64,000 nucleotides of DNA from Podarcis melisellensis (lineage: Eukaryota), in the NCBI GenBank assembly GCA_964234715.1, contig OZ174281.1; one strand, given 5' to 3'. A program made the translations under genes and the position numbers. Below the pieces are notes generated by a model, which worked only from the letters and a program-made list of their open reading frames with translations, did not search any database and was not told the origin of the DNA. Positions 1 to 64,000 of this stretch are shown here, piece after piece. Position 1 is the first letter of the stretch, and every line of letters starts with the position of its first letter.

Positions 1-1430
1 AGGAAAGTGGGAGCCACCTAAACGGGTGTGGCTGCATAAGGAGCTTAAAGATGAGCTGAGGTGTAAGAAGGGAATGTATAAGCAATGGAAGGAAGGAGAA
101 ATCAGGAAGGAAGATATACAGTTGCAGGGAGAAGGTCAGGCAGGCCAAAGCTCAGAATGAACTCAGGCTTGCAAGAGAGGTTTAAAATAATAATAATTTT
201 CTTTGGTTGTGTTTGAAGCAAGAGGAAGAACAAGCAAGTAGTAGATCTCTTGCGTGGAGAAAATAGAGAAATGCTATTGGGTGACAGAAGGCGGAACTGA
301 TCACCTATTTTCCTCTGCCTTCACCCAAAAGGAAAGCCAGTGCCTAACCTGATGAAAGCATAACAAACAATGCAAGGAGGGAGCTGCAGCTCAATATAGT
401 AAACCAGGTGGTAAGGAATTCAAATCTCCAGGGCCTGATGAGCTGCACCCAAGAGTAGTAAAGGAGCTTGCACATTTGATATCAGAGCCTGTGTCTATAA
501 TCTTTGAGAATTCTTGGAGAACAGATGAAGTCTTTGCAGAAGGCAGAAATATTTCACCTGTTCTCCAGGCAGGCAAATGTCCCCATCTTCAAAAGGGTGG
601 GGAGAAGACCCAGGTTACTATTGACCAGTCAGCTTAACATTTTACCAGGAAATGCCCTAGAACAGATAATTAAAAGATGCTTTGATTACAAAGACCCAGC
701 ATGTGTATCTCAAAAGCAAGTCATGCCAGAAGAGTCGTTTTTTAAAAAAAAATAGTTGCAAGCAGGGGAATGCTGTGGACATAGTGTATCTTGATTTCAG
801 TAAGGCTTTTGACAAAGTCCCTCATATTCTTGCAGAGAAGCTGGCAAAATGTGGACTGGAAGAGGTATCTGTTAGGTGTATTTGCAGCTTGTTGACTGCC
901 CAAACCAAAAGAGTACTCACTAATGGTGTCTTGTCATCCTGGAAAAGACGTGACAAATGGGATGCCACAGGGTTCTGTCCTGGGCCTGTTGTTGTTCAAC
1001 ATCTTTGATGAAAGTATTCGGGGGCATCGGAATCGGGATTCAAGATGATCTTAACAAGATTGGAAAACGGCCAAAATGGATTTCAGTAAGGACAATTGTA
1101 AGGTTCTATACTTAGGCATGAACAACTGCACAATTATAAGATGGGGGACATCTGGTTTGTCAATAGTACATGTGGAAAGGACCCCCAAGCTTAACATGAC
1201 TCATCAGTGCTATGCAGGAGCAAATCAAGGGAAGTAAGTACTGCTCTATTCTGCCTTGGTCAGGCCACACCTGGAGTATTGTGCCCAGTTCTGAGAACCA
1301 CAATTTAAGGAGGATAGTGGAGGTTTTAAAGTAGATGTTGGGCAGCCATATGCCATGTATGATTTAGTTGATATTCCTGAACTAGATGACCCTTGGGGTC
1401 CCTTCGAATTCTACAATTCTGAGATTCTAT
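1..1430 (+). mobile_element. Degenerate CR1 LINE (ORF2 reverse-transcriptase region plus 3' tail), cut by window start
   Basis: ORF 682..1008 contains the CR1 RT motif AVDIVYLDFSKAFDKVPH; an SPGPDELHP-type motif lies near 425-455; it ends in the CR1-type tail ttctacaattctgagattctat (~1409-1430). Many frameshifts. Confidence 0.85.
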
Positions 1431-2615
1431 TATTCTAGGTGGCAGGGAGGGCTGATAGACAGGTGAAGCTTTGTAGCAGATTCCCAATTCAGGAATCATA
1501 ATCTACCCTGTGGCAGAACAGTCAAAGAATCTGCAGCCCAGAGCCAAATATATGCAGAGGTTTCTCACATCTAGTTATGGCAGATGTGGAAATACAGGTG
1601 TTGCACATGGTGCTTTTCACTGTCATTGTCAAAAGTACAAGATCTCTCTCTGAATCATATCTCTGCTTACTTCAGCATAAATGAGTTCCCCTTTCACTTC
1701 TGCAGATGATAAAAAATAAGTGGAGAAAGCAAGCCCATGGCAGCAGCTTCCAGTGAATGTTTATACATTAGAACTATAATTCCGCTGGTAAGAATGGTCC
1801 CTTTTCCGAGATTTTGTAGACTCAGTTGCATCCTTTACTTTCTGTTTGTTGTGCCTTACCACAGGTTGTATATAGTTGTGTCCCTTTGTTGATAGAAGAC
1901 TCTGATCTTATGCTTCTATGTACAGAAGGGAGAAAAGTTTCTTTATGCCACCTTCCCTCTGCAGCTTCTTATTATTGCTCCTTCTTATCATGCGTCCCAA
2001 TTTGTAAGTTTGTATTTTATCACAGAACACTTCCTATTATACTAAGGGACCCAACACCGTGGCTTGGTTTACCCATTGCTATTTTTCACCAGTGGATTTG
2101 AAACTTGTCCCCCTTGTACATGTCAATAAATTATACGTGAATACACATGCATGAAAGAGAACAGATAATTTGTTCTTCAAACTGGTGGTTTTAAATAAGA
2201 TTGTATTTAGGGAGAGTATCTTTTGATTCTGTGTTTCCTGGCCTTGTCATTGTGGCATTATGCAAGGAGGCTACTGTGAATTTTAAGCAGGAGTGGGGAA
2301 TCTGTCTCTCCAGATGTAGCTGGACTAAACTCCCATCATCAATGACCACGCTGGCTGGGGTTCTGTCCAATAATGTGAAAGCGATGGGTTTCCCTGTCCC
2401 TGATTTAAAGCAATGGAGTTTACATGACCCCCTGTCCCATTCCCAGTGAAAAAAGGAATCATTTAATATTCAGTTTGTCTACTTCACTAATAAAAGGAAT
2501 CAGACTTGGCTAACATCCTGCTCCTCGTTAAACTCCATTTTTTGCCACAACTTATTATGAATTCTTTAAAAAAAGTCTTGCAAAAATAAATATATCAAGA
2601 TTAAGCCTTGCTTGC

Positions 2616-2621
2616 TTTATT
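2616..2621 (-). terminator. Candidate APCDD1 polyadenylation signal (AATAAA)
   Basis: tttatt on + reads AATAAA on -, ~890 nt past the stop codon, followed on - by a U-rich tract (tatttatttttgcaagactttttt). Confidence 0.4.
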
Positions 2622-3506
2622 GAATTGCCCAGTCTAATAAAATGAATGTCAAGTGCATTGCATTTGGCAAACTGTCCACTATCCTGAATTTCTTATGAAG
2701 ATATGGTGTAATTCACCTTGGTTTCTATATTTGAGAGATCTTGTTGCTTTCTTCCCTTTGTCTTTGCTTTTTCAAAGTTGGTGGAAAGTGGTTGGTGGAC
2801 CCCTGAAATTGCTTTGAACTGTGATAAGTTGGGCAACTTAATAAAGAACATTGGCGCCATATGTCACTCTAAATCTCCGATTATTCTTAAATTCACCACC
2901 TATATATACAATCATTTAAATTATCTGTGCAGGTTTAATTTGAGATTTTCCATTCAGCATTCTTGATCCTAAAGATCATGTAATATTTTATGTAAACTCT
3001 ATAAAAGTGTATTTAAGATACATCCTTAGTTGGATTTTTCATATATACATATATACACTGTAACATAAGAACAATGCAGTTTATCAGTATTGACACAATA
3101 CGATAAAAGCATAATTCTAGATAATCAAATTCAAAGATGAAACTGATTTGGGGAGTAGGAACAACTGCAACAGCACAGTTGGTAGATGAAAATATGTGTA
3201 AGATAGTTCAGCCCAATAAGTTTTTCTTCCAAAGAACAAACTGAAGGCAGGGTTGAAGGGTGAAGAACTGCAGTTTTAAAGTGCAATTACTGTTGTGCAG
3301 TCATGTCAGGCCATGGATCAGATTGGATGAAGTTCAAAGCAGAAGCAAACTGGTGCTATTCATGATTCAAGGAGGATAAAAGGAACAACAGTTCTTCAGG
3401 CATCAAGAAAATGTCCTTTTTTTGTCTGTTAAGATGCTTTATGACATCTCCCCATGTAGCCTAAGTCCTATACTTGCCCTGATAGGAGTCATTTGAAAAT
3501 GCAATT

Positions 3507-3958
3507 CTAGCTGTAAATGCCCAACGTTGGCACAGTGCTAACAGCCAGCATCATAACCAAAACAAAAGCACAGGGATTTTTTGCTGGTGCTCCACTGCTG
3601 TACCATCCTAGTTTGTTTTCTTCTAAAGTTTCATCTACTCTTGGTGCGGATGAAGTACATTGAATTAAGGGCATTTGGTATGAGGTGGCTCTCTTTTCTG
3701 GTCTGTCGGGACTGGATCCATCACTAGGTCTCTGGCCATTATACAACAAGTATCTCCCTCTGGCATCCTGCTCCATTTTGAAGATCTCGTACTCTGTATG
3801 CGGCAGGCGAATTCCCAAAGCAATGCAGCCGTTGGTGTGAGTAACATCTTGCTGCACCCCAACTTGCCAGGATCCTTCTGCCCCACACTCATTTCCATTG
3901 AAGACATTCAGTAGAGAGGCAGTAGCTATGTCCATGGGTGTAACCTTCATATGATTCA
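3507..3958 (-). CDS. APCDD1: APCDD1 coding exon 5 (last)
   Basis: Acceptor tttgcag|TG at 3959-3961; translates (V)[33 protein letters not shown]...[12 protein letters not shown]...LGIYS; TAG at 3507-3509. Confidence 0.97.
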
Positions 3959-6900
3959 CTGCAAAAAAACAAAGAAGGGACTGTTAATTGTGCCTTGAGG
4001 TAATATGATTTTGTCAACAGCCAGATTTCTATTTCAGGAGGAGCTTGATTCTCTTCTGTAGAAGTTTCTAAACCCGTTGACCTTGAAAGACACAGCATTT
4101 GCTTCTGAACTAAGCCTTTATAAATGTGAAGAGTAACTCAAGTGTATGGAAAGAAAGAAAAAAGTGGTTTAAAACCAAAACCAGTAAGAGTTGCAAGTGA
4201 AGTCATAAGAAGAGCCCTGCTCATTAGCTCCTGGGCTCTAGTTCATCATCCTGTTCCAGCAGTGCCTAGACAGATACTTTAAGAAAAGTACAAGTGACAG
4301 CCATTCCCGTTGTTTGCCCACAGCAACTGCTTTTTCACAGGTAAGCTTCCTGTAAACCATTTAGCTATCATAACTGATCACTATTAACAGATCTATCCTC
4401 TTCTGAATGTGTCTCAATCCCCTTTTAAATTTATCTAAGCTAGTGGCTCTTAGAACAATTTCCACAAGTTAAGTGAGTTGAATAAATATGCTCTCAGATC
4501 TAGTATTTAGTAGTGGAACACTAGTAAGGTACATGGTTGGCTTATTGTGGGAATTTCTTGTAGCAGTGCTCTCTGTTTTGACTAGATGAAAATAATCATA
4601 AGTCATTTTAAGAGTGAGTAAAATGTAAATCAGATACAGTTGTACCTCAGAAGTTGAACGGAATCCGTTCCAGAAGTCTGTTTGACTTCCAAAATGTTCA
4701 GAAACTAAGGTGCAGCTTCTGATTGGCTGTAGAAGCTCCTGCAGCCAATCGGAACCCGCTGAACCCACATTGGATGTTTGGGTTCTAAAGAACATCCGCA
4801 AACCTGAACACACACTTCCGGGTTTGTGACATTTGGGAGCCAAAACGTTAGACTCGCAAGGCGTTTGACTTTCGAGGTACGACTGTACATAGATTTAATG
4901 ACACTGCTGAATTCTCAGTGTGGTAACAATGCTCAATAATTTGAGCAGTACCAGAAAACAAGCTCTCAAGGTAGCCATTTGTTTTTGCAAATCACCCATT
5001 TTATCTTTATGGTCACTTTGTATGCCTGTACGTTGCCGTTCATTTCTCCTCTCTTCATGGAAAACAAAGCTGATCTGAGAGTGAGGACAGGGCTTCCTGA
5101 ACTGCTGAGATAGGTGACCTCAGCCAAGAGAACCATTCCCCCTGCCCCACAATGAGCAAACACTTTTTTGCTCACTCCCTGAGTAACAAAATTGTCTAGT
5201 GTGGTGGTGGTTTGCTTTCTGTTGCTGCTGGGAGACTTGCAAAAAGTGTCATTTCTTGCAGCTCAGCCTCGACAGCGTTCAGAGGAATTAGTCCTTGGGC
5301 ATGACCTAGATTTAATATGCTACTCTACCTTATGATAATACAAAACAGGTTGCATCACCTCCTCTTCTATAGTAACCATTGCTGGTCTGTAAGGTATATG
5401 TATTCCTCCTTGGCATGCTTCACTTCTCATTGTCACTGGACTATCACATGACTGCTTTACAGCTATTGGACAATGTTAAGAAAAGGTTTAAATTTCCTTA
5501 AAATATGAAATCATGCAACTGCTGTGTAACACGTATGTGTGTGGAAAGGCTACACCAAGGAAGACTGCAAACCGCCAATCTTGATTGATTTACTGACCCT
5601 TGGCCATGAACAAATATTTCCTCATTTTTTCTTGTTTTAATGAGCATGACCAATGCAAGCATTTAATTTTGTTAGCAGTGTTTACATCTCTTTGACATTC
5701 ATTTCAACGGAGGACTTGAATCAAAGCTTATGCACTCACATGTTTATAAGCAAGAGAGTTCTGAGCTAAAATGGAGTTCCTGTACCCATAAGCAGCCTCT
5801 GGATTAGAGGGTTGTCTATTATTGCCCTAACTTCCTTATGCACATGCTAGATAAAATAGCATCAAAGGTGAGGCAATTACTTTATACCTTTACTCATTAG
5901 GTTAGATCATGTGATTACTAGAGTGGTTCTGATCTCTGATCTAAATATAACAAAACTACATTTAACTTTTTTTTTTTTTTAAAAAAAGCACGCTTAATTC
6001 TGATAGTTATTTTACAGGGAAAACAGCCACAGGGTGCTGATCCAGTACTTTGCTCTCAATCCAAGCTTTAAACATACATTCATAGAAATTTGTTTCCATA
6101 CACATATACCCCCAGTTATCCAGTTGCTCAATAAAGCTTCATTAAAGTAAGCACAAAAATTAATGCACGTTTTAAAATAAGGTGCCAATTTATTTGAAAT
6201 TAATTATAAATCATTTTTCCAGTTTGATGCTCTTGATTTCTTTTTAAGCCTCTAAATGTCATCAAACATTTTAATACGCCTATTTTTTCAAAGTGTAAAA
6301 CTCAAATATAATGAGCTGGGGACAATAAATTGGGTCAGTTACTTGTTCAATTTTCACAAACATTTTTAGCTTCTGTGTTGTGGGCATGCTAAGCAAATGA
6401 ACTAACATTGGTTCACATAATTAAGTCTTCAAGGAGAGGGGAAAGCAAGTTCCACCAAAAAAAAAAAGAAAATAAAAGACTGATGTCTAGATAGGAAAGG
6501 CAAGAGATTAAACAGTTTCTATTTCACAAGCCTGCTGCCCCAGGCAAGCCTACAAATAAAACCAAGTTGGTTTTCATGAGAGAGGACGCTATAAAACTGC
6601 ACTCAAATTTCATTTAAAAATTGTTCTGTAGCCAGGATATAAAGCTATGTCTTTTAACATATACTTGCTCAGAAAGCTAATGAAGTAACCAGTTCCAAAT
6701 GGAAACCAAAAACCTCAGAAAATGTCAGCTCCATTACCATCATATATTATCCACACTTTTAAAGCTTCATGTGTGCAACATCTTGAGGAATGGATAATCT
6801 ATAAACTTCAGAGCTTTTAAAAAAAACAACCTTGATTTATATCAGCCAAGTTCTCCTAATCCTGAAAAGACTGACTAGATTTAATTTAAAAGTAATTTAA

Positions 6901-9900
6901 ACAATTTTGTTTTGAGTTCCAGCTGAACTGAAAGGGCCTCAAGAAAGGGAATTCCAAACAAACTTAAGTTGGTCCAGTTTCAAGTTTGGGTGGCATATTT
7001 TAATAAATTTATATGAACAATTCAACAAATCCTAACAAAAATCCAGGCCCCCTTGCATGTCATTTCAACACAGAAGCAGCCCTGTTTAGATTTGTTATGT
7101 TTGACTTCATCCTTTGACTTCATAGGTTAGCTTTTATGGTCTATGCTTAAGACTGGAATGCCCACCAATTGATCACAAACCCAGGAATGCCTTTATAAAA
7201 GTGATGGGCAAGGTCTCCAAGTTTGTCGTGGATGTTAGGAGTGAAGGCTTTTTGTTCCTCAACTCTGCAGGAGTTTGGTGTGTTCTCTCACCATGTCGGA
7301 AAAAGAACTCACAGCCTTACGCTTTAGGCAAAACCACCTTTCATTTTATAGTTGCCATGTGTCTTTTTCATTTGATTCTTTTAAGAACTGTTTGTAGCTC
7401 AGCTATCCCTGGGGTTCTATTTAAAAGCCAAGGAGAACTGCTTGCTCTCTTTAAGGTGAATGATACACGTTTTATATTTATTTAACACAGTTGGCTGTGA
7501 TTACAACACTTTAGAATTTAATTCCATTGTTTCATAACAGGTATCTTAACTTGATTTTTTGGTAATTAGTTCAAGTCTGTCTTACACTACTTCCAAGCTT
7601 TAAGTACTTGCCCTTTATTTGACACTATTTGACCTTGCTGCTTTGCAGCAAGTTTCTTTCTTTCTTTAGAAGGAAGGAAGATCTTTATTTTCATTTGGAT
7701 TTGATATCCCGCCTTTCACTCCCTTTAAGGAGTCTCAAAGCAGCTAACATTCTCCTTTCCCTTCCTCCCCCACAACAAACACTCTGTGAGGTAAGTGGGG
7801 CTGAGAGACTTCAAAGAAGTGTGACTGGCCCAAGGTCACCCAGCAGCTGCATGTGGAGGAGCGAAGACGCGAACCCGGTTCCCCAGATTACGAGACTACC
7901 GCTCTTAACCACTACACCACACTGGCTCACTGGTTTGCAACAGAGCTTCCACCCCTGCAAGGAGGTGAGGACCCAGAACAAAGATGTGTTACAGCTTTTA
8001 AAGGCTTTAGAAACTGCCCAAGCCCTCTTCCAAAGACCACCCAAAAGCATCATACAAGCGTCACAGAAAGAGGTGGTCTATTACAGAAATCTGAGAGTCT
8101 GTCAAAATACCCGATAATGCTTACTGATTCCCCTTCCTTGGCCAGTCTGGGCCATTCAACTTAGTGCAGCAGCACAAGGCAGGAATCATGAGAACTACGG
8201 GAATATAGTCCTACTTGAAGGCAGCAGGAAGCTTAAATAAAGCATTGCATGGCTACAAGAAACTGAGCTGGTCTACTGTGAGATGGATATCCAAGAACAT
8301 GTGGGGCCATTTGGTATGATATTAATCCCTCCACATATGTGTTTTGCTACGTGCTATAAAAATTATGCTGTACTTTGGAAAGGGCTTTGGTTGAAAACTA
8401 ATGATCTTACCTTTAAACACGAATTCTGTTCCGCCCATCACTCTGGATGAATGTACTCCCCGGCTGTAACGACCCTTGGCATAGATGGTGAAAGTGGGGT
8501 GCTTGCAGATTGGGTCAGAATAATGATAGTAATGACCTTCCCAGGTATTGTTGTTGTCATGGAAGATGAAGTGCCTGGTGAGAAAGAGCACTTCAGGACG
8601 CACTTCGCAGCGCTGGCTCGCCCACTCCCCATGTAATCCAATAGTCAAATCAGCCTTCGGAGGTAAAATTGGTGGGTGGTGTTCATCTGACCGATAGATG
8701 ATCCTGCATGCTATACATGAATGGTCATGGTTCTGAAACAAAACCAACAGAAACCTTGTAAAACTGATAGAAACTTTGTAAGGCACATAGTCAGTTGCTA
8801 GCAAATCAAATTTCCTTATAGGTTCAGTACTTAGAGTGCCTAAGAGATGGGTGGGCCATCAGATGCATATTTTTGAAACTGGAAACTTTCAAAAGCAGGG
8901 GAAAGGGCGGGGTACAAATAAATAAAAATAATCAATTTTGTAATATGAAATGGAAGGGGAAGCTCCCCCCCCCACTTAATTGCACTGGGCATATTCAAAC
9001 ACTTGAGCATATTTACATCACTCTGGGATGTTTTATGGGAAGCAATTTGTAAATAAATAAATAAGTAATTTGGTGAATTCCAGCCTACAGATAGTACTTA
9101 AGAGTAGGTGAAAGTGAAACACTTTTTCCTTATGTGTCAACAGCAAGAATTACCACCTTCCCTTGACTGATCATGGCCACGGAATTTAAAGTTTCCCCTT
9201 TTTGTTATCTTGGGCTCTTTCATGCCATTTCATAAATTAACAATTTTTTTTAGCTTCTGCTTTTGTGCATACTAACATTTGTAGAATTCTAAAATTTGGA
9301 TCCCGTTCGCATCCAGAGGTACCACTGTAGTGCTAAAAAGTCCCCAGTCTAGAAGCTCCTAGAGGCATGTTCTCTTACTGGTTCTATAGCATGCGGGAAA
9401 ACAATAATGGCAGAATTTCTGTGTTTTCCACTTACACTGCATAAAAGTTTAACAGGCAGATTCTTTTACAGAACCAAAATTTGGCAAGCAACCTTAGCCA
9501 TTGTAATAGCCCTTGGGATGCAAGTGTGACCTTATGCCACTGATGAGTCTGTGATCCTCAGAGGCTGTTGGATTCCAAATTTCATCAGCCCCCACAACAG
9601 GTTCTCATCCCTGACTTGTGCTGTAATATTTACTTCCAAGGTTTGCTAAGGCAACCAAGGCAGACTCTGGGGCTTCTGTGCTGTGCAAAATGGAAGTCTT
9701 TTCCTTCTCGTTGCAGGTTCTACACAGTTGCAACCACATTTGATACATGGCCAGATTTGTAATGTATTTCCATACCTATTTTCACGTTTTGCACTAATAA
9801 TGCTTTTCAGTATAACCATATTCATTTATTCCAGTGAATGATTTACTATCCTACAGCGTTCTTGGAAAAACAAACCGTATAATATGTCGTGCCATTTCTA

Positions 9901-12900
9901 TTTGAACACACACTTGTTCTTTTGTGACCCAAGCCTTGCTATTCAGTCCCAGGCAAGCAGCAGCCTATTTCAGTATACCTTTTATTTTTTATTTAGTCTT
10001 TAGAAGAGCTCTGGGTATTTTAACAGGAAGCAGTTGCCATGTGTTGTCTCCACCTCCCAGATACCAAATGTTAATTGCGAAATGAACAAAAGAGGGAAAT
10101 GCAAGACTGAGTAGTTGAGAATGTGGATCATTAAGCACAGTATCTGCATAATATTTATATTTTTAGAAGAATAAGTAACTTTCTTAAAAGGGAATAGAAG
10201 AATTTGAAGTACTGAATGTGCTAAAACTGTATCTTAGCACAAAGCATTTAAGCGACACTATTGATTAAAATCTTCAGCCCCTCGTGGGGATCTCCACTGT
10301 GGCTCTGCAACAATGAAAACATTGAAGACTAAACAAAAAAACGATTACGAGAAGCCCCTGTGTAACTCCGGTCAGTTTTATTTTGCTGAAACTTCCCTTG
10401 CAAGTCCGGCTTTTCTTGTTCTTTCCTGGGTTAATGCAGGCTGCATCTTCTATCAAGTGATGTAATCCAGACTGCAGGTTAATCCTGGAGAGTGATGGTA
10501 GATGGGAAAGCTTCCTTTTATTGGAGGGAGTTAAGACCATTCTAGTTCCAATCACTCTATGGGAATGGGCTTGCCTCCAGAATATGTGGTTTAAGAAGGC
10601 TTATAGAGGGTTGGAAATACAGCATAACCAAACCTAGCAGTTGCTTGAGGTGGCAAGTTTTGTGGAGTTTGGCTGAAGCACCACATGACCCAAGAGTTGT
10701 AACCTCAGCATTCTCTGTAGTGGAATTTCAGATTTTAAAGTGGAGTTGTTAAGAGTAGCAAAAAATCTTAGGCAAGCCATACATGGTGGCCATATATTAA
10801 TAATGGTTCCTATGCCCAGAATGGACACTGTGCACATTTGATTCATGTTGTATTGCATATGGATTTTCTATGGTAATTTCTGTGTAGAAAAAAACATGAA
10901 ACAGCCCTACCTCCAGAATAAACACAGGAAATAGACAACTGTATGAGACATGCATACTTCCACCAAGGAAAAATGACACCACTCCTCAAGAGATATTTGT
11001 CCTAGATATAGTGCCCTTTTAAAGAACAACAGATGAATTGGCCCCCGGTACCTTTTTTTGCAAGATAATGTTAATTGTCCTTACTATGCAATGCTGCAAT
11101 AAAATCTGATTGAGATAGAACATGTAAAATTGCACTGTTTTTTGATTGGTTGCCACGCTCCAATCTGCCTCAGTACAGCTGTAAGACAGGAGAAGACTTG
11201 CAAATTCATTGCATGCCCAAGGGAAAACCATCTCTAAAACAGTGGCAGAAGTTTGTGGCCCAGTCAATATAGCTTGTGGCAGTAAGAGCCAGTGCCAGTG
11301 TGTTCCAGACCCTGAGTTTTAAGGTGAATATAACTGGCTTGCTTCAGGCAAGGAGAGATGGAATCCAGGAATGCATGAGACAATTTGCCTTGCTATAAAG
11401 TCCTATTAAGCAAAATAGACATGCAATATATTTCCTTGGATGAAAGCCAACAAACTATCTTGAATGTCTTGGAATACTCTACATTACTTTCCAGTCACTG
11501 AACCTCATATTTATTAATCACTTTCATGTTCTCATCCCACAGATGAAAATAATAAAATTCTTCATGCTACACTCACTTCAGGTGACTGATCTTCTTTTCT
11601 TTGTGTTTAATCAACCCCAAAGCTCAAACATTCTTTTTCCTTCTATGCATTTTAATGAAATACCATGTTAACTCCCAGAATCTCCTGCCCAAATTCAATA
11701 TAACTTAATATAAAAAATACAAAAAATGTATGAGGTGTACAGATTTTAAAGTGACATATTAATCCTTAGGTGAAAACAAGCATTAAAAATCCGAATCTTA
11801 ATGAGTGGAAATAGAGAACAGTTTGGAAAAACGTTCCTCTCTCTTCCTTATATGTTGCCTGTACCTTTGATGCCTCCTTTATCTGGAGCTGCAATGTGCT
11901 AAATGTATCCTTTCCCAAATGATAAAAGCAGTAAGATGAAACAATTGAGCTTTTCATAATGGGAGCAAAAGGAAAGCAAATGATTGTTCTTATCCTGGCC
12001 TTGAAGCCTTCCTTATCCTACTCCTTCCTCTTTTAGTGATGCCACAGAGAAAAAGAAATCAACCCACAAATGGTATGCAGAACGATTGCATTTTTGGGTG
12101 ATATCTCACTTGGCGCCTGGGAACCAATTACTTCTAGCTTTCATTTTAGCATGCTTTGGATGTATTATATAAACACCACACACATTTCTGTTCTCTTCCT
12201 TAACTTATCTGAGACCATTTTTCCCCCCTGGTTAATGCACCATAATTTTTTAATACGAACTTTGTAAGTTTAAAGTAAAAATTATTTCAGGATTTCTCTT
12301 CCTGTTGCCTCTTTTTCTTTTCAGCCTGGCCTGGCACAATTCAAACTAAAATGTCCAGATTCTCATCAGGTGTAAATAACCTTCGATCCAAAAACTTTAA
12401 AGGAACTGTGTTGATTTATACCAGATAATGTTTGTAGACTAAGAACTGTTTTAAAAGTTGAGAGTATTGCAAAGAGTTAAGAACAACCAGTTTTAGGCTA
12501 TTAGACATGTCGACTAAGAGAACCGTTTCATTCAGCTGACTTTGGTTAGCCTTAAAAGATGTACTTAGCAGCAAGCCATTAAGCCCATAAAATTGTTGAG
12601 TTACAGGCACAGCCAACTAATGGCAGAGAAGGGCATGTTAGGTCAGGATTATTATACTCAGTATTTTAAAGGCTCTTGAATCGGTGTCTAGGTCTTCTGG
12701 GTAAGATTTCCCATGATGAGCCCAAGGGAAAACTCTTGAGGTGTTTGATTCCAAAATGGTTCTGAAAATAACTTAAAACAAATGGAAAAGTCTGGGATTT
12801 TTTGCCCTCTGTTGCCGTGGAGCTTATGCCATGTAAAAATACTTTCATAGATATTTAGCACAATTTCCCACCAGTGTTCCACAACTCTGATATCTCAGTC

Positions 12901-15900
12901 CCAAGAGAACACATTACTGAATGGCTAGCATCTCTCCCCCACAAAGTGATAAGTAGCAGGCTTTCCATGACCTCATAGATGAGGCTAACACGGATAAGGC
13001 AACTCACGGGGGGGGGGGGGAGGACCTGAAAAATGCAATTATAACTCAAGCTTACAAATGGTCCACAGAGTTTATTAAGACTGCAAAATAATGACAAGGA
13101 ATGATACCGGAAAGTCATTTTTTTTTTTAAGCACTCAAGAGTTCAGGTATCTAGACTAGGAAGAAATCAACTACATCTCACTTTGTGACCCTTTGAAACC
13201 GTTCTGTACCAATAAATGTAAAATGCTGAAGCCGTCTGGCTTGTCTGCTTCCATTCAATTTTATAACTCTTTGAAGGCAAAATATAGCTCATTTTCCTTT
13301 GAATATAAACATTAGCATTTTTGTGAAATATGAGAAATGAGGCAAACAGTGTCTTTCTCAGATGCATACTTGCATCTGTCACCTATTCTACCGAAGCAAT
13401 ACTAATTTGCAATGACAAGTGTATATATTTTGGAAAACAGTTTTCCAAAATTCTTAGAAGATGCAGGGGATAGAATGTGAAGGAAGGCCATCACAACAAC
13501 CCCCCACCACATTTTAATATCAAAGTGATTGACTGATAAGTTCTCTTCAGACAATGCTTATCCAAGATGCTGAAGAGGCCTTAATTAGTTGAGGGGTATG
13601 TGGAACACAATACTGTACCAAAGTAAGTGTATCTTTGCCAAGCTAACAAATGTGAAGTCATACATACATACATACATACATACATACATACATACATACA
13701 TACATACTGTTGAACAGCACTAGTCTATTTTGCCCCCAAAACACAAAATTCAAAAACTGTAAGAGCCAATTTTTGAAAGCTACCTCATTTAATTAATTCA
13801 TTTACTAATTCAATATAACAATTGATATTTATTCTGCTATTCAGTTGTTTTAGAATATGCACTGCCAACATAATGTTCAGGCAAATTTTATGAGAATCCC
13901 AGATGACTCTTGCTAAAACATTATAGACACTGCTCGGGCAAATGAAATGCCAGAAATACTGTACATTTCCAGAAAATTGAGAAAGGGAGCCCCACTAAAG
14001 AAACTGAAACTGTGCATGTGCTCCAGAAACATTCCAACAAGAAGCAGCTAACATATCCTCAAAGTAAAAAACGGACCATCATTTTGCTTAATTTTCAGAC
14101 TATACTGGATTCAAACACTGAAACGTTGCACTTTATTGGCCACAAGCAAATGGGCAGGTTGAGAGGTTTATAGGGACATTCAGAAGTTCTATATATTGCT
14201 ACCGCAGATGGAAGCAATATAAAACAAGAATTTGCACCAATGAGATACGGCACATATTGCAACGAAGCAGAGTAAGAGAGCTACAGAAACGCCATTCAAA
14301 GTGGGATGCCCTTTGTGTCCACACAATATATTCTCAATACAATCTCAAGCCACGCGATATACTCTCAATACAATCTCAAGCCACGCGATATACTCTCAGT
14401 GCTCTTCTATTCTGTGCCATATCAAATCACAGCACGTGGCACAATGGTCACGGCACAAGGGGTCCCCCAAAATTAACAAGAAATGTTTCTATCATTAACC
14501 TACTTCACAGCACCGCTCAGAACTCATAGGCATGATGGCAACTTCATAAAAAGCGTACTCCTGCTGTACCAAGTCCAGCAACTCCTTTCCGTGTGGTCAA
14601 AGGTACCCAGCGAGGGCCAACCATTGTGTTCCATTGTGAACCATACAGCAATTATTTGGTTTTGTTCTATGGCTTTAGCTGTATAATATTGTTATAGTTG
14701 TAGTTTTTGTAACACAGTTGTAGATGTGTTTTCAAGTGTTCTGTGTTTTCAATTATATTTGTGGTTTGATAGTTAGGGGGAAAGGAGAGATGTAATGTTT
14801 ATGACCAATCCATTCCTTGATCAAGACCAGGATTTCAGAATGCTCTGAGCTAAGCATGAGATAGTCCACCTTAGGAAATGGGGCAAAGGGAATTCTGGAA
14901 GGAAGAACACTGGTCTGCATAACTGTAAGCAAGGAACTATAAAATAAACATGCCCTATCTAATTAGCATTGTCTGAGTCCAGATTCTTATTTCTAAGAGC
15001 CCCAGGCCCCTGAACACACATTTGCATCCCTGAGTATTTTGTGGGGGGGGGGAGGCATACAGTAATAAGACAGACACAGAGAAACTGGGGAGGTGTTATG
15101 TGAAATTGTGTACTGTTCCTCTATTTCTCTCTGGTCACTGTATAGAAACTGAAAACGCCAGTTTCAGGAAATAGCATTAACATCAAAGACAGCTGCAATC
15201 CTCTCTGACTCTGATAAAGCCTGTCTCCTTCTCATGTTCTGAATGACTGCTTTGTGCAGTTGAAAGACTTTCATAAATGATCCAAACCTTGTACTTGGTC
15301 TTTAAATATTTTGTTTAAGGAGCAGATCTAAATGCTATAAAAGTGCTAATTGTCCCTGGATTGCCTGCCATTGCCTTCTAGGTCTTCTCTGAAATAGTTG
15401 TGTCAACTGGATTTGACTTTCTTAAATGCTTTGTTTCCTGCTCATCTGTACCTCAAGTCTACAATTTTTTGCACTCTGTGAATTATTTTTTTTAATGTGG
15501 TGCATTTGCTATCATTTGATTGTAATTTATTTTCCAATGGCTGAAGTGAGCTGTAAAGTTACAGGAGCAAGACATTCATTTTCTGGATGTTCTGACATAT
15601 TTTAAGAAAGCAACTTGACATCCCATAGAAAATACTGACATGAGGATTGAGCCTGGATGTGGCAAGTTGCAAAATTGGAGCATTATTTCAAAAATAAAAA
15701 TAAAATCACACTAAAATAATCTGAGAACATCCACTGGCAGCGGCTTTGAATATGTGTGTGGGATATAACGCACATTCCTGTGGATAGAGGATTCAACAAT
15801 GTTTCTGGTGCTATCTGTGGCATCTTATTTATCTAGACTGAATGCTTCCCTTTCATTCTCTGAAATCAGTTCTTAAGAGGCTGTTCTCCCTCATCTCCCT

Positions 15901-17285
15901 TAAGCCATTTACCTTGCCTTGAATAGTTCAAGCAGGTTCTCTCTCCTTTAATCTTTTATTTTTAATCTTCTATTTCCATATTTTCCTTCCTTCTTTGGAT
16001 CTAATTACCATTCTGATTTGTCAAATTGTGTAGGGCACAAATTACTGTATTTGAACATAAAGAATGAGCTGATGTTATAACCCAGAAATGATATAGAATT
16101 CATGTTTCAACCTCAGTCTATTTCACACTTCCTGGTCTTCGCTAGCTTCCATATCAGCTCTGCTTGAAATTCCTGGCCCAGACTGCAGACATTTCCAAGA
16201 TCCTGGCACTGAATTTCTGTTAAGCACAAGTGCCAGGTACCAAAAAAGAAAGGGAAATATTTCTATTTAGTGTCTGCATATATGCATCAATATAGTATTT
16301 GTCAGTTTTATTCATGAGTACATTTTACAAGTTTAAGGGAGTTGTTTTTTTAAAAAAGTTCAGGCCAGTATTTAAAAACCATATTCCAATTTGCTTGTAA
16401 AAAGAATACATTCTCATACTTTCAGCAAACATTTCCGAGAAAGGTTTATATTTATTTATTTCCCATCCACCCCAAACTTTTCCCCTGAAAAGGCTGCTTA
16501 GAGATATTAAAAAATACATAAAAACCAGCTAAAAATGGGGAGGGGGATTAAAAACAATTAAAAAATGATAGAATTAAAACTATATACATAAATTATATTA
16601 AAACCATACAAATAATTACAATAAAAACAGCATGGCACCAGCCCTTTCATTTAAAGCAGCCGGTTCCCAAAAGCCTGCTGGAGCCATAATGTCTCCACCT
16701 GCTGGCAGGAGGACCACAATGAGGAAGCCAGTCTAACTTCTCTAGGGAGGCAATTCCAAAGTCTGGGAGCAACTACTGAGAAGGATAACAACTGCATCCT
16801 ACCTACTCCTATGCTTCTGAAAGGCCTTATTTAATAGATCACTTTTCCAAGTCAACCATTTAACTTGCTTTGACCTATTCTAAATGATCAGAAACAGAAG
16901 AAGCAATCAAGACTCCAGCCCTGCAGAACTTGGCTGGGTCATTGCTGCTTCTGCAGCTCCTGCCACACATGCAGGGTGCAAAGTGAGGCGCAGACAACAG
17001 CCTGGATCTGGAATGATTGGGCCTGAAGCCATCATATTCCAGGGCTTTTCACTGACTGACAACAGTAAGGATCCATTTCTTTCCCTATCTTTTGATGGGT
17101 GGAATTAGAGGGCTGATGTCACTGCCGGAGGTAGCTGGGCACAAGCTGCAACGTGTGTGTTACAGAAGGGGAGAATAATTCAACACAGCAGCTCCATCTG
17201 TCATAATGTGTAATTCTACTTTCTTTTGTCATTTCTATCTGGATAAATTGATTTTGAAAACACTATTTCAGTATGTAAAAGCAGA

Positions 17286-17360
<75 letters not shown>

Positions 17361-20300
17361 GATCCAAAAATGGTAAGACATAGCTGTTTCTCATACATCT
17401 AGGACTTTCCTGGTCAACACGGTCAAGTTTGTAATATCTACTCTGAGTTATATTTGTCTAAATCAGTCTCCTTGATCCCTAAAAGTATGTGCCAGCTGTG
17501 AGTCACTGAATATTGTGCAGCATTCCCCAGTGTGTGTAAAATAATGCTTTGTAATTGTAGCCTTGGCTATTGGAAATCTAGAAAAAGACAGACCACACGC
17601 AGAACCTCTTCACAATTAAATTGTGTTAAGAGTGCATATTCTTAATAACTGTCCTGTTAATGAATCACAAATAACAAAGTGTCCTGTTATTGAATCACTG
17701 CAGGATCTATCTAATTTACCGTTATTTGTGTGAATTCCAACAAAGAATGCAAACTGAAGCAAATAAGATATATGATTTGGTAAAGGCATAATTTGTTTGT
17801 TAATTGCTGTAGATTGTCATATTAAATAGCTTAACATATTCATAAATATTAATAAAATATATTGGTTCTGGTGGCACAAGAGCAGAACATGATGAATGTG
17901 TCCTCAAATCAATTGATTATATAAACATACCACTATTTTTTGGCTCATTTTTTTGTGTTTAACAGCTAGAATTGGCCTGGATCTCCCTAGAGACTTCTGA
18001 AGGGGCCTGACTGCAACAACCAGAAGGCGCTGCCAACTGACCTGTTTGTGGGGCGTTTCCACCCACCCCTGGCATGCCCAAAGTAAATAAATTATCTAGG
18101 CTGCAACTGCACGTGGCCTATACTGCATACTCATTTACCCTACCGTACTCATATCTTTTCTTCACAAAACCACCTGATATTTGGAAATACGGTGGTACCT
18201 CAGGTTAAGAACTTAATTACCACTGTAAATGTTTTGCATGAGAGCGTGTGGTGCTGTGGGTTAAACCACAGAGCCTAGGACTTGCCAATCATAAGGTCAG
18301 CGGTTTGAATCCCTGTGACTGGTTGAGCTCCCGTTGCTCGGTCCCTGCTCCTGCCAACATAGCAGTTCGAAAGCACTTCAAAGTGCAAGTAGATAAATAG
18401 GTACCACTCAGGCAGGAAGGTAAACGGCGTTTCCGTGCGCTGCTCTGGTTTGCCAGAAGCGGCTTAGTCATGCTGACCACATGACCCGGAAGCTGTACAC
18501 CAGCTCCCTCGGCCAATAAAGCGAGATGAGCACTGCAACCCCAGAGTCGGCCACGACTGGACCTAATGGTCAGGGAAGGGTCCCTTTACCTTTACTCATT
18601 TCTTTTCTTCACAAAACCACCTGATACTTGGAAATAAATGTTTTGCATGAGAGCAATCAAAATGCTGCACTGAACAGCTGCTATTACTCCACTAGGAAGT
18701 GCTGCTTTAACTAATGCAGCTACACTATTTAATAACAGTAATAATAATAATTTATACCCCACCATTCCGGCTGGGTTTTCTCTGCCACACATGCATTTGG
18801 GATCATATTGTTGAAGAGTATGAAGTTTATATGAATTTATGAATAAAGACAGTCTTTATATTTAATTGTGAATAAATGCTATTTACTTAAGGACCACAAA
18901 GAAGACATTTTAGCAGGGAAAGTCTGCTATATTCTGTGTGCTTGAACAAACTTTTGAGTCTTTGGAAACGTGCTCAAATTAGCAGCTTGGCTTAGATCTG
19001 TCTGGTTTTCACTTTGGGTCTTTGATTTATCATCCTGCCGCTAAACTGCTGTAAAGAATTTGGAATAAGATCAATTCTGTTCAGCTTTAGCATTCCTAAC
19101 ATATCCAGGAATCATTTGCTTTTAATTACCACTCAGTTCAACCATATTAGTAGTATAAATGTGGCTTCCACATCCAATTCTGCAGCTTTATCAACTTAAA
19201 TATCTTCAAGGTTCTCTTATTTTTCATAGATGCCTTAATTATTTTAGCTGTGTTTTTATATTTTAAAATAATAATAAAGAGGAAATGAAACAAGCCTTGC
19301 CAGACAGATTCTGTACAATACACCTGATTCACTTCAGAGGTGATTTCCTCACCCAGCACACTATGTGACCATAAAAGCCTTAAAAAAAAACAAGTTGATT
19401 TAATGTTTCTGTTTATGCACGGTGTCCAGTTTCCAGAAGAGTCTGAGACTAGTGGTTTTGAACTCAATTAAGCATTTAAGCTCATTTTCAGCTGAGTCCC
19501 CGTGGACTGACAATTAGAAAAGGAAAGAAGTTCAAAGGAGAAAGGTTATAACCTCATAGCTCCATATTTTGTGTGGTCTCAAAATGCATCCTATGCTTTC
19601 ATCCTTCATATATTTAGGAAAGCCATTACGACCTATAGCTAAGTTACACAAGGGGTCAAACTGCACATGATGTTCAGATGTGTAAATGTTTCTTTGAGAG
19701 TTGTTGTTGCTTTACCCAACGCAGTTGTGAGAAGCTGTAAACTGATGTGGAAATTTGCATTGGAGGACATCTCTTTCCATAGTAGATATTTTTCCTTTCC
19801 AAATTGTTCTGTGCAAGCTCTTTGACACCCAAGAGGGGAATATACAAATGCAAATATCTTCTCATCCATGGCACACACCCCCAAAAAAAAACCACTTGGG
19901 GGCAAATTATTATTATTACAACAATTTAAAAATAAATTACAGTAATATGACTAGGGTGGGTAATAAAAAGATGTCACAGGCAGCAAAGACCAATGTCTTC
20001 AGCATAAAAGAGAAACTATATAATGAAGGTGTCAAACACACTTCTGTAGGGAAGAAATTCTGTAATTTAGGATCTGCCACAGAGAATGCCCTCTGCTGGA
20101 TCACACCCACCCCCCAAATTTCTGAGGGTGGCCCATGCCCACTGATCTACACATCCAAAATGTTCTGTAGGGAATGAAGTAGTCTTTCAAATATTTAGAA
20201 CATACATCATTAAACACTCTAAATACTAATGTATTAAGGCCCCAAAACTAACTGGTGACCAATGCAGCTGTTTTAAACATGAGTTTAAACATGATATTGG

Positions 20301-23300
20301 TTCTAAACAGAACTCCAGCCAGTAATCTGGGTGCTACATAATGGACCAGCTGAAGCTTGAGAAGATTAGACTGCTGTGGAAGTGATATGCTCCCCACTTG
20401 GTTTTGGGTTAAATAAAGCTCCCCCCACAAAAAAACCCACAGGGAAAACATGTAGTTTCGACCCAAAATATTATAGTCATGTATATTCATGTCTGCATTA
20501 AAATCAGTATCTGCATTGGGCCCCTACTGGAAACAGAATGCTTGTCAAGATGGACCTGGTCTGACCAGCCAGGAGGTTCTTCTGCTTGTTTCTCATGAAA
20601 ACATAGCCATTGTGACTTTGAATAGAAGAATACAAAATGTATTTAAAATGTATTTAAAAGTATTCTGTTGAAAAATAGATTGCATTTCTCTTGCTGACAT
20701 TCTTTCCTAACTGACAGAAGAAATCTATTTCACCACAGATACGTAAATATTTTGCATGTCCATTCAATGGCGCTTTATTAAGTAATTATGCGAAGCTGGT
20801 TACAAGCACGGTCACTTCTGCAAAAAATAATTGAAAAATAAAGAAGAATTCTTAAGCTAGAATTAACCCAAAACTTTTCTTCTGGAACTAATTGATGACA
20901 GTTAAAGTCTCGAATGTGGTTCCAATTGCTATAGGCATTCCTTTGAGATGCCATCAGAAAAGATGTGCAGACAGCCCCACTGCAAAACTGCAGCACTCTG
21001 CTTCAATCCCTCTTTCTCTCTCTCAGTTCCTCAGATTTACACATGATTTGCTAATGACTTGTTTCTCTCTTAATGCTCTAAACTATAACCCCTGGTCTTT
21101 TGTTGTGGCTATATCACCCACATTCTATTTCCCAGCAACGCTTTCTTTGCCTACCTTCTCAGCAACATTTGCTTTCTTCAGTAGAATTCTCCACTCCCAT
21201 CGTTCAGCCCGGACACTGAGGTCCAGCGCCAAGGGCCTTCTGGCAGTTCCCTCACTGCAACGTTACAGGGAACAAAGCAGAGGGCCTTCTTGGTAGTGGT
21301 ACCCACCCTGTGGAATGCCCTCCCATCAGATGTCAAGGAAATAAACAACTACCGTATCTGACTTTTAGAAGACATCTGAAGGCAACTCTGTTTAGGGAAG
21401 TTTTTAATGTTTGAAGTTTTATTGTGTTTTTTATATTCTGTTGGAAGCTACCCAGAGTGGCTGGCAAAACCCAGCCAGATGGGCGAGGTATAAATAAATA
21501 AATTATTATTGTTATTAATATTTTGTTCTGGCTTCAATTTTCAAGAGATATCATGGCACATATCAAAACTGTTACTTCTAGAGGTACAGAGGTACCTTGG
21601 GCAACAAACAACAACAGGAAGACAAAAGGGAAAGACTTATTTGAATTCAACTAGCAGAGAGGTGATGTATCTAAACCATGAAGTATGAAACGGTCATTTG
21701 CAAACTTGGACAGTTAGAAATATCAGCCAGAGTCTGTGTTCCTTGATTTTTATTCCCTCCAATCTTGATCAGGACATTGGAGGCTAGACCTTAGCAGCAT
21801 GGTTCTCATTCCAGGACAACTATCATATCAGCAATTCCAAAGACAATTCTTATGTCCTTCTGTTATACCCAGTTTCATCTTTATGACAAAAGGAAGTTCC
21901 AGGTGCTAGTGTTAGGCTTATCTCAGTGTGAACCATTATGCACTCAATGGCTGCAACCTCAAAAACCATGAAAAAAAGAGCTACTGCTCACTAGTTCATT
22001 TTATTATCTGGACCCAATGCATTCTGGCTTCAGGCCCACCTTGGCACCAAAACACCTTTAGTTGTCCTGGTTGCTGACCTTTATTGGGAAATAGGGGAAT
22101 GTGAACCCGTTGCTTCTCCTTGGTCGCTTGGAAGCTTTGGATACCACTGATCGTAGAACAGCTCTATGGGTTGGGAGTTGAACTGTATGATGGTTCCATG
22201 CTTACCTGCAGGGTTATTCTGAGAGATATGCATTTGGGGGATTCCTACTCAGGCCCTTATCAATGTGTCTGTGCTGCGGGGTCTCACAGGGTTCATGCTT
22301 TTTAACATATGAGGCTGATGGGTGAGGTCATTGGGGGAATTTGGGGCATGGTGTCATCACTATGCAGATGCTTCCCAGGTCTATTTCTCCTTACCCTCTG
22401 AATCAGGTAAAACTGCGCAGGTGTTTAACAGATGCCTGAAGGTTGTAATGGGGTGAATGAATCCCAGCAAGATGGACATTCTGTTGGTGGGTGATTGTGT
22501 CCAGGAATTGTGTTCTAGATAGGGTTGCACTCTCTCTGAAGGAAAGGTATGTAGCATAGGGATACTGTTTTGTCATTTGAGGCTCAGGTAGCATGGAGTG
22601 CCTTTTTCCAGTTCTCCCTTGTTTGCAAGCTAGAACCATTCCCAGATTGGAATAAACTGGCCACAATAATCCATGCCCTGGCAACCTCTTGATTAGATTA
22701 TTGTAATGCATTCCAGGTGGGGCTATCTTTAAAGATGGTCCACAAGCTGCCAGAGTTCTGAATGAAGCAGTTTACTGGATTTTAAATGAACAGGTAAATA
22801 AGGCACTATGAATTTGGTAGCATAAAATATGAAGAATATAAATTAGTAAAAATCTTAGTGGATGTACACTGAATCTGCAAGTGCTCAAAAGCAATGAATT
22901 AGGTAAAGTTTTATTTGCTTCTTTTTATCAGGATTTTAATGAGCGTCTGTAGACCACACAACTGTGTTGTGACCTTAAGCTACTTTTACCTGACCTGCAG
23001 ATATACAAGATTTCTAGTAAAACATAAAAGCAAAGCAAAATAGCCTCTGAGATGGTTGGCTGGTCGGCTGGAATAGTTTCCAGACATTCAAGAAAAATTG
23101 AATATATTCTATTATTATCAGGAACATTTCAAAGTGCATGGAAGCTTGGAAGGGCACAGGCTAAGGGAAAAGATGGGAACCTTATTACTTAAGAATCTGT
23201 TTGCCACAACAATACTTAGAAACATATTGAAGTGTTAACAACAAGAAACTATAGTTTGGTTAAAGGAGGAAGTACAGCTTAGAATGACAAAAGACGTAAT

Positions 23301-26300
23301 ACAGGGGTTGGGAAGCTCTGGCCCTTGAGCCCTAGGCAAGCTAATGTAGCCTGTTGGGCAGTTTTGCCATGCCCACCTGTCACTCACATGACATTGTATG
23401 ATGTCAGGTTCAGGTCATGTAAAGCTGCGGCTCTCAAAAAAAATTGGGATGCAAGTCATAAAGAAGCAGCAGTAATAAGGGATGTGAGAGGGCATTGGGC
23501 AAAAGCTGTGGAGGAAATAAGACTCATGCTTGTGGCATATGAAGATCTTTGCATGAGAGTTTTTGGCTTAGGTATTTGGGGCATTTCCTGCAATAAAGGG
23601 ATACTCTTTGCATGTGCCTTGGAACTGAAAACCGAAATGTTCACATACCTTAGCATTTTGAAGAGGGGGCTGGTAACTAGATGGACGATAATACATCCTC
23701 TGAGCAGGATCAGTGTGTATGTCTCCAAGAAATAGCTCCTCGACCAAGTGATCTAAATTATGGTGAAGGTACTGTTTCTCCACACGGATTAGTTGAAGCT
23801 CGTGCATAGCAAAATTCAGCGCTCTGGTGCATTCGTAGCCATTCTCTTCTCTCCATAAATCGTAGCTCACATTCTGCTCCCAGGCTTTATCTTCTGGTAC
23901 AAATCCAGGGCATGTGCGGTTCACCAACTGACTTAGTCTCTCAGCCACTGCCTCACTATGGCAGATTATCTGTATGTTGTGCAGCTGGTAATCTGCTTCA
24001 GTCCCTCCTCGAATGATCCAGGATGCTTGGCGAAGGCGGATTTTGCCACGGATAACTAAGGTATAGATTGGGTTTGTGCATCGGTTACCTCTGTAGTAAA
24101 ACTGATAGGCCTTGAATGTATTATTGTGGTAGAATCTGTAGGATCTAGTGATGAATTCTGGGCCTGACCTTACTTCACAACTGTAACCAAATTGCAAATA
24201 AAAGCATAAGCTTAATGAGGTGTGAAATGAAGTATATCAAAGTAGTCAATAAGAAGATGACAGCACTAATAACACATTTAATTAACACCACAATATTCGC
24301 AATAGTGAACCAAAATAGTAATTTTTCTTATCTTCCTTTACTTAACATTAAGTTTCTGGTTTCATTTTTTAAAAGACGTTTTAAAAGGTATATTAGTTCT
24401 ATGCTGCATTTGATACTTTTATTTTCATTTTATTGCTGACTTCCTCTTTTCTCCACATTTAGTGCACCAAGTACTTAGAATTGCAAAGGTAAAGGTAAAG
24501 TGACCCCTGACCATTAGGTCCTGCCACAGACGACTCTGGGGTTGTGGCTCTCATCTTGCTTTACTGGCCGAGGGAGCCGGCGTACAGCTTCCGGGTCATG
24601 TGGCCAGCATGACTAAGCCACTTCTGGCGAACCAGAGCAGCGCATGGAAACGCCGCTTACTTTCCCACCGGAGCAATACCTATTTATCTACTTGCACTTT
24701 GACGAGCTTTCGAACTGCTAGGTTGGCAGGAGCAGGGACCGAGCAACAGCTGTGGATTCGAACCGCCAACCTTCTGATCGGCAAGCCCTAGGCTCTGTGG
24801 TTTAGACCACAGCGCCACCTGCATCCCTACTTAGAATTGTGGCAACTCTATTCCAAGTACTGTCAAGGAAGACAAAGATTTCCCCCTACAATACCATTAT
24901 CTGTTCATACAATACCATTATGTGTTCACTTTTGCCACCAGGCAGGCAGTGGTGGATCAAATGCTACTGCTGGCAGTGGCCAGAGTAAGGCCCTGAAATA
25001 GAGCATTATGGGTGTGAGGCAGTGAAGGGTTAGCCATGGAGCTGCTGAGCCCCAGGCTGTTCCAGGCCCCCCACATGCACCAGCCTGGAGCTGCCACAAC
25101 AGAAAATAATGGCTGGCATGAGCTGGCAGTGCTTCAGATATGACAGCTGTTTTGATGCTCCTGGCCAGGGTTTAGAATTGCTTTGCCTATCATGCTTAGA
25201 GTAAACCCATTGAAATCAATGGAACTTCAGGTGACTTCAGTGACTCTACCCTAAGCGTGAACATGTCTGGATCCAACTTGACGTCTTTTTTTCCTTCTTC
25301 AGTTTTTCTTAAATATGTATATCTAACATGAATAAGCTTCTGTCAAAGCCTCTAGACCTGAAGATAAATATTCTCATAAGCTCAATAGCTTTTCAATGAG
25401 CCCCTTCCTGTTTTATTTCTGTGTGACAATGTGGTTATGTTTCTTAAGAGATAGGCAACACTTTTAATATATTTCTACTTCCATGGTGATAAAATCAACA
25501 AGGAAAAGGAATGACCACACCTGCCTGGCTTCAGGCAAGCAAAGTAATAAACATGCTTTAATGTGTTTATAAAATAAACCCAAACTAGAACATCTGAAAT
25601 ATTTGTGTAAGGCTTATAGTTGCAAAAAAGAAAAAAGGGTTTTTAAGCTGAGCTCTTCCTAGTCTGCTTGCTTTCTGCAAGTACAACAGATTCCTCCTAA
25701 GTGATGGGAGCCCAACATCTTCTCCCTGACTTTCCAGTGATATCTGTGGTGGATTTGAGTGAGGATTACTGCTTACTCAAACACTATTTTTATTAACTTC
25801 AGTGATTGGTTTGCCTGAATAAGGACTGCAGGACTGGGCTTGAAGGGAATCTTATATCCCAAGGAGCCTTCCTAAGAAAATAATTGCGAGTACACAGCTG
25901 TATATTTGCAAGCTGAGACTACAAAATAAATACCTCTGCCTAACTGAATGTTTGTGATCTCAGATAAGCACTTGTGCATGCTTGGGCTCGTCAGCTAAAG
26001 CTTCATAATTTCATTTTGTTAATGAACTTTGTTTTATACACATGTCACATGATACAGCAATAAAGGCAAGGATTTATTCACTCGCCCTTGCAAGCGGTCT
26101 GAATAAGCAGATGACATATGAACATCCTATGAATAGGCTGGCAATTTTCAACAACACTGTGGTTTCCAAAGTAAGGAAGACTGAAATGCCTTACTGTTTA
26201 ATATACAGACAATAGCCACAAAATTCTGAAGGCTCACTTTTGTCACCAGAAAAGCTTCTGTGTCCATAGGAGAAGTTTTCAGCTTTCCTCTCAATAGCAG

Positions 26301-29300
26301 ACCCCCCCCCCGCCCCGCCCCCACAATGTAAACTGCTTTAGAAGCATTTTTTAGTTTAGGGAGGCTGCTATATTGAAAGAGAAAGAAAAGACAAAAACTC
26401 ACTGTGTACATTAAACTAGCTGTGAGTTTAAGTGGATTATAGCCTACCAAAATATAGTTAGTAACCAATCTGTACAGTATGGTGTCCTACTTTTCTATGT
26501 CTATAAAGTACTTGCCTCCTGACATTAATGTCTACCAAAGCATTGTAGCATGTTTTCTATATAGTATCATCATCATGTTTGTCGGCAGTCTTACCTGGTG
26601 GAGACCCAGTGTCCCTCGATAGTAGGAGGCATTTGCACAGTAATTCGGGCTCCATTATGAAGATGTTTCAACATGTGAGGACACTGTGACTCCTTGAAGG
26701 TTCTCCACGCGCTCTTCTCTAATGATCGAGGGTGTGACCTGCTGTCTGGATGAAGAAGTGCAGAACCTTCTCCCAGCCCTGTGAGAAATCAGAGATGGCA
26801 TATGAAATAAATTCTGGTGAATTTGGAGAACTAAAACTGTTTGCATATAATGACTATAATAAATAGCTTTGCTTGCTAGTAATCTTCAGATGTGAAAGAC
26901 TCCTTTCATGAATGGGCTTTGTACATTTGATGTATTTAGGGTAGAGTCCCACATTATGTTCCTGTGCATAAGCACTCAAGTAGGAGGATCAGTGTATTTT
27001 ATTATATAAAAATGGGCATGGAAATTGAAAGCATGTAGAACAGCTTCCTCCTCACAGTGGAATATATACAACCATATATCTAAGAGACAACTTCATGCAA
27101 GGGAAAATGCTTTATTTGTTGCCACAGATACTTACTTTATTTTTTTAACAGTTGTATTTTTTTAAAACAACAACAACAACAACAACACTCTAGGATTATC
27201 AATGACAGCATTCTGTTTATCATTTCAGAAGGCAACAAACTCCCCCTGCCCTTTCTCTTCAAACTTCTTTACTAAACAAAGTCCCCAACTGACCACAAAT
27301 GACCAGAAATTTACTGAAACAGCCAGGCCCTACATCTTTCTATACCATTTCTTTAGTTTCAGAATTTGTTTCATGTTCTAATAGTTAACATGGCCCCATA
27401 GATTTGCATATCATGAGCTGCTATTCTGGTGCCCCACAGACCTGCTAAGTCTGTTAAATGAGGACTGAGGTAACATCAACCAGTCGTGCGCATGTACACA
27501 ATGCTCACTTTAGAAAATAAATAAATTTGGAAAATATACACATACATGTAGTGCATTTCTAAGTAAGTTTACTCATAAGTATGTCCCACTAAGCTTAACG
27601 ATGCTTACAACAAAATATATTTAGGATTCTACTCTTAATTGTGCAGTAGAAAAGCTATTTACCATCACCATAACTTGTATATTTGGACAAACTGTACAAT
27701 ATGTTGACTGCTATGTGGAATGGAAAGATATGTTAAAAAGTGAAAATAATTTTGAATCCATCAGTTCTTGAAACTTTCCTTAGATGCTGTATGCATATAG
27801 CAGTCATGCAGAAACATAATTCTTGGCATGCACCAGTTCCTTTATTCTGATGTTGCGTTGGACAACTAGTTTGCCACTGTGATTCAGTGAATAAAGATTA
27901 GGATTGAGACTTGGGTTCCAATTCCAGCTCAGTCACCAGTGTACTGTAATGATTAAAACAACTTCCAGATCTGAACTGTCATTTTTAAAGCTGCAGAACT
28001 TCCATCTTAAAATTGTTGGAAATCTAATTTATTATGCAAGATTTAATGTATACATATGGTTTTTAATACATGAAAGAATCAGAGAAAGACATGGTATTTG
28101 CATATAGGTGAATTTCTGCATTAAATATACTGAGGCTGCAATCCTGAATGCACCCACTAGTGAATAGGTCTCACTGAACACACTGGTCATGTTCAGACAC
28201 TGCACTAAACCGTAGCTTAGCATAACATCAGTGAGCTATGGGGTTCACGTGCTTCTTTCCTCTCCTGCACCACCAGGGAACCATATGCTGTTTTGTCCAA
28301 ATTAGCATTAATAAACATTAACTACGATTTGTTCAAAACAATGTTAATGTTAACCAGCTTATCAGTTCAAAGCCAGAAGCAAATATTTCCTTACTTCTCC
28401 TTCCAACTGTGTCAGAGAAGGACAGCAGTGAACACATGAGCACAATGATTGCTGTGGCTTGTTTACATCACACTAAACTATAACATCTGCACTGGGCTCT
28501 AGACCTTACTTCTGAGTAACCATGCATAGGATGCCTCTGTAAGGCTGTTAGTTAATATTTCCACGAGGGTGAATTAAGACTTGCTCCATTTGGTACAAAG
28601 GCTCAATAAACTGAGTTCTTGTGAAACCTGTAAACATTAACTCTGTTATTACAATATAAATACAATTCATTTTGTCTAGCAAATGTTTCAAGTGAAACTT
28701 ATCAGCTTTTGAAAGTTTCCAGCAAATAAAACACAATTTATTTAAAGGAGAAGCCTTTGTTTATCTAATCAATTCCCCTAAACAAATATATAGATATATA
28801 TTGATGTGGGAAACAGTTAGATAAGCTCACCACTACCGATCCTAATACACTGCAAAAAAAAGAAAAAGAAAAAAAGATTACATTGGAGATTATTATTTCT
28901 CACTGCCAAGCAGATGTTTCTGTTAGTAGCTCTGCTTTAGTCACTCTGGACATCAAAAGGATTAAAGTCTTGAAAAATCGCCAAATTCATTAAGCAGGAA
29001 AGTCTAGGCCTCAGCAGAATACTGGCAGCACTGTAAAAGGTAATGATTATATATGCTTGCACAACCAGTGTCTATAGATCACATTGGGGTGCTGTAGCAC
29101 ACTGCTGCAAACTCAGTGTGACAGAGAAGATAATTAAGCTTGGGGCACAGTTTGCCATTTCCCCTAACAATGGGGTCTCCAGGAATCAGATGGCAGGATT
29201 CGTCCCTTTAACTGTGTCTCTGACTTTTCTGTGTCTTTCAGCAGGAGCCATTCACTTTTATGAAAGAAAGATGGCTCCCATTCAAGTCTGCACTTCTGGT

Positions 29301-32300
29301 TCTTGATGGTGGACTGGCAGCCAGGCACACAGCATGTACTTCATTGTTGGCAAAGATCAGGTACAAATGCACATCCAGATGTGTGCTTTTTGCATGTGAT
29401 TCCCCAAAGGTGCTGTAAATCACTGGGTCTTTTAATACTGGTGAGAACATACCTATTATTTGAAGCACTGCAAGCAATTTTTATTATCCATGAATCCATT
29501 GCCAATGATATGCAGCATCGCGATGTGCTCAACTTTGGATTTGGCCCAAGCTGGTCAACAGCATTCAGTACTGCATACACACATGCAATATTAATGTGAG
29601 AATTATATTTAGATCTACTAGGCTACAAAAGTAATTGACCGGATTTATGGGGGGAAATTAATCAACTTCATTTATTGGATTTCTTACCTGTCCTTAACCA
29701 AAAGGCCCCAGGGCAAGTTATAATATAAAAATATAATATTAAAATCAATTAAAACAATTTGCAATCAGAAGTAGATCCTTAAAATTCTTAGGCGTAAATG
29801 TTTAATTGGGTAAAAATATCCTCCCAAGATTTAAACAGTGTGTGTGGAAATATTTTAAATACATGTATGTATCAAAACTTTTTCAAGACCTACACTCCCA
29901 GCATTTAATTAATGAGAACATACATTCTGAAAGAGGGGGTTAAATTTGTTTAGTTAATAAGGAGGCAGGTTTATAATAACTCAAGTTATTAACTCATCAA
30001 AAGGAATATTTTTGTGCCTGCAATTATGCCTTTTAATCTAATCTACCACAGATTTCCATTTTCAAAATTAACAGATGGAAAGAAAAAATATCAAACTTCG
30101 GTTCAAGTGGGATCCCTAGTTTAATAAATGCATGTGATAAATGTAGAACAGTATTGGTCCAAGTCCTAATTCTTAATATTGGCTACATTTTTCACCTATT
30201 AGGGAGGCTACATTTTCACCTATTAGGGAAAGGAATGGAGTCCTGTTGCTAATTAAATCACATAGAGAACTTTTTGTGATAGAGCAACCTATAAATGCTG
30301 TAAATTAAATATTAAGAAAATCATATCGTAAAACAGGAACACTATCACACAAACACATTCCAAGAAATTATAAGGTGTAATATATATTTTCATGTACAAA
30401 TTTTGTACATTGTGTATTTGAAAGGTTCAATAAGGCTGCAACAAGTACTACCTTGAAGAATTAAACCGAAGATAAGCAAATGTGAATTTACCGAACAACA
30501 ACAAAAATATAAATACTGCAAGGCTGGTATGTCTCTTCAAATAATTTGTGATATTTTAAAACTGAATTAGCTAAAATGTTTTGAATCCACCTTTGCTGCC
30601 CATCTTGTTAATCAGAGTTGCTAGAGAAGAATGATGTTAGCATTTGACATCTGAAACATTTGTGGCTTTTTGTATAAGCAGAGCAAACCACGATAATGGA
30701 CAAGTTCCAGCTGCAAACCTCTTTTGACATTCAACAGGTTTTATTTTGATTAATGAACACAAGGAGGATTTTTTAAAAAGGCTAGTCCTGTGTTGTTGAG
30801 ATACATTTATGAAGCAATATTAGCATGGATCTGAATCTTGAATTGCATTTTACTTTTATATTTCCATTTGATAAGCAACCAAACTTGACTTCAAAAAGGT
30901 GTGTTAGAATTTTATTGCCTATTTATGTAAACACATTTAATATACTTCTGGATTGCCAGATGCTGTCCAGCTGGCTGAGATACAGCTATGTGATATTTTG
31001 GCAGCATTTCTTTTCAGTTATTGTTTGGCTAGCTGCTGATGAATGTTAAGGGGTGGTTAAGGGGTTGGTGTGGTTAAACTGAGTAAGAGTCAATACACAA
31101 CAGTGTGGCCCAAAAGGCCAATTCCATTTCAGCTTGTTTTAGCAGAAGCAATATATCAAATAGTGGAAAATAATATTAGCGTTATGCATCAGTGATATAT
31201 TAAATCTGTCTGGGACATTCTATTCAGTTTTTGAGCACTGGTTTTCATGGATGCTGATGAAATGTAAAGGGGTGGGAAACCTGTGGCCTTCCAGATGTTA
31301 CTGGACATCAAATCCCACAAGCTCCAGCCAGCATGGTCAACAAACAGGTATGGTGGGAGATGTGATCCAGCAACACCTGGAGGTTCCCTACCCTGCCATC
31401 AAGGATTCAGAAGAGAACAGAGGAAGATATATACAAAAGAAGTCATAAAAGGAAAGGGCAATGGGGTACATGCTTAGAACTGAGATAAGACTATCTATAT
31501 AGGTCTATCTAAGCCACTAACCTATTTTAATGGCAGCCAGCTTAATGCTATCAAAAATCCCACATGCAGAGTAGAAGAGCAATAACTCTTCCTGGTGTTT
31601 TTGCTGGCAAGCAGCTGTTATTCAAAGCTGAATTGCCTTTGGGCACAAACGTTCCATGTAGCAAGGTGGCTAACGCCCATTGATAGACCTACCTTCCTTG
31701 AATTAATCTAATCGTCTTGAAAGCCATTTAAGCCGGTGGCCATCACTACATCCCATGGCAGTGAATTCCAAAAGCTAATTTATACATCATGTGAAGTACT
31801 ATCTCTTCACTATTACTATTTATTCTCTTCCTGAATAAATTTTACTGGGTAGCCACAAGTTCTAGAATTACACAGGAAAATTTAAAAAGTTGTGCTTGCT
31901 TAATTTATAGCCCATCTATCCAACAAAGTCTGTAGTAGTCGTAATATCAAAAAAACAACAACCCCAGTATAAAGTATTACACAAATCTGTACCACAATCA
32001 TAATCGTTGCTGAATCCTACAGATTCTTATTCATGAACAAGTTCCTGATAGGAACATTTTCATTAAGCATGTTTAGGAGTTAAGATGCACTGAAAAAAGC
32101 TACAAGTCCAAGTATTGCATCCAACTGTCTATCCATATGGTTTTTCCACATCAGCTCTCCATCCCTGTATTGTTAATCAGTGACTATGGCCTGAACAAGT
32201 TAATTTTCTCTCTTCTCCTTTTTCTTTTTAATGTTCCCATCTGATGACACTAGTGTGTGTGTGCATGCAGACAAGGCTCCCCATTTCAACTTCTCTTGGC

Positions 32301-35264
32301 AGCGGCTTGTTTGATCTGACTATTGGCCTTGATTTGTTTCACATTTCAGCCAAAGTTTAAAACAGCTGGGTAATTCCAAGCAGATGAGCCTGAGAGTCTA
32401 ACCCTATAATTATACCTTCTCTCCTTACTTAGCCTCTAACTTCAAACCTTCCGTTTTGATTTCTAGACGCCCAGATCACAGAATTTTAAAGTGCACCTTG
32501 GCGTCCATGCAGGTCTGTCTCAACCAGACATATTTATACAGTCTATATATTTTGTAGTTTGAGTTGAAGGGGGAGGAATAAAAAACCCTTTGATGAGCAA
32601 CTCTTCTGTCTATAAAAGCAAGAGATACACAGAATGCTCATGATCTTTATTATTTACTATGTGGCATTTATGTACTTTGCGTTGTCCGAATAAAGGGGAA
32701 GATGTAATTCCTGTGTTCCAAAAACTATAGCAATGACCATTTGGGATTTTAGACATCAATAGTGCATAAAATTAGGCATGTAACTTAGTAAGGTATCTAA
32801 ATAATGCAGAGTTTGCTTTTCAGATATGCTTACTCTCCACAGCTGCCACTGATGATTGCTCAGCATGTTTGAAAATTCAGCAATGGAGTTCAGTGCTGGG
32901 GTCATATCTGCCTAAACGTCACTTCATCTCCTACTGGATGGTTATCCAGCAGTGAAGAGTAAGTCTCCCAATAAACATTTTTGAAGTGTTCAAATACCGC
33001 TTAGAAGGAAATGCTACATACTTTATAGTAGCTCTGGACTAGGTATTATTAAAACTTGAATATTGTGTCTATGGAAGAACACGTTTTTCTAGGAAAGAGC
33101 ATGGTTCCTACAAAAGGAAGTCTTGCCTCATCAGTGTTTTATAATTCATTGGATGTGGGGGCTGTCAACAAACATGGATCAGGGTAATCTGGAAGATATT
33201 ATATACTTGAGCTTTCAACAAAATCTTTACCAGAATCTCTTGAGTAAACTTAGAAGTCCTGGGATAAGGGGGGGGGGGCTATCCTCTTACAGATCAGTAA
33301 CTGGCTGAAGAACAAAAAGCAGAGGGTAGCAATAAATGAACAATTTTCAAAATGGAGGGAACTAAGAAGTACCCCAATGCCAAAGATCTATATTGGGACT
33401 GTTTCATTATGATCAGGGAGGAATATGCTTCAAGTTTTCTAAGTTTGCAAATGATGTCAAATTATTCAGATTGTGGAAATGCAAAGGCAGATTACTAAGG
33501 AGCTCTCCACATATTGGATTAGGGCAGCAAAATGGCAAACAGGTGGTTTCAACAGAGTAAGTGTAGAGTGGTGCACGCTTAACTTCAACCCAACTATATA
33601 TACCTTATATGATTTGAAACATTGTGATTATGCAAGATATGATGTGGTTGTAGTAGTTAGTTCAATGAAAGCATCAACAAATTCCGCATCAGCGGACGAA
33701 AGGCAGAATTATTAGGAAAGGACAGAAAGCAAGACTGCCAGTGTCATAAATAACCTTATATAATTGTATGTTGTTGCATTTAAAATCTATTATACAACTC
33801 TAGTCTTGTATATGATACAAAAATATACAGATTTACGCAGAAGTGGGCCAGGTGCATAAAAGGGTAAGCAAATGATCAAGGGTGTTGAGAGACCTTCTGT
33901 ATGAGGCGTTGGGGCTTTTCAGTTTAGATAACAAGGCAACTAAAAATGAGCATAAAAGAGTTTTAAGATAATGGACACTGTGAGGAAATCAGAAAGAGTT
34001 TTTTCCTTCTTCCTCTCACAATACTAGAACGCAGGGTCAGCTGATGAAATTAATTCACAGCAAATTCAGGACACACCAAGGAAAATACTTCCTCATAATA
34101 AACTTAAGGAACTCATTGCCATAAGATGTGATGGTGACCAGTTGGCTTAGCCTGCTTTAAAAGAGAATGAAACAGATTAAGGGAGCGTATGTCTATAAAT
34201 GGCTAAGGGGACCTTGCATGTTAAGAAATAACTCCTGAAAAGCTGTTGCTGGGCAGAAGTTATTGCTCTCTACCTTTCTTGTGGACTTTCCAGCTGACTA
34301 CTGTTGGAAACAAGATGCTAGATGAGATGGTCCCTTGGTCTGAATACGCTAGTATCCGAGTAGTGTAACTGAAGTCAATGAAATAAAGAGATTGGGCCTG
34401 TGGCCTGAAACTCTTTCCACGTGATCAAGCATGCAGAATCCAAGTTATGCTCTAAACATTTTGCCCATGGATACAATTAAGAAAACAGAGACAGAGGAAA
34501 AATCACGCCATATAGCCCCCAAATGGGACAAGCTAATAAAGATCAAATGTATCCTGTTCAAAGCTTTATAGGCAAAAACCTACCTTTTCACTACAGACGG
34601 CTTTTATAGTGTGTCTTTCAGAACCACCAAAAATCACCCAGCCGACTACAAGTAATATACAATACATTTCTACATGTGGAAGGGGCACTTTCTGACTCTA
34701 GAAAACACACCACACAATTTTTGCCTATTCCAACTAGTTAGCTTTTCTGGAGAACCGAGAGCTCTTGCTTCCAAGCACTGATGTTTGTGGCAACATTTAT
34801 ATCTAAAACTAAAACAGGTAAAATACAGCTTTTCACTGCAGATAGCCCTTAGCCTAAAGTGACACGAGAAAGGGGAAACCATACATAAAGAATAATAATT
34901 ATTATCCACAAGTGCAGCACTACCAGCGTGTGAGGCTGCTCATTACTACAATAAAATATTCAGGTTGCCACTTCGAAGAAAGATCCGCCTAAATAACAAT
35001 AACAACTAATAAATTCATTATTTATATCCCACCCATCTGACTGGGTTTCCCCCAGCCACTCTGGGCAGCTTCCAGCAAAATATAAAAACAAAATAAAACG
35101 TCAAAAACTTCCCAAGTTTTTAAAGTTGCCTAAGAGAGTAAAAGCAATAAACATTTCTCGCAGATATAACAGAAACATTGCAAATGCGTTTATCTGCAGT
35201 ACTCACCATGCAAGAGCAGGGCTAGGAACAGGTATCTCACCAGGCTGCAGCAGAGACAGGACAT
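3507..35264 (-). CDS. APCDD1: APCDD1 gene span (5 coding exons, 515 aa), Wnt-pathway inhibitor
   Basis: Exons of 58+184+532+322+452 = 1548 nt join in frame, all introns GT..AG. The translation follows vertebrate APCDD1 from the signal peptide (RYLF.ALLLHG) to RATSYQMPL and a hydrophobic C-terminus. Confidence 0.97.
4637..4885. mobile_element. Non-autonomous Tc1/mariner (Tigger-like) MITE
   Basis: TIRs cagttgtacctc...gaggtacgactg flanked by TA (4635-36, 4886-87); internal palindrome gattggctgtag...ctgcagccaatc. Confidence 0.8.
7694..7928 (-). mobile_element. tRNA-derived SINE (Squam3-like)
   Basis: Minus strand starts gagccagtgtggtgtagtggttaagagcgg (A box) with ggttcgcgtct (B-box-like), has a gggtgaccttgggccagtcac core, and ends gcgggatatcaaatccaaa. 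Confidence 0.85.
8411..8732 (-). CDS. APCDD1: APCDD1 coding exon 4
   Basis: Acceptor tttcag|AAC; [29 protein letters not shown]...[10 protein letters not shown]; donor G|gtaag; 322 nt. Confidence 0.97.
13659..13707. repeat. (TACA)n microsatellite
   Basis: About 12 tandem taca units. Confidence 0.95.
14040..14800 (+). mobile_element. Decayed Ty3/Gypsy LTR-retrotransposon remnant (integrase core, C-terminus, PPT)
   Basis: 14137-14169 reads [11 protein letters not shown], preceded by an NGPSF-like segment. GTMVTA and TRNVS motifs follow at ~14435-14490. A purine tract agggggaaaggagaga (14775-14790) is followed directly by TG. Confidence 0.6.
14332..14398. repeat. 31-bp tandem duplication
   Basis: tctcaatacaatctcaagccacgcgatatac twice, perfect, plus a partial third unit. 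Confidence 0.95.
16445..16790 (-). mobile_element. L2-type LINE 3' fragment (degenerate)
   Basis: AT-rich tail tttatatttatttatt, then gggagggcaattccaaagtctgggagcaactactgagaagg, typical of the antisense L2 3' end. Confidence 0.5.
17288..17358. repeat. Compound (TC)n(AC)n microsatellite
   Basis: Directly visible. Confidence 0.95.
18190..18225. mobile_element. 36-bp minimal Tigger-type element
   Basis: cggtggtacctcaggttaagaacttaattaccactg with TA on both sides; the empty site is visible in the duplicated copy at ~18635. Confidence 0.85.
18244..18595 (+). mobile_element. Sauria SINE (Squam1)
   Basis: Head gtggtgctgtgggttaaaccacagagcctagg, body gcaagtagataaataggtacc...catgacccggaagctg, tail ctttacctttac; 62-bp flanking duplication. 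Confidence 0.92.
21190..21515 (+). mobile_element. L2-type LINE 3' end
   Basis: agggccttcttggtagtggtacccaccctgtggaatgccctccc...cccagagtggctgg...gggcgaggtataaataaataaattattatt tail. Confidence 0.7.
22040..22790 (+). mobile_element. Degenerate L2 LINE RT fragment
   Basis: cactatgcagatgct (decayed YADD) near 22358 and ttagattattgtaat (LDYCN) near 22693; many stops. Confidence 0.6.
23649..24180 (-). CDS. APCDD1: APCDD1 coding exon 3
   Basis: Acceptor ttacag|T; [29 protein letters not shown]...[13 protein letters not shown]; donor AAG|gtatgt; 532 nt. Confidence 0.98.
24485..24827 (-). mobile_element. Sauria SINE (Squam1), near full length with TSD
   Basis: aaaggtaaaggtaaag tail, body antisense to the 18244 copy, 12-bp TSD tacttagaattg (24472-24483 / 24828-24839). 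Confidence 0.92.
26595..26778 (-). CDS. APCDD1: APCDD1 coding exon 2
   Basis: Acceptor ctcacag|GG; (G)[60 protein letters not shown]; donor AG|gtaag; 184 nt. The ORF track misses this frame. Confidence 0.97.
31266..31395. mobile_element. Old palindromic hAT-type MITE; similar decayed copies near 2290-2400, 46410-46500 and 50735-50855
   Basis: ggggtgggaaacctgtggccttccagatgtt...aacacctggaggttccctaccc; same architecture as the 55775 element. Confidence 0.55.
33060..34340 (+). mobile_element. Old CR1 LINE 3' half
   Basis: Decayed DIIYLSFQ and KFAND.KL motifs; 3' region cctctcacaatactagaac...gatggtcccttggtctga. Confidence 0.7.
35207..35264 (-). CDS. APCDD1: APCDD1 coding exon 1 (signal peptide)
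   Basis: ctggaaATG TCC...; [19 protein letters not shown](G); donor G|gtgagt; 58 nt, phase 1 matching exon 2. Confidence 0.95.
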
Positions 35265-35399
35265 TTCCAGCTCTCCAGCGGCTTCCCCCGTCCAAGCCTC
35301 TCACTTTTCCTTCCGCCTCTTTCTTCCTTTTATCCTCCGGCGCTTTCTTCCTCTCCCTCAACACTTTCTTCTCCGGGAAGCTTTGTGCCTCCCTTGCAA

Positions 35400-36320
35400 T
35401 GCCAATAATCCCCCGCCACACACGCACACAAAATCCTTGTGCGGGAAGAAGATGAAGGGGCGGGCTGGAGAGCCTCTTCTGGGCACCCACCTGGCGGAAT
35501 CAGAATCCCCGCTCCCTCTTCGGGGCCAGCGGCACGAGCAGAAGGAGGAGGCAGCCAAGTCCCAGCTCCTCGCGCGGCGGCGGCTTCTGCCCGAGGCTGA
35601 ACTCCACGCGCTCCCCCTCCTGCGCGGAGGGCTTTCAATACAAGGCGGTGCGCCCCATGCCGGGCGCCCCGAAGGACTCTGGGCGCGCGCAGAGAGTCGT
35701 CTGGGGCTCCTCAGGCGCCTTCCCTGCCCTCTGCAACCTCTCTGGTCGTCCCTGTTTCCCTACCGGCTTCTCCTCCGCGGCTTATTCTCCTCCTCACTGA
35801 GCTGCTGCTGCCGCTGCTGCAGAAACTCCCCTTCATATTTCCCCTTCCAGCGGGCAGAGGAGGAGGAGGAGGGGTCGGGGAGGGGCGCTGCTCGCCTCCG
35901 GATCCCGAAATCGGACACCCTCGACTTGAAAGGAGACTACAAAGGGCTGGGAGATATGCGGAGGGGGAGGATTGCGCCGTTCCCGCCCAGGGCGCGGTCC
36001 CCGCCTCTGCCCTTCCCCTCAGTCATGGGTACCAAGCGAGTCAGATGGCCCGGGCTGAGGGGGGAAATGTCGGGACTCATCAAAGAGCTTCATTTATCAG
36101 GCGCCTCAGCAGAGGCGGCCCGGGCAGATCAAAGACCGGGAAATCCCAAAGAGCGGCGGTTGTGTCAGTCGCTGTTGTCGGCTTCTTTTGGCAGGGAAGG
36201 AGCTGCTCCTAAGTGTGGAGAAGCCTGCCGTGCTCCACGCACACCAGAGATTTCCCACTCAGTCGGGTTGCACAGATGATTTGTGGTTTAAGGGGCTATT
36301 CCTTAAAGGGCGGGGCATCC
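35400..36320 (-). promoter_or_regulatory. CpG island: APCDD1 5'UTR and promoter
   Basis: Sharp GC/CpG enrichment directly upstream of the start codon; GC boxes (~35998, ~36308); TCF/LEF motifs ATCAAAG at 36079-36085 and AGATCAAAG at 36126-36134. Confidence 0.85.
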
Positions 36321-36629
36321 TTATAAGGCCTCTTCACCTAAGGAAAACTCGTGCCTGTGTGCATGTGTGCTCCCCTCATAATGATGCATGCAGTACCTAC
36401 CACAGCTAACCACAACCAATTAAGGATTTATTTGCTTTTATTTGTATAATACAAGCAGTGTTCATTCCAGCACAGGGTTGACTATAAGACACCAGCTATC
36501 CCCACCTGCTACGTTGGATACACTTCAGAATACAAACTGTTGGTTATTTCTGAAAATCTGTTTCTGGTAGTTTCATTAGGCAAGGACAGGGCAGCCCATG
36601 GGTGAGTAGAGGTTTTTTTAAAAAAGTGA

Positions 36630-37010
36630 TGGACCCCTGGATGGTTAAGTTCAGTCAAAGGTGACTATGGGGTTGCTGCACTCATCTCACTTCAGGCTGA
36701 GGGAGCCAGTGTTTGTTCACAGGCAGCTTTCTGGGTCATGTGGCCAGCATGACTAAACCACTTCTGGCACAACTGAACACCGTGACGGAAGCCACAGTGC
36801 ACGGAAACACTGTTTACCTTCCAGCCGCAGTGGTAACTATTTATCTACTTGCACTGGTGTTGCTTTCAAACTGCTAGGTTGGCAGAAGCTGGGACAGATC
36901 AACGGGAGCTCACCCCATCACCCCATCGAGGGGATTTGAACCGCCAACCTTCTGATCAGCAAGCCCAAGAGGGTCAGCAGTTTAGACCACAGCGCCACCC
37001 TCTCCCCTCA
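36630..37010 (-). mobile_element. Sauria SINE, diverged subfamily
   Basis: gggtcatgtggccagcatgactaaacc...tatttatctacttgcact...tttagaccacagcgccacc. Confidence 0.85.
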
Positions 37011-37139
37011 GCGCATCTCCGCAAGGTGAGGAATTTCCTGCTAGAGCAGTGGGCTGTGCTGGAACAGTGATGGGGAAGGGTGGTGGAGCAAAAGGAGTAC
37101 GGACAGTAGTTGTAAACTAAACCTCAAACTCTGACTTGG

Positions 37140-38790
37140 CAGTGGATGGTACAGTGTACAGAACAATTTCTGCCACTCCCCAGAGGAGGAAGAGACATGT
37201 GTTTGTGGTAGGTGACTCTCTACTGAGCGGAACAGAGGCAGCAGTGTGTGGAGGTAACAATATGAAAAGGTTTCTTCAGCAATGTTTGAAGCAAGAAGAG
37301 GACAAGCAAGTAGTAAGCCCTCTTTGTGGAGAAGACAGAAATGCTACTGAGTGACAGAAGGAGGAACTGCTCAACACCTACTTTGCCTCTTGTCTCAACC
37401 CAAAAGGAAGCAGTGCCCAACTTGGTGATAGCAGAATAAGTGATGCAAGGTGGGAGCTACAACCCCAGGTAGGAAAACAGATAGTAAGGGAACACCTAGC
37501 TACTTTAAATTAATTCTAAACTCCAAGGCCTGCACCCAAGGGTAGTAAAGGAGCTTGCGGGTGTAATCTCAGAGTTTCTGACTATAATCTTAGAGAATTC
37601 ATATACAGTGGTACCTCTGGTTACATACTTAATTTGTTCAGGAGGTCCGTTCTTAACCTGAAGACCACTTTAGCTAATGGGGCCTCCTGCTGCTGCTGTG
37701 CTGCTGCCACACAATTTCTGTTCTTATCCTGAAGCAAAGTTCTTAACTCAAGGTATTATTTCTGGGTTAGCGGAGTCTGTAACCTGAAGCGTATGTAACC
37801 TGAAATGTATGTAACCTGAGGTACCACTGTATATTTTATATATATATGGAAGTTTTCAGGAGAAAAATAAACTGGAAAAGGTGGAGAGAATTCAAAACAA
37901 AATAAAGTGCTTGAAACTGGTACAATACAATATGTGGGTTTATAGGTAGCATGATTATTCTAATGAGTATAAAATTATCAACAGGTCATTATGCTTTATA
38001 TACGGTAAATACACTCTAAATATCATTATATTTGTCCATACACAACCTACAACTTAAAGCAATCCACTGGTATGTTGCAAGAGTAGTCATATCTTCTATC
38101 CATTGTTCAAAGGGGGCCAGGGTATTGATGTATCAATATCAGTCTTTTTGCAGGGGTAAGCGTGCAAACTGTCCATTTATGTTGACCCGCTATCAAACCA
38201 CATATAGTTGGTATGTGGTGTAGGATAATATTATCATCTGGCAATTTTAAATCCCCAAGTAATATTTATACATGTAAATGCTGCAGACATTATGTATCTT
38301 GATTTTAGTGAGGCTTTTGACAAACTGCACCATTATATTCTTACAGAGAAGCTGGTAAAATTGGTCTGGACAAGGTAACTCTTAGGTGGATTTGTAGTTG
38401 GTTGACTGACTGAACTCAAAGGGTGCTTCCTTGCCATGCTGGAAAAAAGTGACAAGTGGGTTGCTGGGCGCATTGTTGTTCAGTGTCTTTATAAATGATT
38501 TGGATGAAGGAATTGATGGAGTGTCCATCAGATTTTCAGATGACACCAAACTGGGAGAGGTAGCTAATCTGCAGAAGACAAAATTGGAATTCAAGATGCC
38601 CTTAACAGATGGGAGAATTGGGGCCAAACTAAACAAAATTGAATTTCAATAGGAACAAACATAAGGTTCTAAAGTTAAGCAAGAAGAATCAATTATAAGA
38701 TGGGGGACACCTGGTTTGTCAATAGTACATGTGAAAAGGATTGAGGGTATACTAAAAGCTTAACATGAGTGTGATGCAGCAGCAAGAAAA
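37140..38790 (+). mobile_element. Fragmented CR1 LINE (ORF1 GDSL-esterase piece and ORF2 RT pieces) interrupted by other sequence
   Basis: VFVVGDSLLSGTEAAVC in ORF 37136..37354; YLDFSEAFDK at ~38295; LFSVFINDLDEGIDGVSIRFSDDTKLG in ORF 38431..38652. Similar to the element at 1-1430. Confidence 0.8.
37606..37829. mobile_element. Tigger-like MITE inserted in CR1
   Basis: TIRs cagtggtacctc.ggttacatac / gtatgtaacctgaggtaccactg with TA TSD; subterminal taacctgaag repeats. Confidence 0.88.
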
Positions 38791-38799
38791 AGCTAAGGG

Positions 38800-39150
38800 T
38801 ACTGGGAGATTACATATGCTAAAGCTATTTTTGGTCATCTGCATACTATTCCTTGCTTTTTCCTGTAGGAGTAATTGCAGTCGTTAACAGTCGTCAACAG
38901 GTTTACCATACCCATTTAGTCAATCACCCATCTCTTACTACCCTTCTGAGAAAAACCCCACCCCACCCTCCCACTATATATAAGGGTCTGGTGACATCTT
39001 TTTCAGTGTATCTGAAGAAGTGTGCATGCACATGAAAGCTTATAACCAGAACAAACTTAGTTGGTCTCTAAGGTGCTACTGGACTATTTTTATTTATTTA
39101 TTTTATTTATTTCGACTGCATCAGATCAACACAGCTACCTACCTGAATTT
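38800..39150 (+). mobile_element. Penelope-like element terminal fragment with hammerhead motif
   Basis: ctgaagaagtgtgcatgcacatgaaagctta...ttggtctctaaggtgctactgg...aacacagctacctacctgaa; related copies at 42495-42760 (+) and 60036-60115 (-). Confidence 0.75.
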
Positions 39151-39589
39151 ATCTCCCCAGTACTTAGCCATGTAGAATAGATAACAAACAGGTTCCACAG
39201 TCTAGAGAAAAATTCCTACAGAAATATGAAGCAGTGGAATACAACGTGAGTGAAAGCCTCTGCCACCACCAGTCCAAACTGCTGACCACTTTGAAGTTCA
39301 GCACTGCATTCTTTGTTTCACCCAGCATAGAATTGTATCTTAGAGTTCAAGACACATTCAGTCTGGAAACTTAATGTATAGACTTGGGAACAAATAACCA
39401 TTAAATTTAATAAAAGTCTCACTAAGGAATCTTTTTAATTAAAACCAAATGACCAAATGACATAACTGTGCAAAACAAAACTAAGCAGATGAATCAACAG
39501 CCTAAATCTGTTTCATCCCACAAAGACACAAGCAGCCTGGTCCACAAGCAAGTTGGACTACTTGGATTTAGTTGAACTAAACTGGTGCT

Positions 39590-39902
39590 TGTCGATCAGA
39601 AGGTCGGTGGTTCGAATCCTTGCGGCGGGGTGAGCTCCCGTTTGCTTGGTCCCTGCTCCTGCCAACCTAGCAGTTTGAAAGCACATCAAAGTGCAAGTAG
39701 ATAAATAGGTACCACTCTGGCGGGAAGGTAAATGGTGTTTCTGTGCGCTGCTTTGGTTTGCCAGAAGTGGCTTAGTCATGCTGGCCACATGACCCGGAAG
39801 CTGTACGCCGGCTCCCTTGGCCAATAAAGCAAGATGAGCACCACAACCCCAGAGTTGGTCACGACTGGACCTAATGGTCAGGGGTCCCTTTACCTATACC
39901 TT
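39590..39902 (+). mobile_element. Sauria SINE (5'-truncated)
   Basis: gatcagaaggtcggtggttcgaatcc (B box), through to ggggtccctttacctataccttt. Confidence 0.9.
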
Positions 39903-42494
39903 TAATTTAAATCCAGATATTCTGAACTTCAATGTGACTCTTGTCTTAAATCTGAGTAGTTCACTTTACAGTACTGCTTCATGGATCCCTGTCACTCATT
40001 CTTGGGGAACTATGTCACGCAAAATTGGAATTACCAATAGCTCATTGTATTGTCATGTGTAGAAAGGAAAACAATGACTTTATTACTGCTGTGGCCAGCT
40101 GTGTAAATGAGGCTCTGTTTGTGATTTCCTATCAGTGCCATTTCAAATGTGGTAATGCAATCACAACCCAATGAATGAGCTTAAACTTTATATAACATTC
40201 CAAAACCAACACAGACTATGCCTTGCCTTTTATATTCTTTGTTTTTTTATCTTAAGGATATATAACTTTGCTGACTGATATATAGTAGATTTGAAATCTT
40301 CACATGATAGTCCCATATGATTATTACGGTACTTTCTTATGAGAAATTGGGGAGGCAGGGAGTGCAACGAACCTCCCTAGATATTAACTGTTAGCTTTTA
40401 CACCAATGGCCATAATGATTGGGAAGAGAAAATCACAGCTATAATTTCTAGTTTAAACGGGGGCAAAATATATAAAAACCTAGCTATAAAAGGGAGTTAT
40501 AGAAAGTACAAAGTATCTGTGGTGTGTCATTAGTTAATAAGAATTCAGATAAGGAAATAAGGATGATAGCTATAGTAATAATAATTAATAATTATACCCT
40601 GCCTATCTGATTGGGTTGCCCCAGCCACTTTGGGTGGCTTTCAACAGAAATAAAAAATATAATGAAACATCAAACATTGAAAACTTCCTGACTGAGGGTT
40701 GCTGTATAAAATATTTATAAAGCAGTTAGCAAACTTTTGAGTTCCCAATAACTTTTCTTGTTGGAAGAATTTCTATACCTCATGTATTAAACAAAAAAGT
40801 AGAGGAAAGGGAACAAATCTGGGCATAATAGAATCATCTCATAACTTTGTGATATTACTTGGCTTTCTCTGATAAATATACACAGTTATGTAGAGAGATG
40901 CAAAGGAAAAAAATAGTTTATACTGACTTAATTTATTAATTAAAATAATTAAATTAATTAAATCTCTCACAGAGGAACCTAGACCCCATGTGACTCATAC
41001 ATCTTCTTGGCTGGGTTATTCAACTTGCTGCTATTCTTTCCTTCACTATACGTGTCCTGATTGAATTTTGCTTTGTACCTGGTAACTGATACCCATTAGT
41101 GTTTCATGTTATTCTTGATAAAAATTATGTTATAAAAAGTCATGATATTTTAGCGGGTCTTAATAAGCAAATTACCCTTCTGGGTTTGGGGCAATTTTTT
41201 TCTAGTGGGCTAATATGGCTACTTTTAGGAATACTTTGTTATTTCATCTGCCTATTCTTGATATACTGTTTTGTGGGCATCTCAACCCTAATGCATCAAA
41301 TCTACACAAACATATAATAAATTTAAATATCTTTTGTGACTTTGTCTAAATGCATGTAAAATAAGTTTTTTGTGATATATTATTCTCCTGGATATATTGA
41401 TAAAAACACATTTAACTTTGTACAAGAGGTCAAAAGTATAAGAAATAGCTTCAGTTGTTGTAATGTATGGCAATACAGAATAATCAACTGGCCACAGTCA
41501 ATCCTTAGAGGGCAAGTACAGTGCACTGCATTGTGTGGGTTTTCTTGTATGTGAGACACTTTATTCTGAAGTTGAAAAGAGTTCAAGAACAAACATCACA
41601 TACAGGCTCTCAAAGGAATGTTAGCATATTTTCTCTGTCAGATAATTTTTTCAAAAGGAGAGAAAATTATAGCGTTCTGTGTGTGTGGCTTACTATTAGC
41701 AGATAAATGAGTGATCAGAAAGCTATCATGTTACAAAAAGTGTCTACTGCAGCCCATTGTACTGTTATTTAACATTTCCCACAATTCAGTAGACATAGAA
41801 CTATTCCACGTGAAACAAAAAGCAAAATTAACACGTTGTTTCTCTTATACTAAAGTGGACCAATGTGTCTCTCCATATTTTTACTTGTTCTTTAAAGTGC
41901 TTTTGTTGTTGTTGTTACTGTGACATTTCTAGGCCAGAAATCTCTGCTACAAGCAGCTCCCAAAGTGGCATGCAAAATAAAACATCTCTATAAACCAGTC
42001 CAAATAAAACAGCCATAATTAAAACATATGACATAACAACAAAACACAGCCCAGCAGCAAAATGAAATTGCTAAATATGCTTGGAATATATCATTTTATG
42101 ATTACATCAGCCTGCCAGGAACATCTTCTATGCTGTCACTAATGTTCTGTGAAACATAGCTGAGCCTTCCCAACAGACATAAGTCCATTAGGATAAGGAT
42201 GTAGAAGGAAGTGTTCTCTCAGGTATTTAGCACATCACATTTGGTCTGAAGCTAATAGGTAACCAGTGCAAATGAATCAGAATAAGAGTATTAAGTTCTC
42301 TGCAAAGTGACCTCATTTTCAAAGGCAGCCCCCCCAACATTCCAATAAGCTATAACCCTAAAACAAGAAGTATTTGGAAATGGGAGAGTATATTTTAAGG
42401 TCAGCAAGCTTGCAGTAGTTTAAGGTCTTGGAGTGTGAAACACAACCTTGTTTCATTTAAAACCATGGAGAGACCTGATCTGAATAGAGACACT

Positions 42495-42760
42495 GGATTC
42501 TTATCTCATTATACATGATAAAGCTAGTTTTGGCCATCTCATCCCTTGCTTTTTCCTGTAAGACCAATTGCAGTCATTAACAGTCCTCAACAGGTTTACC
42601 ACACCCATTCCCACCTCCCCTCTGAGTAATACCCTTCCCCACCGTCTCACTATATACAAAGGTCTGGTGACTTCTGTTTCAGTGTATCTGAAGAAGTGTG
42701 TATGCACACAAAAGCTCATACCAAGAACAAACTTGGTCTCTAAGGTGCTACTGGACAAAT
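42495..42760 (+). mobile_element. Penelope-like element fragment (second copy)
   Basis: Aligns by eye with 38820-39085, including tatctgaagaagtgtgtatgcacacaaaagctcata and ggtctctaaggtgctactgg. Confidence 0.75.
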
Positions 42761-43555
42761 ATATATATCAATATATCTATATATATATGGGGAGCCAAGA
42801 CTCAGCAAACTCCAAGCACTACTGAGTTAGGAGATTATGACCTGGTTTGTATGACGTGGTAAGACAAAATGAGATTGCCCAAATGTACACACTTCAAGAG
42901 AGCACCTTGCAGCTGCGCTAAGACAAACTTTATATTAGCATGACATGACAGTAAAAAGGCCCAGGGAGGAGCAAAGTGGCTTTAATCTCTCCAGGAGGCA
43001 CCACATTTGTGAGACCACACTGAACTATAGTCTGGCTTACAGTGCCATGTGAACCAGCCCAGGGTATGACCCATTGGCCTTGCAATAACCCCCAATGTTA
43101 CTGCAATTAATCAGAACAGTAGCAGCATCTCCTGGCCATAGCTGCACTAGGTCATGGGAGAAATGGGGGTGCAGTGGGATTGCATTTCTTGATACAGAGC
43201 TACAGCAAATGCTCCAGTCAATTAAGCAATTCTGGCTATAACACAACTGTTGGGCAATACCCAAGCTTTGCCTAGTTTTGTCAGATATCAACTGCTTGCA
43301 ACAGGCCAGAGCTCAGCTCAGTGCAGCAAGTTGGTGGATCATGTCCATCTATACAGTGGATCAAACCTGAGTTTTAAATGCAGCCTTTTGGATTGGGATA
43401 CATAGTTGTCATGAAAATGACTGAAGTAGGTAAATAAAAATGAGATAAGATTTGCATGTTGGAGCCTGCATGGCATGCATGCCTCCAAATGTCCTGCCCC
43501 CTTTGAAGATAAGATCACTCTTGGCTGGACATCAGTGGTTAGCATGTACTGTATA

Positions 43556-43768
43556 TAGTAAGGCTACAACTTACACACATTTAACTTGTGCACATTCAGC
43601 TTTATGTGCATGGCGAAATAAAAAATAGAAAGGAGGTGGGAAAGAAGGGAAAGAAGACATTGGGAATCCCACCCACTATTGCACCCAATATGTTATGACT
43701 ATTCGCGATTTTGGCTTTAAGTGTGCAATCCCCAGAACGTAACCCCTGTGTAAGTTGCAGGCTTACTG
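43556..43768. mobile_element. Older Tigger-like MITE
   Basis: Left end tagtaaggctacaacttacac versus reverse complement of right end cagtaagcctgcaacttacac (18/21); TA flanks. Confidence 0.65.
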
Positions 43769-44519
43769 TAGGATCAGTCTATGCTGGAGGTGAATTACAT
43801 CTCTAGACTTTCTTTTTGAGCCACTCAGCAGAACTGATTCGCAGTAGCATAATACAGATGAAGGGAAATATTTCTTTCAGGTTGGCGCCCAAGCCTTTTT
43901 GTTGCATGAGGCAATACGTGAGATGCCACTCCCTGACACCAATTCCATGTACTGGCAGCTGACTGGGCTGGAAGTTGAAATTTGCTTCAACAAATTGCTA
44001 CAGCATAGTGTCAATGGATCTTACTCCTCAGGGCACAATGCATAGGATTGCAGCCATGTTGATATTAAGTAGCTGGTACTATTGTGTACATTTGTGCTTA
44101 TAATGGATCAACACAGTTGTCTGCATTTTTTATTTCTCTTTGGGTGTGTGGCTATGAACTCTCCTTACGGGCACAGCTATAGGCAGCATCAGTAAGTGGG
44201 GCAGGGGCAGCAATTACCTGATCTTTTGTCACTGGCATTGTTGTGGCTTACTGGGAGGGAGGGGGAGCTGCAAGAAGCAAATGCAGCAGTAGAGCCAATC
44301 TAGACCTCCTGTGAACAAGTTTGCACTGTGCTGACCTCACTGCTGCTTCACCTTCTCCCTCCCAGTAATCTGCAGCAACACTGGTTGTTTGTAAATCACC
44401 CTTGGATCTTTGGATGAAGGGTTGTATACAAATTTAATAAATAATAATAAACAACACTGCTGCCACACCTTGCAAACCCATACTGGCTCCTGGGGCTATT
44501 TACTGAATCCAGCAAAATA

Positions 44520-46178
44520 CAGTGGTGCCCCGCAAGACGAATGCCTCGCAAGACGAAAAACCCGCAAGACGAAAGGGTTTTTCGGTTTTTGCGACGCTTC
44601 GCTAGACGATTTTCCCTATGGGCTTGCTTCGCAAGACGAAAGCCCATAGGGAAATCTCCGGGGACCTCTTTTAAATGCTGGCGGTGGGGAGCAAAGCCTT
44701 TCCCCCCCCTCTGGACTTCAGAAGAGGTCCAGGAAGGCCGGCGGGGGCGAAAGGCTTTGCTCCCCACCGCCAGCATTTTAAAAGCGGTCCGGGATAGCAG
44801 GGAAGCGCTTCCCGCTATCCCGGATGGCTTTTGAAGGCAGGCGGGGGAGCAAAGACTTTTGCCCCCCGCCAGCCTTCAGAAGAGGTCCAGGACCTCTTCC
44901 AAAGGCGGGCGGGGGGCAAAAGTCTTTGTCCCCCCTGCCTGCCTAACCGGGGGCTTTTAAATCGCCCCGGGACTGTCCGGGGCGATTTAAAAGCCCCCGG
45001 ACGGCTTTTGAAGGCAGGCGGGGGGGAGCAAAGACTTTTGCCCCCCGCTAGCCTTCAGAAGAAGTCCTCTTCCGATTTAAAAGCCCCCGGACGGCTTTTG
45101 AAGGCAGGCGGGGGGGGGGGAGCAAAGACTTTTGCCCCCCGCCAGCCTTCAGAAGAGGTCCTCGGGGCAATTTAAAAGCCCCCGGTTAGGCAGGCAGGGG
45201 GGACAAAGACTTTTGCCCCCCACCCGCCTTTTAAATGCTGGCGGTGGGGAGCAAAGCCTTTCCCCCCCTCCGGACTTCAGAAGAGGTCCAGGAAGGCCGG
45301 CGGGGGCGAAAGGCTTTGCTCCCCACCGCCAGCATTTTAAAAGCGGTCCGGGATAGCAGGGAAGCGCTTCCCGCTATCCCGGACGGCTTTTGAAGGCAGG
45401 CGGGGGGGAGCAAAGACTTTGCTCCCCCCCGCCTGCCTTCAAAAGCCGTCCGGGGGCTTTTAAATCGCCCCGGACAGTCCCGGGGCGATTTAAAAGCCCC
45501 CGGTTAGGCAGGCAGGGGGGACAAAGACTTTTGCCCCCCGCCCGCCTTCAGAAGAGGTCCTGGACCTCTTCCGAAGGCGGGCGGGGACAAAAGTCTTTGT
45601 CCCCCCTGCCTGCCTTCCCGGGAGAGTGGGAAGGCAGCGCTGCCTTTTCCGCTCTCCCGGAAAGGCAGGCAGGGGGGAGCAAAGACTTTGGCCCCCCGCC
45701 GGGGGCAAAAGTCTTTGCTCCCCCCCGCCTGCCTTCAAAAGCCGTCCGGGGGCTTTTAAATCGCCCCGGACAGTCCCGGGGCGATTTAAAAGCCCCCGGT
45801 TAGGCAGGCAGGGGGGACAAAGACTTTTGCCCCCCGCCCGCCTTCGGAAGAGGTCCTGGACCTCTTCCGAAGGCGGGCGGGGGACAAAAGTCTTTGTCCC
45901 CCCTGCCTGCCTTTCCGGGAGAGCGGGAAGGCAGCGCTGCCTTTTCCGCTCTCTCGGTAAGGCAGGCAGGGGGGAGCAAAGACTTTTGCCCCCCGCCAGC
46001 CTTCAGAAGAGGTCGGGGGACAGACTGTCCCCGGACCTGGTCTGAAGGCGGTTTCCATAGGAACGCATTAATTGATTTTTAATGCATTCCTATGGGAAAC
46101 CGTGCTTCGCAAGACGAAAAACTCGCAAGACGAAAAGACTTGCGGAACGAATTAATTTCGTCTTGCGAGACACCATTG
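44520..46178. mobile_element. 1.66-kb non-autonomous Tc1/mariner (Tigger/pogo-like) element with repeat-patchwork interior
   Basis: TIRs cagtggtgccccgcaagacgaa / ttcgtcttgcgagacaccattg; TA TSD (44518-19, 46179-80); subterminal cgcaagacgaa repeats at both ends; no transposase. Confidence 0.9.
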
Positions 46179-46828
46179 TATAGAAGACAGTTACTAAATA
46201 CTTAAAGCTAAATTGCTTCCCAGTCATGCATATACACTACTTTAATCTTATTATCCATTGCTGTCTATTCAAAACTGTAGCTTGCATTTTTAATGCTAAT
46301 TGTTTGGTCCAGATGTTTAAAAGTCCCTTTCCTGCCTCCCAAACTCAAGCATATATAAAAGGACAGTTTAAACAAAAGTTTGGTTTTTTTAGTTTCAGTT
46401 CTTCACATTTCCCATAAGCCCCAGCCAACATGGCTCAAGTTCAGGGATGATGGGAGTTGTAGTCGAGTTACATATGGAGGCCTATAGGATTCCATGTCCT
46501 GATCTATGGATACAGAATCTCTATGCTGTATGACATAAATTTTACTCTAGTCTCTCGTTCTTCCATCTTTCGCAACATTTTCTGGATTAAGTTGGAATAT
46601 AACCCTGAATTTAATGGATCTTATTCTCCAATTAATCTGTATAAGACTGCAGCCTAAATTTAGCATTTTGAACTTGCTAGATAGAACAGACAAATGAAAA
46701 AGAAATAAACAGACAATTTAAAGTAAATAGAGTTAAGAAATGTTTCTTTTTGATACAGTAAAGGGACAGTTGTCGAAACATGTTAAGAATTAAAGGGCCC
46801 CGTCCCCCCGCAGGATTTATGCTAATAA

Positions 46829-46829
<1 letters not shown>

Positions 46830-46874
<45 letters not shown>
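46830..46874. repeat. (AT)n microsatellite
   Basis: Directly visible. Confidence 0.95.
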
Positions 46875-46879
<5 letters not shown>

Positions 46880-48047
46880 GAAAAATATTTATCTGCTGAT
46901 GTGTGACAGATGGTAAATTGTTTCAGCTGGAGAAAAACAATAACAAACTGGGTGTAATTTACAGTGCCATCTAAATTATATTTTCCTTTGCATGTTTTAG
47001 GAGAAGAGACAGTTAAACTATATACCGTTTCTGTGTTTCCTTCCCTCCCTCACCCCATATGTGTAAGAGCCAAATCCCTTTTATGCATAAACCATAGATT
47101 GTGTCACAAGATTAGACAGCAGGGTTTTTATGAAACTAAAACAAACCATCTGTTTTGAAAGACCCGTTCAGAAAGTTTTCTGGATTTAATGAACATTAGT
47201 TGCAGTCTCTCGACATTATTTTAATTCAAAGATGGTCTTATAGGAATTAGTAAAATGGAGAATTAAAGAAATGCATGTGGCGTGAATGAGTGCTTGTCTT
47301 AACTTGCCAAAATGAAGGTTGCCTAACACTTTTCTATGTAAACCCATTTTCAGTCTATTTCTGAAGTGTTTGGAACTGAAATGTCCATGACTGTTCCATA
47401 TATAAACCCTCACATGTATGATGACATATTTGCTATAATAAATATTCTCAAGATGGTTGGTACCCTATGCATCAACCAGAGTGCATAGTTAATGTGAACA
47501 CACCCTTGGCCACTCAGCAATTGGATTTGAACCATAAACAGCTATGGGGCTGGCAAGAAAAGAGGCGAAAAACACCCCTGCCTATACCCATACCATGCAG
47601 TTAAAACTTGGTTATGTCACATTAACAGCTATGGAGAATCTTGGGAGTTGTAGTTTGTTAAGGGTGCTAGGAATTGTAGATATGTGAGGTCAGTAACCTT
47701 AACAAACTGCAATTCCCAGGATTCGGGGGGACGGACGATGACAGGGACCATGACTTGTAAAGTGATAAGGAATGCTTTAAATGTATGGTGTGCATGTGAG
47801 AAAATTGGGGTTTCTAGCATGCATTGGGGCACAGCTGGGTCACCCATGAGGCAAAGTGAGGTAAACGCTTTGGGCAGCAGGATCCACAGGGGCAGCAGAT
47901 CCAGTCTCCGAGGAATTCATCACCCACTGCTTGCTGCTGCTGTGGTTGGAGCGACAACTGTGGAACACTCCTCAGAGGCTGAATTTGCCACCTCCCCGAT
48001 GCCCTAGAGGTGGGAGAAGACATTTAGTGCCTTCTATTTGCCAAGAG

Positions 48048-48336
48048 CCCCTTCATGGATCACTACCTTGTCGTGGCGAAGGGGCTTGAATAACTCAGAG
48101 AAGCTATGAGCTATGCTGTGGAGGGCCACCCAAGACAGACAGGTCATAGCTGAGAGTTTAGACTAAATGTGATGCACCTGGAGAAGGAACTGGCAAACCA
48201 CTCCAGTATTTTGCCAAGAAAACTTCATGGACATAAAAAAGGAAAAGCTTTGAGAAGAAAGTGAGAGTTTCCAAGGCATGCTCTGGTTCATGGGGTCACG
48301 GAGAGTCGAAAACGACTAAGACAACCTAACAACAAA
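48048..48336 (+). mobile_element. Short BovB/RTE-derived element (5' end joined to 3' end)
   Basis: Starts catggatcactaccttgtcgtggcgaaggggcttg...ggagaaggaactggcaaaccactccagtatt (BovB 5' UTR), ends catggggtcacggagagtcg...acaacaa (BovB 3' end); TSD atttRccaagag at 48036-48047 / 48337-48348. Confidence 0.8.
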
Positions 48337-50069
48337 ATTTACCAAGAGACCACTGTGCAATGTTGCCTCCATAGTGGTCTCTCGGTGAATAGGGGGCTCT
48401 GGTCTCCTACTTCAGGGGAGGAAATTGTGAGGAGTGCCCTCTGGGGTCTCCTGAGCTCTGCACTGGTCCAGCATGATTCAGAGTGGGCCCCACAACTGCC
48501 TTCGATTCACACTTCAGCCATTGGGTAAGGTTGATTTGATTCCCCCTCCTTGTTCCTGATGTAGATGTTTACTGACCCCCTTCTTCCCTGTTGGGGGGCA
48601 CATGCCATTTTGTGGTTTGCCTCAGATGCCAAAATGTCTTGGGCTTGTCCTGCATTGAGTGGCGAGGGATTCCTTCAACCTACCTTCTGGGTAGTATTCG
48701 ACCAAACACATGCACAAGTCAAATGACTTCCAGTTGCTCAATGGGGCTTTCCACCCTTCTCACCCTCACCGTGTCCCAAATCTGATCCAGAGGCATGGAA
48801 AAACCACCAGAACAGATTTAGGCTGCACATGGGTGGGGGGGAGGGGAGAATGGGGGAAAGTCCAGTTATCCAAGGAGAAGTTGTTCTGCTCATGCAAAGC
48901 ACCACTGAGTGTTTTGTCGAATATAACCCTCTGTCCTGTAGATACCATACTGGTAGGGACCTTTATGTAAAGTTTTCCCCAAGATGCAGGGAAGCCTTTT
49001 GCTTTTCCTCTGTTTTTCAGCAGAAAAGAAGGGAAGGACTCCTTCTTTTAGCTATGTATTCTGGAACAGAAGAGCAGGCATGGGGAGGTTTGGGCTCTCT
49101 AGATGTTGTTAAACTACAAGTCGCATCCATGTTCCATGTTTGTGAGCAACACAATGTGCATGGCATAAAAGATTGCTGGTTATCTGACCAATAGGTTGCA
49201 ATTAGTATTATTAACCTTTTGGTGCTATTTAACTCCTGTCTGCCCAGCTTAAGATATTAAATTCCTGCAATAATGCTGTGAAAGTGCTTACTTGAGCAGC
49301 CTTCCCTCCCTCCTGAAATAATACCAGTACTATTCCCTTAACACCTGTGGTATTTGATCCTGTAAATGAAACCTGGGGGTAAAGCTTGCAAAGTTGCAAA
49401 TGTTGAGCAAAAAACCCCAAGCCATACAACCTTATCATAAAATAAATCCTTGTGCCCTTTTCTGCAAACAGCCCTACAACTGTTAGCTCAGGGTTGAAAA
49501 TGTGCATTCCGAGACATAAATATCCTTCGGAGTGAAGCAGTGGTTTTCCACACTCCAGAATAACTTCATATGGCTCAGTAGAGGTATTCACATTTCACAA
49601 TAAATACTAAGCTCACCGACTTGTAGATTTAGCACCAGGTTTTTGACACTTCTGGGGAAATCAGTGGGCCTTTGTGTATGTGTCAGGGACTCTAAGCATG
49701 CTCATGGGCACCCAGGGACATACATGTAGGCGTGCTCATATGGACATACAAGGAAGCCTACTACATCCCTCCAAAAGGTAATTAGTTTTTATTGTCTCAT
49801 TATCTTCTGAGCAATATGTTGGGCCCTGGGGATGCCAGTGCTCATTTTATTCAACTTGAACCTCTGCACCTTAGTTTCCAGGAAACTCCTGCTTTCTGCT
49901 CTGCTACAGGGCAGACAGTGGATAGAAAGCATAAGGAGCGTAGTGGTACCCAGATGTCAGGTCACAACCTTCTTAGCCTTCATCTGGAAGGCAGGATAAC
50001 TATGGCTTTACCATCACTCCAATGAAATGTTAGTTCTCTAGCTTCAAGGATTTTGCCCATCTCCGTGAT

Positions 50070-50291
50070 TTTATTTATTGATTGCATTTATATCTTTTTC
50101 TCTAAGGAGCATAAATTGGCGTAAATGGTTCTCCTTCTCCTCAGCTAATCCCCACAACAACTCTGTGAGGTAGTTTAGGCTGAGTGACTAGCCCAAGATC
50201 ACTCAGTGAACCTCATGGCCAAGCACGGCTATGACCCCTGGTCTCCCAGGTCCTAGTCTGACACTCTACCCATTACACGCCACTGGCTCTC
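50070..50291 (-). mobile_element. Old tRNA/CORE-type SINE (Squam3/MIR-like)
   Basis: ccccacaacaactctgtgaggtag...gcccaagatcac...ccattacacgccactggctctc, homologous to the 7694 copy. Confidence 0.7.
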
Positions 50292-52497
50292 AGATGATAG
50301 CAACACATTCAGACAAATTGTATAGTTCAGCTCTCCTGGAATTGTGCACCACTTCATCTAGATATGGGAATCATGTTGTATGCTGCCCTGCAAAAAACAA
50401 ACAAAAGCAAAATAACTTCCTTGCTCATGTAAAACATCTCCTTGTCATACTAGTTTTTTTACAAGCATAGAAAGGTGTTTTGTTTTTAACATGAAAGGGT
50501 TGCAGCCCTTTGCATTCTTACTAGAGTAAGTTCCATGAACTCAACAGAATTTAGAAATAAGCTCAATGGAAATCCTTCAGGTAGGCATGAATGCAATTGA
50601 ATTCTATGTACATATGCCCAGAATCGAGCTGCATTTATATCCACATGAAAAATGGCTTTGCACTTGCATTTACTATTTCAGCAGAATGGAGAGTTCTGGC
50701 AGCTCTTCCTGCTAGGCTTTGCCGCCTTCCCTAGCCAGGTGTCTTCCAGATGTTGTTGGGCTACGAATCTCATCACCTTCAGACAGCATGGCCAATGGCC
50801 AGAGATTATGGAAGTTGTATTCCAAAGTATCTGGAGGACTCCAGGTTGGGGAAGGCTGGCTCAGTCAGCTCCTTCAGACTCTGTCCTCCATTAAAAAAAA
50901 GTTGTTCCTTTGGCTTTTGGGACAAAACGATAACACTATTTTTAGGGGCAATCTACACATGCTGTGATTTGTTCTGAAATTTTTTCTTAGATAGGGTAGA
51001 AGGAGATTTCAGGGGATTTAAAATAGGATATGGATAAAAAGCACAAATATTTTTCTAAACTTTCTACTGTAAAATCTCCTCTCCATAAAGGAGAAGCCTA
51101 GTTGTCAAAAAATATTGCCAGTATTATTCTTGAAGTGAATGAGACTTGCCCAGGCAGAGAACTTTGAGGACTGGAGTCTGAATCATCAAAGTGAATGCAA
51201 GCTAGGCTTATTTTTCATATGTTTTGTATTGTGGTTAAACAACTGTTTAAGACTTTAGAAGCAGCTTGTTAGTGTCCATGTGGATATAATTTAACTGTCT
51301 TTTTTCCTCACTCATATTTGCATTTTGACATTTTAAAAGACAGTGGTAAAGTATGAAAATAAACAAAAGAGAGGAATGAGACCATAAAACAAAGTGCAAT
51401 TGTTTTCAGAAAAGCCAGATGTAATCCTGGAGATTGCAGTGTGATACTTCAGTATATTTATTTTTTAAAAAGAGAACAATACAAAGAAGTAAGAAGGCTG
51501 CATATGAACAATAACAGCAAGAAATTGTTAGAAATCAGGAGCACTGAAGCTCAATTATTCTTCAAATACACCAGCATAATTCTCTGCACAGAAATTAATT
51601 TTAAAAAGAATAACTGAAATGAGAAGGGGCAAAAACATTTTCAGACTGCATTTGTCTAGAAGCTATTTGTTTTGTGGGAACTAAAAGTTGCTATCATTTC
51701 TATTATTTTATTATTAAAAACCAATGTGGCCTATAAGGAATAGCATGTTTTTACCATGGAATCATTGCACAGTCCTGGGCAAGATCTATATGTAGTCCAG
51801 CCTGGCCCATAAGATTGGCTGGCCATGGCTTGCTGTGAGAGCAAATAAATTGACAAGTCTGGGTACACAAACCTTAGTCCAAACCTAGCTAGATTGCCTG
51901 GGGCTGTTGTGAGGATAAAATGGATGGTTGTGAAAACCATGTCTACTACCTTGAGCTCCTTGGATTGAAGGTTGTGATAAAAAAGTAATTTTTTAAGACT
52001 TCTAATTTCAGTGGATTAAGTATACTTAGCAGTGGATGTGTCTAGATGTAATGCTGAAGCATGGTTTAGTGTTACGAGAGCAAGCTGCAGTGAGCCTCAA
52101 GTCTTATGTTCCTCCTCCCCTATGCTCCTTTAGCATAGCTGTAAAGAGAAGATTTGAAGCTTCTTCTTCTTCTCTTTTAGCAGTTACCATGCCATCTGGA
52201 CCTAAACTGTGTAGAACTAGGGGCTCTAGTCTATATGTGTCAATTACTACCCATCTGTACAGAAAGAATATGTGTTCAAGTTGCAGTGCATTGCAGCAGT
52301 AATTTGGGCACCCTAGGAACTTGGATTATAAGGTTTATCACAGAAATAGAAAGGCTGATATAAACAGGGTTCAAATGAGATAGGCAATTGCCTGGTTGAA
52401 TCCATAGAGAGGGTTTGGCGTGGACAAAATGTCCAAATGAGACGAAGCAATGTGCAAGTATTTTGGAGACACTGCGGAGGGCTGGTGATACTTAAGA

Positions 52498-53191
52498 CAG
52501 TGTTTCCCAAACGTTTTTGGGCAACGGCACACCTGTTTACTGAAAAAAAATCTCGCGGCACACCACCATTAAAGCCCCGCCCCGTGACGTCAGCGCGCAG
52601 CGTCACGCCGGGAGGGACGCACAAAAGTGAAAGTTTTTTCCCTCCCCCTTGCTGGGGAACCTCCAAGCTTTGGGGGTGGGAGGAGGCAGCAGAGCGAGGG
52701 ACTGAGGGACGGCGGCAACTGAGGCGGCGGCGGCTGAGGCAGAGCTGGGAAGGGGGTTTCCAGGGGACACGGCAGCTCCTCGAAAGGCTTCTCTCAGCTG
52801 CGCTCAATCCGCCTCGGAGAGGATTTCCCCTCCGGTCCCATGCGTTCGTTTGGGGCATCGCTCCGGCTGCTCCCTCTCCCGCCGCGCAGGAGCGATGCCT
52901 CTCTCTGGCTCTCCCTCCGCGCAGGCTGAGGGAGGGAGGGAGGGGCGCGTGTGACCCGTCTCTGCTGGGAGACCAAACCCAGCGAGGCAGAGTCGCGCGG
53001 AGGCGCCCAGGCAGCGCTGCCGGCTGCGAGGAGGAGCGCCAGGCAGCAGCAGGAGGCGCGGCCTCTCCTCGCCGCCGCCGCCCCGCCTCTCGCCGCCCGA
53101 CTCGCCCGCCTCCCTCCAGGCATCTCGCGGCACACGAGGCAACGTCTCACGGCACACTCGTGTGCCGCGGAACACCGGTTGGGAAACACTG
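52498..53191. mobile_element. Young non-autonomous hAT (Charlie-like) element with GC/CpG-rich interior
   Basis: TIR cagtgtttcccaa / ttgggaaacactg; perfect 8-bp TSD acttaaga (52490-97 / 53192-99); repeated subterminal cggcacac motifs. Confidence 0.92.
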
Positions 53192-55774
53192 ACTTAAGAG
53201 ATGGTGACTGATAGGCCTACTTGAGCTTCAGATAGAGACCAAAATGTAAATAGATTGGCCTGCAGAGACATGGGTAGCTGTTCCAAAATAAGAGAGGGGA
53301 GAAGGAAAGGTCAGAAATGGAGTGAGAGACAGAGAAGTGCAGATATTATCCATCATGGAGCAAAGGGCTAGAGAGGTGTTGCTGTGAGTTGCAATACTGT
53401 AGTATCAACAATGTCCTTCAATAAATCAGCTAGATCTTTTCTTCCACACATATTTTCTCCTGTAATGTTGAAGGACCTTCTTCCCTTCCTCTTATTGGGT
53501 CCTCGGAGCACAGGTTCCTGGCAAGAAAGGAGGAGGTCAGCAAACTTTCATCTCCCTTGGGCCCAAACTAGTGTGGTTTGCCATTTATTGAGACATCCTG
53601 CCCAGACTCTGAAGAACAAATTGGTGCAGGAATTATAACACCTAAAATGGTATAACTGGCTGGGTATGCCTCTTCGCACTACATGATATTCTTTTGGCAA
53701 CCTTTATTGGTATTTTGGAAACTTTGGGGTGACAATGGTGATACAGTGTCATCAGATAATACCTAATGTTCAAGTTTGTTGCTGCTCGGTTCAATGTTTG
53801 AGATGACTGCTTTTAGTTTAATTTTTATAATGTTTTTATTGTGTTTGTTTTTTTATATACTCTGTTGTGAAGTTACTGTAAGTGTTCTATGAACAGGGTA
53901 CAAATAATAAACTGATTGATTGACTGAATTGGAACAGGGCTGGGGACAGCTGCTGTAATGCGATGTAATAATAGTATCACAGCTGGCAAAAAACATAACA
54001 GGCTACACTTATCCAAAATAGCACCCTGAAGTAACTTAAGGGAGCCACTGCATGTTCTGTTGCATTGATACATATCCATCAGGATGAAGTGACTGGCTTT
54101 TTTTATGCATCAACTCCTCCTGACAATCACATGTTTCTTGCCTGTTCTGTTTGCCACAAATCTTATTCATCCATTCACTTAATATGTACCCCACTTTTCC
54201 ACACACAAAAATCAATGCTCAAAGCAGCTCACAACAAAGAAACGGATTCATTTCAAGCAAACACTACATTATCTCCAGGCAATTACTTCATCAGGAGGCC
54301 AGTCTAGCTTTTTTTAAAGAAAACATGGCTTACATTTTAACAATGTCTGGTACCCCAGAATTAGAAGGGGGGATCAGAATTAGAAGGGGAATCCAGGTAC
54401 CCCACAAACTTATGACAGTGCTATACTGAGAATAATCTGATGACTGAATTTTGCTTAGTGTTCACTTCTATCAACACAACAAACCATACTATTCTGAGCA
54501 ATTGTTTCAGTGCTTGGATATGTTTTATCCCAGGACGTAGGGCTTTTTCTTGGGGGGGGGGTGTTGCTAAGAAAAAGAAAGAAAGAATATTCACCATATA
54601 CAGAAGATAATCTTTTGATTTTCTATGCATTGCACATGATATAGGTAAGTCCATGCTGCTATCCCTTTTGCAATTTAGTGACTGGCTACAGCTAGGGAAG
54701 ACCTTCTTGTGGGATAGGTACTTTTCCCACTGCACACTATATGTGAAAAGGCAAGTTGCTAAACTCTAATAACCAAGACTCTGATTTATAGACTTCATTA
54801 GCAATTATTTTACACCTTCTTGCCAATCTCTTATTCTTGTTTTTGAACTCCAGAACATCAAATGTTTTTTTCCCTCAGGCTTTGAACTATATCTTGCCTT
54901 TTGAATTTTGACAGACTTTTTCTTTTGTGTCTTATTTTGCAGTTGCTCAGTTTCTTACTGGCTCTGTGTAAGTTGTCACAGATGTAGACTTCAGCTTGCA
55001 TGCTTGCAAAGTGAATCAGTGGCAACATCTGTTCCCCCAGAGGCATGGGTGCATCAATCCCAAACCACCCACATAGTTTCTTCTACCTATGAGCGTTGGT
55101 ATTTCCTGATCCAGCACTCTTTGAAGCGCATTCATTAAAAGATGCAGGGTGGGGTGGGGGAAGTTGCTGAGTTTCTGAAAGACTGTGTTTTAGATTCATG
55201 TTATTCACAAAAACTATCAAATGATATTACACTAGAGCTGCTTCATGCATAACTCTGTTCTTCACGTACATGTAGAAAACACGTGAAGATGCCCTTTTTT
55301 GGAAGCCAGCGTGTACTATGACTTTCTAACCCTTGTAACTGAGGCAACAAGGTCAAACTGCACGTGATGCAGGAGTTCTGACGTTCTTTTCCTTTCACAA
55401 AATACCAACCATGCTTTCTTCCTCTGCCTCCCACTCCCTTTCTGGGCTACATTGCAGAGCAAGGGGTTCTAACCTTTTGCCTATGTGCTGATTCCCCTAT
55501 TTAAATTCCCTCTGCCCCAAGCTGCTATTAGCTAGATGAGAGCCAACAGCTATGGGCCTGTACTCATAAGTATGTTTCTCTGACACATTGCAACAAATAG
55601 CAGCTTTAAGGGGAGGGGAGGGATTTAGATTGGAAACACATTGCAAGGGATGAACGGTCCCCCCCCCCGGCTGAAGCCCCAGTTCAAACTGGGGCCTGCT
55701 TTTGCAAAATAAAAAATAAGTTGGAAGTTCCAGTCACAAAACTCCAGGGTCCTCTGTTGTTTGACCTCTTAAAA

Positions 55775-55910
55775 CAGGCATAGGCAAACTCGGCCCTCCA
55801 GATGTTTTGAGACTACCATTCCCATCATCCCTGACCACTGGTCCTGTTAGCTAGGGATCATGGGAGTTGTAGTCCCAAAACATCTGGAGGGTCGAGTTTG
55901 CCTATGCCTG
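55775..55910. mobile_element. 136-bp palindromic hAT MITE
   Basis: Long TIRs caggcataggcaaactcg.ccctccagatgtttt; perfect 8-bp TSD tcttaaaa (55767-74 / 55911-18). Confidence 0.93.
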
Positions 55911-56858
55911 TCTTAAAACATTTGCAATTTCTCACACAATAGTGTGGGTGCGGGTGTACACATTTTCGCCTAAAGAGAGAGTATCTCAACTCTCAACATG
56001 TTTTAAATGTGAAGAAACCCTCCTTGTAAGCACATAGCTGGAAGTTCATACGTATTTCGGTCCTTCACTCCTTTTTTGGTTAAAAAAAATTTCATACCCA
56101 TGAATTAAATATTTGCCTTGTAGGCTCTCTCATTCTGGCAAAAGCATTTATTTTACTGGTCAAATTCCTTATTTTTATTTTACTTTGCTGCCTAGATCTT
56201 TGTATTTAATAAAAAACAAAACCCACCATAAACTGTAGTGCTGACCATGTTTATGTGTGCATTTTAAGCCTTCGTTGAAAGCAGATATTTTGAGTTTTGC
56301 TACCAGCCTTTGGTGGCATCTGACATCTGGCAAATAAAACAAGGGGCTTGGGAGATGAAAGTGGAGGGGGGAGGAATCACACCATAAAAGGGGTGCTAGG
56401 AGGAAGCAGGGGGTAAGATGCTGGTGTATAAGCAATGCTTGCAGTTATATATTCGGGTGGGGGCAGAAAAGAAGCGCCATTAGTGCTTCAGATTGTCATT
56501 ACTTTCAAAACTGGAGGTAGAGTAGACATTGTTTGTTTCATATAGTTTGGACACCACGTGAGTATTCAGGACCAGCTAGTTGGCTTGCATGCATTTGCTG
56601 CTGCCAACCCCTATAGAGGCTAAAAAAACCCTGAAGAGAAATGCGCTATTGTGATTAGAGTTTCGCATTGGATGTGGGAGGGCTAGTGTCAAGTAAAGTT
56701 CATTTGATATATTTATTTAGCAAGATGTATACATTACTTAGTAAAATTAATTAATACATCTCGAAGCAGTTTGCATAAAATGAACCTTATAGGGTCTTAT
56801 GCAGATAGGTCCTCCTCAATGTTCATTAGATAAAGGGCAGGACAGAAAGATATCAAAT

Positions 56859-57230
56859 GTTGTTGTTTAGTCGTTTAGTCGTGTCCGACTCTTCGTGACC
56901 CCATGGACCAGAGCATGCCAGGCACTCCTATCTTCCACTACCTCCCGCAGTTTGGTCAGACTCATGTTTGTAGCTTCGAGAACACTGTCCAACCATCTCG
57001 TTCTCTGTCGTCCCCTTCTCCTTGTGCCCTCCATCTTTCCCAGCATCAGGGTCTTTTCCAGGGAGTCTTCTCTTCTCATGAGGTGGCCAAAGTATTGGAG
57101 CCTCAGATTCACGATCTGTCCTTCCAGTGAGCACTCAGGGCTGATTTCCTTAAGAATGGATACATTTGATCTTCTTGCAGTCCATGGGACTCTCAAGAGT
57201 CTCCTCCAGCACCATAATTCAAAAGCATCA
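56859..57230 (-). mobile_element. BovB (RTE) LINE, 5'-truncated 3' end
   Basis: Open frame DAFELWCWRRLLRVPWTARRSN...LQYFGHLMRREDSLEKTLMLGK...GVTKSRTRLND; (CAA)n tail; perfect 13-bp TSD aaagatatcaaat (56846-58 / 57231-43). Confidence 0.95.
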
Positions 57231-57722
57231 AAAGATATCAAATACACAGTGCTTAAATAAGTTGAGCTCTTTGCATCTACAATTAGGAATTTGCATATGG
57301 CAAGAATCATAGATTTAATAGTAGAGGTGACATGATACTTCACTATCAGTTTCCGCCATCAGTATCATAATGGCATAGAATTAGACGTGAGACAGGAGTG
57401 CTAGCTTGGCCCTGCGACCATGGGTGCCCAGAGCCATGGGTGCCACGTAGCAAACATGGCCCTGGCATTAAAATTGCCTGGCCCCTTCATGGGGAATTTT
57501 GTTGGTGCTCAGGCACCCATGGCCCCAGAGAGTCAGCACCTGAAGTTATCTATACTTTCTGATACCACTGTTGTCCCATGTGGCAACTGAGCAAACCTTC
57601 TTAGTGCAATGGTAGATATTTTCCATCAGCTGGCATTCTTTCCACTTTATAAATGAGAAAATGAGTCCAGAGATGTTGACTCACTCAGGGATGCCCCAAG
57701 AAGTTAAGGTTCAGCATAATTT

Positions 57723-59621
57723 TTTGTAATAATGTTTTTTATTTCAACAAGGTATAACAATAACAAAATATTTATAAAAATACATAAAATTTTATATAAA
57801 ATAAGCAATCAATGATTAAAAGGCCAGGCTTCATTTTTGACGCCTACTTAGAAGATTCTTAACAGTCTTCTTTAGCCCATGTATAATTGAAGTGCTCTTG
57901 TGGGTACTGACCTCTTGTTCCAACACCTGGGACTCTCTGGTAGGTGGTGTTCTGGAAGAAGTCTCTTCTCTGATTATTGAAGTAGGATCTTCAGGGTCCT
58001 TCAGATCTACATGTTCTTCCCCAACTTCCCTTTGACTAGATTTTCTGAGGATTATCTCCCGCACCAACTCAGATGATGAGTCTTCCTCATCTGTGATCTT
58101 AGATTGATTGGCGTCATAGGGGGACTCCAGGCTGTCTGGTACAGGGGCCTTCTGGCCACTGGCAGTCTGAACAGATGTTAATCTCTGTCTGAGGGTTTGG
58201 AGCTATTTGCAGAGCTCCTGGTTCTCCTTCAAAACCTCTCTTATGGTGTTCCTATCTTCTTACACAATTATTTCTTGTATCTGGGTCATCTGGCCTGCTG
58301 TTTCAGTGACGTTATAGCTTGGTTTCTCCATCAGAGATTGTAAGTTTTCTGAGGGCTCACCACCAATAGACACTGGAAGGGTCTCTCCGCAAACCTGCAG
58401 CAGTGAGACCTGCAGCTGTTGGACCCGCTGCTTTAGCCTGGCAATCTCTGCTGCCCAAGAGTCCATATTCACTATCAGCTTGTTCTTTATTTTTCTGACC
58501 CTATCAGCATAGCGAAGAGTATTCAAAGTGTATTTGAGGTTCAAATCTGTTGGGCCCACACATGCTTTTGCCTTCCAAGGAATCTTGCAAAAGGCGTGTT
58601 AACTTGCAGTCTCTATAAGGGACAAAATTGCCCTTCCTCGTTTCCTCCCCAAGAGCGCAGATGACGTTCCGCAGGCAGAGGAGTGTTTTGTTGATGCTGA
58701 TCCCTTCCCGCAGTCTAACACCTTCTGCTTTTGTATTGCTTTGCCTTTCTGAACCAGTAAGGTCTACGAAGTGCAGCTTGGAATGCAAAATGGTGTTCTT
58801 ATCACTCTTGCTTTTCTGTCCAATGGTCATGGTGAAGATGGTGTGAGAGCGTGATGACTGGGTTTCATGGCCATGGCAGCCACCGTTCAGCAGTTGTTCC
58901 CCCGCTCCAGGCACTGGATGATCTCTTCAGCAGACTTCACCATGTGCTCGGTTAGCCCCTCAACCTTGATGCCTCCCTTGGGATCTTCACAGATGCTGAT
59001 TCAAGGTTTCTTCCTTTCCAGTGGTGCCAAGAGATCTAAAATGTCATCACTGTAGATCTCCAAATAAGAGACTTTCAGGGAAGACTGCCTCTCTGACCAT
59101 TCTTTCATTTCTTGGAAGAGAAGCTTTATTGCCGGAGAGATGATTCTGACAGTGGGATCATTCTCTTTGTCAGCTGTGTAAGCCACTCCCATGGAGTATG
59201 TTTTCCCAGATCCTGTCTCACCATAAGCCAAAACCGTGGCATTATACCCTTCCAAGATGCCCATTATAAGGGGAGAAACACAGGTTCTCTTGCTCAGTAG
59301 ATGGGTCAAAGACATAATCATATGTGAATGCTTCGTCAGTACATAGAACACATGCTGTTCTCCAGGGACAAAAGTCAAACACATCTGGCAACTCTTAAAA
59401 TGTTATTTAGAAATAAGGGGGCTGCACTTCAGTGCCACCTGCACAGGGATGATCCTGGCCTCTTCCTTCAGCATTTCATAATGTTATATTCCAGCTCTCA
59501 CCCACACCCTCTCGTGCTGAAGAAAGTTCCAAGGTGAGCTCGCAGGACGGCGGAGGCCAGCTCTCCCCCTTGCAAAGTCCCCCATCCAGCCTGCTGGTGC
59601 GCCCTCTGGAACTCACACCCT
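57723..59621 (-). pseudogene. KIF4: Processed (intronless) pseudogene of a KIF4-family chromokinesin; former CDS 59474..57831
   Basis: Starts MLKEEARIIPVQVALKC; P-loop GETGSGKT (59199-59222), [51 protein letters not shown]. Stops at 59403, 59001, 58887, 58260, 58203 plus frameshifts. No introns; AATAAA at 57738-43; 15-bp TSD. Confidence 0.93.
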
Positions 59622-60035
59622 GGTTCATCATAATTTATAAATAATTATTTTCTAGTGAAAATAAGATGATTCATCTTATTGTGTGACATGTTGAAAAATG
59701 ATTATGTAAAATACAACCATGCCTATATGAAGTTTTAAAAATAGTCTGTACTTTCACAGATACATAGCAGTAAAGGTGTTAGGCTATAGAAATATTCACC
59801 CAAATCCCATTTCCCAAGAACAGTCCAAACTTCTTGCTGCAGGCGATGAAAAACATGGAATGTTTTGAAGCATAAACTATTCATCTACCTAATGAAACAA
59901 ACAGGAAAGAACTGAGCCTAGCAATAATGAATCTGTCATTATCCAGTTTCTAATTTTTCTAGTCTTAAGATCAAATCTCCCATTTCAGTTCGCTTTTTTT
60001 TAAAGTCCTCACAAAAATTGCTTAACATTTTAGTT

Positions 60036-60115
60036 ACAGGTAGGTAGCCGTGTTGGTCTGCCGTAATCGAAACAAAATAAAAAAATTCCTTCCAGTAGCA
60101 CCTTAGAGACCAACT
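60036..60115 (-). mobile_element. Penelope-like terminal fragment
   Basis: caggtaggtagccgtgttggtctg...ccagtagcaccttagagaccaact is the reverse complement of 39060-39147. Confidence 0.7.
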
Positions 60116-60478
60116 TAGAGATCAACATTTTAGTTCACATTTCTCTAAATTTTCTTGCATGCATTTTTGCCTAACACAAGGCATTTTTGTACATCATTTT
60201 CACAAATATGTTCCTTTTTACATACATCTCTCCACTATACATATTTTTGCATTTTTGTTGTTGTTGGAGATTGGCATCAGAAAATTGGGGAAATTTGTGC
60301 AAATTTCAAAGGACAACTATTTCACTTGTCTATTGTTTTAGGAAGTGCGAAGTAGCTAGATTTATATTAAAATGTGAAGTAAATTTAATTTCTCCCTCAT
60401 CCATAGTCTTGAGAGGGACATTTGAAATCAATGCAAGAAAGAGAACAGCTCGATTGCTACAAGTAGCCAAAGGTTGTT

Positions 60479-60479
60479 T

Positions 60480-60538
<59 letters not shown>
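60479..60538. repeat. Compound (TG)n(AG)n microsatellite
   Basis: Directly visible. Confidence 0.95.
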
Positions 60539-60542
<4 letters not shown>

Positions 60543-63291
60543 ATTTGATGACAGGCTGGTTATCATAATAATAAGGGTTAAAAAAGTTTTTGCCTGATTT
60601 TACTTATGTATTTAAAATATGTATATACCACTTTTGAGGGTATGCTCTTTCAAGGCAGCTTTTAAGTAAAATAGAGCAGTACAATTACACACACACACAC
60701 ACACTCATAGCTAAAAGACGAAAAGATCAGCAACTTGCAAAACAGGAAAGCATTCCAAAATTACTAAAATTTGATCAAAGCCATCAGGAAAAGCAGACCA
60801 GTAATAAGTTTGGGAAACCCTTCAGGGGAAAGTCCATGTTAAAAAAGGTGAGTCTTCAGATCTTTCCAAAAGATCTGCGATGTTATGCTCTGGCAGAGTC
60901 CAAGAGGCAATGAATTCCAAAGCCACTTGGCAGATGCACAAAATTGTGAGCCGCTTTGAGCTCAATATTTGTAGTTAGAAAAGCAAAATAGAAATATTAT
61001 ATCAAATAAAAATGCTCTCTGCTTTCAACTTGCCCGTTTGAATGGTCCTGAAAGGAATGGAAGATGTGCACAACAGAATTAGGCTCTTGTGCTGCGTTCC
61101 TCAAAATTTAGTGGCACTTGCACTGTATGGGAAAACCAACCGGAAGACTAATTGTATATCAAGGAGGCAGTGATTCTAACATAGTTACCCTTCTTGCCTC
61201 TGTTCCTTCCCCCTCCCTGGCAGCTGTTGAGTTTTTGAAGGTGTGAGAACCTTCTCTGATGTCCTACCTAATCAGTTGGGAGAAGGTGAAGCCCCACACA
61301 CAGCTGCCTTAATCAGTCTGGGAGATTAGTGCTGGGAACCTTCTTTAATGTTGGAAATTGTTGTTGGAGGGTGGGGCATTGAAAGGAGGTGGTTATCTAT
61401 AAACTCAAATGGTTTGGAGAGGGTGATTTAGAAGCTCATGCACTGACTGATTGGCTGCAGGGCCCTGCAATCTAGGCTACTTGTGGGAGCCACTTTTTCG
61501 GGCTCCCAAGTGCATGTCCTGGTATGTATATATATTGCTTGCTATTTAGGAATAAAACCTTCTTAGTCATGTTTCATATTGCTTCTGAATCCCTAACAAA
61601 AGAACCACCTTGCATTTGGTAAGACATGCCCATGTGAATCTTCCACTTTATTGTTTCCTATAAACATAATTTAACAAATTGGCCCCCTAGACTATGTTTC
61701 ATTTTTATTCATTCATTCATACAAAATATATTTGATAATATTTTTTCTGAACAGGTAGTAGCAAATCTGTAAATATATGTCTGCCACCACTGATAAAAAA
61801 TGCTTTTAAAATTCTTTCCAGAACATGAGGAAAGGCAAGTGTGAAGCAGGATATCCTTAGCACAACACTCATTCTAACGGATATGGAAAGAGCCTTTGTT
61901 TATAATGGTTAAAAACACCAGTTTATGTTAGCTGGGGAAACAATGGTATCACAGAAAGCTACTGATTGTGAAGTATTTCTTTTATTGACATAGTTACCAT
62001 AAGTTCAGTGCTCTTCACTTTGAATCACAGAAGTGATTTGTGGAACATACATACATAAGCTAACATACATAGGCAAAGTGAAACTAGCCCAGTTCAGACA
62101 TAACTGGAAACCATGGCTTCCCCTATGTGAATGAGCTGCTGTGAGCCTTGGGCTTGCATCGTCATCCCTTCCCTCTCCTTTTTCGTGATCAGAAGTGTCT
62201 GCTTTTGATTTTTAAGTACCGTAACCACCATTCTCTCAGGTGTCTCATCTTAAGACTGGGCAATAAACTACTGTTTGTTTTACTGATGCAGCCTTTGTAC
62301 TTCCATCTACTTAAGAGCAAGCACCATTAAACACAATGTGATTTTTTTCTGAGTCAACATGCATAAAATCAAGCAGGCTAGCCTATTTTCCCATATCATA
62401 CTGTACTGTTGTTCATGAGTCGAGTCGTTTGCAAAGTAATCCTCTGCCTTCATACATTGCTGACTTACATGCTCATTGTGGAACTTTACACTCTTCCTTG
62501 TTATACAAATGATACAGATATGTTCCCATCTGATTTCCTTACTTGTGTTTTTGGAGGCAGATAAAAAAGTGTGATCTTTGAGAAAGGAGGAGGAGGAGAA
62601 ATGTTTGTTTGTAGCTGTCTATTTTCCTTGGCTTGGCAGTGACAGGGAGAAGCTGTTAACATTATTTTGACTACGTTGTGCTGAGAAACCATTTGGCAAA
62701 AAGCCTCAGAAATGGGAAAAGAGTTTTCCAGCACTTTCATGCACTCTGTTCTGCAGTGGAGCTTGCCTTGCTAGCTTTTTAAAAAAGAAGAGGAGGAGGA
62801 AGAGGAGAGATTATTGAGTACTTCAAAGTCAGGAAATGATAGCTTTACAGTTGCTCATGCAATCTTAATTTAGCTCACTTTCTGGTCTCTCCTGCGCAGC
62901 AACCTGCTGGTTGTCGACAGGAATGAAGTGCTCTGTAAGCAAGAGTTAATCTTCAAAATCAATCAGCATAAAGGAAAACTGAACCAGCTGGAAAGAGCAG
63001 CACAGTAACCAAGCGATACTGTCCTGCAATTTTCTCATTTGCTAGACATGGTAAATAGTTAAGAAGGCAGTAACATCTCCTTTCCTCATCCCTCTTTTCC
63101 CAGCACCCCAGTTATTGAAAGTCATCAAGGGAAGAGAGACAATCTTGGAGCATTGGTCTAAAAGAATAGTATTTCTACTTCTGTGTAGAACTTGTTTGCA
63201 TTTCAATCCCCCTTTCAGCTATAACCATTCAATTATATATGAAACAGTCAAAAAACAGCTACATTAATTTTGTTGCAAACAAGGTGCATGG

Positions 63292-63504
63292 TAGGGTTGC
63301 CATACGTCTGGAATTTCTTGGACATATCCAGAATACTGCAGTCAGCAGCAGTGTCCGGGTGGAAATTGGGGAAATCTCTGGGGAAATCCGAACATATGAT
63401 GGCCCATGTCAGCAGTGTCATTTTTGCCAATGTTCCAGAAAAATATCACAAAAGTGGCAAAGTTCAACAACTTTTCTGATCGGGTTTTTGCTCTGTCAAC
63501 CCTA
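63292..63504. mobile_element. Probable old hAT-type non-autonomous element
   Basis: Ends tagggttgcca ... tgtcaacccta form an inverted repeat (10/11); no TSD recognised. Confidence 0.45.
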
Positions 63505-63951
63505 ATTTACTAGGACACACATAACACACGTCATTAAATAAAATGAGTCAATCCAAACCCCTGTTAAATGTGCACTCAAAACCACTACGAGATTGTCAAT
63601 AACAAATGTTCGCCCTTTATGAAAACATTTCTTTTTCCTCAAAGTTGTTCCATTTTATGTGTACAGTTGCCTAAACTGTGGAACTTAAGCATTTACAAGT
63701 CTTCATATTATTATTACATTTGAATCTGGGTGAAAGGAGTGAAGTGATCTGTTACAAGGTTTCAGTTCTCTTTATGTGTGAGTGTAAAGAGTGAAATGCA
63801 AACTTCCTTCCATTTTTTAATCGACCTTTTCACTATGCTGTGACCAAGACCTGCTGGTTGGCTGCAGGGTCCACTACACTGCACCACAATGCCAGTCATT
63901 CCTGGTTATCAGCAAACAACCAGAGAAAAGGCAGTAAGGCAAGGTTTAATA

Positions 63952-64000
63952 CAGGCATAGGCAAACTCAGCCCTATAAATGTTTTGGGACTACAACTCTC
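63952..64000. mobile_element. hAT MITE, same family as 55775-55910, cut by window end
   Basis: caggcataggcaaactcagccctataaatgttttgggactacaactc. Confidence 0.85.

Follow-up and report, generated by a model that had tools for sequence, protein, structure and literature searches.

A decayed KIF4-type retrocopy in Podarcis melisellensis and the short transcript from which it was probably made

Canonical vertebrate KIF4A is a protein of about 1230 amino acids, so a KIF4-type retrocopy only about 1.9 kb long raises the question of which transcript served as its template. We addressed this question in a stretch of 64,000 nucleotides from P. melisellensis (hereafter the window), in which a processed KIF4-type copy spans positions 57708-59636 on the minus strand, flanked by a 15-bp duplication. 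A first-pass annotation had attributed the copy to a short KIF4-derived kinesin with a new tail. We arrive at a different reading, to which we assign a probability of about 0.6: the template would have been an exon-skipped, probably aberrant KIF4A mRNA, copied by a LINE-type reverse transcriptase and now dead.

The insert, its ends and its KIF4 parentage

The two copies of the target-site duplication (TSD), GGTTCAGCATAATTT downstream and GGTTCATCATAATTT upstream of the insert (Table 1), are identical at 14 of 15 positions, and the pattern has just these two matches in the 64-kb window compared with 0.01 expected by chance. The 15-bp duplication with one mismatch, as first annotated, is thereby confirmed. 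From ATG to TGA the insert spans about 547 codons.

Table 1. Features of the KIF4-type insert, in the direction of transcription
Feature	Position	Strand	Basis
TSD copy upstream of the insert (gene on minus strand)	59622-59636	.	one of two matches in the window
5'UTR-like leader, 147 nt, GC 0.58	59475-59621	-	base composition
ATG	59474-59472	-	frame reading
Start codon, degenerate KIF4 motor and neck	58425-59474	-	Pfam, structure and fragment matches
First KIF4 coiled-coil exon after the neck, 10-codon gap	58260-58424	-	last continuous block of KIF4 similarity
Tail, 142 codons in the motor frame, further stop at 58205-58203	57834-58259	-	frame reading, shuffles
Terminal TGA	57831-57833	-	frame reading
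Short AT-rich 3'UTR, ~100 nt, AATAAA at 57743-57738	57726-57830	-	sequence
Residual poly(A), 3 A	57723-57725	-	sequence
TSD copy downstream of the insert	57708-57722	.	one of two matches in the window

The leader is distinctly richer in GC than the flanks (0.33-0.44), and we infer that it represents the 5'UTR of the parent gene; for its distal 95 nt, no second copy of at least 80% identity was seen among the contigs of related species. At the opposite end, AATAAA is located 12 nt ahead of the insert end and is followed by a run of 3-6 A. Because three of the six A at 57725-57720 are the first bases of the TSD, the poly(A) remnant is minimal. The leader, start codon, terminal stop and poly(A) signal thus agree with the earlier description of both mRNA ends, whereas the A-run amounts to very little. 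The insertion target reads TTTAT/AAAT. T-rich/AAAT is the kind of site cut by LINE-1-type endonucleases, and LINE-1-type machinery presumably made the insertion. An additional ATG at 59479-59477 on the minus strand, five bases upstream of the KIF4 start codon, opens a mini-ORF of three codons; it is private to the P. melisellensis genome, the relatives having ATA at this place (59477 C>T on the plus strand).

The parental gene family of the copy is KIF4. Using the stop-free pieces separately, the longest of which comprises 140 aa, we obtained matches of the motor to Pfam Kinesin with E-values of 8e-24, 8e-36, and 3.5e-5. Among solved structures, the mouse KIF4 motor is the best match, with 137 + 119 bits against 93 + 58 for KIF7. 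The neck also matches KIF4, and a 158-aa mammalian KIF4 fragment (P0003) is 59% identical across the neck and the first coiled-coil segment. With KIF4 as the best match for every motor piece and a TSD on either side, the initial assignment as the retrocopy of a ~1.9-kb KIF4-type mRNA holds. The Pfam search detected no stalk domain in the insert; there are no internal repeats within it, and no second KIF4 copy was found in the 64-kb window.

Two observations show that the copy is free of introns, as had been claimed. Non-orthologous contigs of the relatives match the insert in exon-sized blocks only (59058-59250, 58802-58963, 58703-58798, and 58584-58705), with 86-89% identity and unrelated sequence on either side. 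Furthermore, a compact KIF4 gene of a distant organism with very short introns (Logan contig SRR23967709_445321, positions 1-9397; hereafter L001) has introns before the DSLGGNSH segment, after AEIARLKKL, and after ...LYEKNFL, i.e., at positions equivalent to 58584/58583, 58425/58424, and near 58260 of the insert, where the retrocopy continues without interruption. L001 also contains a pogo/Tc5-type transposase ORF of 652 aa (CENP-B_N, HTH_Tnp_Tc5, DDE_1) on the opposite strand, directly downstream of its Cys-rich exon.

Compared with canonical KIF4A, a chromokinesin, the insert has a motor, a neck and a first coiled-coil exon that are clearly KIF4, but it lacks both the KIF21A_4th Pfam domain, which is seen in L001, and the Cys-rich domain, and its catalytic motifs are damaged. 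With LINE-1 processed pseudogenes it shares the intron-free spliced structure, the TSD, the poly(A) signal, the A-rich T/A target and the neutral decay. It differs from them in that both mRNA ends are kept while a large internal coding part is missing with a break at an exon boundary, and in that its poly(A) tail is nearly gone.

Decay and age

The KIF4 reading frame and the catalytic motifs are no longer intact. The copy contains five in-frame stops (59405-59403, 59003-59001, 58889-58887, 58262-58260, and 58205-58203). Its frame is shifted at least four times: close to 59345, close to 59275, at 58863 by the loss of 1 nt, and at 58565 by the loss of 17 nt, which takes out the conserved HTLMI strand. 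The P-loop reads GETGSGKT (Q>E) and switch II DLTGSE (A>T). Such a broken frame speaks against the function that had been considered, for example as a meiotic or spermatid motor, and we see no indication of a working motor protein. None of the runs on record as RNA contained the insert in our run search; one run guessed to be RNA yielded patchy contigs over insert and flanks at a depth of 2-11.

The insert is present in all four relatives examined, at about 94-98% identity, and both junctions are bridged in three of them. In organism B, a single contig of 2431 nt covers 57484-59915 at about 98% identity, including both junctions; in organisms E and G, contigs tile the insert and bridge both junctions; and organism H has pieces of the insert at about 94-96% identity. 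Each DNA run with matches contains more of the searched words than the flanks alone could supply. An empty site with a single GGTTCAKCATAATTT, as envisaged in the first-pass annotation, was found in none of the four relatives, all of which have the insert sequence.

The deletions at 58863 and 58565 are common to the orthologues, whereas three of the stops are private to this genome, since the relatives read TCA at 59003-59001, CGA at 58889-58887, and GAA in place of the TAA at 58262-58260. At 59345, organism E has an extra base, which returns the next segment to the N-terminal frame. The listed differences between species are distributed over codon positions 1, 2, and 3 as 8, 11, and 10. Together with the shared frameshifts, this even distribution indicates that the common ancestor already carried the copy as a pseudogene and that drift has continued in it ever since; neither it nor the three private stops bear any mark of purifying selection. 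The retrocopy differs from the parent-type exons by 11-14% but between species by 2-6% only, which makes the insertion several times older than the species splits. The copy is thus an old, neutrally drifting processed pseudogene without function, and its proper annotation is that of a KIF4A processed pseudogene, a well-known kind of element, and not that of a gene.

Primate KIF4B, to which the locus had been compared, is a full-length, intact retrogene of the X-linked KIF4A that is maintained by purifying selection and expressed in testis (PMC1251493). The parallel holds as far as an independent retroposition from the same parental gene family is concerned. However, the lizard copy has neither stalk nor Cys-rich domain, carries five stops and at least four frameshifts and evolves neutrally, so that it is no intact retrogene. 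The Z chromosome of lacertids probably corresponds to chicken 4p and 17; should KIF4A be Z-linked in these lizards, the copy would represent a failed movement out of a sex chromosome, comparable in this respect to KIF4B.

The exon-boundary junction and the tail

Continuous KIF4 similarity stops at 58263-58260, at most one codon from a conserved exon boundary at which both P0003 and L001 pass from exon into intron (ttg/gtaagt in L001). The chance that a random deletion breakpoint falls within 3 nt of an exon boundary is about 5%. Retention of the intron after the first coiled-coil exon is an unlikely source of the sequence that follows, since this sequence does not start with GT. The frame of the motor contains only two stops in the tail, one of them private to this genome, versus nine in each of the other two frames, and this was equalled in 46 of 5000 shuffles. 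An open tail in the phase of the motor suggests that the tail was coding sequence spliced to the first coiled-coil exon, and the combination of an exon-boundary junction with an in-frame open tail makes a template that was short and spliced more likely than a random deletion. Judged from the sequence, the retrocopy therefore probably had a short template.

The tail itself was not recognized in any search. Its 142 codons include a single Cys and hence no Cys cluster, and it has no Pfam match. The 123 aa encoded by 57834-58202 had no true match among 1.84 billion representatives, each standing for one 50%-identity cluster; two hits, a bacterial repeat protein and a protein of 351 aa, proved spurious on inspection. 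There was also no match in the PDB (E<=10), in the ESM Atlas or in a word-indexed set of 5.8 billion sequences, in which proteins of 68-215 aa only were covered. These negative results are weak, because the representatives stand for 50%-identity clusters, the corresponding region of KIF4 is poorly conserved and the last set was limited to 68-215 aa. L001 is too diverged for a comparison of the tail, given that the true coiled-coil exon itself scores no better than shuffles. A literature search on KIF4A in lacertids and on two peptide words returned nothing.

Set against human KIF4A, the tail would be collinear with the native C-terminus minus the Cys-rich domain. The stretch at about 58160-58098 presumably corresponds to the C-terminal coil that follows the stalk, with a putative shared pattern, L-T-x-x-Q-x-A-S-x-Q-K-x-x-P-x-D-x-L-x-S-P, in which 12 of 21 residues would be identical without gaps. 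From there the tail would run through what we take to be the acidic stretch and the basic motif preceding the Cys-rich domain; after the missing domain it presumably resumes with D-P-x-x-x-T and ends near the basic K-K cluster. Organism G has another copy of the tail blocks 58158-58068 and 58020-57924, of single-copy depth and interrupted between the two blocks, and in organism B a further contig covering the block 58020-57924 ends at the same 58020/58021 boundary. We assume that this break marks the position expected for the Cys-rich exon. We propose that the tail consists of the native C-terminal exons of KIF4A without the Cys-rich domain. If the start of the tail is indeed the native C-terminal coil, no new tail is needed, and the one that had been postulated finds a counterpart in no protein that we searched, while presumably resembling the KIF4A C-terminus. 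Should the collinearity hold, the supposed unknown parent gene would also simply be KIF4A.

Template, sister copies and neighboring sequence

According to our preferred reading, a LINE-type reverse transcriptase would have used a spliced and polyadenylated KIF4A transcript, about 1.9 kb long, as its template and inserted the copy at an AT-rich target, creating the 15-bp TSD. The 5' part of this transcript would have comprised leader, motor, neck, and first coiled-coil exon. Splicing would have connected the latter directly with C-terminal exons much farther downstream, so that all of the stalk as well as the Cys-rich domain were absent; the usual stop codon, a short 3'UTR and the poly(A) signal would have come next. 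Frameshifts had arisen in the copy before the related species split, and it has drifted neutrally since then. Of the ~550-codon template first suggested, the length (about 547 codons) and the absence of stalk and Cys-rich domain are retained in this proposal, but not the new tail. Three points count against an exon-skipped mRNA: none of the searches linked the tail to KIF4A, a transcript that omits about 15 exons at once is unusual, and a single retroposition of a rare aberrant transcript does not predict the additional intron-free contigs of the relatives.

These other KIF4-like contigs are 84-89% identical to the retrocopy, and several of them cross the exon joins 58802/58798, 58705/58703, and 58584/58583. 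They imply that at least one sister copy exists. In organisms E and G (runs X12 and X18), a single-copy contig joins the end of the motor at about 58446/58490 to the tail at 57998. It matches 58446-58595 and 57933-57998, omitting 447-490 nt of the retrocopy, which suggests that these genomes have another KIF4 copy at a different place, shortened in a different way. In organism H, a 547-nt contig over 58479-59001 has the 17-nt deletion as well but not the 1-nt loss at 58863. A sister copy could be a DNA duplicate of the retrocopy or the product of another retroposition event involving a similar short transcript.

Sister copies could also mean that the template had been a genuine short kinesin-4 with a tail of its own, i.e., a germ-line-expressed KIF4 paralogue or retrogene or a regular isoform. 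Such a template would suit the exon-boundary junction and the in-frame open tail, at least one more intron-free copy in the relatives links the motor end to the tail, and repeated retroposition of a short transcript could explain the further copy of the tail blocks. We nevertheless consider it unlikely. No protein with this tail turned up among the 1.84 billion representatives, the putative match to the native C-terminal coil would make a new tail unnecessary, and every copy seen is degenerate. In addition, the organism H copy with its 17-nt deletion fits DNA duplication of a dead copy better than a functional source.

Alternatively, a full-length KIF4A mRNA may have been retroposed, with stalk and Cys-rich domain being lost by later genomic deletions. 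Small deletions after insertion are real (17 nt at 58565, 1 nt at 58863, and 11 nt in one relative), and full-length KIF4 retrocopies are known, as illustrated by primate KIF4B (PMC1251493). This course of events appears decidedly improbable, however, considering that the main break coincides, to within one codon, with a conserved exon boundary, that the large gaps all keep the frame while the small ones break it, and that the short form is already present in all relatives examined.

A slim chance goes to the idea that lacertids regularly make, or once made, a KIF4 transcript without the stalk, be it an isoform or the product of a transcribed retrogene, that was retroposed more than once. As read from the sequence, it would have encoded motor, neck, short coil, and acidic tail, and its regular production would explain why the relatives have several intron-free contigs with motor and tail. 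Least probable by far is a chimera, produced when the reverse transcriptase jumped to KIF4A mRNA from a different, unrelated RNA that supplied tail and poly(A) signal, or a tail that is flanking or transposon sequence: this would account for a tail that no search recognizes, but the tail continues the KIF4 frame with few stops, both parts lie within one TSD pair, the tail showed no high-copy depth in any of four runs, and its presumed similarity is to the C-terminus of KIF4A.

If an exon-skipped KIF4A mRNA was indeed the template, the copy would preserve an unusual germ-line transcript without the stalk exons, which would mean that retrocopies can record rare splice forms. The apparent sister copies in the relatives could in turn help to date LINE-driven retroposition in lacertids.

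The retrocopy is flanked by very high-copy repeats, as indicated by summed depths of 1-2 million for 57200-57296 and 60013-60100 in the DNA runs of the relatives. An ORF of 158 codons at 56867-57343 on the minus strand has no Pfam match; its C-terminus presumably resembles the end of ORF2 of Bov-B/RTE LINEs. About 34 kb downstream of the retrocopy, the minus strand carries two APCDD1-type exons at 23568-24197 and 8322-8804 (Pfam APCDDC, E 1e-81 and 1e-27). A tandem repeat with a 94-bp unit (44978-45185, 2.3 copies, 87% matches) sits in an island of 58% GC (44000-46000) whose ORFs contain repeated peptide units.
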